From: Gammaproteobacteria bacterium
GTDB lineage: Bacteria; Pseudomonadota; Gammaproteobacteria; JASBUN01
Reading direction: 5' to 3'
Assembly: GCA_030147845.1 (NCBI GenBank)
Contig: JASBUN010000031.1
Location: 13,472 to 77,471 of the forward strand
Length of the DNA: 64,000 nt
Shown one piece after another: positions 1-64,000 of the stretch. The notes beneath the pieces are model-generated. The model saw nothing but the letters and a program-made list of their open reading frames with translations. It was not told where the DNA came from and made no database searches. Within the stretch, counting starts at the first letter, position 1. Every line of letters starts with the position of its first letter. Made by a program: the position numbers and the translations under genes.

Positions 1-933
1 ACGACCAAGGACACCAACGAACGCAACGCCATGATCGACAGCGTCGCGGTCGGCTGGCACACCAGCGAACTGTGGCTGCTGGTCCTAGGTACGGCGCTCT
101 TCGGCGCATTTCCGCCGGCATTCAACCTAGCCATGCGCGCGCTGTTGGTGCCCGCCGCACTGTTGATCGCGGGGCTGGCCGTGCGCGGCGTAGCATTGTG
201 GAATCGACGCCACCGGCATCGCGCGGACTCCGGCATCGGCGTAGTGCTCGGCACGGCCCTGACCGTGCTCGCCCAGGGATTAATGCTGGGCGCCTATATC
301 AATGGGCTACCGTCTGCCGGCCATCCGCTTGCTGCGAGTCTTACTGATGGCTGGATGTCGTCGACGTCGGCGCTCACCACCTTGGTTGTCACCTGTGCGT
401 ACATGCTTATGGGCGCGACCTTTTTGATTCGAATCGTCCGCAGCCATCAGTCTCGAAGACGGTACCGGATTTATGCCTGCGCTCTCGGCATTCTGCTCGC
501 CGCCAGTGCGATCGCAGTCGGACTACTGGAAATCAACCTTCGCGCCGGGCTAGTGGCAAAATGGAACACTAAGTCCGGCTTGGCGATACTCATCGTGCTG
601 CTGGCTGTCGCCACGGGCGCACTGATCGTGACGTTCGCCACCAGTATTCGCCGTCGTCGTACCCCATTTGGATGGAGCATTACGGCAGTGGCCGCACTGT
701 TCGTGACCTTTGCCTATGCGCTATTTCCATACTTGGTACCCGATTCTCTCACCGCGACCGCGGCAGCCTCTGCCGACTACATATTGGTATATCTTCTTAC
801 AGCCGCCGGCATCGTCATTCCCGTGCTGTTATTCTTCAATGGTTATCAGCGACTTTTACCCTACGACGGATTTCGTCTCAGCGATGGCGGCCATGGAATG
901 CAGGCGAAAACTCCGCATAAATCCATCGATTGA
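1..933 (+). CDS. cydB: Cytochrome bd-type oxidase subunit II-like membrane protein (divergent; 5' end outside window)
   Basis: Frame is open from base 1 (TTKDTNERNAMIDSV...). Multi-TM protein with E-x-WL...ALFGAFP, RGVA and C-terminal FPYLVP..LT...AA, typical of CydB/CioB. The canonical WDGNE motif reads WHTSE here. Confidence 0.7.
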   Translation, partial: TTKDTNERNAMIDSVAVGWHTSELWLLVLGTALFGAFPPAFNLAMRALLVPAALLIAGLAVRGVALWNRRHRHRADSGIGVVLGTALTVLAQGLMLGAYINGLPSAGHPLAASLTDGWMSSTSALTTLVVTCAYMLMGATFLIRIVRSHQSRRRYRIYACALGILLAASAIAVGLLEINLRAGLVAKWNTKSGLAILIVLLAVATGALIVTFATSIRRRRTPFGWSITAVAALFVTFAYALFPYLVPDSLTATAAASADYILVYLLTAAGIVIPVLLFFNGYQRLLPYDGFRLSDGGHGMQAKTPHKSID

Positions 934-1089
934 AGTAGAATCCTTTGAGGCAGTGCCCGAATCGACCATACGACGGCGGCGAGCTTGTCGCGCGCCCGCG
1001 CTATCCGTGTTCTTCATGCAAGTGCCCTTGAAAGCAATTCCCATCCCCGGTCTAATGCCATGACGTCGCCGAACGTGGAATCAAAAGGC

Positions 1090-2529
1090 ATGAAGAGTTT
1101 TCTGTCCCGATCCATCTGGCTACCGGCTATCATCACCGCCACCTTATTGCTCATTGCCTTGAGTCTGTTGGTCGGCATGTCTTGGCGTAGCCTGCAGCGC
1201 CTGGAACCTATGCGCCATCACCTGGACCTGGTGAATCATGCACAAGAAGCTGGACTACACTTACAACAAATTTTGATCGATACGCTGACCGGCAACGACG
1301 AGCTGGCGCCGCAGCAATTTCAGCAGGTACGCGCCGAGGTGGATTACATCATTCGTATGAACACGCATTTGGTCGCCAAAGATACTGTACGGTTGCGCCA
1401 ACTGCAGTATTTGCTCGCCAACATCGATGATCATCCGCAACTGTCCCTCATCGCTTCAGTAGATTTGATGCGTAAAATAATGTCTGCTGAAACGGGCGCC
1501 CACGACCTATTGCTTGAGCGTATCAAGCGGGACACTTTTATCGAGTTTGAAATCGCTGCAGGTATTATGATTCTCCTGCCGCTACTGGCACTTTTGGCGT
1601 TGTTCTTTCTGCGCCATCGCATACTAACGCCGCTGACCAATCTTCGCGTGTTGATGTCGGCCCTCGCACGACAAAACTACCGCGCCGCGTCCACCGAAGG
1701 CGTCGACTCCATGCTGTTGCCGCTGTTCGAGAATTACAACCATCTGGTCGGCCGATTAACAGAGCTGGAAAAATCGCATCAAGTACGCCAGCTTTCACTC
1801 GAGAGCGAAGTGCGCAATGCTACCCATACGCTGTTGCAGCAGCAGCGCAGCCTGGCCAATGCCGAACGCCTGGCAACGGTCGGAGAAATCGCCGCTGGAT
1901 TCGCGCATGAGCTGCGTAATCCGTTAGCAGGGATACAAATGGCGTTGGGCAATCTGCGTAGCGAACTGACGGATATCGAACATGCCGAGCGGTTGAATAT
2001 GGTAATCGATGAATTGAAGCGCATCGCACGTCTGCTAAACGACCTTCTCACCCAAGCGCACCAAGAACCGGAACCGCCGCGCGACGTCCATCTCGCCGAG
2101 GTAATCAACCAAGTCATCTCCTTGGCGCGCTATCAATTACCGCGCTCGATCGAGCTAAAGTGCAATATCCCGGAGCACCTGGCTTGCCGCCTACCCGAAG
2201 GCGGGCTACGCCAATCACTGCTGAATTTAATTCTTAATTCGGCCGAAGTCATTCAAGAGTGCGACGGCACTATCGAAATATCGGCTACCGCCACGCAGCA
2301 AGTATTGCAGCTATCGGTAACAGACAGCGGACCCGGCTTCCCGGCGACGTTGCTCGAAGCCGGCGTGCGGCGCTTTTCTACCGGGCGTGCACAAGGCACC
2401 GGACTCGGGCTCGCACTAGTACGCCGCTTCGCAAGCGACCTGGGCGGGCAACTACAGCTCACCAATATAGAACCTCACGGCGCATGCGCCACGCTTTTGC
2501 TTCCGTGCAAGGAAACTACATATGCCTGA
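1090..2529 (+). CDS. Two-component sensor histidine kinase (NtrB-like; 2 TM, HAMP, HisKA, HATPase)
   Basis: H-box AHELRNPL, N-box LLNLILNS, DSGPG and GTGLGL. Alternative start at 1060. Confidence 0.9.
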   Translation: MKSFLSRSIWLPAIITATLLLIALSLLVGMSWRSLQRLEPMRHHLDLVNHAQEAGLHLQQILIDTLTGNDELAPQQFQQVRAEVDYIIRMNTHLVAKDTVRLRQLQYLLANIDDHPQLSLIASVDLMRKIMSAETGAHDLLLERIKRDTFIEFEIAAGIMILLPLLALLALFFLRHRILTPLTNLRVLMSALARQNYRAASTEGVDSMLLPLFENYNHLVGRLTELEKSHQVRQLSLESEVRNATHTLLQQQRSLANAERLATVGEIAAGFAHELRNPLAGIQMALGNLRSELTDIEHAERLNMVIDELKRIARLLNDLLTQAHQEPEPPRDVHLAEVINQVISLARYQLPRSIELKCNIPEHLACRLPEGGLRQSLLNLILNSAEVIQECDGTIEISATATQQVLQLSVTDSGPGFPATLLEAGVRRFSTGRAQGTGLGLALVRRFASDLGGQLQLTNIEPHGACATLLLPCKETTYA

Positions 2530-3919
2530 CACGCTATTGGTCATCGAAGACGAAACGCTCCTAGGCAAAGAACTCGAAAGGCACTACCAACGACAAGGCT
2601 GGGAGGTCGTCCGCGCCGACAATATACGCAAAGCTCGCGCGGCGCTATTCGATCAACGCATACAACCGCTGGTGGTGCTCTCCGACATGAGTCTTCCGGA
2701 TGGGAGTGCTCTGGATCTGTTGGAAGAGACGCGTAGCGCAGGGATTAGCGGCGAGTGGATTCTGCTGACCGGCTACGGCAGCGTACCCGATTCGGTGCGC
2801 GCTCTGCGCATTGGCGCGTTTGATTTTCTCGAGAAACCGTGCGAACAAGAACGACTTGATTTGGTGGTTGCAGGTGCCGCGCGCAGCGCACGCGCGCAGC
2901 GCCGTTTACGCGACGAGGCCGCCGCACGCACGCGCCGATTCTCTCCCGCCTCGTTTCTCGGCCGCAGCGGCGCGGCGCAATCGGTCCGAACGATGTTGGG
3001 CAAGCTCGGCCAAGTACCCTTCAGTGCATTGATCATCAGCGGCGAAACCGGAACCGGCAAAGGCTTGGTGGCGCGCATCCTGCATCACAGCGGACCCCGA
3101 TCCGAGGGTCCGTTGGTGGAATTGAATTGCGCCGCACTGCCACGCGAACTGCTCGAATCGGAACTATTTGGACATGAGGCCGGCGCCTTTACCGGCGCAC
3201 GCGGTCGCCACCGGGGACTGCTTGAGCAGGCCAGCGAAGGTACACTTTTTCTCGATGAGATCGGCGAGATGGAACTCGATCTGCAGGCTAAACTTCTGAA
3301 AGCCATCGAAGATCGCACCATACGGCGGCTCGGCGGAGATAAGGAAATTGGCGTCGACGTGCAAATTATCGCGGCAAGTAATCGAGATTTGGAAAATAGC
3401 GTTAGAAACAACGAATTTCGGAGCGATCTCTATCATCGATTGAATGTCTTCAATTTGCATTTGCCACCGCTCAACAAGCGCATGGAAGATCTTGACGACC
3501 TCGTGCCCCTGTTTGTATCCGAATACAACGCCAAGGCCGGAAAAGCAGTACGCAATGTCCCGGACGTAGTCTGGCAACGTCTACGCGCGCATGATTGGAC
3601 CGGCAATGTGCGCGAATTGCGCAATGTCGTTGAACGCTGTGTGCTTTTTGCGGACGGCGACGTTTTTCCGGAACAATGGTTACAGCTGCGCAGTCCCGGT
3701 GGCGACAACTCACTGGCGAACAGTCCCAGTATCGAAGGCGACCGCTTGTCGCTACCGCTCGACGGCAGCATGGCGCTGGAAGACATGGATCGTTACATCA
3801 TTCAGAAAGCGCTGGAACGCAGCGACTACAACGTAACCGCCGCCGCGCGCGCGCTCGGTACAACGCGTGAAACGTTGCGTTATCGCATTCAGAAGTACGC
3901 GCTGAAACAATCCGATTGA
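2522..3919 (+). CDS. Sigma-54-dependent response regulator (NtrC/AtoC family; REC-AAA+-Fis HTH)
   Basis: REC domain, GETGTGK Walker A, ESELFGHEAGAFTGA, GNVRELRN, C-terminal HTH. Overlaps the kinase stop. Confidence 0.95.
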   Translation: MPDTLLVIEDETLLGKELERHYQRQGWEVVRADNIRKARAALFDQRIQPLVVLSDMSLPDGSALDLLEETRSAGISGEWILLTGYGSVPDSVRALRIGAFDFLEKPCEQERLDLVVAGAARSARAQRRLRDEAAARTRRFSPASFLGRSGAAQSVRTMLGKLGQVPFSALIISGETGTGKGLVARILHHSGPRSEGPLVELNCAALPRELLESELFGHEAGAFTGARGRHRGLLEQASEGTLFLDEIGEMELDLQAKLLKAIEDRTIRRLGGDKEIGVDVQIIAASNRDLENSVRNNEFRSDLYHRLNVFNLHLPPLNKRMEDLDDLVPLFVSEYNAKAGKAVRNVPDVVWQRLRAHDWTGNVRELRNVVERCVLFADGDVFPEQWLQLRSPGGDNSLANSPSIEGDRLSLPLDGSMALEDMDRYIIQKALERSDYNVTAAARALGTTRETLRYRIQKYALKQSD

Positions 3920-4146
3920 TCCAACCGTATAACGCCGAGCGCGCGCCGCTACTCATCCTTTCTGACCCACCTGCAGGACCATCCATGGGAGGCAGCGTTA
4001 CACGCTCCCCGTGTGCGCCGCCACCGCCTGCCAGCACGGCTCATATCCCCCCGGGCTAATACGCGCTGGTTGAAAACCACCCAGCCAATCCGGTTCAGGT
4101 CATCAATTTTCAGCGTTTATCCCTTTCTAACAAACGATTACATCGC

Positions 4147-4162
4147 TGGCACAGTTCATGCT
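4147..4162 (+). promoter_or_regulatory. Sigma-54 (-24/-12) promoter upstream of degP
   Basis: TGGCACAGTTCATGCT: GG at 4148-49 and GC at 4160-61 with exact N10 spacing. Confidence 0.75.
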
Positions 4163-4291
4163 TGTTATGTAAACAGACGATCATGCGCTGGCCCTAAACG
4201 CAAGCCCCTCACGACGGACCACGCCATAGGCACAGAGATTTCTTGAAGCGCACGCCGGGGCCCACACCAGAATCCGAGAAGACCGCTACCG

Positions 4292-5719
4292 ATGAGACAT
4301 TTCACCTCTGTAAAAACCTCCGCTTGGCTGCTGGGCCTAATGGCCTTAAGCGTACTTGCCCTATCCAGCCCAACCGCGTTAGCACAACTGCCCGACTTCA
4401 CCGGCTTGGTAAAAAACAACGCGCCTGCGGTGGTCAATATCAGTACCACTCGCGAAGTTACGGAAAGTAACTCCGACAACGCATTGCGCCAAGCCATCCC
4501 CGACCTACCGAATGACAGCCCGTTTCGCGACTTTTTTAAGCGCTTCTACGGTATCGAACCCAACACACCGCAAAAATTTGAAGAGCGGTCGCTCGGCTCG
4601 GGGTTCATTATTTCGCCGGATGGTTACATTTTAACCAACGCGCATGTGGTGAAAGACGCTAAAAGTATCCTGGTACGCATGCAAGACCGGACCGAGAAAC
4701 AGGCAAAATTGATTGGCCTGGATGAACGCACCGATGTTGCGTTGCTAAAAATCGACGGTAAGCACTATCCGACCATCAAAGTCGGCGACTCGTCCAAATT
4801 GCAAGTCGGCCAGTGGGTTTTGGCCATCGGTTCACCGTTCGGATTGGACTACAGCGCCACGGCCGGAATCATCAGCGCACTGGGACGCAATCTGCCGAGC
4901 GATACCTATGTGCCCTTCATCCAGACCGATGTTGCCGTCAATCCCGGTAATTCGGGCGGGCCACTATTTGATCTTAGTGGTGACGTGATCGGTATCAACT
5001 CGCAAATTTACAGCAACACCGGCGGCTACATGGGCTTGTCATTCGCCATACCCATTGATGTAGCGATGGATGTGGCCAAACAGCTCAAGGCGCACGGGTA
5101 TGTCACTCGCGGCTGGCTGGGCGTGGTCATTCAGAGCGTCACGCAGGATCTGGCTGAGTCATTCCATCTGAAAAAACCCGTCGGCGCGCTTGTGGCCAAG
5201 GTCGTTCCGAATAGCCCGGCGTCGAAAGCAGGCGTGAAGGTTGGTGACGTAATCATCGAATACGACGGTAAGCCAATCCAAGATTCCAGCGCCCTTCCAC
5301 CCTTGGTTGGCGAAACCGCAATCGGCAAGGTTGTGCCACTGAAAGTGCTACGCAATGGCAAAGAGAAAACCTTGTCGGTAAAAATCGCCCGCTTGGCGAA
5401 GAAACACGAAAAAGCAGCCGTTCACCATCATCGTAAGATTGGGCTGAATATCGTCGTCACCGATCTGACCAAGGCGCAACGCGAGCAGCTCGGTATCGGC
5501 GCGACCGGGGTATTGGTGAAGGAAGTAGCCGATGGTCCGGCAGAATCGGCAGGCATCAATCCGGGCGACGTAATTTTACAGCTTGACCATAAAGAAGTGC
5601 GTAACACCGAGACACTTCGAAAAATCGTCAAAGTGCTACCGAAAGGTCAAACGGTTCCGGTACTGATCATGCGCAACGGCAACGAGCAATTCCTGGCCTT
5701 GAAAGTGCCCGGCAAATAG
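4292..5719 (+). CDS. degP: DegP/DegQ (HtrA, Do-family) periplasmic serine protease with two PDZ domains
   Basis: Signal peptide, GSGFIIS, TNAHVV, DVALLK, IQTDVAVNPGNSGGPL, two PDZ domains. Confidence 0.93.
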   Translation: MRHFTSVKTSAWLLGLMALSVLALSSPTALAQLPDFTGLVKNNAPAVVNISTTREVTESNSDNALRQAIPDLPNDSPFRDFFKRFYGIEPNTPQKFEERSLGSGFIISPDGYILTNAHVVKDAKSILVRMQDRTEKQAKLIGLDERTDVALLKIDGKHYPTIKVGDSSKLQVGQWVLAIGSPFGLDYSATAGIISALGRNLPSDTYVPFIQTDVAVNPGNSGGPLFDLSGDVIGINSQIYSNTGGYMGLSFAIPIDVAMDVAKQLKAHGYVTRGWLGVVIQSVTQDLAESFHLKKPVGALVAKVVPNSPASKAGVKVGDVIIEYDGKPIQDSSALPPLVGETAIGKVVPLKVLRNGKEKTLSVKIARLAKKHEKAAVHHHRKIGLNIVVTDLTKAQREQLGIGATGVLVKEVADGPAESAGINPGDVILQLDHKEVRNTETLRKIVKVLPKGQTVPVLIMRNGNEQFLALKVPGK

Positions 5720-5749
5720 ATGTTCTGAGTTTTGGTCTACTCCCCTCTT

Positions 5750-5776
5750 GGGCGGCTCTAGTAGCCGCCCTTTTTT
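5750..5776 (+). terminator. Rho-independent terminator after degP
   Basis: GGGCGGCT-ctagt-AGCCGCCC followed by TTTTTT. Confidence 0.85.
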
Positions 5777-5968
5777 ATCCACGGCGCGAAATATTCGCCT
5801 CACCAGTCGCCCGCCGCCGCACAAGCTGGCGAGGCGGCGACGATTGGCCACCACAAGGCGTGCACGTTTCAGCTCGGCGTATGGGGCATAAGCACCCGCG
5901 CCCGGGGCTTTCCACCGGATTTCAGCCGATATATGACATTATTTCTTTTAAAGTCATACGGATAGAAT

Positions 5969-5985
5969 TTGGCACGCCACCTGCA
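5969..5985 (+). promoter_or_regulatory. Sigma-54 promoter upstream of tal-gnd-zwf
   Basis: TTGGCACGCCACCTGCA: GG 5971-72, GC 5983-84 (N10), preceded by an AT-rich tract. Confidence 0.72.
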
Positions 5986-6212
5986 CGCGTATCTATATCA
6001 GCACGCGCCGCGCGGCCCGAAACGATTACCTAAAACGGCCGGTGCAGCGTTGGCATATTCGCGCCGATTCGACAAGCGGTCTATGGTTAGCACGGTGCGA
6101 CCAGACGCTTTCCATACAGCCGCGCAAGCGACGAAAACCTTTGACTGGGTTGCGGAAGATAGCGCAGCACACTATTGGCGGCGCAACAGTAGCACACAAA
6201 TAGGAGCAAGCA

Positions 6213-7331
6213 ATGAGCGCGTCCCCCATTCTCCAACTCAAAAAATTAGGCCAGAGCATTTGGCTCGATTACATCGAGCGCCGTATCCTCGAGGATGGCA
6301 CATTAAAGAATTTCATCGATCAAGATGGCGTCGCCGGCATGACATCCAACCCGGCGATCTTCGAGAAAGCGATCAGCCACACCGACGAGTACGATGCGGC
6401 GATACGCGAAATGAGCCGAAGAGACGCATCACGTGATGAAATTTACGAAAAATTGGTCATCTACGATGTAAAAAAAGCAGCCGATATTTTTTCCACTGTA
6501 TACGCCGAAAGCGCCGGTACCGATGGCTATGTCTCGTTGGAAGTTTCGCCCTTACTAGCTCATGACACGCAGCGTAGTATTGACGAAGGTCGCCGTCTGT
6601 GGCGTTTACTGGAACGGCCTAACGTAATGATCAAGATTCCTGGGACACGCGCCGGCCTACCCGCCATTCGCCAGCTATTGAGTGAGGGAATCAACGTTAA
6701 CGTCACGCTGCTCTTTTCCGTCGATCGTTATCTGGAGGTTCTTGAACAATACATGGGTGCGCTGGAAGATCGAATCGGGCGCGGCGAACCGGTAGACCAA
6801 ATTGCATCCGTTGCCAGCTTCTTTCTTAGCCGAATTGACAATAAGGTGGATCCGCTGCTCGACAAAGTCGCCGAGTCGGCATCACCGCGCAAGGCGGAGG
6901 CCGCAGGCGCGCTTCGTGGCCAGGCCGCAATCGCATCCGCTGGGCTGGCCTACGCGCGTTACCGGGAGCACTGCAACACCGACCGTTGGCGTAAACTGAG
7001 CAACAGCGGCGCGCGAACTCAACGCCTGCTGTGGGCAAGCACCAGTACCAAAGACGAACGCTATAGCGACATAAAATATATCGAGGCGTTAATTTGGCCC
7101 GAGACGGTCAACACCGTCCCGCTCAACACACTTTCCGCCTACCGCCATCATGGCAAGCCGGGCCAACAGGCATCGCCACTGCGGACGGACGCTGAAAGCG
7201 TACTTGATCGGCTTGCCGATCTGGATATCGATTTGGCCGAGATTCACCGCCAACTAGAGCAAGAAGGTGTGAAGAAGTTCGTAGATCCCTTTGAGGCGCT
7301 ACTCGATACACTCAGCAAACAGCGGGATTAA
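6213..7331 (+). CDS. tal: Transaldolase (large, type-2/mycobacterial-like family)
   Basis: GQSIWLD, GMTSNPAIF, VSLEVSP, NVMIKIPGT, NVNVTLLFS, RLLWASTSTK. RBS AGGAG. Confidence 0.95.
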   Translation: MSASPILQLKKLGQSIWLDYIERRILEDGTLKNFIDQDGVAGMTSNPAIFEKAISHTDEYDAAIREMSRRDASRDEIYEKLVIYDVKKAADIFSTVYAESAGTDGYVSLEVSPLLAHDTQRSIDEGRRLWRLLERPNVMIKIPGTRAGLPAIRQLLSEGINVNVTLLFSVDRYLEVLEQYMGALEDRIGRGEPVDQIASVASFFLSRIDNKVDPLLDKVAESASPRKAEAAGALRGQAAIASAGLAYARYREHCNTDRWRKLSNSGARTQRLLWASTSTKDERYSDIKYIEALIWPETVNTVPLNTLSAYRHHGKPGQQASPLRTDAESVLDRLADLDIDLAEIHRQLEQEGVKKFVDPFEALLDTLSKQRD

Positions 7332-7389
7332 CCTCTCATCAAGCCACGGTTAACCAATTTTCGGAGCGCCGTCTTTAAGGAGATCATCA

Positions 7390-8844
7390 ATGAAACACGC
7401 GTCATGCGACATCGGCATCATCGGGCTCGGAACGATGGGAGCGAATCTAGCGCTAAACATCGCTGAACAGGGCTTTTCAGTCGCTGGATTTGATACCGAC
7501 AACGACAAATTGCGCTTGCTCAACGGGCAGGCCGAGCGAGAGCTTTCGGGTTCGTATCAACTAAGCACTGCCAGCGATCTCGGCGACTTCATTTCACTGC
7601 TCAAGCCGCCACGAACCGTGTTGCTGTTAGTTCCTGTTGGCGCACCGGTCGACGCGGTAATCGATCAGTTGCGCCCCCACTTGGAGCCTGATGACATCAT
7701 CATTGACAGCGGCAATTCGCATTTTACCGACACTGAACGCCGTGCAAAAAAGCTGGCGCGATCGCGCATTCGTCTGCTCGGCATGGGAATCTCCGGCGGT
7801 TCTGAGGGCGCAAGGCATGGGCCCAGCATGATGGTGGGCGGTCCTCAAGCTTCATGGGAACATGTAAGCAAGCTGCTGCGCGCGGCTTCCGCCAAAGTCG
7901 ACGGCAGCCCCTGCGTCGCATGGCTTGGGCGCGGATCCGCGGGCCATTACGTCAAGATGGTGCACAACGGCATAGAATACGGAATCATGCAGCTAATCGC
8001 CGAAACCTACGATGCGATGAAGCGCCTGCTGCACCTGAGCCATGAGCAAATGCACGAAATATTTCAGCGCTGGGCCGACGGCGCCATGGGCGGCTACCTG
8101 CTGGAAATTACCGCCGCCATCATGCTTGAGCAAGACGCGCTGAGCAGTGGCTATTTGCTCGATAAAATCCGTGACGCGGCGCGCCAAAAAGGTACAGGTA
8201 TGTGGACCAGCCGCGAGGCCATGGAGAGCCAAGTTCCGACGCCGGTAATCGATGCCGCAGTTAGCATGCGCGCACTATCGGATTACGACCAGCAACGCCG
8301 TCAGGTCAGCGAAATCCTAAACCAGCCTGAGCGGCACATCGAGCTGGAAACGGCGCCCTTCGTCCACGCATTAGGGGAAGCGCTGCATGCAGCTATGATC
8401 ATGACTTATGCGCAGGGAATGCAGCTCCTTTACATTGGCTCTCGCCGGCACAAATTTCAGTTGGTAATGGGCGATGTTGCGCGTATCTGGCGAGGTGGTT
8501 GCATTATCCGCGCGCGGCTGCTGGAAGATCTTCGCCAAATTTACGATGACCCGAATTACGTTACGTTGGACAACCCCATGTTCCATCCAAGCTTAGCCAA
8601 GCATTTGCGCACAGCACAAACCGAATTGCGCGAAGTGGTCGAAACCTGCGCGAAACAAGGCGTTCCCGCACCGGGATTTATGTCGGCGTTGAGCTACTAT
8701 GATGCCTTCCGCAGCGCATCCCTTCCGGCCAATCTCATCCAGGCGCAACGCGATTTTTTTGGCGCGCATACGTTCGAACGTATCGATCGAGACGGTCGTT
8801 TCCATATCGATTGGCTTAACTCAGAACAGGCACAACATGGATAA
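7390..8844 (+). CDS. gnd: NADP-dependent 6-phosphogluconate dehydrogenase (decarboxylating)
   Basis: GLGTMG, GHYVKMVHNGIEYG, QKGTG, IWRGGCIIRA, QAQRDFFGAH. RBS AAGGAG. Confidence 0.96.
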   Translation: MKHASCDIGIIGLGTMGANLALNIAEQGFSVAGFDTDNDKLRLLNGQAERELSGSYQLSTASDLGDFISLLKPPRTVLLLVPVGAPVDAVIDQLRPHLEPDDIIIDSGNSHFTDTERRAKKLARSRIRLLGMGISGGSEGARHGPSMMVGGPQASWEHVSKLLRAASAKVDGSPCVAWLGRGSAGHYVKMVHNGIEYGIMQLIAETYDAMKRLLHLSHEQMHEIFQRWADGAMGGYLLEITAAIMLEQDALSSGYLLDKIRDAARQKGTGMWTSREAMESQVPTPVIDAAVSMRALSDYDQQRRQVSEILNQPERHIELETAPFVHALGEALHAAMIMTYAQGMQLLYIGSRRHKFQLVMGDVARIWRGGCIIRARLLEDLRQIYDDPNYVTLDNPMFHPSLAKHLRTAQTELREVVETCAKQGVPAPGFMSALSYYDAFRSASLPANLIQAQRDFFGAHTFERIDRDGRFHIDWLNSEQAQHG

Positions 8845-10354
8845 TCACATAAAAAATCAATGTACAATTTTTGTTTTATTCGGTGCATGCGGTGATTTAT
8901 CGGCAAGACTGATCGTACCGGCGCTGTTCAACCTCTATCAAGACGAAAAGTTGCCCGAAAATTTGCTGCTGCTAGCCGTCGACCGAGAAGACATAGAAAT
9001 TCCCGAATTGGTTGATCGATTCCGCCGCAGTATTGCGGAACGCTCCGATAGCCGTGATGATGTGCGATGGCAACACTTTGCATCAATGTTCGCCTACCTG
9101 CAGGCCGACGTTACCCAAATCGAGTCGTTTCATCGTATCGCCGAACGACTATCGGAACAGGAGAAGACGTGGGACGCGGCGGCGCAGCGCATATTCTACA
9201 TGGCGACACCTCCCGGGTTATTCAGTCCGATCGCACTTGGGCTCGGCGCCGCCGGCCTCGCGGCATCTCAGGATCAAGCGCGCATCGTCGTCGAGAAACC
9301 TCTGGGCCGGGATCTAAAGTCATTTCAGGAAATCAACGAAGCATTGACAACCCATTTTGATGAAACCCAAATATTCCGCATCGATCATTTTCTCGGCAAA
9401 GAGACGGTGCAAAATATTCTCGCCCTGCGCTTTGCCAACTCGATATTTGAGCCGATTTGGAATCGCCGATATATCGATCATGTGGCGATAACCGTCGCCG
9501 AAACCTTGGGCGTGGAGCGCCGCGGACCTTATTATGAACGCGCAGGTGCACTTCGCGATATGGTGCAAAATCATCTATTACAACTTCTTTGCCTAGTCGC
9601 CATGGAACCTCCCGTGGCTTACGATGCGGATGATATCCGTTCAAAAAAATTGGACGTATTGCGCGCGATTCGCCCCATTCCCAGCGACCGCGTACACGAA
9701 TTTGCGGCGCGCGGACAGTACGGAACCGGGTGGATCAGCGGTTCTAAAGCCACTGAATATCGACATGAAGCCGACGTAGATCCACACTCGAACACGGAAA
9801 CGTTCGCTGCGCTAAAACTCCTGATCGACAATTGGCGCTGGCAGGACGTGCCCTTTTATCTACGCACGGGAAAGCGTATGGCCGCCGCAGTATCGGAAAT
9901 CTCCATTCGATTCCAAGACGTGCCGCATCACTCCTTTCCGGCCTCGGTTGGCTTGAACTCACAGCCGGCCCGTTTGGTTATCCAGATACAACCGGAAGAA
10001 GGCATTGTGCTGAAATTCATGGCCAAGGAACCGGGGTCAACGTTACGGCTACGTCTGGTGGATATGCGCTTCAGTTATCAACAGACATTCAACGCACGCA
10101 CCCCAGGCGCGTATGAAACCTTGCTGTGGGATGTCATGTCCGGGGATCCGACGTTATTTATGCGTTCAGACCAAGTAGAAGCGGCCTGGAAACTGATCAT
10201 GCCGATCTTGGATGTCTGGTCCGACAATCCGGCGCCGGATTTCCCCAACTATTCGGCCGGCAGTTGGGGGCCGGCATCGGCGGAAGTTCTCGCCGCCCGG
10301 GACGGAAAAAGTTGGCTCACGCCAACCTTACGGCCGGACACTGACGAGCACTGA
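8837..10354 (+). CDS. zwf: Glucose-6-phosphate 1-dehydrogenase
   Basis: FGACGDL, EKPLG, RIDHFLGKE, DMVQNHLLQ, PFYLRTGK. ATG at 8837 overlaps the gnd end. Confidence 0.95.
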   Translation: MDNHIKNQCTIFVLFGACGDLSARLIVPALFNLYQDEKLPENLLLLAVDREDIEIPELVDRFRRSIAERSDSRDDVRWQHFASMFAYLQADVTQIESFHRIAERLSEQEKTWDAAAQRIFYMATPPGLFSPIALGLGAAGLAASQDQARIVVEKPLGRDLKSFQEINEALTTHFDETQIFRIDHFLGKETVQNILALRFANSIFEPIWNRRYIDHVAITVAETLGVERRGPYYERAGALRDMVQNHLLQLLCLVAMEPPVAYDADDIRSKKLDVLRAIRPIPSDRVHEFAARGQYGTGWISGSKATEYRHEADVDPHSNTETFAALKLLIDNWRWQDVPFYLRTGKRMAAAVSEISIRFQDVPHHSFPASVGLNSQPARLVIQIQPEEGIVLKFMAKEPGSTLRLRLVDMRFSYQQTFNARTPGAYETLLWDVMSGDPTLFMRSDQVEAAWKLIMPILDVWSDNPAPDFPNYSAGSWGPASAEVLAARDGKSWLTPTLRPDTDEH

Positions 10355-10406
10355 TTTTTGATCCGAGCCACCGGTGAATGACTATCCACCTGCGACAGGG
10401 TCACGT

Positions 10407-11021
10407 ATGCAACACGCATCATTGCTGCAACAGTACTTGGAGATGGCTCGTCCATATCTGCACAATTATGGCTACGCCGCGCTGTTCTTCGGTGTCTTTA
10501 TCGAAGGCTTCGGCATACCCGCGCCGGGCCAGACACTCATCATTGCCGCCGCACTACTGGCGGCGCAACATCAGCTGAATATCACCGTCGTATTGCTGTT
10601 GGCGTGGAGCGCTGCGGTTGCCGGAGACAACCTCGGTTATACCATCGGGCGATTCGCCGGCCGCCGACTGGTGCTACATCATGGTGGTCGCATCGGTCTT
10701 CGAGCCGAACATCTCGAGCGTGTCGAACGTTTTTTCAACCACTACGGTTCAATAGTGGTTGCGTTTGCTCGTTTCGTCGAAGTACTTCGACAACTCAACG
10801 GCGTAGTCGCCGGCACCAGCGGCATGCATTGGCTGCGATTTCCACTCTTCAACGCCGTCGGCGCCGCGCTGTGGGTGGGCTTATGGGGCTACGGCGTCTA
10901 CCGCCTCGGCGAACATCTCAACCTGGTTCTGAACTTGTTCAAGCGCTTTGAGCCGTTCCTGCTCGGTGTCGGCCTGGTGCTAGTGGTACTTTTTGTAATC
11001 TATCTGTTTCGACGCAAGTAG
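10407..11021 (+). CDS. DedA family membrane protein
   Basis: EGFGIPAPGQ, AGDNLGY.IGR, ARFV, FNAVGAALW motifs. Confidence 0.88.
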   Translation: MQHASLLQQYLEMARPYLHNYGYAALFFGVFIEGFGIPAPGQTLIIAAALLAAQHQLNITVVLLLAWSAAVAGDNLGYTIGRFAGRRLVLHHGGRIGLRAEHLERVERFFNHYGSIVVAFARFVEVLRQLNGVVAGTSGMHWLRFPLFNAVGAALWVGLWGYGVYRLGEHLNLVLNLFKRFEPFLLGVGLVLVVLFVIYLFRRK

Positions 11022-11371
11022 TACACGGCAGCCGTCTCGGCGCGCCTGGTCCGGTGCAGGCAGTCGCCTCTGTCGAGGCTGATTTGCGCCGTCACGTCAG
11101 TCAAAGCGTAGCGCGTGGCTCCGCCTGATCGCCAAGCAGCGCTGTTCCCATTTGGATCTTGCGCACATAGAGTTGCGCCGAACGCCAACACACCGGCATT
11201 TCCAAACCAACCGATGCGGACAATTCATGCCTGGCGCAGCGCTGAGCAATGGCGAAATTCCGGCGGCACGGGTGGTAGCCGGAGGCAAATACCTCCACAA
11301 TAGTCGGGACCGAGATCGGTGTTCGCTGAAGCGCAATGGGCTTTGGTCCGATACGGTATGAAAGGAGTCCA

Positions 11372-12406
11372 ATGAAGAAGCTCATAGTAACCGGTGCTGT
11401 GATGGTGCTAGTGGTACTGGGTGGCGTTTTCTGGATTTGGCATCGGCACGACGGCAGCGTCAATTCCAACCAGCTGACGTTGTACGGCAACGTTGATATC
11501 CGTCAGATCCAGTTGGCGTTTAACGGTGCCGAACGCATTGCTTCGATGGACGTGCTCGAAGGTAGCACGGTCAAAAAGGGCCAGCTATTGGCCACGCTCG
11601 ACACCCGACGCCTGCGACCCGACGTCGCCCTTGCCCAGGCTCAGGTTGACACGCAACGACAGGTAGTGCGCGCGCTCAAAGCAGGAACTCGTCCGCAGGA
11701 GGTGCGCAAAGCACAGGCCGACGTCGAAGCGGCTCGTATCGATGCCGCCAACGCAGTGCGCAATTCTCGCCGTTTGAAAGCATTGGCGGCACGCAAGTTG
11801 GCCTCTAGCGAGCAGGCTGACAGCGCCAAAGCCACGGCAGATTCCGCGCAGGCTCATCTGAAGGCGGCGCGCGAGGCCCTTGCCTTGGCGGTTGCCGGTC
11901 CACGTGAAGAAGACATCGCCGCCGCCATGGCGACACTGCGAGGCTTCGAGGCGCGTTTGGTCTTGGCGCAGCAAAATCTTGCTGACGCGACGCTATATGC
12001 GCCCACCAATGGCGTTATCGAAGACCGCATACTGGAGCCCGGTGACATGGCGTCGCCCCAGATTCCGGTCTATACCCTGGCGTTGACCAATCCGGTCTGG
12101 GTCCGCGCCTATGTATCGGAACGAGATCTCGGCAAGATACATCCGGGGCAGCCCGCCGAAATCACGACTGACAGCTTCCCTGACAAGCGTTACCGAGCGT
12201 GGATCGGCTACATTTCACCCACCGCGGAATTCACGCCGAAGTCGGTCGAAACCAACGAAGTGCGCTCCAATTTGGTTTATCAAGTACGGGTGTATGCTTG
12301 CAACCCCGCCGGCGAACTGCGTCTCGGCATGCCGGCTACCGTGTTGATATCGCTGCACGCCAAAAATAGCGCCGACGGTCCCAAACCCTGTAATACAGCC
12401 CATTGA
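11372..12406 (+). CDS. HlyD-family membrane fusion protein (YbhG-like)
   Basis: N-terminal TM, LYGNVDIR, coiled coil, ISPTAEFTPKSVET, LRLGMP. RBS AAAGGAG. Confidence 0.9.
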   Translation: MKKLIVTGAVMVLVVLGGVFWIWHRHDGSVNSNQLTLYGNVDIRQIQLAFNGAERIASMDVLEGSTVKKGQLLATLDTRRLRPDVALAQAQVDTQRQVVRALKAGTRPQEVRKAQADVEAARIDAANAVRNSRRLKALAARKLASSEQADSAKATADSAQAHLKAAREALALAVAGPREEDIAAAMATLRGFEARLVLAQQNLADATLYAPTNGVIEDRILEPGDMASPQIPVYTLALTNPVWVRAYVSERDLGKIHPGQPAEITTDSFPDKRYRAWIGYISPTAEFTPKSVETNEVRSNLVYQVRVYACNPAGELRLGMPATVLISLHAKNSADGPKPCNTAH

Positions 12407-12407
12407 C

Positions 12408-14213
12408 ATGAATGCGCACAGGCCGCAATTGCCGCCAATGCGATCCGCTGACGACGACGGCAACGCGTTGACGATGTCGACCATCAGCAAGTCCTTTGTG
12501 TCTGAAGGCCGTTCGGTAAAAGCACTAGACGAGGTCGAACTCAGGGTGTCGGCGGGCCGTATTACCGGCTTGGTCGGACCCGATGGCGCCGGTAAAACAA
12601 CCTTGATGCGCCTAGCGGCCGGGCTGCTTCAGGCTGATACGGGAAGTATTCGCGTGCTCGGATTGGATGCAACACGTGATCCGCTAATGGTACAACGATC
12701 GATAGGATATATGCCGCAGCGTTTTGGCCTCTATGAAGATCTGAGCGTGCAGGAAAACCTCGATCTATATGCGGATCTCCAAGGCGTACCGCATGCGATA
12801 CGCGCACAGCGTTATCATGACCTGACAAAAATGACAGGGTTGGAACATTTTACGCGGCGCCTGGCCGGTCGCTTATCGGGTGGCATGAAACAGAAACTCG
12901 GCTTGGCATGCACACTGGTGCAACCGCCTCAGTTACTACTACTGGACGAGCCGACCGTGGGTGTAGATCCGGTCTCACGCCGGGAGCTGTGGGTCATTAT
13001 CAACAAACTAATTTTACAACACGGCACCAGCGTATTAGTGAGTACGGCGTACCTGGATGAGGCTGAAAATTGTCATGAGGTGGCGCTGCTGCACAACGGC
13101 CACTGCCTCGGACAAGACACACCGGCGCGATTCACCGCTCGCGTCGAAGGGCGCACGTATTCGGTCAGCGCCGCCGGCCTAAGTAAACGTGCTTTGCATG
13201 ACGTGCTTGCCGACACAGATGACGTCGTCGACGCCGTCGTACAGGGCAATCACGTTCGCATCGTCGCCAGTAAGAATGAGCCGCCCAAAAACATTGACCT
13301 TCCCAATTCCGTCGACCTTTCTATAGTCCCGGTTCCGGCTCGCTTCGAAGACGGCTTTGTCACCCTACTGCGGGCGCATCTTCGGCCGGAGGATCCCGCC
13401 CGTCATCACTTGGATTTCAAAATTGCGGCAACGACACCAACCCGCGCGTCCGCGGACGCTGTCATCCAAGTGCGCGAGCTAAGTCGACGGTTTGGCCCTT
13501 TTTATGCCGTAAAGAACATTAGCTTCGCGGTCCAGCGCGGCGAGGTGTTTGGCCTGCTGGGCGCTAACGGAGCCGGGAAATCAACGACCTTTCGCATGCT
13601 GTGTGGATTGCTGCCGCCGAGCAGCGGACACTTGTCGGTAGCCGGGCTCGACCTGCGGCGAGCCGCATCTGCTGCACGCGCGCGCATTGGCTATATGTCG
13701 CAGAAATTTTCCCTTTACGGCAATCTGACCGTGCGCGACAACCTGCAGTTTTTTAGCAGCATTTACGGTCTATCCGGCGCCAGCCGTAGCGACAGGATAA
13801 AGTGGAGCCTGGAACAATTCACACTCGACTCGGTAAAAGATAATCGTAGTATCGACCTTCCGCTTGGATTCAAGCAGCGACTCGCGCTGGCATGCGCATT
13901 GATGCACGAACCCGACATTTTGTTTCTGGACGAACCCACATCGGGCGTCGACCCACTCGCGCGCCGGGAGTTCTGGCATCGCATCAACCATCTCGCTGAG
14001 GCCGGTGTGACCATTCTTGTTACGACCCACTTCATGGAAGAAGCCGAATACTGCGACCGTCTCGCAATAATGGACGCAGGGGAAATATTGGCCTTGGGCA
14101 CCCCGGACGAAATCAAGGTCAGCGCCGCAGACCATGGCGGCCCGATTTCTACGTTAGAGGATGCCTTCATTGCCCTCCTCGACGCCAACGCCAAGGTTCG
14201 CTCCGAACAGTGA
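12408..14213 (+). CDS. ABC transporter with two ATP-binding domains (YbhF-like)
   Basis: Two Walker A motifs (GPDGAGKT, GANGAGKS), LSGGMKQ, two LDEPT. Confidence 0.93.
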   Translation: MNAHRPQLPPMRSADDDGNALTMSTISKSFVSEGRSVKALDEVELRVSAGRITGLVGPDGAGKTTLMRLAAGLLQADTGSIRVLGLDATRDPLMVQRSIGYMPQRFGLYEDLSVQENLDLYADLQGVPHAIRAQRYHDLTKMTGLEHFTRRLAGRLSGGMKQKLGLACTLVQPPQLLLLDEPTVGVDPVSRRELWVIINKLILQHGTSVLVSTAYLDEAENCHEVALLHNGHCLGQDTPARFTARVEGRTYSVSAAGLSKRALHDVLADTDDVVDAVVQGNHVRIVASKNEPPKNIDLPNSVDLSIVPVPARFEDGFVTLLRAHLRPEDPARHHLDFKIAATTPTRASADAVIQVRELSRRFGPFYAVKNISFAVQRGEVFGLLGANGAGKSTTFRMLCGLLPPSSGHLSVAGLDLRRAASAARARIGYMSQKFSLYGNLTVRDNLQFFSSIYGLSGASRSDRIKWSLEQFTLDSVKDNRSIDLPLGFKQRLALACALMHEPDILFLDEPTSGVDPLARREFWHRINHLAEAGVTILVTTHFMEEAEYCDRLAIMDAGEILALGTPDEIKVSAADHGGPISTLEDAFIALLDANAKVRSEQ

Positions 14214-15364
14214 GAACTCAACCGCCAGGCAGTAAGCCCACGCGCGGCGGATCCGCTATGCGCCTTAGAGGACTGGTACGGAAAGAGTTTCTTCAGATCT
14301 TGCGCGATCCCAGCAGCATCGCCATCGCATTTCTTATGCCGTTGTTGCTCCTGCTCCTGTTCGGATACGGTGTATCACTGGATGCTAAAAATGTACCCAT
14401 AGCGCTCGTCGTCGAACACCCGAATGCCGATACCGCATCATTTACCGCATCGTTCCAGCAGTCACGGTATTTTAAGCCACTATTTGTCAGTAACATGCGG
14501 CAGGCGCGTAGCGTGCTTATGTCGGGCCGTGTGCATGGCATCGTGCGTTTGGCGGGCGATTTCTCCAGCAAGCTGCGTTCACGTGATGGCGCAGCGATTC
14601 AGGTAATCGTCAACGGCGTTGATGCCAACACAGCCAGGGTCGTACAAGGCTACGTTCAGAGCCTATGGTCACTCTGGCTCGAGCAGCGCGCCACAAGTGC
14701 GGGACATAAGCTCGCCATTCCAGTGGACGTTCGCCAGCGAGTCTGGTTCAACAGTGAACTCCGCAGCCGCAACTACCTTGTTCCCGGATTGCTCGCGGTA
14801 ATCATGACGCTAATCGGCGCGCTACTAACCGCCATGGTCGTAGCACGAGAATGGGAGCGCGGCACTATGGAAGCACTCATGGTTACGCCGGTGGCCATGC
14901 GCGAAATCTTACTCGGGAAATTGATTCCATACTTTGTTTTAGGTATGGGAGGAATGTGTTTATCGGTGGGCATGACGTTATGGCTGTTTGATGTTCCATT
15001 GAGAGGCTCGGTACTAATACTGTTTGTCGCCGCCGCGCTGTTCCTGCTTGCCGCATTGGGAATGGGCTTGCTGATTTCGATTTTGGCGAAAAATCAGTTC
15101 GTCGCCGGACAAGCGGCCATTATCGTTACTTTCCTGCCCGCTTTTATTCTTTCAGGATTTATATTTGACATCGGCAGCATGCCGCCTTTTGTGCAAGCAC
15201 TGACTCATGTCATCGCTGCCCGCTACTTTGTCGCTATTTTACAAACCCTGTTCTTGGCCGGAAACGTGTGGAGTGTAATTATTCCTAACGCGCTGGCGTT
15301 GGCGGCGATGGCGGCCTTCTTCCTGCTCCTCAGTCGCCGTATGGCGCGCAAGCGGCTGGATTAA
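14210..15364 (+). CDS. ABC-2 type permease (YbhS-like)
   Basis: KEFLQILRDPSS, AREWERGTME, LSGFIF. GTG start overlaps the upstream stop. Confidence 0.9.
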   Translation: MRTQPPGSKPTRGGSAMRLRGLVRKEFLQILRDPSSIAIAFLMPLLLLLLFGYGVSLDAKNVPIALVVEHPNADTASFTASFQQSRYFKPLFVSNMRQARSVLMSGRVHGIVRLAGDFSSKLRSRDGAAIQVIVNGVDANTARVVQGYVQSLWSLWLEQRATSAGHKLAIPVDVRQRVWFNSELRSRNYLVPGLLAVIMTLIGALLTAMVVAREWERGTMEALMVTPVAMREILLGKLIPYFVLGMGGMCLSVGMTLWLFDVPLRGSVLILFVAAALFLLAALGMGLLISILAKNQFVAGQAAIIVTFLPAFILSGFIFDIGSMPPFVQALTHVIAARYFVAILQTLFLAGNVWSVIIPNALALAAMAAFFLLLSRRMARKRLD

Positions 15365-15476
15365 ACATGATAAACTCGCTCGGTCACCGTCGGCATTGTC
15401 GCGGCTACGCAAACCTCGCGGTCGACGGCGCCGTGAACATACCGCGTCGCCGATGCGCCCAACGGATTTCAACGCC

Positions 15477-16586
15477 ATGTTGAAACGGATTCTAGCGCTC
15501 GTGCGCAAGGAATTCCTTGCGCTGTTCAAAGACAAGAAAAGTCGTTTCATCATCGTCGCACCGCCCATCATTCAACTGTTGGTGTTCGGATATGCTGCCA
15601 CGTTCGATCTGAATCGCATTCCGATCGCCGTACTAAATCAAGACTCGGGCGCCGCTTCACGTCAACTACTTGCACACTTTCGCGGTTCCACCAACTTCCA
15701 GGAAATTGCACCCTTACATCAAAACAGAGACATTGCCAAAACCATCAACTCCAAGCAGGCGCTTTTAGTATTGCAGCTTGGTCCTCATTTCAGTCGCGAT
15801 CTGTATCTCGGCAAACCAGCTCAACTACAGGTGATTGTCGATGGCCGGAATTCGAATACAGCGTTAATCGCCTTGAACTATGTACACAGTATTGTGCTGC
15901 AGTTCAACAATGATTGGGTAAAGAACCATCACGGGCCCGCACCACCGGCGCACCTGCAGCTGCGCGCATGGTTCAATCCGAACCTGGAAAGCCGCTGGTT
16001 TATCGTTCCCGGAATCATCGGCTTGTTAACCTTGGTGGTGACCATGGTGGTCACTGCGCTGTCGGTTGCGCGCGAACGCGAACAAGGAACATTCGATCAA
16101 TTGCTGGTCACACCGCTTAGACCCGTAGAAATTTTACTGGGCAAGGCATTGCCGGGATTTGTGATCGGGCTACTCGAAGGCTCGTTGATCATCCTGGTTG
16201 CCGTCTATTGGTTCAACGTCCCACTGATCGGCAATTTGAGCGCGCTCTTCATTGGCATCGTGCTATTCCTTTTATCCGCCGTTGGTGTCGGCTTAATGAT
16301 CTCCTCATTGGCAGTTACGCAACAACAGGGCATGTTGGGTGCATTTTTGTTCCTGGTGCCGGCCATCATACTGTCCGGGTTCGCTACCCCCATCGCCAAT
16401 ATGCCAACCTTGGTACAGCAACTCACTGTCATCAATCCAATGCGTTACTTCATGGTAGTGCTGCGCGGCGTCTTTCTGGAAGGCACTCCACTTGCGCTTC
16501 TATTCAAGCAATTCTGGCCGATGGCCGTCATCGGAATCGTTACGCTGGCGATTGCAGCGTGGCTATTCCGCCACCGCATGCAATGA
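15477..16586 (+). CDS. ABC-2 type permease (YbhR-like)
   Basis: KEFLALFKD, AREREQGTFDQLLVTP, LSGFATPI. Confidence 0.9.
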   Translation: MLKRILALVRKEFLALFKDKKSRFIIVAPPIIQLLVFGYAATFDLNRIPIAVLNQDSGAASRQLLAHFRGSTNFQEIAPLHQNRDIAKTINSKQALLVLQLGPHFSRDLYLGKPAQLQVIVDGRNSNTALIALNYVHSIVLQFNNDWVKNHHGPAPPAHLQLRAWFNPNLESRWFIVPGIIGLLTLVVTMVVTALSVAREREQGTFDQLLVTPLRPVEILLGKALPGFVIGLLEGSLIILVAVYWFNVPLIGNLSALFIGIVLFLLSAVGVGLMISSLAVTQQQGMLGAFLFLVPAIILSGFATPIANMPTLVQQLTVINPMRYFMVVLRGVFLEGTPLALLFKQFWPMAVIGIVTLAIAAWLFRHRMQ

Positions 16587-16924
16587 GTAATCTGGCGCCC
16601 CGACGTTGGGTGATTATGCTTGTAGCAACGGTGGTGCTGCATCGGATAAAGCCGCGGGCGACAAACCCATCGCCTTATGCCGGCATATGAGGACATAACC
16701 AACCGCCGTGCTTGGCTAATCATTGCTGGATCAACGATCACATAGCGTCGGCGCATTCTTTGCGCGCGGCGACGCCGACCCTTCGGGCACTGGGGCTAAT
16801 CACCCAGCGGTGGTGCAGTTCCACCGCATTTCGCCTCAGTACGCGGCGGTGGGTCGTCACCCTAACTACCTGCCGCTCGCACCGCTTTACCGAAAATTAA
16901 AAACACCACTTTTTTTTATATTTA

Positions 16925-16937
16925 AATCAATATATTA
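16925..16937 (+). promoter_or_regulatory. IHF binding site
   Basis: AATCAATATATTA matches WATCAANNNNTTR exactly, with an upstream A/T tract, about 60 bp before a sigma-54 promoter. Confidence 0.7.
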
Positions 16938-16995
16938 ATATCCCCTCTCGGGACCTTCGGCGGCGATGCGAATACGGTTGCGTACGACCCGGAAC

Positions 16996-17011
16996 TGGCA
17001 TGAGATTTGCG
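16996..17011 (+). promoter_or_regulatory. Sigma-54 promoter upstream of the Rieske gene
   Basis: TGGCATGAGATTTGCG: GG 16997-98, GC 17009-10 (N10), canonical TTGC. Confidence 0.8.
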
Positions 17012-17146
17012 CACATAATACTGATCCGTCGTCTATTCGCGATTCGTCCGTAATGCAGGCGTCGATATAACCCCATCGGCTACAGTGTAAACAGCCGACA
17101 AGTAGTTGATGTAGTCAATCGTTCATAGCATGGATACCTAAAATCA

Positions 17147-17776
17147 ATGGCAGCAAGTTTCGAATCTCCGGCCGACCCCAATCGGCGCCGTTTTCTCGTG
17201 ACCGCAACCAGCGTAATCGGAGGCGCCGGCATCGTCGCCGCTGCGGTACCTTTTGTGGCATCCATGGAACCCAGCGCACGCGCCGTAGCCGCCGGCGCGC
17301 CCATTACCGTCGACATTAGCAAACTCGAACCGGGGCAACTTATTACCGTCAAATGGCGTTCGCGACCCGTCTGGATTCTCAGGCGCACCAAAAAACAGCT
17401 GGCCATTCTGCCCAGTCTCGATGCTCGGTGCAAGGACCCAAAATCACTCCAGCCGCAACAACTGGCAGCAACACAAAACGAATACCGCTCGTTGCTGCCG
17501 GAGTATTTCGTTGTCGTCGCCATCTGCACTCACCTCGGTTGCGTACCTAACTTTCGGCCCGATATTGCACCGCCGGATCTTGGCCCCGATTGGAAGGGCG
17601 GCTTCTTTTGTCCCTGCCATGGTTCGCGCTATGACTTGGCCGGTCGAGTCTTCAATGGCTCACCGGCACCGCTCAATTTGCCGGTAATGCCGTATTATTT
17701 TATGGATAAAACGACCGTTCGTATTGGCGAGACCAAGTCCGGTGCACATTCCAACTGGCGTCCGGAAACTTGGTAA
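17147..17776 (+). CDS. petA: Ubiquinol-cytochrome c reductase Rieske iron-sulfur subunit (stand-alone)
   Basis: Tat-like NRRRFL plus TM anchor, CTHLGC and CPCHGSRYD boxes, PAPLNL. Confidence 0.92.
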
Positions 17777-17966
17777 CGCGCAATTGCTGAAGTCTTCCGC
17801 TATATAAAAAAGACGTCGGCGGTGAGGCAAGAACCAACTCCGACCCGCCCGACGAAAAATTCCGCTTTCTACCCGTCGCGTCGAAACGGGACTGCGCGTA
17901 AGGTGGGACGAGATTGATCTCGGCTTTGATGTCTTCAATTTCCCGATGAAGTGAGGAGAGTACGAA

Positions 17967-18263
17967 ATGGACGATAAACTGCAGCGCAAACTATCACGTA
18001 GATCCCTGCTGAAAGGTGCCGCGTCGCTGGCCGGCATGGCAATAGTTGTTCCACTTGCCTTGACCAGCCGCGAAGCATTAGCCGGCCAAAAGGCGAGCAA
18101 GTCCGCAATGCAATATCAGGATAAGCCGAAGGCTGGCAAGAAGTGCAGCGCCTGCATGCAGTTCGTGCCTGGAAAATCCGCCAGCGCCGATGGCACTTGC
18201 AAAGTGGTCGCCGGCAGCATTAGCCCCCACGGCTACTGCATCGCATGGGCTCCAAAATCCTGA
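17967..18263 (+). CDS. High-potential iron-sulfur protein (HiPIP/Iro-like), Tat-exported
   Basis: SRRSLLK Tat signal; YQDKP...CxxCxxF...C...ISPxGYCxxW HiPIP cysteine pattern. RBS GAGGAG. Confidence 0.88.
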   Translation: MDDKLQRKLSRRSLLKGAASLAGMAIVVPLALTSREALAGQKASKSAMQYQDKPKAGKKCSACMQFVPGKSASADGTCKVVAGSISPHGYCIAWAPKS

Positions 18264-18558
18264 CACCGCTACCCCGTTGCTGGCGCCCGCGTGGGAACCG
18301 CGACTCGGCCCGTTCCCACGCGCGCTCGATGCCTGACAAGCTTACTTCGACACCGCCAGCGTTCGGAACTCGTGTCTCTAAACAAACCAGATTGAGTAAT
18401 ATTCCTGCCACACAGTGGCGTTAACCTTCCTTCCCGTAGGCAACGTCATAGCCCATGGGCAAGCCCCGGCAAAACTAACCGCGTTCTTTCTCTGGGATTT
18501 TGACAAACTGATGATTACCTGCTTAAGTTAGCAGTCTCATGGTAAGGGAGGGGATCCG

Positions 18559-18912
18559 ATGGACACCATGAACACGACGGATAATATGGATTGCGTTGAC
18601 GCTTGTCAACCACCGCAAAGTAGCAGTTCTTTGCGCGATACCGCGCGCGCGTTCGTACAGGCGATGATCGCGCGAGACATCAATACGGTGCAAAAATTAA
18701 GCCGGGGAACCCATGTGGGCTTCCCGCCGCGTTATGTGTTAAACCGCTTTGGTGTGGTGTACGACAATCGTTCGCTATCGGAACTAACGTTTGTAGTCGA
18801 AGAAACAGAAAACCGTGTGTCGGTCCGCTGTCAAAATCAGCGGCTTGGCGACGACCTGAAGTTCAAGAAGCTGGGCAGCGAGTACTTCTTCTCGCATTAC
18901 GACTGCTTTTGA
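18559..18912 (+). CDS. Hypothetical protein (possibly NTF2-like alpha+beta fold)
   Basis: Good RBS (AAGGGAGG), protein-like composition, A..FV.A...D helix followed by beta strands. Confidence 0.5.
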   Translation: MDTMNTTDNMDCVDACQPPQSSSSLRDTARAFVQAMIARDINTVQKLSRGTHVGFPPRYVLNRFGVVYDNRSLSELTFVVEETENRVSVRCQNQRLGDDLKFKKLGSEYFFSHYDCF

Positions 18913-18964
18913 CTTGGTTTTTGACTTTTCGGCACCGCTAACCTGCGCCCGCCGTCCATGTGGG

Positions 18965-19276
18965 TTAGGCGTGGCGCCGTTCATGACGGGTACGCCGCTC
19001 ATATAGACGGCGGTCGTGCTCAATTACCATTCCAGAACTGTCGACCAACGGAAAAAGGGGCGCCCCTGCCGAGTGGCGCCGTTCCGACCGCGACCTTCGA
19101 TCGCGAACCGCGCGCGGGCGAAACTGCGTCAGCGTCGCGTTGCTCTGCTCTGCGGATTGGCGATCGCTTTTTTGCGACTCGGATACAAACGCGCGCGCGG
19201 CGAACAAGAAGACGTACAGCGCTAGTCCAATCAGCACAACCCCAACCGCTGCCAATACGTATAGGACTATTTTCAT
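18965..19276 (-). CDS. Hypothetical single-TM membrane protein with DRR/ERR repeats
   Basis: ATG at 19276 with GGAG RBS, N-terminal TM helix, DRR..ERR motif present twice. Confidence 0.6.
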   Translation of the reverse strand: MKIVLYVLAAVGVVLIGLALYVFLFAARAFVSESQKSDRQSAEQSNATLTQFRPRAVRDRRSRSERRHSAGAPLFPLVDSSGMVIEHDRRLYERRTRHERRHA

Positions 19277-19575
19277 TATTCTCCCAACTCTATTAGCCTT
19301 ATCAACACTGCAGCAATTCAACAAGCAAGATTGACGCCAGTCTATATAACAGCTTTCAGTTCATACTGTTAGAAGCCAACTTGGTAACCCGCTCGACGCG
19401 TTCGTAAGAAATATTGACGGTAGTAATAACACCCATCGTAAGCGCAATTTAAAGTTCAATGTAGAACTGTAATGTACCGTCGTTCTTGAAATAATATCGT
19501 GCCATCGTTCACAACACCAGAGATGGGATTTTGGCCACGAGCCATGCGCATTATGTACCCAGGAACCGTGTTGGC

Positions 19576-19832
<257 letters not shown>

Positions 19833-19909
19833 ATGTATACCGCTAAACCTCACTCGGAGATCTGAGCCCGGCCATTCTACCGCAACGAATTGGGATTAGA
19901 AAGACGCCC

Positions 19910-20266
19910 TTAACGCTTCAGAATATGCAAAATCTCTTCGAGTTCCATACGCACTTGACGGACGATTTGTTGGCTCTGATTCACGTCTTCGCGCGCTGAG
20001 TCCCCAGACAGTTGCTGACGCGCACCGCCTATGGTGAAGCCTTGCTCATAGAGCAGACCGCGTATCTGCCGAATCATAATGACGTCGTGGCGTTGGTAAT
20101 AGCGCCGATTGCCACGGCGTTTGACCGGCTTTAGCTGCGGAAATTCCTGCTCCCAGTAACGCAGGACATGCGGCTTGACCTGGCAGAGTTCGCTCACCTC
20201 ACCAATAGTGAAGTAACGTTTGCCGGGAATCGCCGGTAGCTCGTTATTATTCCCCGCCTCCAGCAT
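19910..20266 (-). CDS. MerR-family transcriptional regulator (conserved downstream of ihfA)
   Basis: [34 protein letters not shown]. Confidence 0.93.
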
Positions 20267-20546
20267 AGGCCTCTACTCGCGCTTTCAATTTTTGCCCCGG
20301 GCGGAACGTGACGACGCGCCGCGCGGTAATAGGAATTTCCTCACCCGTCTTCGGGTTACGGCCCGGTCGCTGATTTTTATCGCGTAGATCGAAGTTCCCA
20401 AAGCCGGAGAGCTTGACCTGGCGGCCAGTCTCCAAAGCTGCTCGGATTTCTTCGAAAAACAACTCTACCAGCTCCTTCGCTTCGCGTTTGTTTAACCCCA
20501 ACTCCTCGAACAAACGCTCAGCCATATCAGCTTTGGTCAGTGCCAT
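20247..20546 (-). CDS. ihfA: Integration host factor subunit alpha
   Basis: [37 protein letters not shown]. Confidence 0.98.
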
Positions 20547-20549
20547 GAT

Positions 20550-22931
20550 TCAATCTCTCAGTGCTGCACCCAGTTCTTGTTCCAGTTGTGCCACAATCCG
20601 GTGAATTGCGGCATCGACTTCCTGATCAGTAAGGGTGCGTGAACTTTCCTGTAAAATCAAGCCTAAAGCCAGACTTTTTCGTCCAAAATCTATACCCTTT
20701 CCACGATATACGTCGAACAGCCGCACTTCCTGGAGTAAATCGGGGAGCGCCGCCCGGATGCAATCGCATACTTGGCGCGCTGACACGTCTTCGTTGACCA
20801 CGATCGCCAAATCGCGGCGTATGGACGGGTATCTCGAAAGAGCCTCATAACGAGGCACGACCGCACAGCTCAACTCGTCGAGCTCCAGCTCGAACACCAG
20901 AACCCGATCGTTGATTCCAAGCTGGTGCTGTACTTCGGGGTGGATTGCGCCCACCCAGCCGAGGTTCTTGTTGTTGCGCACGATGCACGCCGACTGCCCA
21001 GGATGGAGTGCAGGATGCCGTTTGGATTCAAAGATAAATTGATCTCCGGCCGCGGTCAAATCCAACAATGCCTGTACGTCCGCTTTCATATCGTAAAAAT
21101 CAACGGCGCGGCTAGCCGCACCCCATTGCTCGCCTAAAGAAGTGCCAACAATGGCGCCGCTTATTACATTAACTTGATTTAATTCATCAGCTTGAAATAT
21201 AAACTTTAGTCCTGACTCGAAGATTCGAACACGACTCTGCTGGCGATTTAAATTATGCACCATGGTGCGCAGTAGACCCGGCCAAAGACCTGCACGCATG
21301 ATCGCCAGCTCCGACGAAATCGGATTCGCTAATTCCAGCCCGCGCGCGTCGGGATAGAACAGGGATTGGTCACGCCGGTCAATGAAACTGTAGGTTACAA
21401 CTTCTTGATATGCCCGTTCGACCAACGTCTGCTGGATACGTGAAATCGGCACATGCCCTTCCGGTCGCGGACGCATGACCAGGCGGCCCAGCGGCCGTTG
21501 AGTTGGTAGCCGATCATAACCATAAATGCGGCCAACCTCCTCGATAAGATCGACTTCTTGCGCAACGTCAAAGCGAAAGGTCGGCGGGCGTACCATCCAT
21601 TCGCCATGGTCGGTACGCGAGTTTTGCATCCCCAGGCGTATTAGAATTTCTTCCACTTCGGTAGCGGGAATTTCCATACCAAGAACGCGGGCCAAGCGGT
21701 GCGGTCGGAACATGATCGGCTCGGCTCGCGGCAAGTGCTTAGCGGACACCACTTCCGTGATCGGACCCGCCTGACCACCGACGATATCCAGCAGCAGACG
21801 CGTGGCGCGCTGCATTGCGGGCTCCTGAATCTCCGGATCGACACCACGTTCAAAACGATAAGATGATTCCGTTTGTAACCCGTACCGGCGCGCCCGACCG
21901 GCAATCGAGGTAGGCATGAAGAATGCACACTCCAGAAACAGATCGCGGGTCGCGTCGCTCACACCGGAATGCGCACCGCCCATGATGCCGGCCAAAGCCA
22001 ATGGTTTGTTAGCATCGGTAATCAATAAGGTGTCGGCGTCAACATGCAGCTCTTTGCCATCCAACAGCGTTAACCGCTCCCCCGTGCTCGCCCGCCGTAC
22101 GTGCACACCGTCATCGAGCTGGCTGAGATCAAACGCGTGCATGGGTTGCCCTAACTCCAGCAGGACATAGTTGGTTACGTCGACCAATGGGCCAAGGCTG
22201 CGGATGCCTCCGCGGCGAAGGCGCTCCTGCATCCATATCGGCGTCGACGCGGCGCTATTGACGCCCCGAATGACACGGCCGAGATAGCGTGGACAATCCT
22301 GCGGTGATTGCACAGTAACCGGCAACGTATCTTCGATGGTGACACTCACGGCTTCGATATCAACCCAAGTCACATCACATCGATTGAGCACACCAACCTC
22401 GCGGGCAATTCCAGCCATACCGAGGCAATCACCACGATTGGGTGTCAGATCGACGTCGATAACCATGTCATCGAGCTGCAGGTAGGTGCGTACATCTGCG
22501 CCGATCGGCGCATCCGCCGGTAACGCCATCAACCCTTCGCTGCTCTCCGCCAAGCCCAACTCCGTAGCGGAACACAACATACCGAAGGATTCGACGCCGC
22601 GTAGTTTGGTCTTCTTGATTTTCAATCCACTCGGCAAGCGCGCGCCTATCATCGCGGTTGGTACGCGCATGTCCGCACGCACATTCGATGCCCCGCACAC
22701 GATAACAAGCGGTTCATCTCGCGCAACGTCCACTTGGCATAGACGCAGTTTGTCCGCATCGGGGTGCGAATCCACTTTAAGCACATGGCCGATCACAACG
22801 CCGTCGAAGGCGGGAGCAGCGGGTAGCAGCGAATCCACCTCCAAACCCGCCATGGTCAACTGCTCCGCCAACGCTTCGGTCGCGACCGGCGGATTGACCC
22901 ATTCCCTCAACCACTTTTCACTGACTCTCAT
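20550..22931 (-). CDS. pheT: Phenylalanine--tRNA ligase beta subunit
   Basis: HPDADKL, LTPNRGDC, VDVTNYVLLELGQPMHAFD, RFERGVD, C-terminal FDX-ACB domain. Confidence 0.98.
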   Translation of the reverse strand: MRVSEKWLREWVNPPVATEALAEQLTMAGLEVDSLLPAAPAFDGVVIGHVLKVDSHPDADKLRLCQVDVARDEPLVIVCGASNVRADMRVPTAMIGARLPSGLKIKKTKLRGVESFGMLCSATELGLAESSEGLMALPADAPIGADVRTYLQLDDMVIDVDLTPNRGDCLGMAGIAREVGVLNRCDVTWVDIEAVSVTIEDTLPVTVQSPQDCPRYLGRVIRGVNSAASTPIWMQERLRRGGIRSLGPLVDVTNYVLLELGQPMHAFDLSQLDDGVHVRRASTGERLTLLDGKELHVDADTLLITDANKPLALAGIMGGAHSGVSDATRDLFLECAFFMPTSIAGRARRYGLQTESSYRFERGVDPEIQEPAMQRATRLLLDIVGGQAGPITEVVSAKHLPRAEPIMFRPHRLARVLGMEIPATEVEEILIRLGMQNSRTDHGEWMVRPPTFRFDVAQEVDLIEEVGRIYGYDRLPTQRPLGRLVMRPRPEGHVPISRIQQTLVERAYQEVVTYSFIDRRDQSLFYPDARGLELANPISSELAIMRAGLWPGLLRTMVHNLNRQQSRVRIFESGLKFIFQADELNQVNVISGAIVGTSLGEQWGAASRAVDFYDMKADVQALLDLTAAGDQFIFESKRHPALHPGQSACIVRNNKNLGWVGAIHPEVQHQLGINDRVLVFELELDELSCAVVPRYEALSRYPSIRRDLAIVVNEDVSARQVCDCIRAALPDLLQEVRLFDVYRGKGIDFGRKSLALGLILQESSRTLTDQEVDAAIHRIVAQLEQELGAALRD

Positions 22932-23131
22932 TCGTCTAAAACCTGTTCAGTGCAGCATGAATCGATATCACCACCGCAAAACAATCATCCCAACGTCACA
23001 GACTATTGCGTGCGGTTCTTATCCTGTTCGATTTCTGTCCGTTTTCAGCCATCGTCTTTGGCGGTTTCCGGCGATCGACGACGCCGCACGACGCAAATTA
23101 CGTCCTTTGGACGCACTCGTGAATTCGGTCG

Positions 23132-24169
<1,038 letters not shown>

Positions 24170-24198
24170 TCATGCAGCCTGGTCCCGTACATGCAAAC

Positions 24199-24230
24199 AA
24201 AAAAGGGAAGGCAAACTTGCCTTCCCTTTT
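24199..24230 (-). terminator. Intrinsic (bidirectional-type) terminator after rplT
   Basis: AAAAGGGAAGGCAA-ac-TTGCCTTCCCTTTT. Confidence 0.85.
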
Positions 24231-24282
24231 GTGATCACTCCGACTACCTCTTCTCATGCAGCGCTCAGCCGCGGCGGTCGTT

Positions 24283-24642
24283 TCAAGCGGAAAGGCAAGA
24301 CTTGGCTTTTTCCGCCAGCGCAGCGAAGGCTGTCTTATCATAAACCGCCAGGTCCGCCAGCACCTTACGATCAATTTCGATCTCGCCCCTACGTAGCCCG
24401 TTGATCATCTGACTGTAGGACAAACCGTTTTCGCGTGCACCGGCGTTGATACGCACAATCCACAATGCGCGAAAATCACGCTTCTTCTGGCGCCGATCGC
24501 GATAGGCATACTGACCCGCCTTGATAACGGCCTGCTTGGCCACACGAAAGACACGACTGCGCGCGCCGTAGTAACCCTTGGCCTTGGCTAAAACTTTCTT
24601 ATGCCGGGCGCGGGCTTCAACACCTCGTTTAACTCTTGGCAT
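24283..24642 (-). CDS. rplT: 50S ribosomal protein L20
   Basis: MPRVKRGV...[10 protein letters not shown]...YAYRDRR. Confidence 0.98.
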
Positions 24643-24656
24643 GTTTGCTCACCCTC

Positions 24657-24854
24657 TCAGTTGAACGGCAACATGCGACGCACCGCGGCGACATCGCAAT
24701 CGGCTATTAGACTGCCGGCCCGCAGCTGGCGCTTACGCTTGCTGCTCTTCTTGGTGAGGATATGCCGGTGGTGCGACTGATTACACTTGAAACCGCCGGA
24801 GGCGGTTCGACTAAAGCGTTTGGCCGCGCCCCGATTACTTTTCATCTTGGGCAT
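24657..24854 (-). CDS. rpmI: 50S ribosomal protein L35
   Basis: [14 protein letters not shown]...HILTKK. Confidence 0.98.
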
Positions 24855-24923
24855 TACATATACTCCGCATTTGGTTCATCGTTCCAGGGCGGTACAAAAT
24901 TTTCTATCGATCGGCTCGTCGCC

Positions 24924-25451
24924 TTACTTGGAAGATTTTTTGGATCCGAACACCATCACCATCTGGCGTCCCTCCATACGGGGCCGCTGTTCGACCAGAC
25001 CGTACTCTTCCAAATCCGCTTCGACCCGCTGCAGAAGTTTGTAACCGAGTTCCTGGTGCGCCATTTCGCGTCCGCGAAAGCGCAGGGTTACCTTCGCCTT
25101 ATCACCATCATTTAGGAAACGTATCAGGTTGCGTAGCTTGACCTGATAATCCCCTTCGTCCGTTCCTGGACGAAACTTAATCTCCTTCACTTGAATTTGC
25201 TTCTGCTTTTTACGCGCAGATTGCAACTTCTTGCTTTCTTCGAACCTGAATTTTCCGTAATCCATGATTCGGCAGACCGGTGGTTCCGCGTTCGGAGCCA
25301 CCTCAACCAAATCCAGTTCTGCTTGTTCGGCGTTACGTAGCGCCTCGTCGATTGGAACCACACCCAGTTGTTCGCCTTCGGCGTCGATCAGCCGTACTTC
25401 ACGAACCGTGATCTGGTCGTTCAATCGAGTTTTCGTCTTCCCGGTTGCGAT
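24924..25451 (-). CDS. infC: Translation initiation factor IF-3 (non-canonical ATC start)
   Basis: [24 protein letters not shown]. In-frame ATC at 25451 lies 8 nt after GGAGG. Confidence 0.95.
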
Positions 25452-25454
25452 GCT

Positions 25455-27380
25455 TTAGTCCTCCAAAACAGTTAAGCCGCGGCGCGCGGATTCCGCGGCG
25501 AGGCGTTCGCTCAGCTCATCCAGCGAGCAAGAGCCCAAATCCTCACCGCCCCGCGTGCGCACGGCCACAGAGCCAGATTCAACTTCCCGATCACCTACCA
25601 CTAACAGGTACGGAACCTTATGAATCGTGTGCTCGCGGATTTTAAAGCCGATTTTCTCATTTCTCAAGTCCGAATTGACCCGAAAACTCTTGTTTTTCAG
25701 GAAGTCGGTGACTTGGGTGACATAATCGGCCTGACGATCGGTAATATTCATAACGACTGCCTGCACCGGCGCCAGCCAAAGTGGGAAGGCGCCGGCGTAA
25801 TGCTCGATCAATACGCCGATGAATCGTTCCATTGATCCAAGGATGGCGCGGTGCAACATGACCGGCGTCTGCCGGCTGCCATCTTCAGCAACATATTCGG
25901 CGCCGAGACGCCCTGGCATGGAAAAATCCACTTGGATGGTACCGCACTGCCATACCCGTTCTAGACAGTCTTTGAGTGAAAACTCGATTTTTGGCCCGTA
26001 AAAGGCACCCTCGCCTGGCTGCAAATCCCACTTTAACTCTTTGGTATTCAAGGCTTTTTCAAGCGCCTGCTCAGCTTTGTCCCAAATCTCGTCAGAACCG
26101 ACCCGCTGGGGCGGCCGCGTCGACAGCTTGACAATGACTTGATCAAAGCCGAAATCCGCGTAGACCTTGAATAATAGATCAATAAAGCTCGAAACCTCGT
26201 CCTGAATCTGCTCTTCGGTGCAAAAAATGTGCGCATCGTCCTGCGTGAAGCCGCGCACACGCATCAATCCATGCAGCGTTCCCGACGGCTCGTTGCGATG
26301 ACAGGAACCAAATTCCGCCATCCGCAACGGCAAATCGCGATAACTCTTCAATCCCTGATTAAATATCTGGATATGGCACGGGCAGTTCATCGGCTTGATG
26401 GCGAACGTACGCTTTTCCGACTCCGTGGTGAACATATCCTGACGAAATTTATCCCAATGCCCGGAACGTTCCCACAATACCCGATCGGCCAAATTGGGCG
26501 TGCGCACTTCCTGATAGTCATGCTCACGCAAAACACCACGGATATATTGCTCAATTTGCTGATAGACGGTCCAGCCATTGTCGTGCCAAAACACCATCCC
26601 AGGCGCTTCTTCCTGGGTGTGGAATAGATCAAGCTGCCGTCCGAGCTTACGATGGTCGCGCTTCTCGGCCTCTTCCAAGCGGTGTAAGTAAGCCTTCAGC
26701 GCCTTTTTGTCGGTCCATGCGGTACCATAAATACGCTGCAGCATCTCGTTGTTGGAGTCGCCGCGCCAGTACGCGCCGGCAAGTTTCATCAACTTAAACG
26801 CTTTAATCTTACCCGTGCTCGGTACATGCGGCCCGCGGCACAGATCAATGAAATCTCCTTGGCGATAAAGCGAAATATCCTGATCTTGCGGGATGTCTTG
26901 AATGATTTCGGCTTTGTACTCCTCGCCCATGTCGCGGAAGAAGGCCACCGCCTCATCGCGCGGCATAACCGTGCGTTCGACTTTCTCGTCCTTACGCGCG
27001 AGTTCCTCCATGCGTTTTTCGATCGCATGAAGATCCTCCGGAGTAAAGCCTTTTGGATAAGAAAAATCGTAGTAGAAGCCGTTTTCGATGACCGGTCCGA
27101 TAGTTACCTGGGCATCCGGATACAGTTGCTTGACCGCTTCGGCCAGTAAATGCGCAGTCGAATGTCGGATGACATCCAGCCCTTCCGGATCGCGCTCGGT
27201 GATAATGGCTAGTTGCGCATCCTGTTCGATCCGATGCGAAGTATCCACCAACTGTCCGTCAACCTTGCCGGCCAACGCCGCCTTGGCCAAGCTGGCGCCG
27301 ATATCGGCCGCGACTTCGGCCACGGTTACGGGATGCGGAAATTCACGTTGACTGCCGTCCGGCAGCGTTACTCTAGGCAT
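25455..27380 (-). CDS. thrS: Threonine--tRNA ligase
   Basis: TLPDGS TGS domain, [29 protein letters not shown]. Confidence 0.98.
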
Positions 27381-27404
27381 GGCGTTGTCCCCTTGCACTC
27401 AGTG

Positions 27405-27463
27405 GCGACCGCTACGAAGGGCCGCTTGGAAAATTTACCGGTGGCCGTTACGAGTGGCCAACC
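27405..27463 (-). promoter_or_regulatory. thrS translational operator with two tRNA-Thr anticodon-arm mimics
   Basis: Minus-strand hairpins TGGCC-a-CTCGTAA-c-GGCCA and GCGGCCC-TTCGTA-G(c)GGTCGC both show CGU in the loop, just upstream of the RBS. Confidence 0.75.
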
Positions 27464-28006
27464 GTCTCGCTAGGCAACCACCGCTACCAAGGGTCGTCGC
27501 CGCGCCGACAAGCACTTTCGATGATAATCAAGCTGCAGCCGAATCGCGCGTCACCACCGCTGCGCTTCGCAGGCGGATATCTCAACGATGCAGCCAGACT
27601 TAGCCTTTTGATTATACCAACAAAATGTATTGGCGTCCAAGCTCGGCGCCGAGCCACGCCTCGCTTCACGGAGTCGGCTGCGTTCCACCGTCCGCTGCGG
27701 CTCGCGCGCCGGTCGCTACACGTAACGCCCTATCACTACGGTTCACATTTCGAAACCGGGCGGGGTATCCACCGACACCAACGTTAACGTTGGTCGCAGC
27801 AGAAAAGACCGCGACTGCGTCGTCGGCATTCCGCCTCAGACTCAATCTCATCCCCACACCCCGTAGCGTGCGCGGAATCAAAGTAGTGCAGTGTTGATGA
27901 CGATCTTTAACCGCGATGAGTTATGCGCATCGAAATGCCGGCCCGCATCAATGCGGTAGCCGAACCATCGGCACTACAACGACAACAACATTGAAAAGGC
28001 GCTTCG

Positions 28007-28048
28007 TTGATTTAGATCAATTTTGACTTCGCACTTACGGCGTAGACT
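28007..28048 (+). promoter_or_regulatory. FNR/ANR box with class II promoter geometry upstream of the cox operon
   Basis: Perfect TTGAT-TTAG-ATCAA (28007-28020). TAGACT at 28043-48 is where a -10 would be if the box is centred at -41.5. Confidence 0.8.
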
Positions 28049-28322
28049 TCCTCCAAATGTTGCCCTGCACGCTCATCAGCACCACCTTGTTACGAAAATA
28101 ACAACGTGGTTTGGCGTGCAACGGGCACCTCCCCCATGACGATAAATCTGAGGCTGTAGTGTATTCGTTGGCAATATTTTGGCAGCGGCCCGCAACATTA
28201 TTCGCGCTGACGTTGTATCGATCGGATCACGCCTGATGGCTTTTATGCGAGATCGCAGCAAGCTTGGCGCAGGTGCTTTCACTCGGCTTGGCGAACCGGA
28301 TCTTCGACGATAAACATTTAGG

Positions 28323-29552
28323 ATGGTCGCAATGATAAGTAAAAGAAAGTTGTTGGGGTTGGCGGCAACCTTTGGATTGGCCGGCTTAATACCTTCTCTA
28401 GCGATGGCCAAGAATCCGTTCGACTTTCAGACACCCGTGACCCCCATTGCCAAAGAAACACTCTATATACATAACCTCTTTCTAATCATCATCGCCGTAA
28501 TATTTACCCTGTGCCTAGGTATCCTGTTCTATTCACTAGTCATGCACCGCAAAAGTCGCGGCCACAAAAGCGCCTTATTTACCAAGCCGACGACGACCAA
28601 ACAATGGATATTCACTATCATTCCGTTTCTGGCGTTGGCGTTTATCGACTATGTTGTGCTCGGCATCCCGGCGTTTCACTCGATATTGGCGCTGGCGGAC
28701 ACGAGCCATGCCGACATGGTGGTCAAGGTAACCGCCAGTCAATGGAAATGGCAGTACGAATACCCCAAAGACGGAATCAAGTTCACCAGCACCCTATCCA
28801 CACCGCAAAGCCAAATCTCCGGTAAGCAGCCGCCGGATAAACATTTTCTACTTGAAGTCGATCATCCGCTGGTATTGCCCACCAACAAAAAAATTCGCAT
28901 CGTGTTGGCATCAAACGACGTCATTCATGCTTTCTGGGTGCCCGCATTCGGAATCAAGCAAGACGCCGTTCCGGGCTATCTACGCAACACTTGGGTAGAC
29001 ATCAAAAAGCCCGGCGTCTATCGAGGTCAGTGTGCGGAACTGTGCGGTGTCGGACATGCCTTTATGCCTATAGTGGTGATTGCAAAGCCCGAAGCGGAGT
29101 TCACCGCGTGGCTAGCCCAACAAAAAATCAAGCAGGCACGAGCTGCCACGGCAGAAAATAAAAACTTTTCCAAAAGAGAATTGCTAGCCCGAGGCAAGTC
29201 GGTATTCAAAGCCAACTGCGCCGCCTGCCACCAACTCAACGGCATGGGAATTCCCGGCACTTTTCCGCCACTAGCAGAAGGGAAAGCGTTCTCTGCATCG
29301 CCGCAAATGCTCGAGCAGTTGCGCAAACGCGGTTTCTATAAGAACGGAAAAATAGTTATGGGTCCGGTCAAAGATCATGTGGATATTGTCTTACACGGCA
29401 TTCACGGTACGGCAATGCCGGCTTTCGTCTCACAACTAAGCGATGCTGACATTGCAGCGCTGGTCACTTACGAGCGAAACGATTTTGGTAACCATACCGG
29501 TGACGTGCTGCAACCGTCACAGGTCAAGAGCATCCGTTCAACGAAGAAATAG
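28323..29552 (+). CDS. coxB: Cytochrome c oxidase subunit II with fused C-terminal cytochrome c (caa3-type)
   Basis: QWKWQYEY, DVIHAFWVP, CuA motif CAELCGVGHAFMP, then CAACH...AMPAF. Alternative start at 28332. Confidence 0.95.
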   Translation: MVAMISKRKLLGLAATFGLAGLIPSLAMAKNPFDFQTPVTPIAKETLYIHNLFLIIIAVIFTLCLGILFYSLVMHRKSRGHKSALFTKPTTTKQWIFTIIPFLALAFIDYVVLGIPAFHSILALADTSHADMVVKVTASQWKWQYEYPKDGIKFTSTLSTPQSQISGKQPPDKHFLLEVDHPLVLPTNKKIRIVLASNDVIHAFWVPAFGIKQDAVPGYLRNTWVDIKKPGVYRGQCAELCGVGHAFMPIVVIAKPEAEFTAWLAQQKIKQARAATAENKNFSKRELLARGKSVFKANCAACHQLNGMGIPGTFPPLAEGKAFSASPQMLEQLRKRGFYKNGKIVMGPVKDHVDIVLHGIHGTAMPAFVSQLSDADIAALVTYERNDFGNHTGDVLQPSQVKSIRSTKK

Positions 29553-29581
29553 CGTCGGACATACTGCTGGAGGATTGGTAA

Positions 29582-31174
29582 ATGAGTGCTGTTATCACCA
29601 GTGACGAACACAGCCATGACCGCCCTCGCGGGATAACTCGCTGGCTATACGCTACCAATCACAAGGACATCGGCCTGATGTATCTGTTGTTCGGCCTGAC
29701 GATGTTCCTCGTCGGTGGGCTGCTCGCCATGCTCATCCGCATGGAATTGTTCCAGCCCGGCATGCACATCATGCAACCGGAGCTATACAACCAAATCATC
29801 ACCGTGCACGGTTTGGTGATGGTATTCGCCGCGCTAATGCCGGTCACCGCCGGGCTGGCAAACTATATGATACCGATCATGATCGGCGCACCCGACATGG
29901 CGCTGCCACGCCTCAACAATTGGGGCTTCTGGTTGTTGCCACCCGCCGCCATACTGTTGGTCATGCCCTGGGTCCTGGAATTGTTCGGCATCGGCGGAGG
30001 AACGATCGACACCGGCTGGACCATGTATGCGCCGTTATCGGTGCAATCCGGTATGGGAATGGATTTCGCCCTTTTTGCCGTATTTCTTCTTGGCGTTTCA
30101 TCAACCATGGCGTCGATCAATATTATTGTCACCATCTTCAACATGCGCGCACCGGGTATGACAATGCTTCGGGTTCCGTTGTTCGCCTGGAGCTGGCTCA
30201 TTACCGCGCTATTGCTTATCGCCGTTTTCCCGGCCTTGATCGCCGGCGCGGTCATGCTGTTGACCGATCGACATTTCGGCACGCACTTCTTCAATGCTGC
30301 CGGTGGTGGCGACCCGATACTGTGGGAGCATCTATTTTGGTTCTTTGGACATCCAGAAGTGTATATTCTACTCCTGCCTACGGCCGGAATTCTGCCGCAT
30401 ATTTTCTCGACTTTCGCCCGTAAACCCATTTTCGGTTATAAGGCGCAGGTCTATTCGTTTTGTGTCACCGGCTTCCTGTCGATTATCGTCTGGGCACATC
30501 ACATGTTTACCTCGGGGATGCCCGCCTCTGCGAATATCTATTTCATGTTCAGCACCATGGCTATATCGGTGCCGGTAGCCGTTATGTTTTTCTGCTGGAT
30601 CGCGACGATCTGGCGCGGCTCCATGACGTTCGAGACGCCAATGTTGTTTGCACTCGGGTACGTCGTACTCTTCGGGATCGGTGGGCTGACCGGTCTGGTT
30701 CTTTCTGACGCGGTCGCCGATCAGCAATATCACAATTCCTACTTTCTGGTCGCACATTTTCACTTTGCCCTGTTCGGCGGACCGGTTATGGGCGTAATCG
30801 CGGCTGCTTACTATTATCTACCTAAAATTACCGGGCGCATGTATAGCGAACGGTTAGGAAAATGGCATTTTTGGTTGACTATAATCGGCTTTAACGTCAC
30901 CTTTTTGCCGCAGTTTTTCCTCGGCATTGCCGGTATGCCGCGCCGCATTCCAGACTACGCACTGCAATTCAGTAATCTGAACATGTTGTCGAGCATAGGC
31001 GCGTTCGTGCTCGGCGCATCGCAGCTTCTGTTCGTCATCAACGTGATCAAAACATCGATCGGTCACGGCGCCAAAGCCGACGCGCAGGTCTGGGATGGCG
31101 CCAGCGGACTCGAGTTTACGCTGTCTTCGCCGCCACCATATCACTCCTTTGCAAAGGCCGATGGCAACAGGTAG
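29582..31174 (+). CDS. coxA: Heme-copper oxidase subunit I, A1-type motifs but K-channel residues substituted
   Basis: TNHKDIG, HGLVM, DMALPRLNN, GHPEVY, WAHHMF, AHFH, GMPRR. Confidence 0.95.
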   Translation: MSAVITSDEHSHDRPRGITRWLYATNHKDIGLMYLLFGLTMFLVGGLLAMLIRMELFQPGMHIMQPELYNQIITVHGLVMVFAALMPVTAGLANYMIPIMIGAPDMALPRLNNWGFWLLPPAAILLVMPWVLELFGIGGGTIDTGWTMYAPLSVQSGMGMDFALFAVFLLGVSSTMASINIIVTIFNMRAPGMTMLRVPLFAWSWLITALLLIAVFPALIAGAVMLLTDRHFGTHFFNAAGGGDPILWEHLFWFFGHPEVYILLLPTAGILPHIFSTFARKPIFGYKAQVYSFCVTGFLSIIVWAHHMFTSGMPASANIYFMFSTMAISVPVAVMFFCWIATIWRGSMTFETPMLFALGYVVLFGIGGLTGLVLSDAVADQQYHNSYFLVAHFHFALFGGPVMGVIAAAYYYLPKITGRMYSERLGKWHFWLTIIGFNVTFLPQFFLGIAGMPRRIPDYALQFSNLNMLSSIGAFVLGASQLLFVINVIKTSIGHGAKADAQVWDGASGLEFTLSSPPPYHSFAKADGNR

Positions 31175-31340
31175 TTCGGCGCAACCGTCCTATGCACGCT
31201 ATGGCGAAACCAACGGCACTGACTGGATCGAACGATGAAGTGGGTCGTGGACCATTCGAGTTGCGCGGCTACAGCTACCCGAACGGGTCGCATATGAATT
31301 TTGAATCCTGGTGCAGATCAGCGAGAAAGGGGAATCGAGC

Positions 31341-32195
31341 GTGAACATGGGAGATGTCCAACGTGGTTACTATACACCGGACCAAAGTCCATATCCGATC
31401 ATACTCGCGGCGAGCCTGTTTCTCATGGCGCTCGGTGCGGTACTCGAAGTAAACGGTCATGATGTTGGCAGTTGGTTTCTTCTGGCGGGCGGGGCCTCAT
31501 TAATTTTTGTGCTGTTCGGGTGGTTCGGCAAAGTAATCGGCGAAAGTCGGCGCGGGCTTTACTTCGCCAAGGAGGACCGTTCATTCCGCATGGGGATGGC
31601 TTGGCTCATTGCATCCGAGGTGGTGTTCTTCGCCAGCCTCTTCGGTGTTCTGTTCTACGAACGCAATATCGCCGTACCGTGGCTGGCTTCACTCGACCCC
31701 AACTATACCCCGTGGTTGCATTTCACCAGTGCATGGCCCACGTTCGGCCCCGCAGGGAAGCCTTTCGTAGCCATGAAGCCATGGGGCATTCCGGCACTCA
31801 ACACTGCAATTTTGCTGAGTTCAGGTGCGACCGTAACGTGGGCCCATTGGGGCCTACGTAAGAACAAACCGCTGTGGACCAAGGTTGGATTGTTCTTGAC
31901 CGTAGCGCTGGGCATTATCTTCCTGTTCATGCAAGTGCACGAATTTCATGATGCTTACACGCATCTGGGTCTGACGCTCAAATCCGGCGTCTACGGTGCT
32001 ACGTTTTTTATTTTGACCGGCTTTCATGGTCTTCACGTGACGTTTGGCGTGATTATGTTGACGGTCGTGTTCAGCCGGGCGTTAAAAGGGCATTTTACCG
32101 CCGACAACCACTTCGCTTTCGAGGCAGTCAGCTGGTATTGGCATTTCGTCGATATCGTCTGGTTGTTGCTGTTCGTATTCGTATATTGGCTGTAG
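31341..32195 (+). CDS. coxC: Cytochrome c oxidase subunit III
   Basis: IASEVVFF, NTAILLSSG.TVTWAH, TGFHGLHV, WYWHFVD. GTG start after AAAGGGGA. Confidence 0.93.
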   Translation: MNMGDVQRGYYTPDQSPYPIILAASLFLMALGAVLEVNGHDVGSWFLLAGGASLIFVLFGWFGKVIGESRRGLYFAKEDRSFRMGMAWLIASEVVFFASLFGVLFYERNIAVPWLASLDPNYTPWLHFTSAWPTFGPAGKPFVAMKPWGIPALNTAILLSSGATVTWAHWGLRKNKPLWTKVGLFLTVALGIIFLFMQVHEFHDAYTHLGLTLKSGVYGATFFILTGFHGLHVTFGVIMLTVVFSRALKGHFTADNHFAFEAVSWYWHFVDIVWLLLFVFVYWL

Positions 32196-32366
32196 ACAAC
32201 CGGCCGACTGTTACCTATCAGGCGTGTCGTCGCCGCACGCTCGCGCGCGATTTGAGTTGCGTGCGGTTCGATCTCGTGTTTGCGTGAACTCTCCGCAGGC
32301 CTAGCGCTTCACGCGCGCGGATTCCAGCCTTGGCGTCACCGGTCACGCGCAACAGTCGATTGAGCC

Positions 32367-33275
32367 ATGTCTACCGCATCTGAATACATCCTATACCTGA
32401 GCCCGTGGGAATTTTCTCCCACGGTCCTGGTTGTCACGCTGACAACCACGACGGTTTATCTGCGTGGGTTATGGGTTGGGCGCAGCGCCGGCATTAGCGC
32501 CAATCTATGGCGCTGCGCGGGCTTTTTGACGGGTGTATTGCTGATCTACGTGTCCTTACAGACCTACGTCGACTATCTCTCACAACACATGTTCTGGGTA
32601 CACCGGCTGCAACATCTCGTACTGCATCATCTAGGCCCATTTCTCATCGCGCTTGCCGCACCCGATCGAGTCTTGGCGCGCGGCACGCCCGCGTGGTTGT
32701 TGCGGCCGTTGCGCGCGCTGTTCAAAGCAGCGCCCATACGGCTCACGTACCGGCTGATCCAAAATCCCGTGATCGCCTGCGTGCTGTTCGTCGGCTTGAT
32801 CTACGTGTGGTTGACGCCAGCGATTCATTTCGACGCCATGCTGAGTATATTCTGGTACAAGGTCATGAATTGGAGCATGGTAATCGATGGGCTATTGTTT
32901 TGGTGGCTGATAGTGGGCCCGAAAAGCCGGTCGTCGAGAATAAGCGCCACCTATGGCACACGCTTGGTCATGCTTCTGGCCGTCACCTTGCCACAAATCG
33001 CTATCGGCGCCTATATAACGTTCCACAGTACGATCCTATATGGCTCCTACAATATTTGCGGTCGCGCCTGGCCTATATCGGCACTGGTCGACCAGCAACT
33101 AGGTGGTCTAAATACATGGATACCGCCCGCAATGATGAGTGTGGTTGGATTCGCTATCGTCGTGTCACAGTGGACCAAGGCTGAGCAAGCGCGCGAATAC
33201 GGGCCGCCGTTGCCCGTCTTTGCCGGTCCAAGCATAGTTGCGAAATTTGCGCGAGATAGCGCGACGTCGATTTAG
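32367..33275 (+). CDS. ctaG: Cytochrome c oxidase assembly factor (Caa3_CtaG family)
   Basis: HMFWVHRLQHLVLHHLGP, W..P, DQQLGGL..WIP motifs; multi-TM. Confidence 0.85.
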   Translation: MSTASEYILYLSPWEFSPTVLVVTLTTTTVYLRGLWVGRSAGISANLWRCAGFLTGVLLIYVSLQTYVDYLSQHMFWVHRLQHLVLHHLGPFLIALAAPDRVLARGTPAWLLRPLRALFKAAPIRLTYRLIQNPVIACVLFVGLIYVWLTPAIHFDAMLSIFWYKVMNWSMVIDGLLFWWLIVGPKSRSSRISATYGTRLVMLLAVTLPQIAIGAYITFHSTILYGSYNICGRAWPISALVDQQLGGLNTWIPPAMMSVVGFAIVVSQWTKAEQAREYGPPLPVFAGPSIVAKFARDSATSI

Positions 33276-33289
33276 CGCGCAAGTTGGCT

Positions 33290-33732
33290 GCGGAAAAGCC
33301 GAACAACTCGGTTGGACCGAAATAGGGATCTACAAGCGCACCGACGATCGCCTCAATCCCGGGCATCATCTCTCGCAACAATATACCTTCGATCTCGGCG
33401 TCCGTTTGATAGCGACGCGCTGATTCAATCATTTCCGCCACCGTTTGCTGAAGTTCCTTCGCGTCACTTATTCCGACACGCACAGCACCAGCTTCCGTTT
33501 TGTGCGGAAGCTGCGCCGACTCGAGTTTAGCCACAAGCGGAAATTCAATCGGACACTCCGACATGCTTTGAACTTCGGCAAGCGGTACCAATATCTCGCG
33601 TACCACGGGAATATCGTACTGGCGTAGAATCGCCTTCGACTGGTATTCCCCTAACGTGAGTTTGTTCGCCGGTAGTTGCAAATCGGCTTTGGGAATTTGG
33701 CGGTCAAGCTTGGCATCCCGCACCGCGCGCAC
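33290..33732 (-). pseudogene. Fragment of an acetate--CoA ligase (ADP-forming) ATP-grasp domain
   Basis: EYQSKAILRQYDIP, FPLVAK, PHKTEAGAV, E.IVG...DPYFGP. Similarity stops at ..FGF and the N-terminal CoA-binding domains are absent. Confidence 0.75.
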
Positions 33733-33918
33733 CTACATCGCTACAGTTTGGCGGCAGTCTGTGGAGTTAATGTCGCGGCCGAGCGAATGGAATATTATTT
33801 ACAGCTTATATAGCGGGCGGTAGCTGCGATTGTATGCTGGCCGGGCTAAGCACGCCGATCTTGATTGACTGCGCGGAACGCGATCAAATAGCGCTTCTAC
33901 GCCAAGGAGAGCGATATT

Positions 33919-34773
33919 GTGGGGTCTGCATCTACCGGAAAGAACATAGACTTCTTTAAAAAATATATGCCTCGGCATCAATCCAAGGCACCCAAATACG
34001 CAATTCTGCGCGAGGCCATCATCAACGCCATCGTTGATGGCTACTGGTCCGAAGGCGATCAACTACCGACCGAAGTCGACCTCGTCAACATCACACCTTA
34101 TAGCCTGGGAACGGTCCAACGCGCCGTACAGGGCTTAGTAGCCGATGGATTCATCACGCGTAAACAGGGAAGCGGGTCCTTTGTTGCGCCGTTACGCAAA
34201 CGAATCGGTGGCCCGTGGATATACCGTTTCCTCGACCCCGAGGGCGTTGAATTTTTGCCCATGTACACGCGCTTGCTTTCGCGGACCTTGTCCACCGTCA
34301 ACGATGCGAATATTACGCGTTGGTTGATCGGCAGTAGTGCGCGGGAAAAAGTACTGGTGCTTGATCGCATTGTCGTGATCGCCGGCAACACGAATATATT
34401 CAGCCGATTCTTTGTAAATCCAAAACGATTTCCGCTACTCGTCGAGATACCTGCCAGGGAGCTGGATGGCACCAACTTTGCTGGATTACTTCATCACACT
34501 TATAAGACACCGATACGACACATTGCGCGCACTGCTTCACCGGTTAAACTACCCGCCGAGATTTGTGAGCACATTGATTTGTCGCCTGGAACGCCCGGCC
34601 TCTTGGTCGAAATCGCCGCCAGCGCGAGCCAAACTCTGCCGATTTTTTACCAACAATTATTTATTCCGCCGGGGACGCCGCGATTGTTTATTTCCGACTC
34701 ACTTGACGAATGGATAGGAACGTCCGTATCACCTAACCGATGTGGATCTGACGCGGACAGCAAATACGCCTAA
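33919..34773 (+). CDS. GntR-family (HutC/UTRA-type) transcriptional regulator
   Basis: PKY..LREAI...GDQLPTE, SLGTVQRA, RKQGSGSFV. True start may be ATG 33967. Confidence 0.87.
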   Translation: MGSASTGKNIDFFKKYMPRHQSKAPKYAILREAIINAIVDGYWSEGDQLPTEVDLVNITPYSLGTVQRAVQGLVADGFITRKQGSGSFVAPLRKRIGGPWIYRFLDPEGVEFLPMYTRLLSRTLSTVNDANITRWLIGSSAREKVLVLDRIVVIAGNTNIFSRFFVNPKRFPLLVEIPARELDGTNFAGLLHHTYKTPIRHIARTASPVKLPAEICEHIDLSPGTPGLLVEIAASASQTLPIFYQQLFIPPGTPRLFISDSLDEWIGTSVSPNRCGSDADSKYA

Positions 34774-34811
34774 ACCGCCGGCGCTGATCATCCGCGAGCG
34801 CGGCCGATGTC

Positions 34812-36440
34812 TCAAGCAATTTTAAACCGGGTCATGACTTGTTGTAGACGGCCGGCCAGCTCCGTTAGTCCTTCGCTGGAATGGGCGATCTGTCGTGCGC
34901 CCTCGGCATTTTCGTCCGCTCCGCCTTTGATCTCGGCGATATGACGGTTAATTTCTTCCGCGACCGCCGTTTGCTGCTCCGTCGCGCTGGCGATCTGCGT
35001 ATTCATGTTATTTATAGTATGAACGGCCGATTCGATAGCAGCCAATGACTGCTTAGCGTCGGCGCCGTGTTGCAAGCTCGCTTGGGCTTGCTCTTGCCCG
35101 TGTCCCATGACGTTTACGGCTTCATCTACGCCCGCGTGCAAACGCTCGATGGTTTGCTGAATTTCATGCGTCGATTTCTGCGTTCGCTGTGCCAACGAAC
35201 GCACCTCGTCCGCGACCACTGAAAAGCCCCGCCCTTGCTCGCCCGCGCGGGCCGCTTCAATGGCGGCGTTCAGCGCCAACAGATTGGTTTGTTCAGAAAT
35301 ACTACGTATGACTTCCAGTACATTGCCTATGTTGTCGCTGTCGTTGGACACCCGATGTATGATGTCGACCGTTTTCGCCACCTCGGCCGCCAAACTTTCG
35401 ATGGCGGTAATGGCGGATCCGACTACGGTGAGTCCGCTGTCGGTCTGACGCTCGGCGTCTTTTGCCGCCGCCGCCGCGTCAGTGGTATTACGCGCCACTT
35501 CCTGCGATGTCGACGCCATTTGTTCGATTGCAGTAGCGACCTGTCGGGTTCTCGACTGCTGCTGATCCACGTTACTCGAAGTCTGTTCGGCAACCACTAA
35601 CGTTTGCTCCGCAGCCGTGCTCAGTTGCGTCGCCGAGACGGCAACCTCCTGCATCAGCTTGCCAAGCTCGACCTGAAGTTTTTGCGCGCTGGATGCAACA
35701 TGTCCGAGCTCGTCAGTAGTCGTGCAGGTCACTGGCAAGGAGAAATCGCCGAGCGCCATGCGGCTGAGATCTGCTTCCAAGCGCTTGGCCGGAGTGACGA
35801 TACCGCGTCGAATCAATAAAGTCGTAACGACGAAGCCAATGAGCAGAAGTCCCGCCACGAGGGCGATACTGATCAGCAAACCCTGACGCGCGCGCTGGCG
35901 ACTAAAAGCCGCTGCGTTCGCGGTATTTTGCCGCAGAGATTTACGCGCCTTGAACAACAACTGGCTCGGTTCTAGCTCGGCTCCCAGTACGAGTTGATCA
36001 CCGGCCTTGGCAGAAAAGTAATTGGCCTTAAATTCTTTCATGCCGATTTGGAACGTTTTCAGCATTTTTTGATAGGCTGCTGGAAACCGTTGCAGGTATT
36101 GGCGGGCATCTGCATTATCAAGCCGCTCGGTCAGTTTTTGTACGCCTTTTTCGATCGCGCGACTCTCGGCGTTAAACTCCGCACTGTGAGTTTTCAGCGC
36201 GTTAGCATCGTCCGTGCGCAGAAGCAGGTCTTTCCAGGTGATGATTTGTAGATCAAGCTGCGCGATCAACTCCTGCACATCGCGTTCATTGGCGACCGGC
36301 ACTTGCAACAAATGATGGTAGCTCGCGACGCTACCCCACAGGAGCCAAAATCCGAGAGAAACCGCGGCCAGCAGCAAGCTGGCGCCACTGCCCGTTACCG
36401 CTAGCAATTTATTCTGAAGGCTGCCTGTAATCCATTTCAT
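34812..36440 (-). CDS. Methyl-accepting chemotaxis protein
   Basis: Two TM helices, [38 protein letters not shown]. Confidence 0.96.
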
Positions 36441-36511
36441 GCTACATCCCCCGTACTATGTGCCCGCGCAGTGTACTGATTAGTAGCTATTCGGGAACCC
36501 GATCAATCAGT

Positions 36512-36538
36512 TGATCGGCCGACGTTGGAAGGACTTTA
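36512..36538 (-). promoter_or_regulatory. Sigma-28 (FliA) promoter of the MCP gene
   Basis: Minus strand TAAA-N15-GCCGATCA (consensus TAAA-N15-GCCGATAA). Confidence 0.75.
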
Positions 36539-37187
36539 CCCGCGCGACCGGATATCGGGGCAAGACGCCGCCGGACATAGCTGTGAACCTCAAAGACAAT
36601 GGCGATTTTGCGCTGCACGGATCAACACGGAAGACGGGCATCGACGCCGAATCGATCGCCGGCGACAGCACAAGGCTTGCCGGGAAGATGAGTGACGGCG
36701 CGGACTCAGGGCAATCGAGGCCTCACCGTTGAGGTGTTGACTGGTCAATCCGCGCCGCAGCACGTTGGCCGAAATGATGAAGAGGTGGCAAATCGCTTGA
36801 ACAATTGATTGAAGCGGTCTAGCTTCAGTGGGTAAAATACGCCTTGGTTCAATAATTTGTCGGCGGATGAGTTGGTTTCCCTGGCTGTAGCAGGCGATTC
36901 CGGAAACAACGCTAAACGTATAGCACCTAAGACATTAAGCCGGCTGCGTGCAATGATCGGATCGATGAACTTTTGCTTGAATCCGACCATTCCGACCGTC
37001 CAGCTTTCGGCTGGCGTGCCCTCTTGTGACAACGTCTGGGGTGTGGATCACGTCAAAATTATGGCAATATCGCGTTGATTTTAATGCGTAATACTCCGAA
37101 TTCGCTTACCGAACAGGTGCGCAGTCGGCATTCCGTCAACGCACTGCGCCGCATCGCTGATGATGCGCAGGCACAAAGAGTTCGCAC

Positions 37188-37826
37188 ATGACATTCCGCA
37201 TTCTGCGCTGGCTGGGTATCGCTGTGCTGGCAATCGGCTATCCGTTGCTCGCGCACTATACGAGCAAATCGGCGCACGACAGCAATCTCGGCGCGCTGGT
37301 GGCCATTGCCCCGGTGGCCATATTTGCGCTCATACTGGCTTGGCGTTCGAACCAACGTATTTTCTTGTTGGGTGTATGGGCGGTGGCCGGAGCGGCGCTT
37401 TGGGCTGGATGGTCAACCCTTGAGCACCACTTTGGTTTGGTCTATTGGCTGCAATACATGGCGGTACAATTGCTGCTGTTCATGACCTTTGCGCGCACTC
37501 TCGTCGGCGGACGCCAACCATTGTGCACCCGTCTTGCCGAGGCCGTACACGCACCGTTGACGCCGGAACACAAAATCTATGCGCGCCAAGTCACCATCGC
37601 CTGGACTTTATTTTTCGCCAGCATGGCACTCGTTTCTACCTTGCTCTTGTTCCTGACGCCGTTGAGCACTTGGTCGGTGTTTGCTAACTTTTTGACGCTG
37701 CCGCTGGTCGCAGTCATGTTCATTGCCGAATATTGGGTTCGAAGATGGATGCTTCCCGATACACGGAATACCCGTATTCTCGACGCCGTGCGAGCGTTCT
37801 GGAAAACCTCGGCGCGTCCGCGTTGA
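37188..37826 (+). CDS. Membrane protein of aryl polyene/xanthomonadin clusters (COG4648-like)
   Basis: YPLLAHY, FARTL...QPL..RLA, YARQVT..W..FF, W..FAN, EY.VR pattern, plus cluster context. Confidence 0.75.
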   Translation: MTFRILRWLGIAVLAIGYPLLAHYTSKSAHDSNLGALVAIAPVAIFALILAWRSNQRIFLLGVWAVAGAALWAGWSTLEHHFGLVYWLQYMAVQLLLFMTFARTLVGGRQPLCTRLAEAVHAPLTPEHKIYARQVTIAWTLFFASMALVSTLLLFLTPLSTWSVFANFLTLPLVAVMFIAEYWVRRWMLPDTRNTRILDAVRAFWKTSARPR

Positions 37827-38007
37827 TCGTCGAGAATTTTATCATGCCTTTATTACTATCGCTGATCCTGTGCCTAACCCGACGCTGTCTGCCGACATGG
37901 CGATGGCTCGCCAAGCTCAGTCCGGCTGCACCCCGTTTGCGTCACGCGCTTGCGTCGGCCGTCTTTCCGCGTCCACCGCTGCGGCTTGTCCGCTTGAATT
38001 TACCCAC

Positions 38008-38958
38008 ATGACTGCCGGCTCGAGAGACCATCGCACGCGTTGGGCCGAAACCCCCGAGCGCAGCAATATGTTGATGCTGCGAGTCATGGCGTGGATTTCG
38101 CTGCGACTCGGGCGGCATCCGGCGCGCACAATATTGCATTTGGTCGCCAGTTACTTCCTGTTGTTTTCTCCCCGCGGTCGGCGGGCGTCCCGGCGTTATC
38201 TCGAGCGAGCGCTCGGCCGGCCGGCGCGCTGGCGTGATCAGTACCGTCATTTTTTTACCTTTGCGGCGACCATCCATGACCGCGTATATCTGGTCAATCG
38301 CTGTTTTGATATCTTTGATTTTGAAGTACATGGTGAAGATCTACTGCACCAACAGCGGGACGGCAATAACGGCTTGTTCCTGATGGGCGCCCATCTTGGT
38401 AGTTTTGAAGTAATTCGCGCAATTGGCCGAAAACACACGAACCTACGTGTGGCCATGGTCATGCATGAAGACAACGCACAGAAGATCAACGCCATGTTGG
38501 CAGCGATCAACCCGGAGGCGGCGCAGGACATCATCGGCCTTGGACATATCGACTCTATGCTCAAAGTCCGCGAGCGCCTTGAAGACGGCTACATGGTCGG
38601 CATGCTGGGCGATCGCACGCCAGGTAACGACACTTTGCGCGCGGTAAAAATTCTTGGCGCAACTACGCACTTACCCATTGGGCCGTTTCGCATGGCGGCG
38701 CTACTACGCCGCCCGGTCCTATTCATGACCGGATTGTATTTAGGCGGCAATCGCTACGCCATTCATTTCGACACCCTGGCTGACTTTTCTACTGTGGCAC
38801 GCGAGCAACGCGATGAGGCCGTAAACACCGCCATTAACCGTTACGCGGCGCTGTTAGATCATTACTGCCGCTCGGCGCCTTACAATTGGTTTAATTTTTT
38901 TGATTTCTGGCAACCCGCCACCGCGGCGACGACGACGGCGACGACCTCCAAACCATGA
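38008..38958 (+). CDS. LpxL-like acyltransferase of xanthomonadin/APE-type clusters
   Basis: W...PERS, GAHLGSFE, MLGDR, GPF.MA, PYNWFNFFDFW. Confidence 0.8.
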   Translation: MTAGSRDHRTRWAETPERSNMLMLRVMAWISLRLGRHPARTILHLVASYFLLFSPRGRRASRRYLERALGRPARWRDQYRHFFTFAATIHDRVYLVNRCFDIFDFEVHGEDLLHQQRDGNNGLFLMGAHLGSFEVIRAIGRKHTNLRVAMVMHEDNAQKINAMLAAINPEAAQDIIGLGHIDSMLKVRERLEDGYMVGMLGDRTPGNDTLRAVKILGATTHLPIGPFRMAALLRRPVLFMTGLYLGGNRYAIHFDTLADFSTVAREQRDEAVNTAINRYAALLDHYCRSAPYNWFNFFDFWQPATAATTTATTSKP

Positions 38959-39566
38959 CACGATTGCTTTCCTATCTTATGATCCCACTGCAATACTCAC
39001 GTAAGTTGTTCATCGTACTCGTGCTGGCGTTATTGCCGGTAGTAAGTCATGCGAACAATTGGGATATCGATCAACTCTTGCACGGGCTTGCGCAGATTCG
39101 TACCGGCCACGCGCGCTTTGTCGAAACGAAAACCATCGCAATGCTCGACGCGCCCGTGCAATCGTCCGGTGAACTGTTCTACAGAGCCCCCGATCATCTT
39201 GAAAAGCGCACCTTAAAGCCAAAACCGGAAACCATGATCGTCGATGCAGACACACTGGTCATCGACCGTGGCGGCAAACACTATCGTCTGCAATTAGACG
39301 ACTACCCGGAGTTAGCCGCTTTTATCGAAAGCATACGTGGGACGTTAGCCGGCGACCGCAAGGCATTGGAACGCAATTACCAATTGAGCCTTAGCGGTAC
39401 AGCCGAGCATTGGACGCTGCTGTTGATTCCAACCAACGAAAGAATGCAGGAAGTGATACGACGCATCAAGATTAGCGGTATGCGCGACGCGGTGCACAGT
39501 ATTGATATACTGCAGGTCGATGGCGATAGTTCAAAAATGCTGATCGAAAAGCTGGCCGCGCAGTGA
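38955..39566 (+). CDS. LolA-like periplasmic carrier protein
   Basis: Signal peptide, F.E.K...L..P..SSGEL.Y..P..LE, W.L.L.P, DGD. Confidence 0.78.
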   Translation: MTRLLSYLMIPLQYSRKLFIVLVLALLPVVSHANNWDIDQLLHGLAQIRTGHARFVETKTIAMLDAPVQSSGELFYRAPDHLEKRTLKPKPETMIVDADTLVIDRGGKHYRLQLDDYPELAAFIESIRGTLAGDRKALERNYQLSLSGTAEHWTLLLIPTNERMQEVIRRIKISGMRDAVHSIDILQVDGDSSKMLIEKLAAQ

Positions 39567-41959
39567 GATTAACGATAATGGGCAAGGGCCGGACGGCCAT
39601 CGCATTGTGGTTGATATTTATTCTTACCAGCGGCGTCATCATCAGTCGCACCCAGTTCACCACCGATTTGTCGGCGTTTCTGCCGCGCAGTCCCACCCCG
39701 CAGCAGCAATTGCTTCTAGAACAAATACGCGATGGGCTCGCCTCGCGACTGATACTGGTCGGCATTGAAGGGTCCGACGCACCAATCCGAGCCGCGCTAT
39801 CCAAACGAATTGCGCAACAATTACGCGCTAATCCAGCCTTTGTCAGTGTCAACAACGGCCAACCGGTTAATGCCGAGCGCGATCGTACATTCTTATTCAG
39901 CCATCGTTATTTACTGAGTCCAGCGGTTACACCTGCACGCTTTAGCATCGACGGCTTACATACCGCGTTTAGCGATAGCATCGATCTGCTCGCCTCGCCC
40001 GCCGGGTTGCTGGTCAAATCGTTGCTGCCGCGCGATCCGACCGGCGAGATGGTGCAGTTACTCGGGCAACTCAACGGCGGCACACACCCGCAGCTAATCG
40101 ACGGTGCGTGGGCATCACGTGATGGGAAACGCGCCTTATTATTGATACAGACCCGCGCCTCGGGTTCCGATACAGACGCTCAGCAAGCTGCCATGACGGC
40201 CATCCGTCGGGCGTTCGACACGGCAGCCGGAGCAAACAAAAAAGTAACCTTGCTTATGACCGGCCCGGGCGTGTTTTCGGTAACATCGCGCCATGTCATC
40301 AAGGACCAAGTCACCCTTCTGTCTATCATCAGCGTGACGCTTATAGCGTCGCTGCTATTACTCGTATACCGGTCATTTACCGCTTTGGCACTAGGATTTT
40401 TGCCTGTAATCACGGGCGCTCTGGCGGGAATCGCTGCGGTCAGTCTCGGCTTCGGTTCGGTGCACGGCATAACACTCGGCTTCGGCACCGCGCTCATAGG
40501 TGAGGCTGTCGATTACTCGATCTACCTGTTTGTGCAATCACAACAAGGGGGCGCCGATCAACAGGACTGGATCAAACGTTTCTGGCCTACTATTCGTCTC
40601 GGTGTACTGACATCGATATTCGGCTTTGCTTCGCTACTTTTGTCCGGCTTCCCAGGTTTGGCGCAACTGGGGCTGTATTCAATCGCCGGGCTCGTAGCCG
40701 CCGCAATGGTGACACGTTTTGTTTTACCGCATTTATTGCCGGATACTTTCCGTATCCATGACGTGTCCGCTATCGGTATGCACCTGTCCGGTCTGGTACG
40801 ACGCGCCACCGCGTTACGTTGGCTGGCAGCCGCCGTGCTGATTGCGTCATGTGTTACTCTAATCGCACACCGCACCAATTTGTGGAACGATAAGATCTCG
40901 TCGCTGAGCCCGGTATCGCAGGCCGATGTCGAGTTGGATGCTCGGCTTCGCGCCGATATGGGCGCGCCGGATGTGCGTTACCTGGTGGTCGTATCTGGCC
41001 CAGATCGTGAATCGGTGTTGCGTTCCGCTGAACAGGTTTCCAAAGTGTTAAAAAAACAGGTCGCGCAAGGTCAGCTGGCTGGCTTTGAAAGCCCGAGCCA
41101 CTATCTTCCTAGCCTAGAGACTCAACAAGCCCGGCGCGCGGCGCTGCCTCCTGCTTCGGTACTGAAGTCCAATTTGCAGCAAGCCGTTGTCGGGCTACCG
41201 GTGCACGCTTCCCTATTCGCGCCGTTTCTAGCCGACGTCGCCAAGGCACGTACGCAACCACTCATACGCCCCGCCGATCTCGAACATACATCGATGGCCA
41301 TGGCGGTTAACGCGTTACTGGTTCGGCAACACGGTCAATGGAGCGCATTGTTACCGCTCACTGCGCCCGACCACAAGAATATCGACGCCGCCAATATTCG
41401 CTCGGCATTAAAGGCCGCTGGCTTGAAGAATGTGCTATTTGTCGATATGAAAGCTGAATCTGATCGCCTTTATTCGGGCTATCTGCATGAAGCCATTCTT
41501 TTGTCTCTGGGTGGCCTGCTGGCGATCATCGGATTGCTACTTTTCGTATTTCGCTCACTCGTGCGCGTGCTACGTATTATCTTGCCGCTTGCAGCGGCCG
41601 TCATTACCGTCACAGCCGGACTGGCGATACTGGGACAACAACTGATCATTTTGCATTTAGTGGGATTACTACTGGTGGTGGCCGTGGGATCCAACTACGC
41701 GCTATTTTTTGACCGGATTGAAAGCACACCTCGGGAACGGAGGCAAGTCGGCCGAAAAACATACGCGACAATCGGCAGCACCAATTCACCGCGTACTTTG
41801 GCGTCCATGTTGTTTGCCAACTTAACCACGGTTGCCGGCTTTGGTTTACTTTCATTTTCCAACGTGTCTATTCTGCAAGCGATGGGCGTCACCGTCGCCC
41901 CGGGGGTTATTTTGGCGCTGATATATTCGGCAATTTTCGCTCGGCATGAACATGGCTAA
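39563..41959 (+). CDS. MMPL/RND-like exporter (xanthomonadin exporter-like)
   Basis: TDLSAFLP, HGITLGFG.ALIGEAVDY, AVGSNYALFF; duplicated TM blocks. Confidence 0.85.
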   Translation: MRLTIMGKGRTAIALWLIFILTSGVIISRTQFTTDLSAFLPRSPTPQQQLLLEQIRDGLASRLILVGIEGSDAPIRAALSKRIAQQLRANPAFVSVNNGQPVNAERDRTFLFSHRYLLSPAVTPARFSIDGLHTAFSDSIDLLASPAGLLVKSLLPRDPTGEMVQLLGQLNGGTHPQLIDGAWASRDGKRALLLIQTRASGSDTDAQQAAMTAIRRAFDTAAGANKKVTLLMTGPGVFSVTSRHVIKDQVTLLSIISVTLIASLLLLVYRSFTALALGFLPVITGALAGIAAVSLGFGSVHGITLGFGTALIGEAVDYSIYLFVQSQQGGADQQDWIKRFWPTIRLGVLTSIFGFASLLLSGFPGLAQLGLYSIAGLVAAAMVTRFVLPHLLPDTFRIHDVSAIGMHLSGLVRRATALRWLAAAVLIASCVTLIAHRTNLWNDKISSLSPVSQADVELDARLRADMGAPDVRYLVVVSGPDRESVLRSAEQVSKVLKKQVAQGQLAGFESPSHYLPSLETQQARRAALPPASVLKSNLQQAVVGLPVHASLFAPFLADVAKARTQPLIRPADLEHTSMAMAVNALLVRQHGQWSALLPLTAPDHKNIDAANIRSALKAAGLKNVLFVDMKAESDRLYSGYLHEAILLSLGGLLAIIGLLLFVFRSLVRVLRIILPLAAAVITVTAGLAILGQQLIILHLVGLLLVVAVGSNYALFFDRIESTPRERRQVGRKTYATIGSTNSPRTLASMLFANLTTVAGFGLLSFSNVSILQAMGVTVAPGVILALIYSAIFARHEHG

Positions 41960-42755
41960 GTCGCGCTGGAAACCCTCGCCGCTGATCCGTGCGACAGTCA
42001 CGTTGCATATCTTGTTGATAATCTATGTAGCCTTCGTGCCTGCTCAGTGGCGCTGGGCACTGGGGGCGCTAGTCGCCAATCACGTTCTTCTTTCACTACT
42101 AGGGCTGTGGCCGCGTAGCCGTTGGCTCGGGCCCAATTGGACGCGCCTGCCAGCCGCTGCGACGGCAAGAAGTGAAATTGCGTTGACTATCGATGACGGC
42201 CCGGATCCGATCGTGACGCCAAAGGTCCTGGATATTCTGGATCACTATAGCGCTCGCGCGACGTTCTTTTGTATCGGAGAGAACGCAGCACGTTATCCGG
42301 ATCTATGCCGAGAAATCGTACGTCGGGGGCACACCGTGGAGAACCACAGTCAGCATCACAGCAAATATTTTGCGTTTATGACTCCCGCCGGATTCACCCG
42401 AGAACTACAGTTCGCACAAACGACACTGACCACAATTACCGGCCAACGTCCGCTTTTTTTCCGTGCACCGGCCGGCTTGCGCAGCCCATTGCTGGATCCC
42501 GCGCTTACTCGCCTGGATCTGCGCCTCGCCAGTTGGTCGGCGCGCGGCTTCGACACCCGTATTGGAAACGCAAAGCGGGTAAAAAAGCGGCTATTGAGTC
42601 ATCTTCGTGCGGGCGCAATTCTGCTACTACATGACGGTAACGCCGCGCTCACTCGCGAAGGCGTTCCGGTTATTCTTGATGTCATTCCATCGATCATGGC
42701 CGCCGCCACTGCTGCCAATTTGCGATTTGTTACATTGCGCCACGCATTGTCTTGA
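41946..42755 (+). CDS. Polysaccharide deacetylase (NodB-like)
   Basis: ALTIDDGP, ATFFCIG, ENHSQHH, FRAPAG, ILLLHDG. Confidence 0.88.
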   Translation: MNMAKSRWKPSPLIRATVTLHILLIIYVAFVPAQWRWALGALVANHVLLSLLGLWPRSRWLGPNWTRLPAAATARSEIALTIDDGPDPIVTPKVLDILDHYSARATFFCIGENAARYPDLCREIVRRGHTVENHSQHHSKYFAFMTPAGFTRELQFAQTTLTTITGQRPLFFRAPAGLRSPLLDPALTRLDLRLASWSARGFDTRIGNAKRVKKRLLSHLRAGAILLLHDGNAALTREGVPVILDVIPSIMAAATAANLRFVTLRHALS

Positions 42756-42794
42756 TTGGCAAATTGGTTGTGGTTAGCCCACGGAGACCCATCA

Positions 42795-43472
42795 TTGAAC
42801 AATAGGAGCCTGCAGACATCTTGGTACCGTCAAGCGGCAGCAGTAATACCCCGATATTGGTATCTGAAGAGCACTGGAACTGTGCTTTTCATCGCCCTGT
42901 TCTTTGGCGCGTATTTTTATTTACTCAAAAATCCGGCTTATCCGATTACCGTAATGCCGATCACGTGGCTGGATCGCCTGATTGGCTTTCACCCGCGGGC
43001 TTTGCCCATCTATCTATCGTTATGGGTATACGTTTCTCTGCCGCCAACATTGTTGGCGACTAAACGTGAGTTATATCACTACGGCATGGCCATCGGAGCG
43101 GCGTGTCTGCTCGGCCTGTTTATCTTCTATTTCTGGCCGACCGCGGTGCCGGGAGCGAATATCGATTGGACCCGGTACCCGAACGTGGATTTTCTGAAAA
43201 ACATGGATGCTTCCGGAAACGCCTGCCCATCATTACATGTAACTACGGCGATTTTTTCGGGTATTTGGTTGCATCACTTGCTTCGCCGCTTCCGTGCGCC
43301 GCCGTGGATTACCAGCCTCAACTGGATTTGGTGCATTGGTATCGTTTATTCAACCTTGGCCACGCGTCAACATGTGGCGGTCGATGTATTGGCGGGCTTA
43401 GCATTGGGGACGGTAGCCGCCTATCTTTCATTACGCCATAAGGTCGGGATTAAGGTTTCCGGCGCCGTGTAG
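42795..43472 (+). CDS. PAP2-family membrane phosphatase/phosphotransferase
   Basis: NACPSLHV and STLATRQH.AVDV motifs. TTG start after GGAG; start uncertain. Confidence 0.8.
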   Translation: MNNRSLQTSWYRQAAAVIPRYWYLKSTGTVLFIALFFGAYFYLLKNPAYPITVMPITWLDRLIGFHPRALPIYLSLWVYVSLPPTLLATKRELYHYGMAIGAACLLGLFIFYFWPTAVPGANIDWTRYPNVDFLKNMDASGNACPSLHVTTAIFSGIWLHHLLRRFRAPPWITSLNWIWCIGIVYSTLATRQHVAVDVLAGLALGTVAAYLSLRHKVGIKVSGAV

Positions 43473-43634
43473 CTCCCGGCGGCATCACTTTTCATTGCCA
43501 CTTTTGCGCTTCGAGCGACTACCGCTTGCGTCTGATACACTGTCTATGGCGAGCGTTGTTTCAGCGTCCTCGCGTCGAATCCCGGACCCCCTCCCCCGGA
43601 AAACCAAACCCATTCACGGCGGCACGTATTGGCG

Positions 43635-44420
43635 ATGAAGCAACAAGTAAAAACAGACAAGCCGACGCCGGTGCACGCACCGCATATACCGCTGACTGCC
43701 TACTACCGAACGGAGCGCGATCGGCAGGCATATCTGCGCCAGATCTTTGACGACACAGCGGCTGATTACGACCGAATCGAGACCCTGCTAGCACGGGGAT
43801 CGGGCTCGCGTTACCGCCGCCAGGCGCTGGTGCGCGGCGGTCTAAAAGCCGGTATGAAGGTACTCGATGTCGGTGTCGGTACTGGTTTGGTCGCCGCACA
43901 GGCCTGTGTTTTGACCGAGGACGCCGCTTTGGTGACCGGCGTCGACCCCAGCACCGGCATGATTGCCGCCAGTAAACTACCGAAAGCCATGATGCTCGTC
44001 GAAGGCCGAGCCGAATCCTTGCCGTTTCCCGATAACCACTTTGATTTTCTCAGCATGGGCTATGCGCTACGCCACATCAGCGACCTCGAAGTGGCGTTCG
44101 CGGAATTTAAGCGGGTTTTGAAGCCCGGTGGGCGACTGTGCATACTCGAAATCACACAGGCACAGAGCCGGTTTGGACGATGGTTACTTAAAAGTTATAT
44201 GCGCGGTTTTATTCCCTTATTGACCCGTCTCGTGTCCAAACAAAAGAACACCGCGACGATCTGGCGCTATTTCTGGGACAGCATCGAAGCCTGCGTCCCA
44301 CCCGGGCAGGTACTGGCGACCTTAAGTGCGGCGGGATTTAGCCGCGTTGAACGGCACCTGGAAATCGGTATCTTTTCAGAATATCAGGCGCTCAAAGCCG
44401 ATCCCGACCAGACCAATTGA
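43635..44420 (+). CDS. Class I SAM-dependent methyltransferase (UbiE/COQ5-like)
   Basis: FD..A.DYD, VLDVGVGTG, AESLPF, GYALRH, RVLKPGG. Confidence 0.85.
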   Translation: MKQQVKTDKPTPVHAPHIPLTAYYRTERDRQAYLRQIFDDTAADYDRIETLLARGSGSRYRRQALVRGGLKAGMKVLDVGVGTGLVAAQACVLTEDAALVTGVDPSTGMIAASKLPKAMMLVEGRAESLPFPDNHFDFLSMGYALRHISDLEVAFAEFKRVLKPGGRLCILEITQAQSRFGRWLLKSYMRGFIPLLTRLVSKQKNTATIWRYFWDSIEACVPPGQVLATLSAAGFSRVERHLEIGIFSEYQALKADPDQTN

Positions 44421-44531
44421 GGATTGGCAAAACCAGCCGCTTTACGCGTCACAAGCACATTGATCGGCCGATCATACGGCCGCGCGCAGCAAATATTATC
44501 GGCGGGCGCAGCCGGCTCCCGGGGCCGCTAC

Positions 44532-45296
44532 TCAGAAACGCCCTTGCACACGCCGGAACAACAACACCGGCAAACGCAGTGTGAAGCCGACCAGCAAGCG
44601 TGCGTGCATCCAACTCAGTAGCAGGTTATCGCGCAGATAGCGGAAGTGCGACACGCCGCCTTGGTCGAGACGAAAATAGCGAACCGGAGCGGCGATATTG
44701 ACCGGCCTCACCCCTCGCCAGCAAAGCCGAACCACCGCTTCCGGATCAAAATCGAAACGCCGCATCCAAGACTGGTACCGCATTATGGTACGCAATTCCT
44801 CGACCGGATAGACACGGAATCCGAACAGTGAGTCGCCGATGCCGGCCCACAGCGTTTCGACGTTTGCCCACCAGTTGGACAACCGACGTCCGTTTACGCG
44901 TAAGCTCGGCGCGTCGCTGTCGAAAATCGGTACACCCAGTATCATCGCCGTGGGCTGGCGCAACGACTCCGCCATAAAGGATGGAATGCGATGCGCCGGA
45001 TGCTGGCCGTCGGCATCCATGGTCAACACGTGAGTAAAGCCCGATGAGGCCGCCTGCTCTAAGCCATGCAAAACCGCTGCGCCCTTACCCTGGTTGCGCG
45101 GCAGCACCATGATACGCAAGCCTTCGTCCCGCCCTGCCATTGCCAATAAGCCGTCCGCGGTACCATCATCACTGCCATCCACGACTATCCATACCGGGTT
45201 CCAGAATTGACGCGCCGCGCGCACCGTTTCGTATACCGAAGCGCCGGGGTTATAACTCGGAATGAGCACGAGATGCGTGTTCGAAGGAACCATCAT
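44532..45296 (-). CDS. Glycosyltransferase family 2
   Basis: LIPSYN, VVDGSDD, NQGKGAA, MDADGQH, DSLFGFRVYP. Confidence 0.9.
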   Translation of the reverse strand: MMVPSNTHLVLIPSYNPGASVYETVRAARQFWNPVWIVVDGSDDGTADGLLAMAGRDEGLRIMVLPRNQGKGAAVLHGLEQAASSGFTHVLTMDADGQHPAHRIPSFMAESLRQPTAMILGVPIFDSDAPSLRVNGRRLSNWWANVETLWAGIGDSLFGFRVYPVEELRTIMRYQSWMRRFDFDPEAVVRLCWRGVRPVNIAAPVRYFRLDQGGVSHFRYLRDNLLLSWMHARLLVGFTLRLPVLLFRRVQGRF

Positions 45297-45316
45297 GAGA
45301 AAAAACAAACCGTGAG

Positions 45317-46117
45317 TTAGGGCGTACGATCAACCAAGGTCGGCACGAAATCGGATGAATGATCTGCGGCATCCTGCACCAGCTCGTGAGTAAAATATCG
45401 CTCCAACTCAGCCACAAATTCGTGGGTATTTTGCGGTGGATCAAAGCGTCGACCCAAACGTACTCGGTAACGTATTGGCATCGGTGGTTTGCGGAACAAC
45501 GGCCAACCCTTAGTCAGATATACCGAATCCGTTTCGATAAACACCGCTTGCACCGGCACCTTCGCGTGGTGCGCGATGAGGCCGATACTCCCTTTGAGCC
45601 GGTTAATCGGCGGCGAAGTCGTACGCGTGCCCTCAGGAAACAACAATAGATGACTGCCGCTGGAAAAATCATGGGTCGCCTGCTGCACCATGCGCCGCAC
45701 CGGCTCATTGCGGATATAGCGCGAAAGTCGCGCACCGGCCCCGAGAAAAATATTATTCATTAGGTCGGCTTTCAACACACATGCAACATTAGGCAAGCGT
45801 GATATCACCAGCAGTGCATCCAACAAACATGGATGATTGGGCGCGATAATAAGTGACGACTCATTGCGCAAGGCATCCAGTGCCTTCAGATCAAAACTGC
45901 AGCGGCGCGAGAGACTAAGACTAGTAAGATAGAGGCGGAATCCCGCCATGGTCACGAAACGTCCAATCGCCTGCCCACGGCGTTCGGACAATAACGGATA
46001 GATAACGATCGCTATCGGCGTCCAGGCCAGGCACGATGCGCCCAGCATAAACAAACCGAAATATAGTATAAAATAGTCGTAAACGTTCAGCAGTAACCGC
46101 AACGGCGCACGCATCAT
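45317..46117 (-). CDS. Lysophospholipid (PlsC-like) acyltransferase
   Basis: NHPCLLD (HX4D) and FPEGTR motifs. Confidence 0.88.
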   Translation of the reverse strand: MMRAPLRLLLNVYDYFILYFGLFMLGASCLAWTPIAIVIYPLLSERRGQAIGRFVTMAGFRLYLTSLSLSRRCSFDLKALDALRNESSLIIAPNHPCLLDALLVISRLPNVACVLKADLMNNIFLGAGARLSRYIRNEPVRRMVQQATHDFSSGSHLLLFPEGTRTTSPPINRLKGSIGLIAHHAKVPVQAVFIETDSVYLTKGWPLFRKPPMPIRYRVRLGRRFDPPQNTHEFVAELERYFTHELVQDAADHSSDFVPTLVDRTP

Positions 46118-47178
46118 CAACCTCGGCCGCCGTCGACGGACGTAAACGGATGTCCGGCAGTAGCTTCGATTTCCACCAGCAAGTCCTGCCGACATATGTC
46201 TGCGTGCAAGTAAATACTCTCGGGAGGGTGACCGACAATGCGCTCAACTTCGTGGCGCACTTGCTCCAGATCGCGCTCGCGTCGCAAATAAATCTTGTAG
46301 CATAAATTGGCTAACTCGAATTTCGCCCGCGTGGTGCGAACGTTGGCCTGCGCCAGCACACTCTCTATGTTGGCCAACGTTTCGCGCGTTTGCGCGATGA
46401 CATCGTCCGGGTGCAGAGTCACATGTCCGACGATACTGGCCGTCCCGGATACGAACAACACTTCTTCCGTGCCCAGTCGCACTAGACTCGCGCGCGAGAA
46501 TGTCGGACTGCGCGGGCCGTATTGCTGCGGATACCGGTAGGCACTGATTTGGCGCGGATTTTCGATATTAAACGGCGCCACGCGTCCGGCCAAAAAAGCG
46601 ATCGCCAACGGCCCCTGGGTCGAACCGAGGGCACAGGCGGCGGGGAAATTCCCTACCAAGTCGCGCCCATGCGCAAGAAATGCATCCTTGCGTCCGAGAT
46701 TAAATTGGCGATAGCGCTCCAGCCCAAAGCTGTGGACGTTGATGTCGGCAATGTAATTCCAAAATCGGAACAGATATGGGAAGTGTAGCCTATCGAGCAG
46801 CGTAAACACTTGACGGTAAGCCGACTCAGTCGCCTGCTGCAGCGGCGTCTTATTGCTATCCGCTTCAAAATTCGCTTCGGGCAACATGACCACCCCGAAC
46901 AATACATCGTCGTCATGCCGATAATGAATGTCGCCCAAGCGGCCGTGCGTCAGTTGCCCGTTAGCGTACCAAGCTTCGCAGATCGAGTTTCCGCCATCCA
47001 ATCGCCGCATAGGTACACACATGCATGGCACTTCACCGTCAGCCTGTACCGAACTATCGACTGGATCTGCCAAGAAGCAGAGAGCACCCAACACATTGTT
47101 TCGCCACTGTACTGGTTGGCTCAAAAACGCCGCCACCGATAAGCTTGCGCCATGTAGGCGCGATACTGTGTCGTGCAT
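46117..47178 (-). CDS. XanB2/FkbO-Hyg5-like chorismatase (hydroxybenzoate-forming)
   Basis: R.WNY...IN, ERY..FN.GR, PAA.A.G, ENPRQ.SAY.YP.QYGPRSP.FSRA, SGTASIVGH, DICR.DLLVEIE. Confidence 0.85.
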   Translation of the reverse strand: MHDTVSRLHGASLSVAAFLSQPVQWRNNVLGALCFLADPVDSSVQADGEVPCMCVPMRRLDGGNSICEAWYANGQLTHGRLGDIHYRHDDDVLFGVVMLPEANFEADSNKTPLQQATESAYRQVFTLLDRLHFPYLFRFWNYIADINVHSFGLERYRQFNLGRKDAFLAHGRDLVGNFPAACALGSTQGPLAIAFLAGRVAPFNIENPRQISAYRYPQQYGPRSPTFSRASLVRLGTEEVLFVSGTASIVGHVTLHPDDVIAQTRETLANIESVLAQANVRTTRAKFELANLCYKIYLRRERDLEQVRHEVERIVGHPPESIYLHADICRQDLLVEIEATAGHPFTSVDGGRG

Positions 47179-48521
47179 CAGTTCACCGCTGTACCGGTTT
47201 CATCTACCGATTGAATATTGTGCTTACGTATTCGCCATGCTTGCAATGTACGTCGAAATTTGAGTAAGGAGCCGATGTAATATAGCCCCTTGAACAGCAA
47301 CAACGGTCGGCGAATCGGTGTTTTGCCGAATACGTCACCCGCCAATACCGACAGCAATGCTTCTTTTACGCGAAAAATATTGCGTGGTCCCATGAACATA
47401 TCGCGCATAGTCGGATTGGTTACGCGATAAATAAACCAGGAAAAAGCCTTGGGGCCTTTTCGCATGGTCACATCAAATTTTCGCAATGCAGCCGCTGCTT
47501 TATCCGGATGACGCAGACACGTGTCAACGGCATCGGCGCCAACAAACGCGCTTTGCATGGCCAACATCACACCCGAGGAAAATACCGGATCAATAAACGT
47601 ATAAGCATCGCCCAGCAGTATGTAATTGTCGCCGTAGGTACGATCGCACACGTAGGAAAAATTTCCCGTCGCCTCGACCTTTGAAGCCAGTTTCGCATGC
47701 TGCAATCGTTGATCCAGAGGTGAGCACAGGGCAATCGTTTCCTTAAAAAACTGCTCAAGCGATTTGTTGTGCCGGGTTTTCAGGTAATAAGGCCAGATCA
47801 CCGCGCCGACGCTGGTCATACCATCGGCCAATGGAATAAACCAGAACCAGCCGTGATCGAACCAGAAAATACTAATGTTACCTTCGTCCTTCCCGGCATT
47901 ACGCTCGGCACCGGAGAAATGCGCGTAGATGGCCGCGCTGTTGTGCCGCTTGTTACGTTGCTTGGCTTTGAAGCGATTGCCGAGAAAAGTATCGCGCCCG
48001 GAGGCGTCCAACACAAAACGGCTGCGCACGGTTTCAATGCTACCGTCCTCGTGACGTGCCCGCACCACGGCCCCGGCATGGGCCGGCAGAAAGTCGACCT
48101 TTTGTACCTGGCAGCCTTCCACCGCCCGCGCATTCTTGCGCGCGGCATTGCGAAACAGGATCTCATCGAACTCGGAACGCCGCACCTGATAGGCCATGGG
48201 CATAGATTTATCCATGGCATCGGCAAACTGGAACGATTGCTTATGGTCGTGCCAGGGCGAAACGAACTCCGCACCCCACTTTTCCATGCCGATGGCCTTC
48301 ACCTCATCGGCCAGTCCCAGCTTTTCCAGCAGCGGCAGATTGGCCGGCAGCAAAGACTCACCAATATGAAAGCGCGGGTGGCGGGCCTTTTCGAGCAAAG
48401 TCACGCGATAACCGCGTTCGGCCAATAGCGCCGCAGCCGTCGAACCGGCCGGGCCGCCGCCGATGACGAGCGCATCGCACTCAGAATCGTATGCCGCTGA
48501 AGTTGTTGCTTGTGTATCCAT
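47178..48521 (-). CDS. Flavin-dependent halogenase (carrier-protein-type, xanthomonadin halogenase-like)
   Basis: GGGPAG, PRFHIGESL, WFWFIP (WxWxIP), FIDPVFSSG (FxxPxxSxG). Confidence 0.83.
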   Translation of the reverse strand: MDTQATTSAAYDSECDALVIGGGPAGSTAAALLAERGYRVTLLEKARHPRFHIGESLLPANLPLLEKLGLADEVKAIGMEKWGAEFVSPWHDHKQSFQFADAMDKSMPMAYQVRRSEFDEILFRNAARKNARAVEGCQVQKVDFLPAHAGAVVRARHEDGSIETVRSRFVLDASGRDTFLGNRFKAKQRNKRHNSAAIYAHFSGAERNAGKDEGNISIFWFDHGWFWFIPLADGMTSVGAVIWPYYLKTRHNKSLEQFFKETIALCSPLDQRLQHAKLASKVEATGNFSYVCDRTYGDNYILLGDAYTFIDPVFSSGVMLAMQSAFVGADAVDTCLRHPDKAAAALRKFDVTMRKGPKAFSWFIYRVTNPTMRDMFMGPRNIFRVKEALLSVLAGDVFGKTPIRRPLLLFKGLYYIGSLLKFRRTLQAWRIRKHNIQSVDETGTAVN

Positions 48522-48976
48522 GACTTAATGTAACCCCCTGTCCGTGGTAGAAATACTATCACATCGTATTTGCAATCCTATGCATTTGTCATGCTCCGGC
48601 ATAATCCGTCGGTTGTAAACTAACGGCACGGAAAGCGACCCACGCGCACGCGCGAATTGCAACCGACTGTCGTACCGCCGACGCGACGGCGCAGCCTACC
48701 ACACGGCGCCAGCGGCAGACAAATACCGTGCCGGAAATTCAAAGTGTTAGCACATAGACGGCCGATACGATGCGCACTGATGGGAACCCTCCGTACGATT
48801 ACTTCACTCGGTCATCGGCTCACCACCGGCTACCGGCTGGGCAGTCGTAACGCCAGGGTTACCCGCCGCAGGAAACGATGGCGGCCGGGTAGACGGGTCG
48901 CGCATTTGCCGCGATAGCCCTCGCTTCTACGCTCACCGCCTCACGGGGGCGGCCTGACCCGTTGCTGGAGGTTGAG

Positions 48977-49120
48977 TTAGATTTCGCCCTTGAAATGGTC
49001 GTTCCCAAAACCCCGATGCTCCGTTCTTGCGTAAATCGCTTGCGCCTTCTCCCCTGATCTTCCGTCATCGACTATATAGGGCAACGCCTTTCGGAAGCTA
49101 GACCCCATTTTCGCACTGTG
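48977..49120 (-). mobile_element. Degenerate IS3-family left end / orfA remnant
   Basis: Translates RKRFTQERSIGVL (compare K.RF.EEQII.IL) and then degenerates. Confidence 0.5.
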
Positions 49121-49480
49121 CTCATTATGTAGGCTGTGAACGACAAAAAAATCCGCCAAAGCTGACGTCAACATCGGAATAATCTGACGGGGAATTGAAC
49201 GGCCCTATGTTGGAATAGCCCAGCGTAGCGCGCACCGCATAAACCGACTTGGTGGGACGCGCTCCAACTATGTTAAATCGACAGCTGAGTTCGCTCCGTA
49301 TTCAACGCGTGGGCATGGACCAGGACTGGGGAGTTGGATTGGCCGTAGTAGCTGTGTTGTGTGCCTGACCCGGTACGTTCGCTGTGCCGCGCTTACAACG
49401 TGATTCTCGGTCCTGATAGAGGTTATGGCGGCCAGCATTTCGATTGGTCTCGACTCAATAAAATTGCACGAGGGATATGA

Positions 49481-49867
49481 ATGAAAATAGTAAGTGTCGT
49501 TTTTCTAGCTACATTGGTCGCCGCACTGAGTGGCTGTTCTACGGTTTCGTCTTCCGCGTTAACGGGGCCTAAACAACCCGCCTGGAAAGGACAGGTGTTT
49601 GTGTCTGAAGAAAAACTACCCCAAAACGTAAAACACACAGTGATCGGTACCGTGCAGGCAAAAGCGCGCGCAGGCTATCGCGGCGCGGAAAGCCTTTATA
49701 CATTCCTTGCCGCTGAAGCTAGGAAGATCGGCGCCAACGCAGTCGTCGGTGTCAGTGGCGGCCGTCAAGTTACCGCCGTATCGTGGTCCGCACCCTATGT
49801 CAGTGGAACCGCCGTTAGAGTAGAAAACGTTCAAGAACTTAACGAAATACCGGGGAAACTTTACTGA
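49481..49867 (+). CDS. Small lipoprotein (YbjQ-like fold possible)
   Basis: Lipobox LSG-C; L..EARKIGANAVVGV and GTAV motifs. Confidence 0.7.
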   Translation: MKIVSVVFLATLVAALSGCSTVSSSALTGPKQPAWKGQVFVSEEKLPQNVKHTVIGTVQAKARAGYRGAESLYTFLAAEARKIGANAVVGVSGGRQVTAVSWSAPYVSGTAVRVENVQELNEIPGKLY

Positions 49868-49927
49868 GAGGTCTCGCGGTTAATAAGTCGTGAACAATAG
49901 ATGCCCAACCGATCATCACAACCGACC

Positions 49928-50185
49928 GGCCGTACCCCATAACCAGTCCATTTTCAATGGAGGGCTTTTCCAATACACTAGACTGAGGCAGTTCGCGAGA
50001 CCAAGCACAAACGGTTTTCCGAAGAGCAGATTATTGGGATTTTTCATGAGCACGCGGCGGGCGCGAGCGCGACCGATCACGTCCGACGCTATAAGGTGGC
50101 CGAACAACCGATCAGGCGCCGGAAGAACGAGTATGGCGGCAGAGACGTGTGGGCGGCAAAGCGGCTGTGCCAACCTGCGCAGGAT
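49928..50185 (+). mobile_element. Degenerate IS3-family (IS407-like) orfA remnant
   Basis: Start codon lost; frame reads KRFSEEQIIGIFHEHAAGASATDHVRRYKVAEQ...KNEYGGRDVWAAKRL. No orfB follows. Confidence 0.75.
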
Positions 50186-50996
50186 ATGCGTGCGGCAGCT
50201 CGACCAACCGCTGGCGGTCTTCGTTCGTACTGCTCATCCGGAGGCACATTTGCCCACCATCAGGCATCTCGATCCGCAGTTCATAGAACGTATCACGCTA
50301 GTGCTCGGCTACTGCTGTCGCGTTGTATGTTAGATACACCACACGATGCTGTGCTCGCCTCAAGCCGGTGCACGAATCTCGCAAACGCCGCTCGCCATCT
50401 TCGTAGGATAGGATCAACCACAGGCCCTAGTTCCACGCGTACACATCTATACCTGCTTCATGCTTACGATTTATCCGGCAAATTGACAACGCGGTTATCG
50501 ATGCTAATTTGAGTTGTAGGCGGGATCATTCTTCATAGTTGTAGCCATTATTCGTATCTATTCGTACGTTAGCGTCGGTCCGCTTAGTTATCATTCGGGC
50601 TGCTTGTTTCTGAAGCCGTTGTCACGAAGAACTGTGTCCGCCGGCTCGGGGACGTTTCGCATTACCCTGCCGAAGTCAGGCGATATCGGTTCCAACTATA
50701 CAAGTCGTTCCGCAACATCGCCCGTTATGGCCGGTGACACATAGTTCGCTGAAGAATCGATGTGTAGGCTTGTTCTGGAACGATACCCGCAAGTCTGGCA
50801 GTTTGGGTGTGTCCTTCTACGCAGTGTTATTGCATTGCTCACGCCGTTCAGTGAAGCATCGGCTGCAGTAGCTTAGTTTCGGGGATGACCCTCACGAGAG
50901 TGTTCCTTACAGGCCCCGAATTGCGTGGCAGCGCAAACGGACACGGCAGCCGGCTGCGTCAATCTCCAACGTAATATCCGCAAGGAGAGATGAGTC

Positions 50997-52919
50997 ATGT
51001 CACTACACCGCTTCTCTATTGTACGCCCACTTTTGGTGTTATTGATCGGTTATCTACTGGCCACCGTCACCGGATCAGCTTTGGCAAGCGAAAACTCGCA
51101 TTCCGCACTCAACCCGGTAACCGCCACCGCTCGCGCGGCAGAACGGCTGTTTCCTAGCGGAACGCGCAATGTGGTGCTCAGTTCCGCAGCGGACAACGAT
51201 AGCATTGCGCTTGCGCAAGCTCTGGCGACGAAACTCTCCGGGGCGTTGTTGCTGACAGAAAGTCCACATGCACTCGGAACGGCGACGGCGCACGCTTTAC
51301 GGACTTTGACTATTCCGAAAGTAACGACGTCAGATACCGTATTGCCATTTCAAGCAGCCGCCGGAAAGCCTCATGTCTACATCGTCGGTGACAACAAGCT
51401 GATCGATACCGCCGTCGCGGAACACCTTCGCTCGCGCGGTTATCAAGTCACGCGCCTGTCCGGCCATGGGCCGGCCTTGGTACGCGATGTGATGCAGCGA
51501 GTCGCACCGCCCATGCCATCGGCCGCGACGACGGCGGGCTTTCCGGACCGCTGGACAGTTTATGCGGGCAATCCTTCACATAATTCGGCATATCGAGTCC
51601 CGGCTAGCGCTCCCGATTGGGAAAAAGAGGGTGTGAGCTGGCGCTTTGCCCAAGACGCCGCCGTGCCGCTGCATGCGCCGTTTCCCGAATTGAAGATCCG
51701 CGGACCGCGGCGCGCCCCCGTGGCGATGACGCAGAACTTAGGTGAAGCCGTGGGCGTGACGGCGGTCAATGGTGTGATTTACGCGGAATCGGACGACTCC
51801 CATTTATATGCTTTGGACGCCAAAAGTGGCGCGTTATTGTGGAAGACCTCGGCATTGGCAAACACACTGATGGCCAATCCGATTGTTGCAAATAATTTGG
51901 TCTATGTAGCGGCCGGCGATACCGGGTTTCCGTTTTCGCAAGTCTTGAAGTATGCGCGCAGCCAGGGCCGTGCACCGTTGACGCGCGGGCTGCAATACTC
52001 CGCCGTCTACGCTTTTAACGCAACAACCGGCCGATTGGTCTGGCGACACGACTTTCGCGGAGAGGCCATGCCGACCCCTGTGTATTATAGACATACCGTT
52101 TACGAAGCCACCGGCGGAGGACGCTTGTGGGCACTGGATGCTGCCACAGGCAAAGTGAAGTGGAAAACGCCGTTGCACGGCTTTGACAGCATGTCGAGTG
52201 CCAACATTTATGTCAATCCTAAGACACACGTGGCTGAAATATTGGTCGGCACTACCGACAAAAACCATGTTATTGCAGTCAACGCGGCTAATGGGACCGT
52301 TCTCTGGACCCAGAAGACACCTCTGAAAATCTTCAACACCGGGATGGGTGATAATTCGCCAACGGTCGACCAAGATCGAGGCATCGTCGTGCAGGACTCG
52401 GTAGTCGATTTCGATCGGAAGGCTCATACCACTAACTTGGCGATCTACGCCATGGATGCGCAGCACGGCAAAATTCTGTGGACCCGAAAACTCGGAGTAG
52501 GACATGTGCCGCCCGCATATAAAGCCGGTTTGGCATTAATCCACGCCGGCATTGTATATGTTGGCTCTCCCGTTACGTCGACCATCTATGCGTTGAACGA
52601 AACAAATGGCGAAATCTTGTGGCGCTTTCATATTCAGCACGCCGGACCCGCTGGCGCCGGACGCGGCAACCCCGTATACGCTTATGGAGTCCTATGGCTA
52701 GCCGCCGGACCGAAGTTATATGCACTCGACCCCAAAACCGGGCGCGAGCTCGGCGACTACAAACCTGGCGGTCGGTTTGGCATCGTAAATCCGGTTATCG
52801 TCGGTGGCACCATGTACTTGGATAACTCGTATGACTGGGTGCAGGCTGTCGCGTTAAAGAAAATCTATCCTTCTTTGCAAATCATGTCGAACAATGCCGT
52901 ACGCGCACAGAGTCATTAA
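50997..52919 (+). CDS. tetH: Tetrathionate hydrolase-like PQQ-type beta-propeller with an N-terminal cell-wall-binding-2-like domain
   Basis: Signal peptide; N.HN...P..AP.W...GVSW.F, GVIYAESDD, LMANP, GEAMPTP, DSMSS, NTGMGD, AGAGR, GG.FGI..PVIVGGT.YL.NS.DW match Acidithiobacillus TetH as recalled. RBS AAGGAG. Confidence 0.8.
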   Translation: MSLHRFSIVRPLLVLLIGYLLATVTGSALASENSHSALNPVTATARAAERLFPSGTRNVVLSSAADNDSIALAQALATKLSGALLLTESPHALGTATAHALRTLTIPKVTTSDTVLPFQAAAGKPHVYIVGDNKLIDTAVAEHLRSRGYQVTRLSGHGPALVRDVMQRVAPPMPSAATTAGFPDRWTVYAGNPSHNSAYRVPASAPDWEKEGVSWRFAQDAAVPLHAPFPELKIRGPRRAPVAMTQNLGEAVGVTAVNGVIYAESDDSHLYALDAKSGALLWKTSALANTLMANPIVANNLVYVAAGDTGFPFSQVLKYARSQGRAPLTRGLQYSAVYAFNATTGRLVWRHDFRGEAMPTPVYYRHTVYEATGGGRLWALDAATGKVKWKTPLHGFDSMSSANIYVNPKTHVAEILVGTTDKNHVIAVNAANGTVLWTQKTPLKIFNTGMGDNSPTVDQDRGIVVQDSVVDFDRKAHTTNLAIYAMDAQHGKILWTRKLGVGHVPPAYKAGLALIHAGIVYVGSPVTSTIYALNETNGEILWRFHIQHAGPAGAGRGNPVYAYGVLWLAAGPKLYALDPKTGRELGDYKPGGRFGIVNPVIVGGTMYLDNSYDWVQAVALKKIYPSLQIMSNNAVRAQSH

Positions 52920-53020
52920 CCAGCGGGATTGGCCGCAATGTCAGCTCGTGCGCACCGAGCGCTAAATTCTCAGGGACGGACCATGGCGCGCGCGACGTAC
53001 GGCGAGCGTGCGCGAGCATG

Positions 53021-53566
53021 TTATTTTTGATTGGTGCCGTTGTCGGTCGATACCGGCCAATTGCGGACTTGCCGCCAAGCCTGCTCGACTTTGGGTGGCA
53101 GCTTGTCCATGTGCTTCAAGAACAGTGCGATGGTCCATATCTGCTGATCGGTAAGGGTGTAACCGAACGACGGCATGCCGGTCAGACGAATGCCGTGTTT
53201 AATCTTCCAAAATGAAACGCCTTCCGGGTCGTCCTCTACGCCCTCGGTGGCCAATTGCGGCGGCTTTTGATAGAGGCCTTTCGCGATCGGCGACGCCGAC
53301 GCATCACCTTGAGCGGAACCGTGACAAACCGAGCAGTTGCGCGCGAATAAATGCATTCCCTCGGCGAGGTTTTGCTCGGTCAACGCCACCGGGTTACGCT
53401 CCTTCGGCGCTTCACGCTTTAGTGTCGCTTTCAACGACGTGCGCGCCATCCAGGTTTCCAACCAGCCGGGTTTTGCGTCGGCGTTAGCCGGGATATAACC
53501 GCTGCGCACCAGCGCATACGCGCCGATCAGCAACACGGCAAGCGTTAACACGATACCTTTGAACAT
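53021..53566 (-). CDS. Membrane-anchored monoheme cytochrome c
   Basis: N-terminal TM, CSVCHG, GIRLTGMPSF. RBS GGGAGG. Confidence 0.88.
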   Translation of the reverse strand: MFKGIVLTLAVLLIGAYALVRSGYIPANADAKPGWLETWMARTSLKATLKREAPKERNPVALTEQNLAEGMHLFARNCSVCHGSAQGDASASPIAKGLYQKPPQLATEGVEDDPEGVSFWKIKHGIRLTGMPSFGYTLTDQQIWTIALFLKHMDKLPPKVEQAWRQVRNWPVSTDNGTNQK

Positions 53567-54265
53567 ATCTTTTCCTCCCTGTGCGGCAAAATGCCGCGAT
53601 TATAAAAACGTAACGTGACGACACCGGAATCGCGTGATTCATTGACCCTGCAGCACCACCGCCTGCCCACGCCTACGGAACGGTTTGTCGCGCCGGCAAT
53701 CGGCCGCACAATCCGGCGCTCAAAGTTAGCAAGTTCACGACTCTCTCAATGATCGCTCGACGGCCGCCGTGGACACTTTGTCCAGCGCGCGGCGCGCCCT
53801 TCTTGGAAGCAATCGCCGCCGCGTTGGTCACGATGCGGCATCGAGATAGCCCGACAGGCGGACGGCATGCCGTCGGTTTGCCGTTTGCTACAGTCACACG
53901 CTATCTAGTCCCGATTCGTACTCGCAATCATACCGTTCGCAACAGGCAAGCCCGCGAATCTGAATAGATGGTAAACAAGCGGATCGCCCCACTCGGGCAG
54001 GGTTCGGATGGCAAAAATACGCGCCTCTGGCAGCACTGACAAGCAGCGGCGAGAGACGCCGAGGCGCACGGACGTGGCCCGCTATCCGGGCGAATTTGAA
54101 AGCAGTTTCGTCGCCACCACTGTCCGGGATGGATGGTCGCCACCAATCCGCCGCCAAGGGCTATCGATCCGTCGGGCGGCGGCCCATAAACCGCGCTGAC
54201 GCCACTTCGGCAGCGCCGGGCGCTAACATGTCGGTGGTCGACGCTCACGCGGGCCGCCGATAACG

Positions 54266-54296
54266 AAAAAAGCCCCGCCGGAGCGGGGCCTTTTTT
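54266..54296 (-). terminator. Bidirectional intrinsic terminator after tRNA-Val
   Basis: AAAAAA-GCCCCGC-cgga-GCGGGGC-cTTTTTT. Confidence 0.85.
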
Positions 54297-54318
54297 CGCT
54301 ACTACTTCAGCGAGTTAT

Positions 54319-54395
54319 TGGTAGGCGCGATTGGACTCGAACCAACGACCCCCACCATGTCAAGGTGGTGCTCTAACCAGCTGAGCTACGCGCCT
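54319..54395 (-). tRNA. tRNA-Val (GAC)
   Basis: AGGCGCGTAGCTCAGCTGGTTAGAGCA-CCACC-TTGACAT-GGTGG...GGTTCGAGTCC...CCA; 77 nt. Confidence 0.97.
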
Positions 54396-54502
54396 AAAGG
54401 GGCGTTAAGATAACGGATTATGCCCGGTCAACGCAACTATTTTGCGTCTCGGCATGCGCGGTGCCCGTCCCCGGTCACGGTTGCGCGTTCGACCCGCGCG
54501 CA

Positions 54503-56524
54503 TCAGCTGTGCGCTTCCAACAAACCGAGATTGAGTTCGCGGATACGATGCATCTGGTCGCGCACGCGCGCGGCCTGCTCGAATTCGAGGTTGCGCGCAT
54601 GCTCGTACATTTGTTGCTCGAGCTTCTTGAGCTTGGCCGCCAGTTTTGCCGGCGCCAGCGACACATAGTCGCTGACGTCTTCGGCCACCGCCGCCGATTG
54701 CCGCGGTGACGCGGACGCCGCGCTGTAGGCGCCCTCCATGATATCCGCAACGCGCTTGATCACGCCGCGCGGGGTGATATTGTGCTCTTTGTTGTAGGCA
54801 ACCTGCTTACGGCGGCGGCGATCGGTCTCGTCAATGGCGCGCTGCATGGAATTTGTGATCCGATCAGCATAGAGCAACGCCTTGCCATTTAAATTACGAG
54901 CGGCGCGCCCGATGGTCTGAATCAGCGAGCGTTCGGAACGCAAAAAACCCTCTTTGTCCGCATCCAGAATCGCAACCAGTGAAACCTCCGGCATATCCAA
55001 CCCTTCACGCAAAAGGTTAATGCCAACCAATACATCGAACTCGCCCAAACGCAAATCGCGAATAATCTCGACCCGCTCCACCGTCTCGATATCGGAATGC
55101 AGATAACGCACCCGAACGCCGTGTTCACCCAGGTAGTCGGTCAAATCCTCGGCCATACGTTTGGTCAAAGTGGTCACCAATACGCGCTCGTCGGCGGCCA
55201 CACGCAACCTGATTTCTGACAGTAGATCGTCAACCTGGCTGACCGCCGGGCGTACCTCGACCGGAGGGTCAACCAAGCCGGTGGGACGCACGACTTGCTC
55301 GACCACTTGGCCCGCGCCTTCCGTTTCATACGGCCCGGGAGTCGCCGAGACGCAAATACACTGCGGCGCCAGACGCTCGAACTCGTCAAAACGTAACGGC
55401 CGGTTATCCAGCGCTGACGGCAGTCGGAAGCCATATTCCACCAACGTCTCCTTACGTGAGCGGTCGCCCCGATACATGCCACCGAGCTGCGGAATGGTCA
55501 CGTGGCTCTCATCGATGACGAGTAAGGCGTTCGCCGGTAAATAATCGAATAACGTCGGTGGCGGCTCGCCCGCTTGGCGCCCGGACAGATAACGTGAATA
55601 GTTTTCAATGCCCGAGCAGTAACCCAATTCCAGCATCATCTCCAGATCGAACCGGGTGCGTTGCTCCAAACGTTGAGCCTCGACCAGTTTATTGACCGAA
55701 TAAAGCTGTTCGAGCCGTTCCCGCAGCTCTATCTTTATGTCATCCATGGCATCCAGAATGGTCTGGCGCGGGGTCACGTAGTGTGACTTGGGGAAGATGG
55801 TCAGGCGTGGCACCTTGCGGCTGACCTCGCCGGTGAGCGGATCGAAATAGGCTAACGACTCGATCTCGTCATCAAACAGTTCGATGCGCACCGCCTCACG
55901 GTCCGACTCGGCCGGATAGATATCGATCACTTCACCGCGCACGCGGTAGGTGGCGCGGTGTAATTCGACGTCATTGCGGGTGTATTGTAGCTCGGCCAAG
56001 CGTCTTAAAATTTGTCGCTGATCGACGTGGTCACCGCGATCCAGGTGCAATACCATACCAAGGTAGGAACGCGGGTCGCCCAAGCCGTAGATGGCCGACA
56101 CCGTGGCGACGATGATGGAGTCGGCGCGCTCGAGCAGGGCCTTGGTAGCCGACAGGCGCATCTGCTCGACATGCTCGTTGATGGAGGCGTCTTTCTCGAT
56201 AAAGGTATCGGACGAAGGCACATAGGCCTCCGGCTGGTAGTAATCGTAGTAGGAAACGAAGTATTCGATCGCGTTGCCGGGAAAGTACTCCTTCATCTCA
56301 CCATAGAGCTGCGCCGCCAGTGTCTTGTTGGGCGCGAGCACCAGGGTTGGCCGCTGCAACTCCTGAATCACATTGGCGATGGTGAACGTCTTACCTGATC
56401 CGGTCACGCCCAGCAGTACTTGGCGCGCCAGGCCGTCCTCAATGCCTTGAACGAGTCCGCGGATAGCCTCGGGTTGATCACCCGTCGGTGAGTAAGATGA
56501 ACGAATCTGGAATCTTTTGCTCAT
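54503..56524 (-). CDS. uvrB: Excinuclease ABC subunit B
   Basis: [41 protein letters not shown]-terminal UVR domain. Confidence 0.98.
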
Positions 56525-56605
56525 AAAGGGATTCTGCGCGAGCTACCTTTGCAGTATGATTACCCGCGGATTTGAGTCAGCAGCAATAACGCTAGGAAAC
56601 CAGCC

Positions 56606-57799
56606 TTGAAGATTCAGCTTTCTAATCGCGTACAGCGCGTCAGACCTTCCCCGACACTCGCCGTTACCGCTCGCGCCGCCGAGTTACGGGCCGCTGGCAA
56701 AGACATCATCGGGCTCGGTGCCGGCGAACCGGATTTTGACACGCCGGAACACATCAAGCAGGCGGCCAAGGCCGCCATCGACGCCGGCGCCACCAAATAC
56801 ACCGCAGTGGACGGCACCGTCGGCCTCAAAACCGCCATTATAAACAAATTCCGGCGCGAGAACGGGCTTGAGTACGAAAACGACCAAATACTGGTCTCGT
56901 CGGGCGGCAAACAAAGCTTTTATAACCTTTGCCAAGCGCTGTTGAATACCGATGACGAAGTCATTATCCCTGCTCCCTATTGGGTATCTTATCCGGACAT
57001 GGTGCTGCTCGCCGATGGTGCACCGGTAATCATATCCGCCGGCGCGGAACAGGGCTTCAAAATTACCCCACATCAGATCGAGACGGCTATTAACGCCAAG
57101 ACCCGTCTGCTGATACTCAATAGTCCATCCAATCCGACCGGCGTGGCCTATCGCCGCGACGAATTGGAGGCCATCGGCGAAGTCTTGCACCAGCATCCGC
57201 GCGTGCTCATCGCCACCGACGATATGTACGAACATATCCATTGGTCGAATGAACCATTCGCCAACATCGTCAACGTGTGCCCGGACTTATACGATCGCAC
57301 CATCGTACTCAACGGCGTATCCAAAGCTTATGCCATGACCGGCTGGCGTATCGGCTATGCGGCCGGTCCGCGCGACGTCATCAAGGCGATGAAAAAAGTC
57401 CAATCACAAAGCACTTCCAACCCGGCGTCCGTCTCGCAGGCAGCGGCGCAAGCTGCGCTGGACGGCGATCAATCCTGTATCCAGGCCATGCTCACAGCCT
57501 TTCACGAGCGCCATGACTTTGTCGTCGGCGAGCTCAACGCCATCGCCGGCGTCGACTGTCTGCCCGGCGATGGGACGTTTTATTGCTTCCCGAATATGCA
57601 AGGGGCGCTGGACGCCCGTGAAGACCTTCACGATGACGTGCAGTTCGCCGAATACTTGTTAACCGAAGCCGGTGTGGCTGTAGTACCGGGATCGGCATTC
57701 GGCGCAGCCGGGCATATGCGCATTTCTTTTGCCACCAGTATGGATCACCTGCGCGAAGCCATGCGGCGGCTGCGTAATGCCTTGGGTGCCAAGACGTAG
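56606..57799 (+). CDS. Class I PLP-dependent (aspartate-type) aminotransferase
   Basis: GEPDF, PYWVSY, NSPSNPTG, NGVSKAYAMTGWRIG. TTG start. Confidence 0.93.
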   Translation: MKIQLSNRVQRVRPSPTLAVTARAAELRAAGKDIIGLGAGEPDFDTPEHIKQAAKAAIDAGATKYTAVDGTVGLKTAIINKFRRENGLEYENDQILVSSGGKQSFYNLCQALLNTDDEVIIPAPYWVSYPDMVLLADGAPVIISAGAEQGFKITPHQIETAINAKTRLLILNSPSNPTGVAYRRDELEAIGEVLHQHPRVLIATDDMYEHIHWSNEPFANIVNVCPDLYDRTIVLNGVSKAYAMTGWRIGYAAGPRDVIKAMKKVQSQSTSNPASVSQAAAQAALDGDQSCIQAMLTAFHERHDFVVGELNAIAGVDCLPGDGTFYCFPNMQGALDAREDLHDDVQFAEYLLTEAGVAVVPGSAFGAAGHMRISFATSMDHLREAMRRLRNALGAKT

Positions 57800-57949
57800 G
57801 AAAAATCCTACAACAAGTTCCGCAAGTCACTGACGCCCAGCCGGCTAGGCGTATCGCCGGCATCGGTTTATCCTTGTCCCTGAAGGTAGCCACGCACAGG
57901 GTAAGTGCGGGCCAGTCGCAGAACGTACATCGACCTAGGGAAGGGAACG

Positions 57950-58552
57950 ATGGATATGGATATCCACGTCGGGCACGCACGTGCCGGACAACCGCTGCGA
58001 TTTGCGCAGGTCGTCCATAGCACCGGATTTACGTTGGTCGAGATGGTCGGCACGCTCGCCATCGCCGCCATACTGGTCACGGCGGTCATACCGATGGGCA
58101 CCCGGACGGTCGCCAACAACCGGCTCGCCAGCAGTGTCAACGCCTTCATCGGCGCGTTGAATCTGGCGCGCAGCGAAGCGATCCAGCGCACCCGCCGTAC
58201 CGTCATCTGTCCGAGTAGCGACGGACGCACCTGCCTCGCCTCGGGGCATTGGCATCGCGGCTGGATCACATTCGTCGATCACGACCGTGATCGACAGCAC
58301 GACGCCGGCGAGCCACTACTACGCCAACACGGGCCGTTGACCGGCATCCACATCGTTTCGAGCCGCTGGCGACGCTCCGTGACCTTCCGTAGCGACGGTG
58401 CCACCTACGGCAGCAATGCCACCTTCACGGCCTGTAGCCACACTGCCGCCGCGCCGCCCTTGACGGTCATACTGTCCAATCCCGGACGCGCGCGCATCGT
58501 GCGCGGATCATCACCGAAGCCGCCGAGCATTTGTCGTGGTTTGGCGCCTTGA
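57950..58552 (+). CDS. fimT: FimT/GspH-family minor pilin
   Basis: Prepilin site G/FTLVE plus hydrophobic helix, ARSEAI, V.CPS.DG..C, W..GW..F.D. Confidence 0.85.
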   Translation: MDMDIHVGHARAGQPLRFAQVVHSTGFTLVEMVGTLAIAAILVTAVIPMGTRTVANNRLASSVNAFIGALNLARSEAIQRTRRTVICPSSDGRTCLASGHWHRGWITFVDHDRDRQHDAGEPLLRQHGPLTGIHIVSSRWRRSVTFRSDGATYGSNATFTACSHTAAAPPLTVILSNPGRARIVRGSSPKPPSICRGLAP

Positions 58553-58845
58553 GCTGCGGACGTAACCTCACCGACGCAGTTACGCTGGCGCGGCGTACGG
58601 ACGAATAGGTAGCCACTGCCCCACGCACCCATACATTTTATTGCGTGATGCCATGCACGAGGCGTGATCGAAGCGCGCCGACCAAATGGCGGAGACACGC
58701 GCATTCAGTCAGACTAAAGCAGTGATGGTACTACTAAGCCGGCAAACGGCGAACAAGCGCATAGGCGCAGTAACAGAACGCAATGAGCGACATTCTAACC
58801 CGCTCGACGCCGCTTTGGTGGATTCAGCAGAGTTTCCCTAGGCTA

Positions 58846-58874
58846 TTGACCATAAAGGGTGTAGTCAGTACCAT
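58846..58874 (+). promoter_or_regulatory. Sigma-70 promoter for tRNA-Asn
   Basis: TTGACC-N17-TACCAT followed by a GC-rich discriminator. Confidence 0.7.
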
Positions 58875-58894
58875 TAGCGCCTCCGAAAATCTGT

Positions 58895-58970
58895 TCCCCG
58901 GTAGCTCAGTTGGTAGAGCAGGTGACTGTTAATCACCGGGTCGGCGGTTCGAGTCCGTCCCGGGGAGCCA
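58895..58970 (+). tRNA. tRNA-Asn (GTT)
   Basis: TCCCCGGTAGCTCAGTTGGTAGAGCA-GGTGA-CTGTTAA-TCACC...GGTTCGAGTCC...GCCA; 76 nt. Confidence 0.97.
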
Positions 58971-59457
58971 TTATTTGTCTATATGAATCAGGCCTTGCGC
59001 CTGGTTTTGCGTTTCTGGCGGCAAAAAACGCCCGCCGCCGTTCGCGCGAGGACAATTTACGCGTTTCGCAGTGCCGTGGCCTGTGCAAAAAATTTCCCTC
59101 GGACGGACAAACTCAGCGCAGGTTAACGTCGTCTGTGCCGCGACGATCGAATCAACGCTCTGGCATTTGCCCTACCAAGCATAATGTATTCATCATCACC
59201 CCTTACCCGAGTCACTCGGATTTCGGCCGTCGCCACTCGCCTTGGCACACATGAAACCGTGGCCGCCAGCCACATTGGGCATGACGCGATCGTTTCGGCA
59301 CACATAAATCCGTCCGCGTTTGCAATATAGACATAGTTGGGTACTGCGCAGGTAGGCACGGTGTCAGCCGTGCATAACCCAGCAAATAGAAGACACCACT
59401 CGCCGTACAAACGCTCGCAACTCACGACCAGCCGGAACCAGCCCCAGGTATGACTGA

Positions 59458-59967
59458 CTACCAGGGCCAACCGAGCGGAGGACGTTGCCAGTCGATGACC
59501 TGTCCATTCGGGGAGACCGTCACGGAACCACTGCCAATATTGGCGTAGTGGTAATAAAGAATGGTGTTGCCATTGAGCTGAAATTGACGGCTGGGCTGAC
59601 CGAGTATGTTTTTGACCTCGGTGGCCGTCAAATTACGGTCCACGGCCCGCCACGCCTTGCGCAGGGTGTCTTTGGAAACGCCACGGTACGCCGCCGCCGT
59701 CGACTTCGTCGGCGCCTGTGCGTTCGATTCGGATCGGACGTTAGGGTTGTCGGCGGGTAACTTGGACGGAGGTACCTTCTCCAACTCGGCAACCTTGCGC
59801 TCTAGTTGCTCGACCCGGTGTGTGAGTACCTGCACTTGCTGCCGCAATGCGGCCACATCCTCTCCGGCTGCATGCGCCGGCATGGCCGCTAGCAGTGGGA
59901 GCACAGTCGATAAAACGAACACGGCCGCCACCGCAACACCATTTCGCTGTAACGCATTTATGTACAT
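59458..59967 (-). CDS. Exported hypothetical protein (coiled coil plus SmpA/BamE-like C-terminal domain)
   Basis: Signal peptide AHA, heptad coil, LT..EV..ILGQP...YHY....VT motif. Confidence 0.65.
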   Translation of the reverse strand: MYINALQRNGVAVAAVFVLSTVLPLLAAMPAHAAGEDVAALRQQVQVLTHRVEQLERKVAELEKVPPSKLPADNPNVRSESNAQAPTKSTAAAYRGVSKDTLRKAWRAVDRNLTATEVKNILGQPSRQFQLNGNTILYYHYANIGSGSVTVSPNGQVIDWQRPPLGWPW

Positions 59968-59982
59968 GGATATCTCTTAAGC

Positions 59983-60010
59983 CGAAGGGCCGGCTCTCGC
60001 CGGCCCTTCG
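59983..60010. other. Strong 12-bp GC hairpin between cyc2 and the downstream gene (no U-tract)
   Basis: CGAAGGGCCGGC-tctc-GCCGGCCCTTCG. Confidence 0.7.
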
Positions 60011-60018
60011 CCGTCCAC

Positions 60019-61314
60019 CTAGAAGGCCAGCAATATATTCAGATACAGGGTGTTGTTGTCCGAGGCATTCGTGCTGGTACCATCGAACTTGTTGTAGGCA
60101 ACATATTGCAAGGAGAACTTGGTATTCAACCAGGGCAGCCAGTCCGCCTGAAGCGTGACATAGGAACTGTCCGGCTGGGTTCCCGGAGAGCCGTATGCGG
60201 CTAGACTGTCTCCTGATATGGCCGAGTATCCGGCACCCAAGCCGTAGTGGCGCTCATAATACCAATCGCCATTGACATTGAAGAAATTCACATGGTGACT
60301 GGCATCGCCTGGAGCGGTTGCATTCAACGTCTGATTTTCGTGAATATAGTTGGCTCGCAACTCCCACAAGTTCGGACCGCTGAATTTCTGGTACTGCGCA
60401 TCGACACCCGTATCGGTATAGGTGTCGTTGGTTGGCTTGCCCGCCGGATGATAGTGTGCGTGGAAGCCGAACGTGCCGACTTCCCAGCTACCATTGGCAA
60501 TGTCATCGCTCCAGGCGAGACGCCAATACGGGGCCGCGCCAACGAGCGCATCGTCTCTCGATCCCGGCCCATTCGGGTCGTTCTGACGTGCCGTGCGATA
60601 AAACGAAACTACGCCGTACAGGTGGTTATTCCACATGGCGTACGGACCCACACCCACCGAATTCATCATAACGGTATTACCGTTGCTGAGAAACGGCGAC
60701 GCAGTCGGTGTCGCTGACGTATCGGAACCGATAAACGGGAAACTGTACGCAGGCGTGCTATTCCACAAATCCTCCACTGTCGGTCCATTGTTCAGCGTGA
60801 TGCCATACGATAGGTTCTTGCCGCTAAGCACCGTATTGTTGGCATAACGGATATCGGTCATATCCATCATGAACTTACCCATTTCCTGGTTATACGTAAA
60901 CTGCAGGAACGTGCCGATATGCCGAGTAATTTCCCCCGCCAGATATACACCCAACTCTTGGGGGAAGTTGACATCCGGATTTTGGTGTCCTGCCACGCCC
61001 TTGTTGGTACGTGTCATTCCGGTCTGCATCACGAGCGATAGCGGCATTACGTCGTTCAGCGACAGACCGGGTTCGGTCTGTCCCGATGCCGCCGCAACTT
61101 GCTTGATATTGGTTAAGGTATAGCCGTTGAGCTTGAAACTTCGCCCAAACGACGTCAGCGCGGGATAAACCGTGTGACACGCGGCACACGACAACCCGGT
61201 TTGCCGTGCAAAACTTGGTACCGCCTGCGCTGTCATAGACGTCAATACGAACGACACAGCCACCGTTGCATAAAAGACGAGCCGTGATGCTCGCCCCAAG
61301 CGTAGATATTTCAT
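60019..61314 (-). CDS. cyc2: Cyc2-type outer-membrane cytochrome c-porin fusion (putative Fe(II) oxidase)
   Basis: Signal peptide AQA, then VPSFARQTGLSCAACHTVYPALTSFGRSFKLNGY, amphipathic beta strands and terminal Phe. RBS GGGAGG. Confidence 0.85.
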   Translation of the reverse strand: MKYLRLGRASRLVFYATVAVSFVLTSMTAQAVPSFARQTGLSCAACHTVYPALTSFGRSFKLNGYTLTNIKQVAAASGQTEPGLSLNDVMPLSLVMQTGMTRTNKGVAGHQNPDVNFPQELGVYLAGEITRHIGTFLQFTYNQEMGKFMMDMTDIRYANNTVLSGKNLSYGITLNNGPTVEDLWNSTPAYSFPFIGSDTSATPTASPFLSNGNTVMMNSVGVGPYAMWNNHLYGVVSFYRTARQNDPNGPGSRDDALVGAAPYWRLAWSDDIANGSWEVGTFGFHAHYHPAGKPTNDTYTDTGVDAQYQKFSGPNLWELRANYIHENQTLNATAPGDASHHVNFFNVNGDWYYERHYGLGAGYSAISGDSLAAYGSPGTQPDSSYVTLQADWLPWLNTKFSLQYVAYNKFDGTSTNASDNNTLYLNILLAF

Positions 61315-61705
61315 TGGTAGACCTCCCATTTACAGTACTTAACGAAACACAAGGTATGCAGTTGCACGCCTCGCTTCCAAACATGATCGGCCCCTCACAT
61401 CTACTCCGCGGGCGCAACTCGGCGCCGGGTTTTCGCAACGATTTACTTTTTATATCGCGTTATATAAATGCTAAGTTTCACCGCAAAGAGCCGCAACAAA
61501 ACCGCCTGGTTAGATGCGTCACGGCTGACGCAGATCAATTCTTCAGCTCGCAATAAAAACGAACCTCACCGATCGTCGCGCATAACAATGCACGCGTGGC
61601 AACGATCATCGGTATGTCCGCTGAACGACGAATATTGGAATGGGTTCAAACGAAAGGAACGTAGCCGCGATGATCGGCGGCTACGTTATAACAACGTGGA
61701 GTGGA

Positions 61706-62584
61706 TCAGACTTCCAGATTCTTGAGGTAAGCGCGGAATGGTTCGCCGAGTTCGTGATGCTTCAACGCAAACTCGACCGTTGCACTCAAGTAACCCAGCT
61801 TATTACCGCAGTCAAAACGCTTGCCTTCGTATTCATAGGCAAGCACACGCTCTTCGCGCAACAGGCTGGCAATAGCGTCCGTAAGCTGGATTTCGCCACC
61901 AGCACCGTGGGGCGTGTCAGCCAACAACTCAAATATTCTTGGCGTCAAAATATAACGCCCGACCACACCTAAGTTCGACGGCGCATCGGCAGGCGCGGGC
62001 TTTTCGACGATTTTCTCAACAGCGCTGAGTCGTTCATCGACGCGCTGCGTCTTAACGATACCGTATTTGTCGGTATCGCCTGGATCCACCTCCTCGACGG
62101 CGATGATACTCGACTGCTGTTCGGCAAACTCTTCCGCCATCTGCTGTAGGCAGGTCTTGGCGCCGCCATCAATAAGATCATCGGCAAGCAATATGGCGAA
62201 CGGTTCGTTTCCGACTACCGCACGAGCGCAATAGACCGCATGCCCGAGCCCCAGAGGACGCGGCTGACGGATAAATACCGCGCTGACCCGTTCCGGTAAA
62301 ATGTCGCGCACTTCCTCCAAACGCTTGAGCTTGCCGGCCGCTTCCAACTCCATTTCCAGCTCGAAGGACACATCGAAATGATCGGCAATCGCCCGCTTGC
62401 CGCGCCCAGTGACAAAAATCAGCTGGTCACAACCCGCCGCCATCGCTTCCTCCGCGGCATACTGAATCAGCGGCTTGTCGACTATGGGCAGCATCTCCTT
62501 GGGACTGGCTTTGGTGGCTGGCAAAAATCGGGTCCCGAGTCCGCCGACCGGGAACACTGCTTTGTGGATTAGCCCTCGCTTCAT
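61706..62584 (-). CDS. galU: UTP--glucose-1-phosphate uridylyltransferase
   Basis: [38 protein letters not shown]. Confidence 0.96.
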
Positions 62585-62663
62585 TTCACACCCTGTAACC
62601 TAGTGAACACGCCCTTGTAATTGTAGAGTGCGGGCGGCAAGCTTCAACCGTACGCACCCGTCC

Positions 62664-63674
62664 TTAGTTGCCGCCGTAATATGATTTGTACCATTCCACG
62701 AATCGCTCGATACCATGTTCGACCGAGGTATTTGGCTTGAATCCGACCGCCGCATCCAGCGCCGAGGTGTCGGCCTGAGTGGCTGCAACGTCGCCCGGCT
62801 GCATCGGCAGCAGGTCGAGCTCCGCCTTCTTGCCCAGACATTGTTCCAATACTTCAATATAACGCATCAGTTTGACCGGCGTGTTATTGCCAATATTGAA
62901 CACCGCGTACGGCGCATAACTGGTGGCAGGATCCGGGCGATCACCGTCCCATGACGGATCCGGCTTGGCCGGGCGATCGATAACGCGTATGACACCTTCA
63001 ACGATGTCGTCTATATAGGTGAAATCCCGTACCATCTCGCCACGATTGAATACCGGTATAGCCTCGTTCTCCAGGATGCCCTTGGTGAACTTGAACAAGG
63101 CCATGTCCGGTCGGCCCCAGGGGCCATAAACGGTAAAGAATCGTAAACCCGTACAAGCCAAACCGTAGAGATGCGCATAACTGTGCGCCATCAACTCGTT
63201 CGCCTTTTTGCTCGCCGCGTACAGCGAAACCGGATGATCGACGTTGTCATGCTCCGAAAATGGCAGATGCGTATTCGCACCGTAGACCGAGCTAGACGAC
63301 GCGAATACCAAGTGGCCGACACGCGAATGCCGGCAGCCTTCGAGAATATTGGCGAAACCCACCAAGTTCGCGTCGACGTAAGCGCTGGGATTTTCGATCG
63401 AGTGCCGGACCCCGGCTTGCGCCGCCAAATTCATGACCGCGTCGAAACGATGTTCCTGGAACAGTCGCTGCATGCCATCACGATCGGCGATATCAAGACG
63501 TTGAAACATGAAATTATCATGATCCTGAAAACGCTCCAATCGCGCCTTTTTCAAGTTGACGTCATAATAATCGTTGAGATTATCGACCCCATAGACCGAA
63601 TCGCCTCGTTCTAATAACCGCATGGCGAGCGTCGAACCGATAAATCCGGCAACGCCGGTAATCATAACTTTCAT
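62664..63674 (-). CDS. NAD-dependent epimerase (UDP-glucuronate 4-epimerase-like)
   Basis: [42 protein letters not shown]. Confidence 0.92.
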
Positions 63675-63756
63675 TTTATTTCCCGCTAGCTCCTGTCAGG
63701 CGACTTTTTCTGAAGCCGCACCCACCGCCGGCATACGCCGCGGCCCACATAAAATG

Positions 63757-64000
63757 TTACGAAGATTCTGAAAATACCTGCTCGACACTGTCGCACAGTA
63801 TATGTCCGATCAGGATATGCATCTCTTGTATTCGAGCCGTGTCGAGTCCGGGCACGATGACGCTCAAGTCGCATAGACCGGCCATTTTGCCGCCATCGCG
63901 CCCGAGTAAGCCGATCGTTACCGCGTTTTGCTGCTTCGCTGCCTGCATTGCACGCATTACGTTTTCACTATTGCCCGAGGTAGACAACCCCACCAAGACG
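63757..64000 (-). CDS. gmhA: D-sedoheptulose 7-phosphate isomerase (3' part; 5' end outside window)
   Basis: [20 protein letters not shown]...GH..C. Confidence 0.88.

What the first reader, a model, noticed from the sequence alone, without database searches (positions are those of the whole stretch)
28323..33275. caa3-type oxidase that has lost its whole K proton channel (natural K362M equivalent) but keeps the catalytic Tyr and D channel
Seen in sequence: helix VIII of subunit I reads STMAISVPVAVMFFCW, where A-family oxidases have ATMxIAVPTGxKxFxW. The K362 equivalent (R. sphaeroides numbering) is Met (ATG 30584-86) and the T359 equivalent is Val (30575-77). The S299 equivalent is Pro (PTAGILPH). 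The subunit II entry Glu (E101; usual EIxWTxxP) is Gln (QWIFTIIP, CAA 28602-04). The Mg-site HD reads HN (30731-36). All six His ligands, GHPEVY (Glu and cross-linked Tyr), the D-channel DMALPRLNN, the RR pair and CuA are intact, and no gene is frameshifted. Established: engineered K362M almost abolishes O2 turnover but leaves peroxidase-type activity. Inference: coordinated substitutions across two subunits suggest selection rather than decay. This could be an undescribed heme-copper subfamily that uses only the D channel, or one that reduces another substrate (H2O2 or NO). The operon also uses a Caa3_CtaG factor, with no cox11 between coxA and coxC.
Basis: partly seen in the sequence, partly recalled or inferred. 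Interest (0 to 1): 0.88.

Follow-up and report, generated by a model that had tools for sequence, protein, structure and literature searches.

The report
Cytochrome oxidase clade without K-channel lysine
This operon encodes an intact cytochrome c oxidase from a conserved bacterial clade in which every ionisable residue of one of its two textbook proton channels has been swapped for a fixed neutral set, so it offers a natural test of whether that channel's lysine is really indispensable.

Summary
Ungapped alignment to solved R. sphaeroides and P. denitrificans oxidases gives K362->Met, T359->Val, S299->Pro, D412->Asn and subunit II E101->Gln at the stated coordinates. All metal ligands, Glu286, Tyr288, the D channel and CuA are kept.

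It is not decay. 111 of 200 compared CoxA proteins form one clade (support 100) with a fixed alternative set: Leu/Met362, Leu/Val359, Cys365 (111/111), Ser356 (111/111), Gln316 (110/111) and Asp403 (111/111). Gln replaces E101 in 93 of 121 CoxB proteins. Selection is purifying: omega is 0.03 in the one unsaturated pair, and near-identical strains differ by 10 synonymous and 0 nonsynonymous changes in coxA.

The clade branches with ordinary gamma/beta-proteobacterial A1 oxidases, so the loss is secondary. That separates it from the deep-branching K-less oxidases already reported for acidophilic iron oxidisers. In six Comamonadaceae-type genomes, one of them closed, it is the only A-family oxidase, so it most likely reduces O2.

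"Whole channel lost" is overstated, because residues 316 and 365 line the channel. Either a lysine-free water path or D-channel-only supply fits. NO or H2O2 reduction has little support. Caa3_CtaG is not a clade trait. A perfect FNR-type box lies upstream.

The parts
28007..28020 (+). Perfect FNR/ANR/Dnr-type box TTGATTTAGATCAA, 310 bp before the coxB ATG. A -10-like TAGACT lies at the spacing of a class II promoter (spacing reading is inference).
   Evidence: It is the only perfect match in the 64-kb window. Perfect boxes also lie upstream of coxB in 3 other K-less loci, against 1 of 123 canonical loci.
28323..29552 (+). coxB: subunit II with CuA and a C-terminal cytochrome c domain (caa3 type). 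The K-channel entrance Glu (E101) is Gln94 (CAA 28602-04), and there is no entrance His.
   Evidence: Pfam COX2, COX2_TM, Cytochrom_C; TIGR02866; PDB alignment; 93 of 121 homologues have Gln here.
29582..31174 (+). coxA: subunit I, A1 type (GHPEVY). Met335 (K362), Val332 (T359), Pro272 (S299), His273 (H300), Gln289 (M316), Ser329 (A356), Cys338 (S365), Asp376 (Q403), Asn385 (D412), Phe445 (H472).
   Evidence: PF00115 at 521 bits, TIGR02891 at 689 bits; ungapped PDB alignment; clade-wide residue counts.
31311..32195 (+). coxC: subunit III.
   Evidence: PF00510 at 182.8 bits; 3 syn / 0 nonsyn differences in near-identical strains.
32367..33275 (+). Caa3_CtaG-type copper insertion factor. No cox11 lies in this operon.
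   Evidence: PF09678 at 178.6 bits, but only 43 bits on TIGR02737 (cut-off 279). 8 nonsyn / 3 syn differences in near-identical strains.
33154..33732 (-). Truncated ATP-grasp_5 ORF that overlaps the 3' end of ctaG. Probably a gene remnant at the edge of a variable region.
   Evidence: PF13549 covers profile positions 6-134 of 221 only. Synteny with same-family genomes ends at the thrS 5' end.

Best explanation
The operon encodes a working O2-reducing cytochrome c oxidase. It is of type A1, here in the caa3 form. It belongs to a conserved, monophyletic subfamily that arose from ordinary gamma/beta-proteobacterial aa3 enzymes. In that subfamily every ionisable residue of the K proton pathway was replaced by a fixed neutral set. 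In R. sphaeroides numbering: K362 -> Leu/Met, subunit II E101 -> Gln, and the subunit II entrance His -> Thr/Ser or Gly/Ala. T359 became Leu/Val. New invariant residues appeared on the same channel wall: Gln316 (opposite position 362), Cys365 and Ser356, plus a mostly conserved His300. The catalytic centre, cross-link Tyr, Glu286 and the whole D channel are unchanged. Shown: the substitutions, their conservation, purifying selection, the derived position in the tree, and that the enzyme is the only A-family oxidase in several genomes. Inferred: the protons that canonical enzymes take through Lys362 while the haem a3-CuB site is being reduced arrive here by one of two routes. One is a lysine-free water chain held by Gln(II-101), Cys365, Gln316, Ser356 and Tyr288, in the manner of the Lys-free K-analogue of B-family oxidases. 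The other is the D channel and Glu286 alone. A second remodelled spot on the periplasmic side (D412 -> Asn/His/Gly together with a new invariant Asp403, and H472 -> Phe) suggests a shifted Mg-site carboxylate. In this genome the operon is an extra oxidase beside a complete canonical caa3 operon, a cbb3 and a bo3-like oxidase. It lies in a non-syntenic region and was probably acquired laterally. It is probably controlled by an FNR-family regulator.
For: Residue mapping comes from ungapped PDB alignments. 110 of the best 120 database hits and 3 of 80 genome loci carry the same replacements. The K-less rows form one clade in FastTree (111 of 200 rows, support 100, 1 change) and in IQ-TREE (39 of 76 rows, 100*). 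That clade joins canonical gamma/beta A1 enzymes (99*) to the exclusion of an alphaproteobacterial canonical enzyme, Rhodococcus ctaD, Ralstonia coxN and alphaproteobacterial K->Q lineages. Counts, 111 K-less vs 88 canonical: Cys365 111 vs Asn 88; Ser356 111; Gln316 110 vs Met 88; Asp403 111 vs Ile/Val/Leu; Phe472 108 vs His 87; position 362 Leu 103, Met 7, Val 1. All D-channel residues, the six His ligands and E286 are 111/111; Y288 is 110/111. None of the 20 clade-specific columns is Lys, Arg or Glu. CoxB has Gln at E101 in 93 of 121 and no His at either candidate H96 position. M316, P315 and S365 are K-channel wall residues in R. sphaeroides (PMC10341450, passages). Purifying selection: coxA of L006 vs L007 has dN 0.026, dS 0.867, omega 0.03; the other pairs are saturated, with omega <= 0.2 where dS could be computed. 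Soil-metagenome contigs span the operon with 35 and 40 differences and no gaps. Of the listed differences, coxA has 10 syn / 0 nonsyn. The K-less enzyme is the only A-family HCO found in G785, G787, G965 (one 4.94-Mb contig), G1043, G876 and G1063. Each of the six has a second hit with a ccoN-like PF00115 score, confirmed as ccoN by NCBIfam in G785, G787 and G965. G785 and G965 have a NorB-like third HCO. In L007 its operon carries cox11, coxC, SURF1 and CtaA. Only 5 genomes are held for G000's order, all of one family, and the operon was not found in the other 4. Synteny breaks at thrS.
Against: There is no biochemical datum for any member. Engineered K362M in R. sphaeroides is almost inactive (established knowledge, recalled), so activity without the Lys rests on inference from conservation and gene content. 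Positions 359 and 362 are both hydrophobic, which leaves an apolar stretch that a water chain would have to cross. No 3D coordinates were available, so the orientation of Gln316, Cys365 and Ser356 is taken from residue equivalence with R. sphaeroides, not from a model of this protein. G785, G787, G1043, G876 and G1063 are draft or metagenome-assembled, so a missed canonical oxidase cannot be excluded there; G965 is one contig. dS is saturated for most pairs. In the strain comparison, 32 of 35 (X2) and 32 of 40 (X3) differences were listed; the rest were not shown. The ctaG of this operon shows 8 nonsyn / 3 syn differences, so its assembly factor may be under weaker constraint.
Confidence: 0.7

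Rival explanations
1. Oxidase with reduced coupling. Without a cytoplasmic K pathway, the protons needed during reduction of the active site come from the periplasmic side through the remodelled Mg-site and exit region, as in cNOR. The enzyme would then act mainly as an O2 scavenger or electron sink with a lower charge yield per O2.
For: Three clade-specific changes cluster on the periplasmic side near the Mg site: D412 -> Asn 78 / His 28 / Gly 5, a new invariant Asp403 (111/111), and H472 -> Phe (108/111). All ionisable K-entrance residues are gone. FNR-type boxes upstream in several members fit a role at low O2.
Against: The full D channel and Glu286 are kept in 111/111, which fits a pumping enzyme. 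The enzyme is the sole A-family oxidase in six genomes. No P-side uptake path is known in any A-family enzyme (recalled).
Confidence: 0.1
2. Changed substrate. The enzyme mainly reduces NO or H2O2, since the peroxidase phase of the cycle does not need the K channel.
For: K-channel mutants and K-channel blockers leave the peroxidase activity intact (PMC9961948, passages). The upstream box TTGAT-N4-ATCAA is also the Dnr/NNR-type site (recalled). G000 has nirK but no HCO-type NO reductase was found in it (genome 93.8% complete).
Against: The cross-link Tyr, which NO reductases of this superfamily lack (PMC11214002, passages), is kept in 110/111, as are the three CuB His ligands. The two Comamonadaceae-type genomes checked (G785, G965) also carry a NorB-like protein (HLWVEG motif, recalled signature) and cbb3, and have no other A-family oxidase. 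The full set of haem a and Cu assembly genes sits in the L007 operon.
Confidence: 0.06
3. Decaying or inactive paralogue in this genome, made redundant by the canonical caa3, cbb3 and bo3 oxidases.
For: G000 has three other haem-copper oxidases, including a complete canonical caa3 operon. The operon's ctaG shows 8 nonsyn / 3 syn differences between near-identical strains.
Against: All four ORFs are intact. coxA shows 10 syn / 0 nonsyn and coxC 3 / 0 between strains. Contigs from two soil studies and one mine-drainage study carry the operon with no frameshift; the only indel is a 3-nt insertion. The replacement residues are those fixed across the whole clade. The query's terminal branch is not unusually long (0.2).
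Confidence: 0.03

Closest known systems
Canonical A1-type aa3/caa3 cytochrome c oxidases of Proteobacteria (R. sphaeroides 1M56, P. denitrificans 1AR1/1QLE)
   Same: The best solved-structure matches from Proteobacteria have E 3e-151 and 1e-146; the overall top match is 7jro_a, E 7.6e-158. About 58-61% identity to gamma/beta canonical enzymes. Same subunits I, II and III, the six His ligands, GHPEVY, D channel, Arg pair and CuA. The clade branches with them.
   Different: K362, T359, S299 (mostly), and subunit II E101 and H96 are all replaced. Gln316, Cys365, Ser356 and Asp403 are new invariant residues. The Mg ligand D412 is Asn/His/Gly.
K-channel-less A-family oxidases of acidophilic Fe(II) oxidisers (rus-operon COX of Acidithiobacillus and Acidiferrobacter) and relatives such as Thioclava (Degli Esposti et al., bioRxiv 10.1101/2020.03.01.968255; PMC8239418)
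   Same: The Lys of helix VIII is replaced by a hydrophobic residue. The subunit II entrance Glu is replaced. The D channel is kept. Caa3_CtaG is linked to the operon (section 7 read; passages).
   Different: Those enzymes are described as A2 type and as the deepest-branching bacterial A-family group. This clade has the A1 motif GHPEVY and groups with ordinary gamma/beta A1 enzymes. I could not place a rus-type sequence in my tree, because none could be fetched by name. Their supplementary trees of K-less COX1 could not be seen.
Engineered K362M (and E101 subunit II) mutants of R. sphaeroides aa3
   Same: The window's own residue at this position is Met, and subunit II has Gln for Glu.
   Different: The mutant has a single change in an otherwise canonical channel and is nearly inactive (recalled). 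Here about a dozen channel-wall positions changed together and are then conserved.
B-family oxidases (T. thermophilus ba3), whose K-analogue channel has no Lys
   Same: A possible working analogy: a proton path built only from neutral polar side chains and water (recalled; PMC11214002 passages).
   Different: B-family enzymes lack the D channel and Glu286 and put Ser/Thr/Tyr at the helix VIII positions. Here the D channel is complete and helix VIII positions 359 and 362 are hydrophobic. Not a member: NF041075 SoxB-type model 82.8 bits against a cut-off of 700.
Alphaproteobacterial plasmid-borne oxidases with K362 -> Gln (R. etli pC; Sulfitobacter and Pseudosulfitobacter fused CoxA-CoxC)
   Same: Natural A-family enzymes without the Lys; R. 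etli also has Cys at position 365.
   Different: 37-42% identity, separate long-branched lineage. The polar Gln sits at position 362 itself, and position 316 is Ile/Leu.

Membership tests
Haem-copper oxidase superfamily, A family | Subunit I with six conserved His ligands (haem a, haem a3, CuB) | tested here: met
   H102, H284, H333, H334, H419 and H421 equivalents are His in the query and in 111/111 clade members. PF00115 521 bits, TIGR02891 689 bits over cut-off 670.75.
Haem-copper oxidase superfamily, A family | Helix VI Tyr that forms the His-Tyr cross-link | tested here: met
   The residue is present (GHPEVY) in 110/111. The covalent cross-link itself cannot be tested from sequence.
A1 subtype (Pereira/Sousa classification, recalled) | Glu at the end of the D channel in the motif XGHPEV | tested here: met
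   E286 equivalent is present in 111/111.
A1 subtype (Pereira/Sousa classification, recalled) | D-channel residues (D132, N121, N139, N207, S200, S201) | tested here: met
   All are 111/111. S142 is Gly in 89 and Ser in 22.
A1 subtype (Pereira/Sousa classification, recalled) | K-channel residues (K362, T359, subunit II E101) | tested here: not met
   Met/Leu, Val/Leu and Gln respectively. It therefore works like an A1 enzyme in every other respect but fails this defining feature.
caa3-type oxidase | Cytochrome c domain fused to the C-terminus of subunit II | tested here: met
   PF00034 and PF13442 at residues 288-383, with CAACH. Not clade-wide: the CoxB of L007, G965 and G1063 has no cytochrome c domain.
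K-less COX of acidophilic Fe(II) oxidisers (Degli Esposti et al.) | A2 type, and the deepest-branching position among bacterial A-family COX1 | tested here: not met
   The A1 motif is present. The clade joins canonical gamma/beta A1 enzymes with support 99* inside alphaproteobacterial and actinobacterial outgroups. No rus-type reference sequence was in the tree.
K-less COX of acidophilic Fe(II) oxidisers (Degli Esposti et al.) | rus-operon context (rusticyanin, cyc2, cyc1) | tested here: not met
   On the sides examined, the window operon is flanked by thrS, an ATP-grasp remnant and a GntR regulator. The other operons examined hold only cox, assembly or unrelated genes. The rest of the genome was not searched for rus.
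NO reductases of the HCO superfamily (cNOR, qNOR, eNOR, sNOR and others) | No cross-link Tyr; altered active-site ligands; no CuA in cNOR/qNOR | tested here: not met
   Tyr, three CuB His ligands and CuA are all present. The criterion is from PMC11214002 passages.

The most novel reading that the evidence does not exclude
A whole clade of otherwise textbook A1 cytochrome c oxidases turns over O2 with no ionisable K-pathway residue at all. It is the only aa3-type oxidase of some Comamonadaceae-type bacteria. Either the polar group has been moved across the channel (K362 -> Leu with M316 -> Gln, plus Cys365, Ser356 and Gln in subunit II) to make a lysine-free water wire, or all eight protons per O2 enter through the D channel. 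Either result would overturn the view that the helix VIII lysine is indispensable in A-family enzymes. It would also give a natural system for asking why these enzymes keep two channels.
Probability: 0.6. Interest if true: 0.8.

Novelty: new variant of a known kind. Interest (0 to 1): 0.66.

Why it matters
Lys362 of the K pathway is one of the most studied residues in bioenergetics. Removing it by mutation almost stops the enzyme, and models of the catalytic cycle assign the K pathway the protons taken up while the active site is reduced. A conserved, selected natural clade lacks the Lys, the Thr and both entrance residues, yet keeps everything else, and it is the only A-family oxidase in some genomes. 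That clade offers a ready-made counter-example that can be purified, measured and solved. It is closer to the model enzymes (58-61% identity to canonical proteobacterial aa3) than the acidophile oxidases in which loss of the K channel was first noted. Reverse mutations and direct comparison with R. sphaeroides data are therefore feasible. The recurrent FNR-type box hints that these enzymes serve at low or changing O2, which would be unusual for aa3-type oxidases.

Tried and rejected
The metagenome-contig scan with CoxA returned 80 loci, all 56-61% identical and canonical by motif. I used those loci only as controls for the box count.

The genome-contig scan gave 3 K-less loci among 80.

tblastn against plasmids with P0055 and with the window CoxA found no clade member (best 63%). 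It did supply outgroups.

The phylum sample found none besides G000 in 401 genomes at E <= 1e-220. Only the 3 best candidates per genome were scored, and the threshold could miss very distant members.

The sequencing-run search listed no RNA holder, so nothing can be said about expression.

I could not name the organism or the species behind the large clusters, such as P0055 with 1714 member sequences.

I did not run a structure prediction, because the tools return no coordinates. Channel-wall assignments rest on residue equivalence with R. sphaeroides and on PMC10341450.

A Lys or other ionisable residue at a shifted position was looked for and not found.

An exact insertion boundary for the operon was looked for by comparison with three same-family genomes. 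Synteny simply ends at thrS, so no clean insertion could be drawn.

Supplementary figures of the Degli Esposti papers (S9-S11, trees of K-less COX1) are closed. They may already include members of this clade.

Full report
WHAT IS THERE. Window 28323-33275 (+ strand) holds four intact genes: coxB (409 aa), coxA (530 aa), coxC (294 aa) and a Caa3_CtaG-type assembly factor (302 aa). CoxB has the COX2 transmembrane and CuA domains plus a C-terminal cytochrome c domain. CoxA scores 521 bits on PF00115 and 689 bits on TIGR02891, above that model's cut-off. CoxC is COX3 and the last gene is PF09678. The enzyme is therefore a caa3-type, A-family cytochrome c oxidase.

CHECK OF THE OBSERVATION. phmmer against all PDB chains aligns CoxA to R. 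sphaeroides subunit I (1m56_A, E 3e-151). There is no gap from query residue 165 to about 480, so R. sphaeroides number = query number + 27.
- Helix VIII reads MFSTMAISVPVAVMFFCW against MMATMVIAVPTGIKIFSW.
- This gives K362 -> Met335, T359 -> Val332 and S365 -> Cys338.
- Helix VI reads GHPEVYILLLPTAGILPH against GHPEVYIIVLPAFGIVSH, which gives S299 -> Pro272.
- YHNSYF against YHDTYY gives D412 -> Asn385.
- In CoxB, the Glu of 'LEIAWT' (R. sphaeroides) and 'IEVIWT' (P. denitrificans) aligns with Gln94 in 'KQWIFT'.
- The six His ligands, D132, N121, N139, N207, S200/S201, E286, Y288 and R481/R482 are present. The CuA and haem c motifs are present.

IT IS A CLADE, NOT A ONE-OFF. Of the best 120 database hits to CoxA, 110 share the replacements. 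So do 3 of 80 genome loci: L005, L006 and L007, the last a Rhodoferax sp. MAG.
- In a FastTree of 200 rows, the 111 K-less rows are one side of a single branch with support 100.
- In an IQ-TREE of 76 rows with outgroups, the K-less rows (39) are again one clade (100*). They join the canonical gamma/beta-proteobacterial A1 oxidases (99*).
- That grouping excludes an alphaproteobacterial canonical enzyme, Rhodococcus ctaD, Ralstonia coxN and two alphaproteobacterial lineages that carry Gln at position 362.
The loss is therefore secondary, on a stem of length 0.3, inside ordinary proteobacterial aa3 enzymes.

WHAT WAS CHANGED AND THEN FIXED. I compared 111 K-less rows with 88 canonical rows.
- Position 362: Leu 103, Met 7, Val 1 (canonical Lys 88).
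- Position 359: Leu 68, Val 39 (canonical Thr 88).
- Position 299: Pro 95, Ser 13 (canonical Ser 88).
- Position 300: His 98 (variable in canonical enzymes).
- Position 365: Cys 111 (canonical Asn 88).
- Position 356: Ser 111 (canonical Ala 79).
- Position 316: Gln 110 (canonical Met 88).
- Position 315: Ala 108.
- Position 360: Ala 100.
- Position 363: Phe 107.
- Position 291: Leu 107.
On the periplasmic side, position 412 is Asn 78, His 28 or Gly 5 (canonical Asp 85). Position 403 is Asp 111 (canonical Ile/Val/Leu). Position 472 is Phe 108 (canonical His 87). None of the 20 clade-specific columns is Lys, Arg or Glu, and the query has no Lys near helix VIII, so no shifted Lys exists.

In CoxB, 93 of 121 homologues have Gln at the E101 site, usually followed by Trp; 18 have Glu. 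In the 93, neither candidate position for the entrance His (H96) holds His, whereas 15 of the 18 Glu-type proteins have it.

A molecular-dynamics paper on R. sphaeroides lists Y288, T359, K362, S365, H96(II) and E101(II) as the K-channel residues. It measures the channel width as the distances M316-K362, P315-E101 and P315-S365 (PMC10341450, passages). The new invariant Gln316 and Cys365 therefore sit on the channel wall, with Gln316 opposite position 362. For this reason I regard 'lost its whole K channel' as too strong. All ionisable groups are gone, but a different conserved polar lining is in place.

SELECTION.
- The only pair with unsaturated synonymous sites (L006 vs L007) gives dN 0.026, dS 0.867 and omega 0.03 for coxA, and 0.10 for coxB. 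All other pairs have dS > 1.2 or not computable; where dS could be computed, omega is <= 0.2 for coxA.
- For the window's own lineage, contigs from two soil-metagenome runs span the whole operon with 35 and 40 differences and no gaps. A mine-drainage contig about 93% identical has only a 3-nt insertion.
- Of the listed differences (32 of 35 and 32 of 40), coxA has 10 synonymous and 0 nonsynonymous, coxC 3 and 0, coxB 4 and 2, and ctaG 3 and 8.
The catalytic subunit is under strong constraint, so the 'incipient pseudogene' refutation fails.

DISTRIBUTION AND GENOMIC ROLE.
- G000 (3.67 Mb, 93.8% complete) has four haem-copper oxidases. They are this one, a canonical caa3 with Lys (its operon is coxB-coxA-cox11-coxC-SURF1-SCO1-ctaB), a cbb3 next to it, and a bo3-like quinol oxidase.
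- The clade is rare among species representatives: 2 of 400 in a class sample, 1 of 5 in G000's own order, 1 of 401 in a phylum sample, 2 of 4 in G214's order, and 5 of 301 in the family of the Rhodoferax MAG.
- Synteny with three same-family genomes ends at the 5' end of thrS. A truncated ATP-grasp ORF overlaps the end of ctaG. Lateral acquisition is likely.
- The operon form varies. G214 has coxB(cyt c)-coxA-coxC followed by a Fur-family gene. L005 has cox11 between coxA and coxC. L007 has a coxB without a cytochrome c domain, then coxA, cox11, coxC, SURF1 and CtaA. Caa3_CtaG and the cytochrome c fusion are therefore not clade traits.
- In G785 (L007), G787 (L006), G965 (a single 4.94-Mb contig), G1043, G876 and G1063, the K-less enzyme is the only A-family oxidase found. 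Each has a second hit with a ccoN-like PF00115 score, confirmed as ccoN by NCBIfam in G785, G787 and G965. G785 and G965 have a third HCO with the NorB-type HLWVEG motif; the third hits of G1043, G876 and G1063 were not examined.
An enzyme that is the sole aa3 of an aerobe and sits in a full assembly operon is most simply a working O2 reductase.

MECHANISM. Shown: intact redox centres, Glu286 and D channel, and no ionisable K-pathway residue. Inferred: two routes are possible for the protons that canonical enzymes take up through Lys362 during reduction of haem a3/CuB.
- A neutral water chain may run along Gln(II-101), Cys365, Gln316, Ser356 and Tyr288. That would be a transplant of the polar group from helix VIII to helix VII, comparable in principle with the Lys-free K-analogue of B-family oxidases.
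- The D channel and Glu286 alone may supply them.
The hydrophobic residues at 359 and 362 argue against an easy water wire. The invariance of Gln316, Cys365, Ser356 and Gln(II) argues that this region still matters. I cannot decide between the two without coordinates or experiments. The paired change D412 -> Asn/His/Gly with a new Asp403 looks like a moved Mg-site carboxylate (inference).

REGULATION (NEW). A perfect TTGAT-N4-ATCAA box lies at 28007-28020, 310 bp before coxB. It is the only perfect one in the 64-kb window. Among 10 K-less loci with upstream DNA:
- the box is perfect in 4 (window, G403, L007, G965);
- it has one mismatch in 2 (G214, G1063);
- it is absent in 4 (L005, L006, G1043, G876).
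Among 123 canonical operons, 1 has a perfect box and 7 have a one-mismatch box. Window, G403 and G214 are close kin, as are L007 and G965, so this amounts to about two independent lineages. A -10-like hexamer lies at class II spacing in the window, G403 and G214, and in L007 the box centre is 57 bp before the coxB ATG. Control by an O2- or NO-sensing FNR-family regulator is a reasonable inference, not shown.

WHAT IS KNOWN. Degli Esposti and co-workers reported that COX1 of acidophilic Fe(II) oxidisers and some relatives (Thioclava) has the K-channel Lys replaced by hydrophobic residues and the COX2 entrance Glu replaced. They describe these as A2-type, the deepest-branching bacterial A-family group, linked with caa3_CtaG (bioRxiv 10.1101/2020.03.01.968255: section 7 read, other passages). 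They also inferred several independent losses in archaea (PMC8239418, passages). The general phenomenon is therefore in print.

The present clade is A1 by motif and branches with ordinary gamma/beta enzymes. The main text of that preprint does not mention Rhodoferax, Betaproteobacteria, Burkholderiales or Sulfuricella. Full-text searches for K-channel-less A-family enzymes returned only that work.

VERDICT. This is a new variant of a known kind, of real interest to oxidase bioenergetics because it lies close to the model enzymes and can be tested directly.

Noticed in passing
window 28007-28020; L203 6435-6448; L007 5005-5018; L239 (reverse complement) 2975-2988: Perfect FNR/ANR/Dnr-type boxes (TTGAT-N4-ATCAA) lie upstream of coxB in 4 of 10 K-less operons, against 1 of 123 canonical operons. 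-10-like hexamers lie at class II spacing in three of them.
   Followed up: partly
window 32367-33275: The Caa3_CtaG gene differs from near-identical soil strains by 8 nonsynonymous and 3 synonymous changes, three of them in adjacent codons 51-53. coxA shows 0 nonsynonymous in 10. It scores only 43 bits on the NCBIfam caa3_CtaG equivalog (cut-off 279).
   Followed up: partly
window 33154-33732 (- strand): A truncated ATP-grasp_5 ORF (profile positions 6-134 of 221) overlaps the last 120 bases of ctaG. It is probably a gene remnant marking a rearrangement. Synteny with same-family genomes stops at thrS (27398).
   Followed up: partly
L202 429-2342 (R. etli CIAT 652 plasmid pC); L197 3869-6436 and L198 3860-6424 (Sulfitobacter and Pseudosulfitobacter plasmids): Other natural A-family oxidases have Gln in place of K362. 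R. etli reads IPAGTQIFCW, also with Ala at 359 and Asn at D132. The roseobacter enzymes are 855-aa CoxA-CoxC fusions reading IPTGIQLFAF. They form a separate long-branched lineage.
   Followed up: partly
L001 (G000:C5:48685-50025, - strand) and 21 of 88 canonical CoxA: The genome's canonical caa3 has Gln instead of the Mg-site His411 (YQDTYF). 21 of 88 canonical gamma/beta enzymes share this.
   Followed up: no
L214 (G786:C4:226620-227957): The genome that holds L005 carries a further A-like subunit I with Trp in place of Glu286 (FAHPWVY).
   Followed up: no
G000:C52:105851-106759; G000:C20:85808-86734; G000:C16:313012-313938: The genome has a copper nitrite reductase (nirK, 334.7 bits) and two RuBisCO large-subunit genes. 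No NorB-type NO reductase was found with PF00115. This suggests an autotroph that makes NO without a classical NOR.
   Followed up: partly
L115 12235-12774 (G214): A Fur-family regulator gene directly follows coxC of the K-less operon in G214.
   Followed up: no
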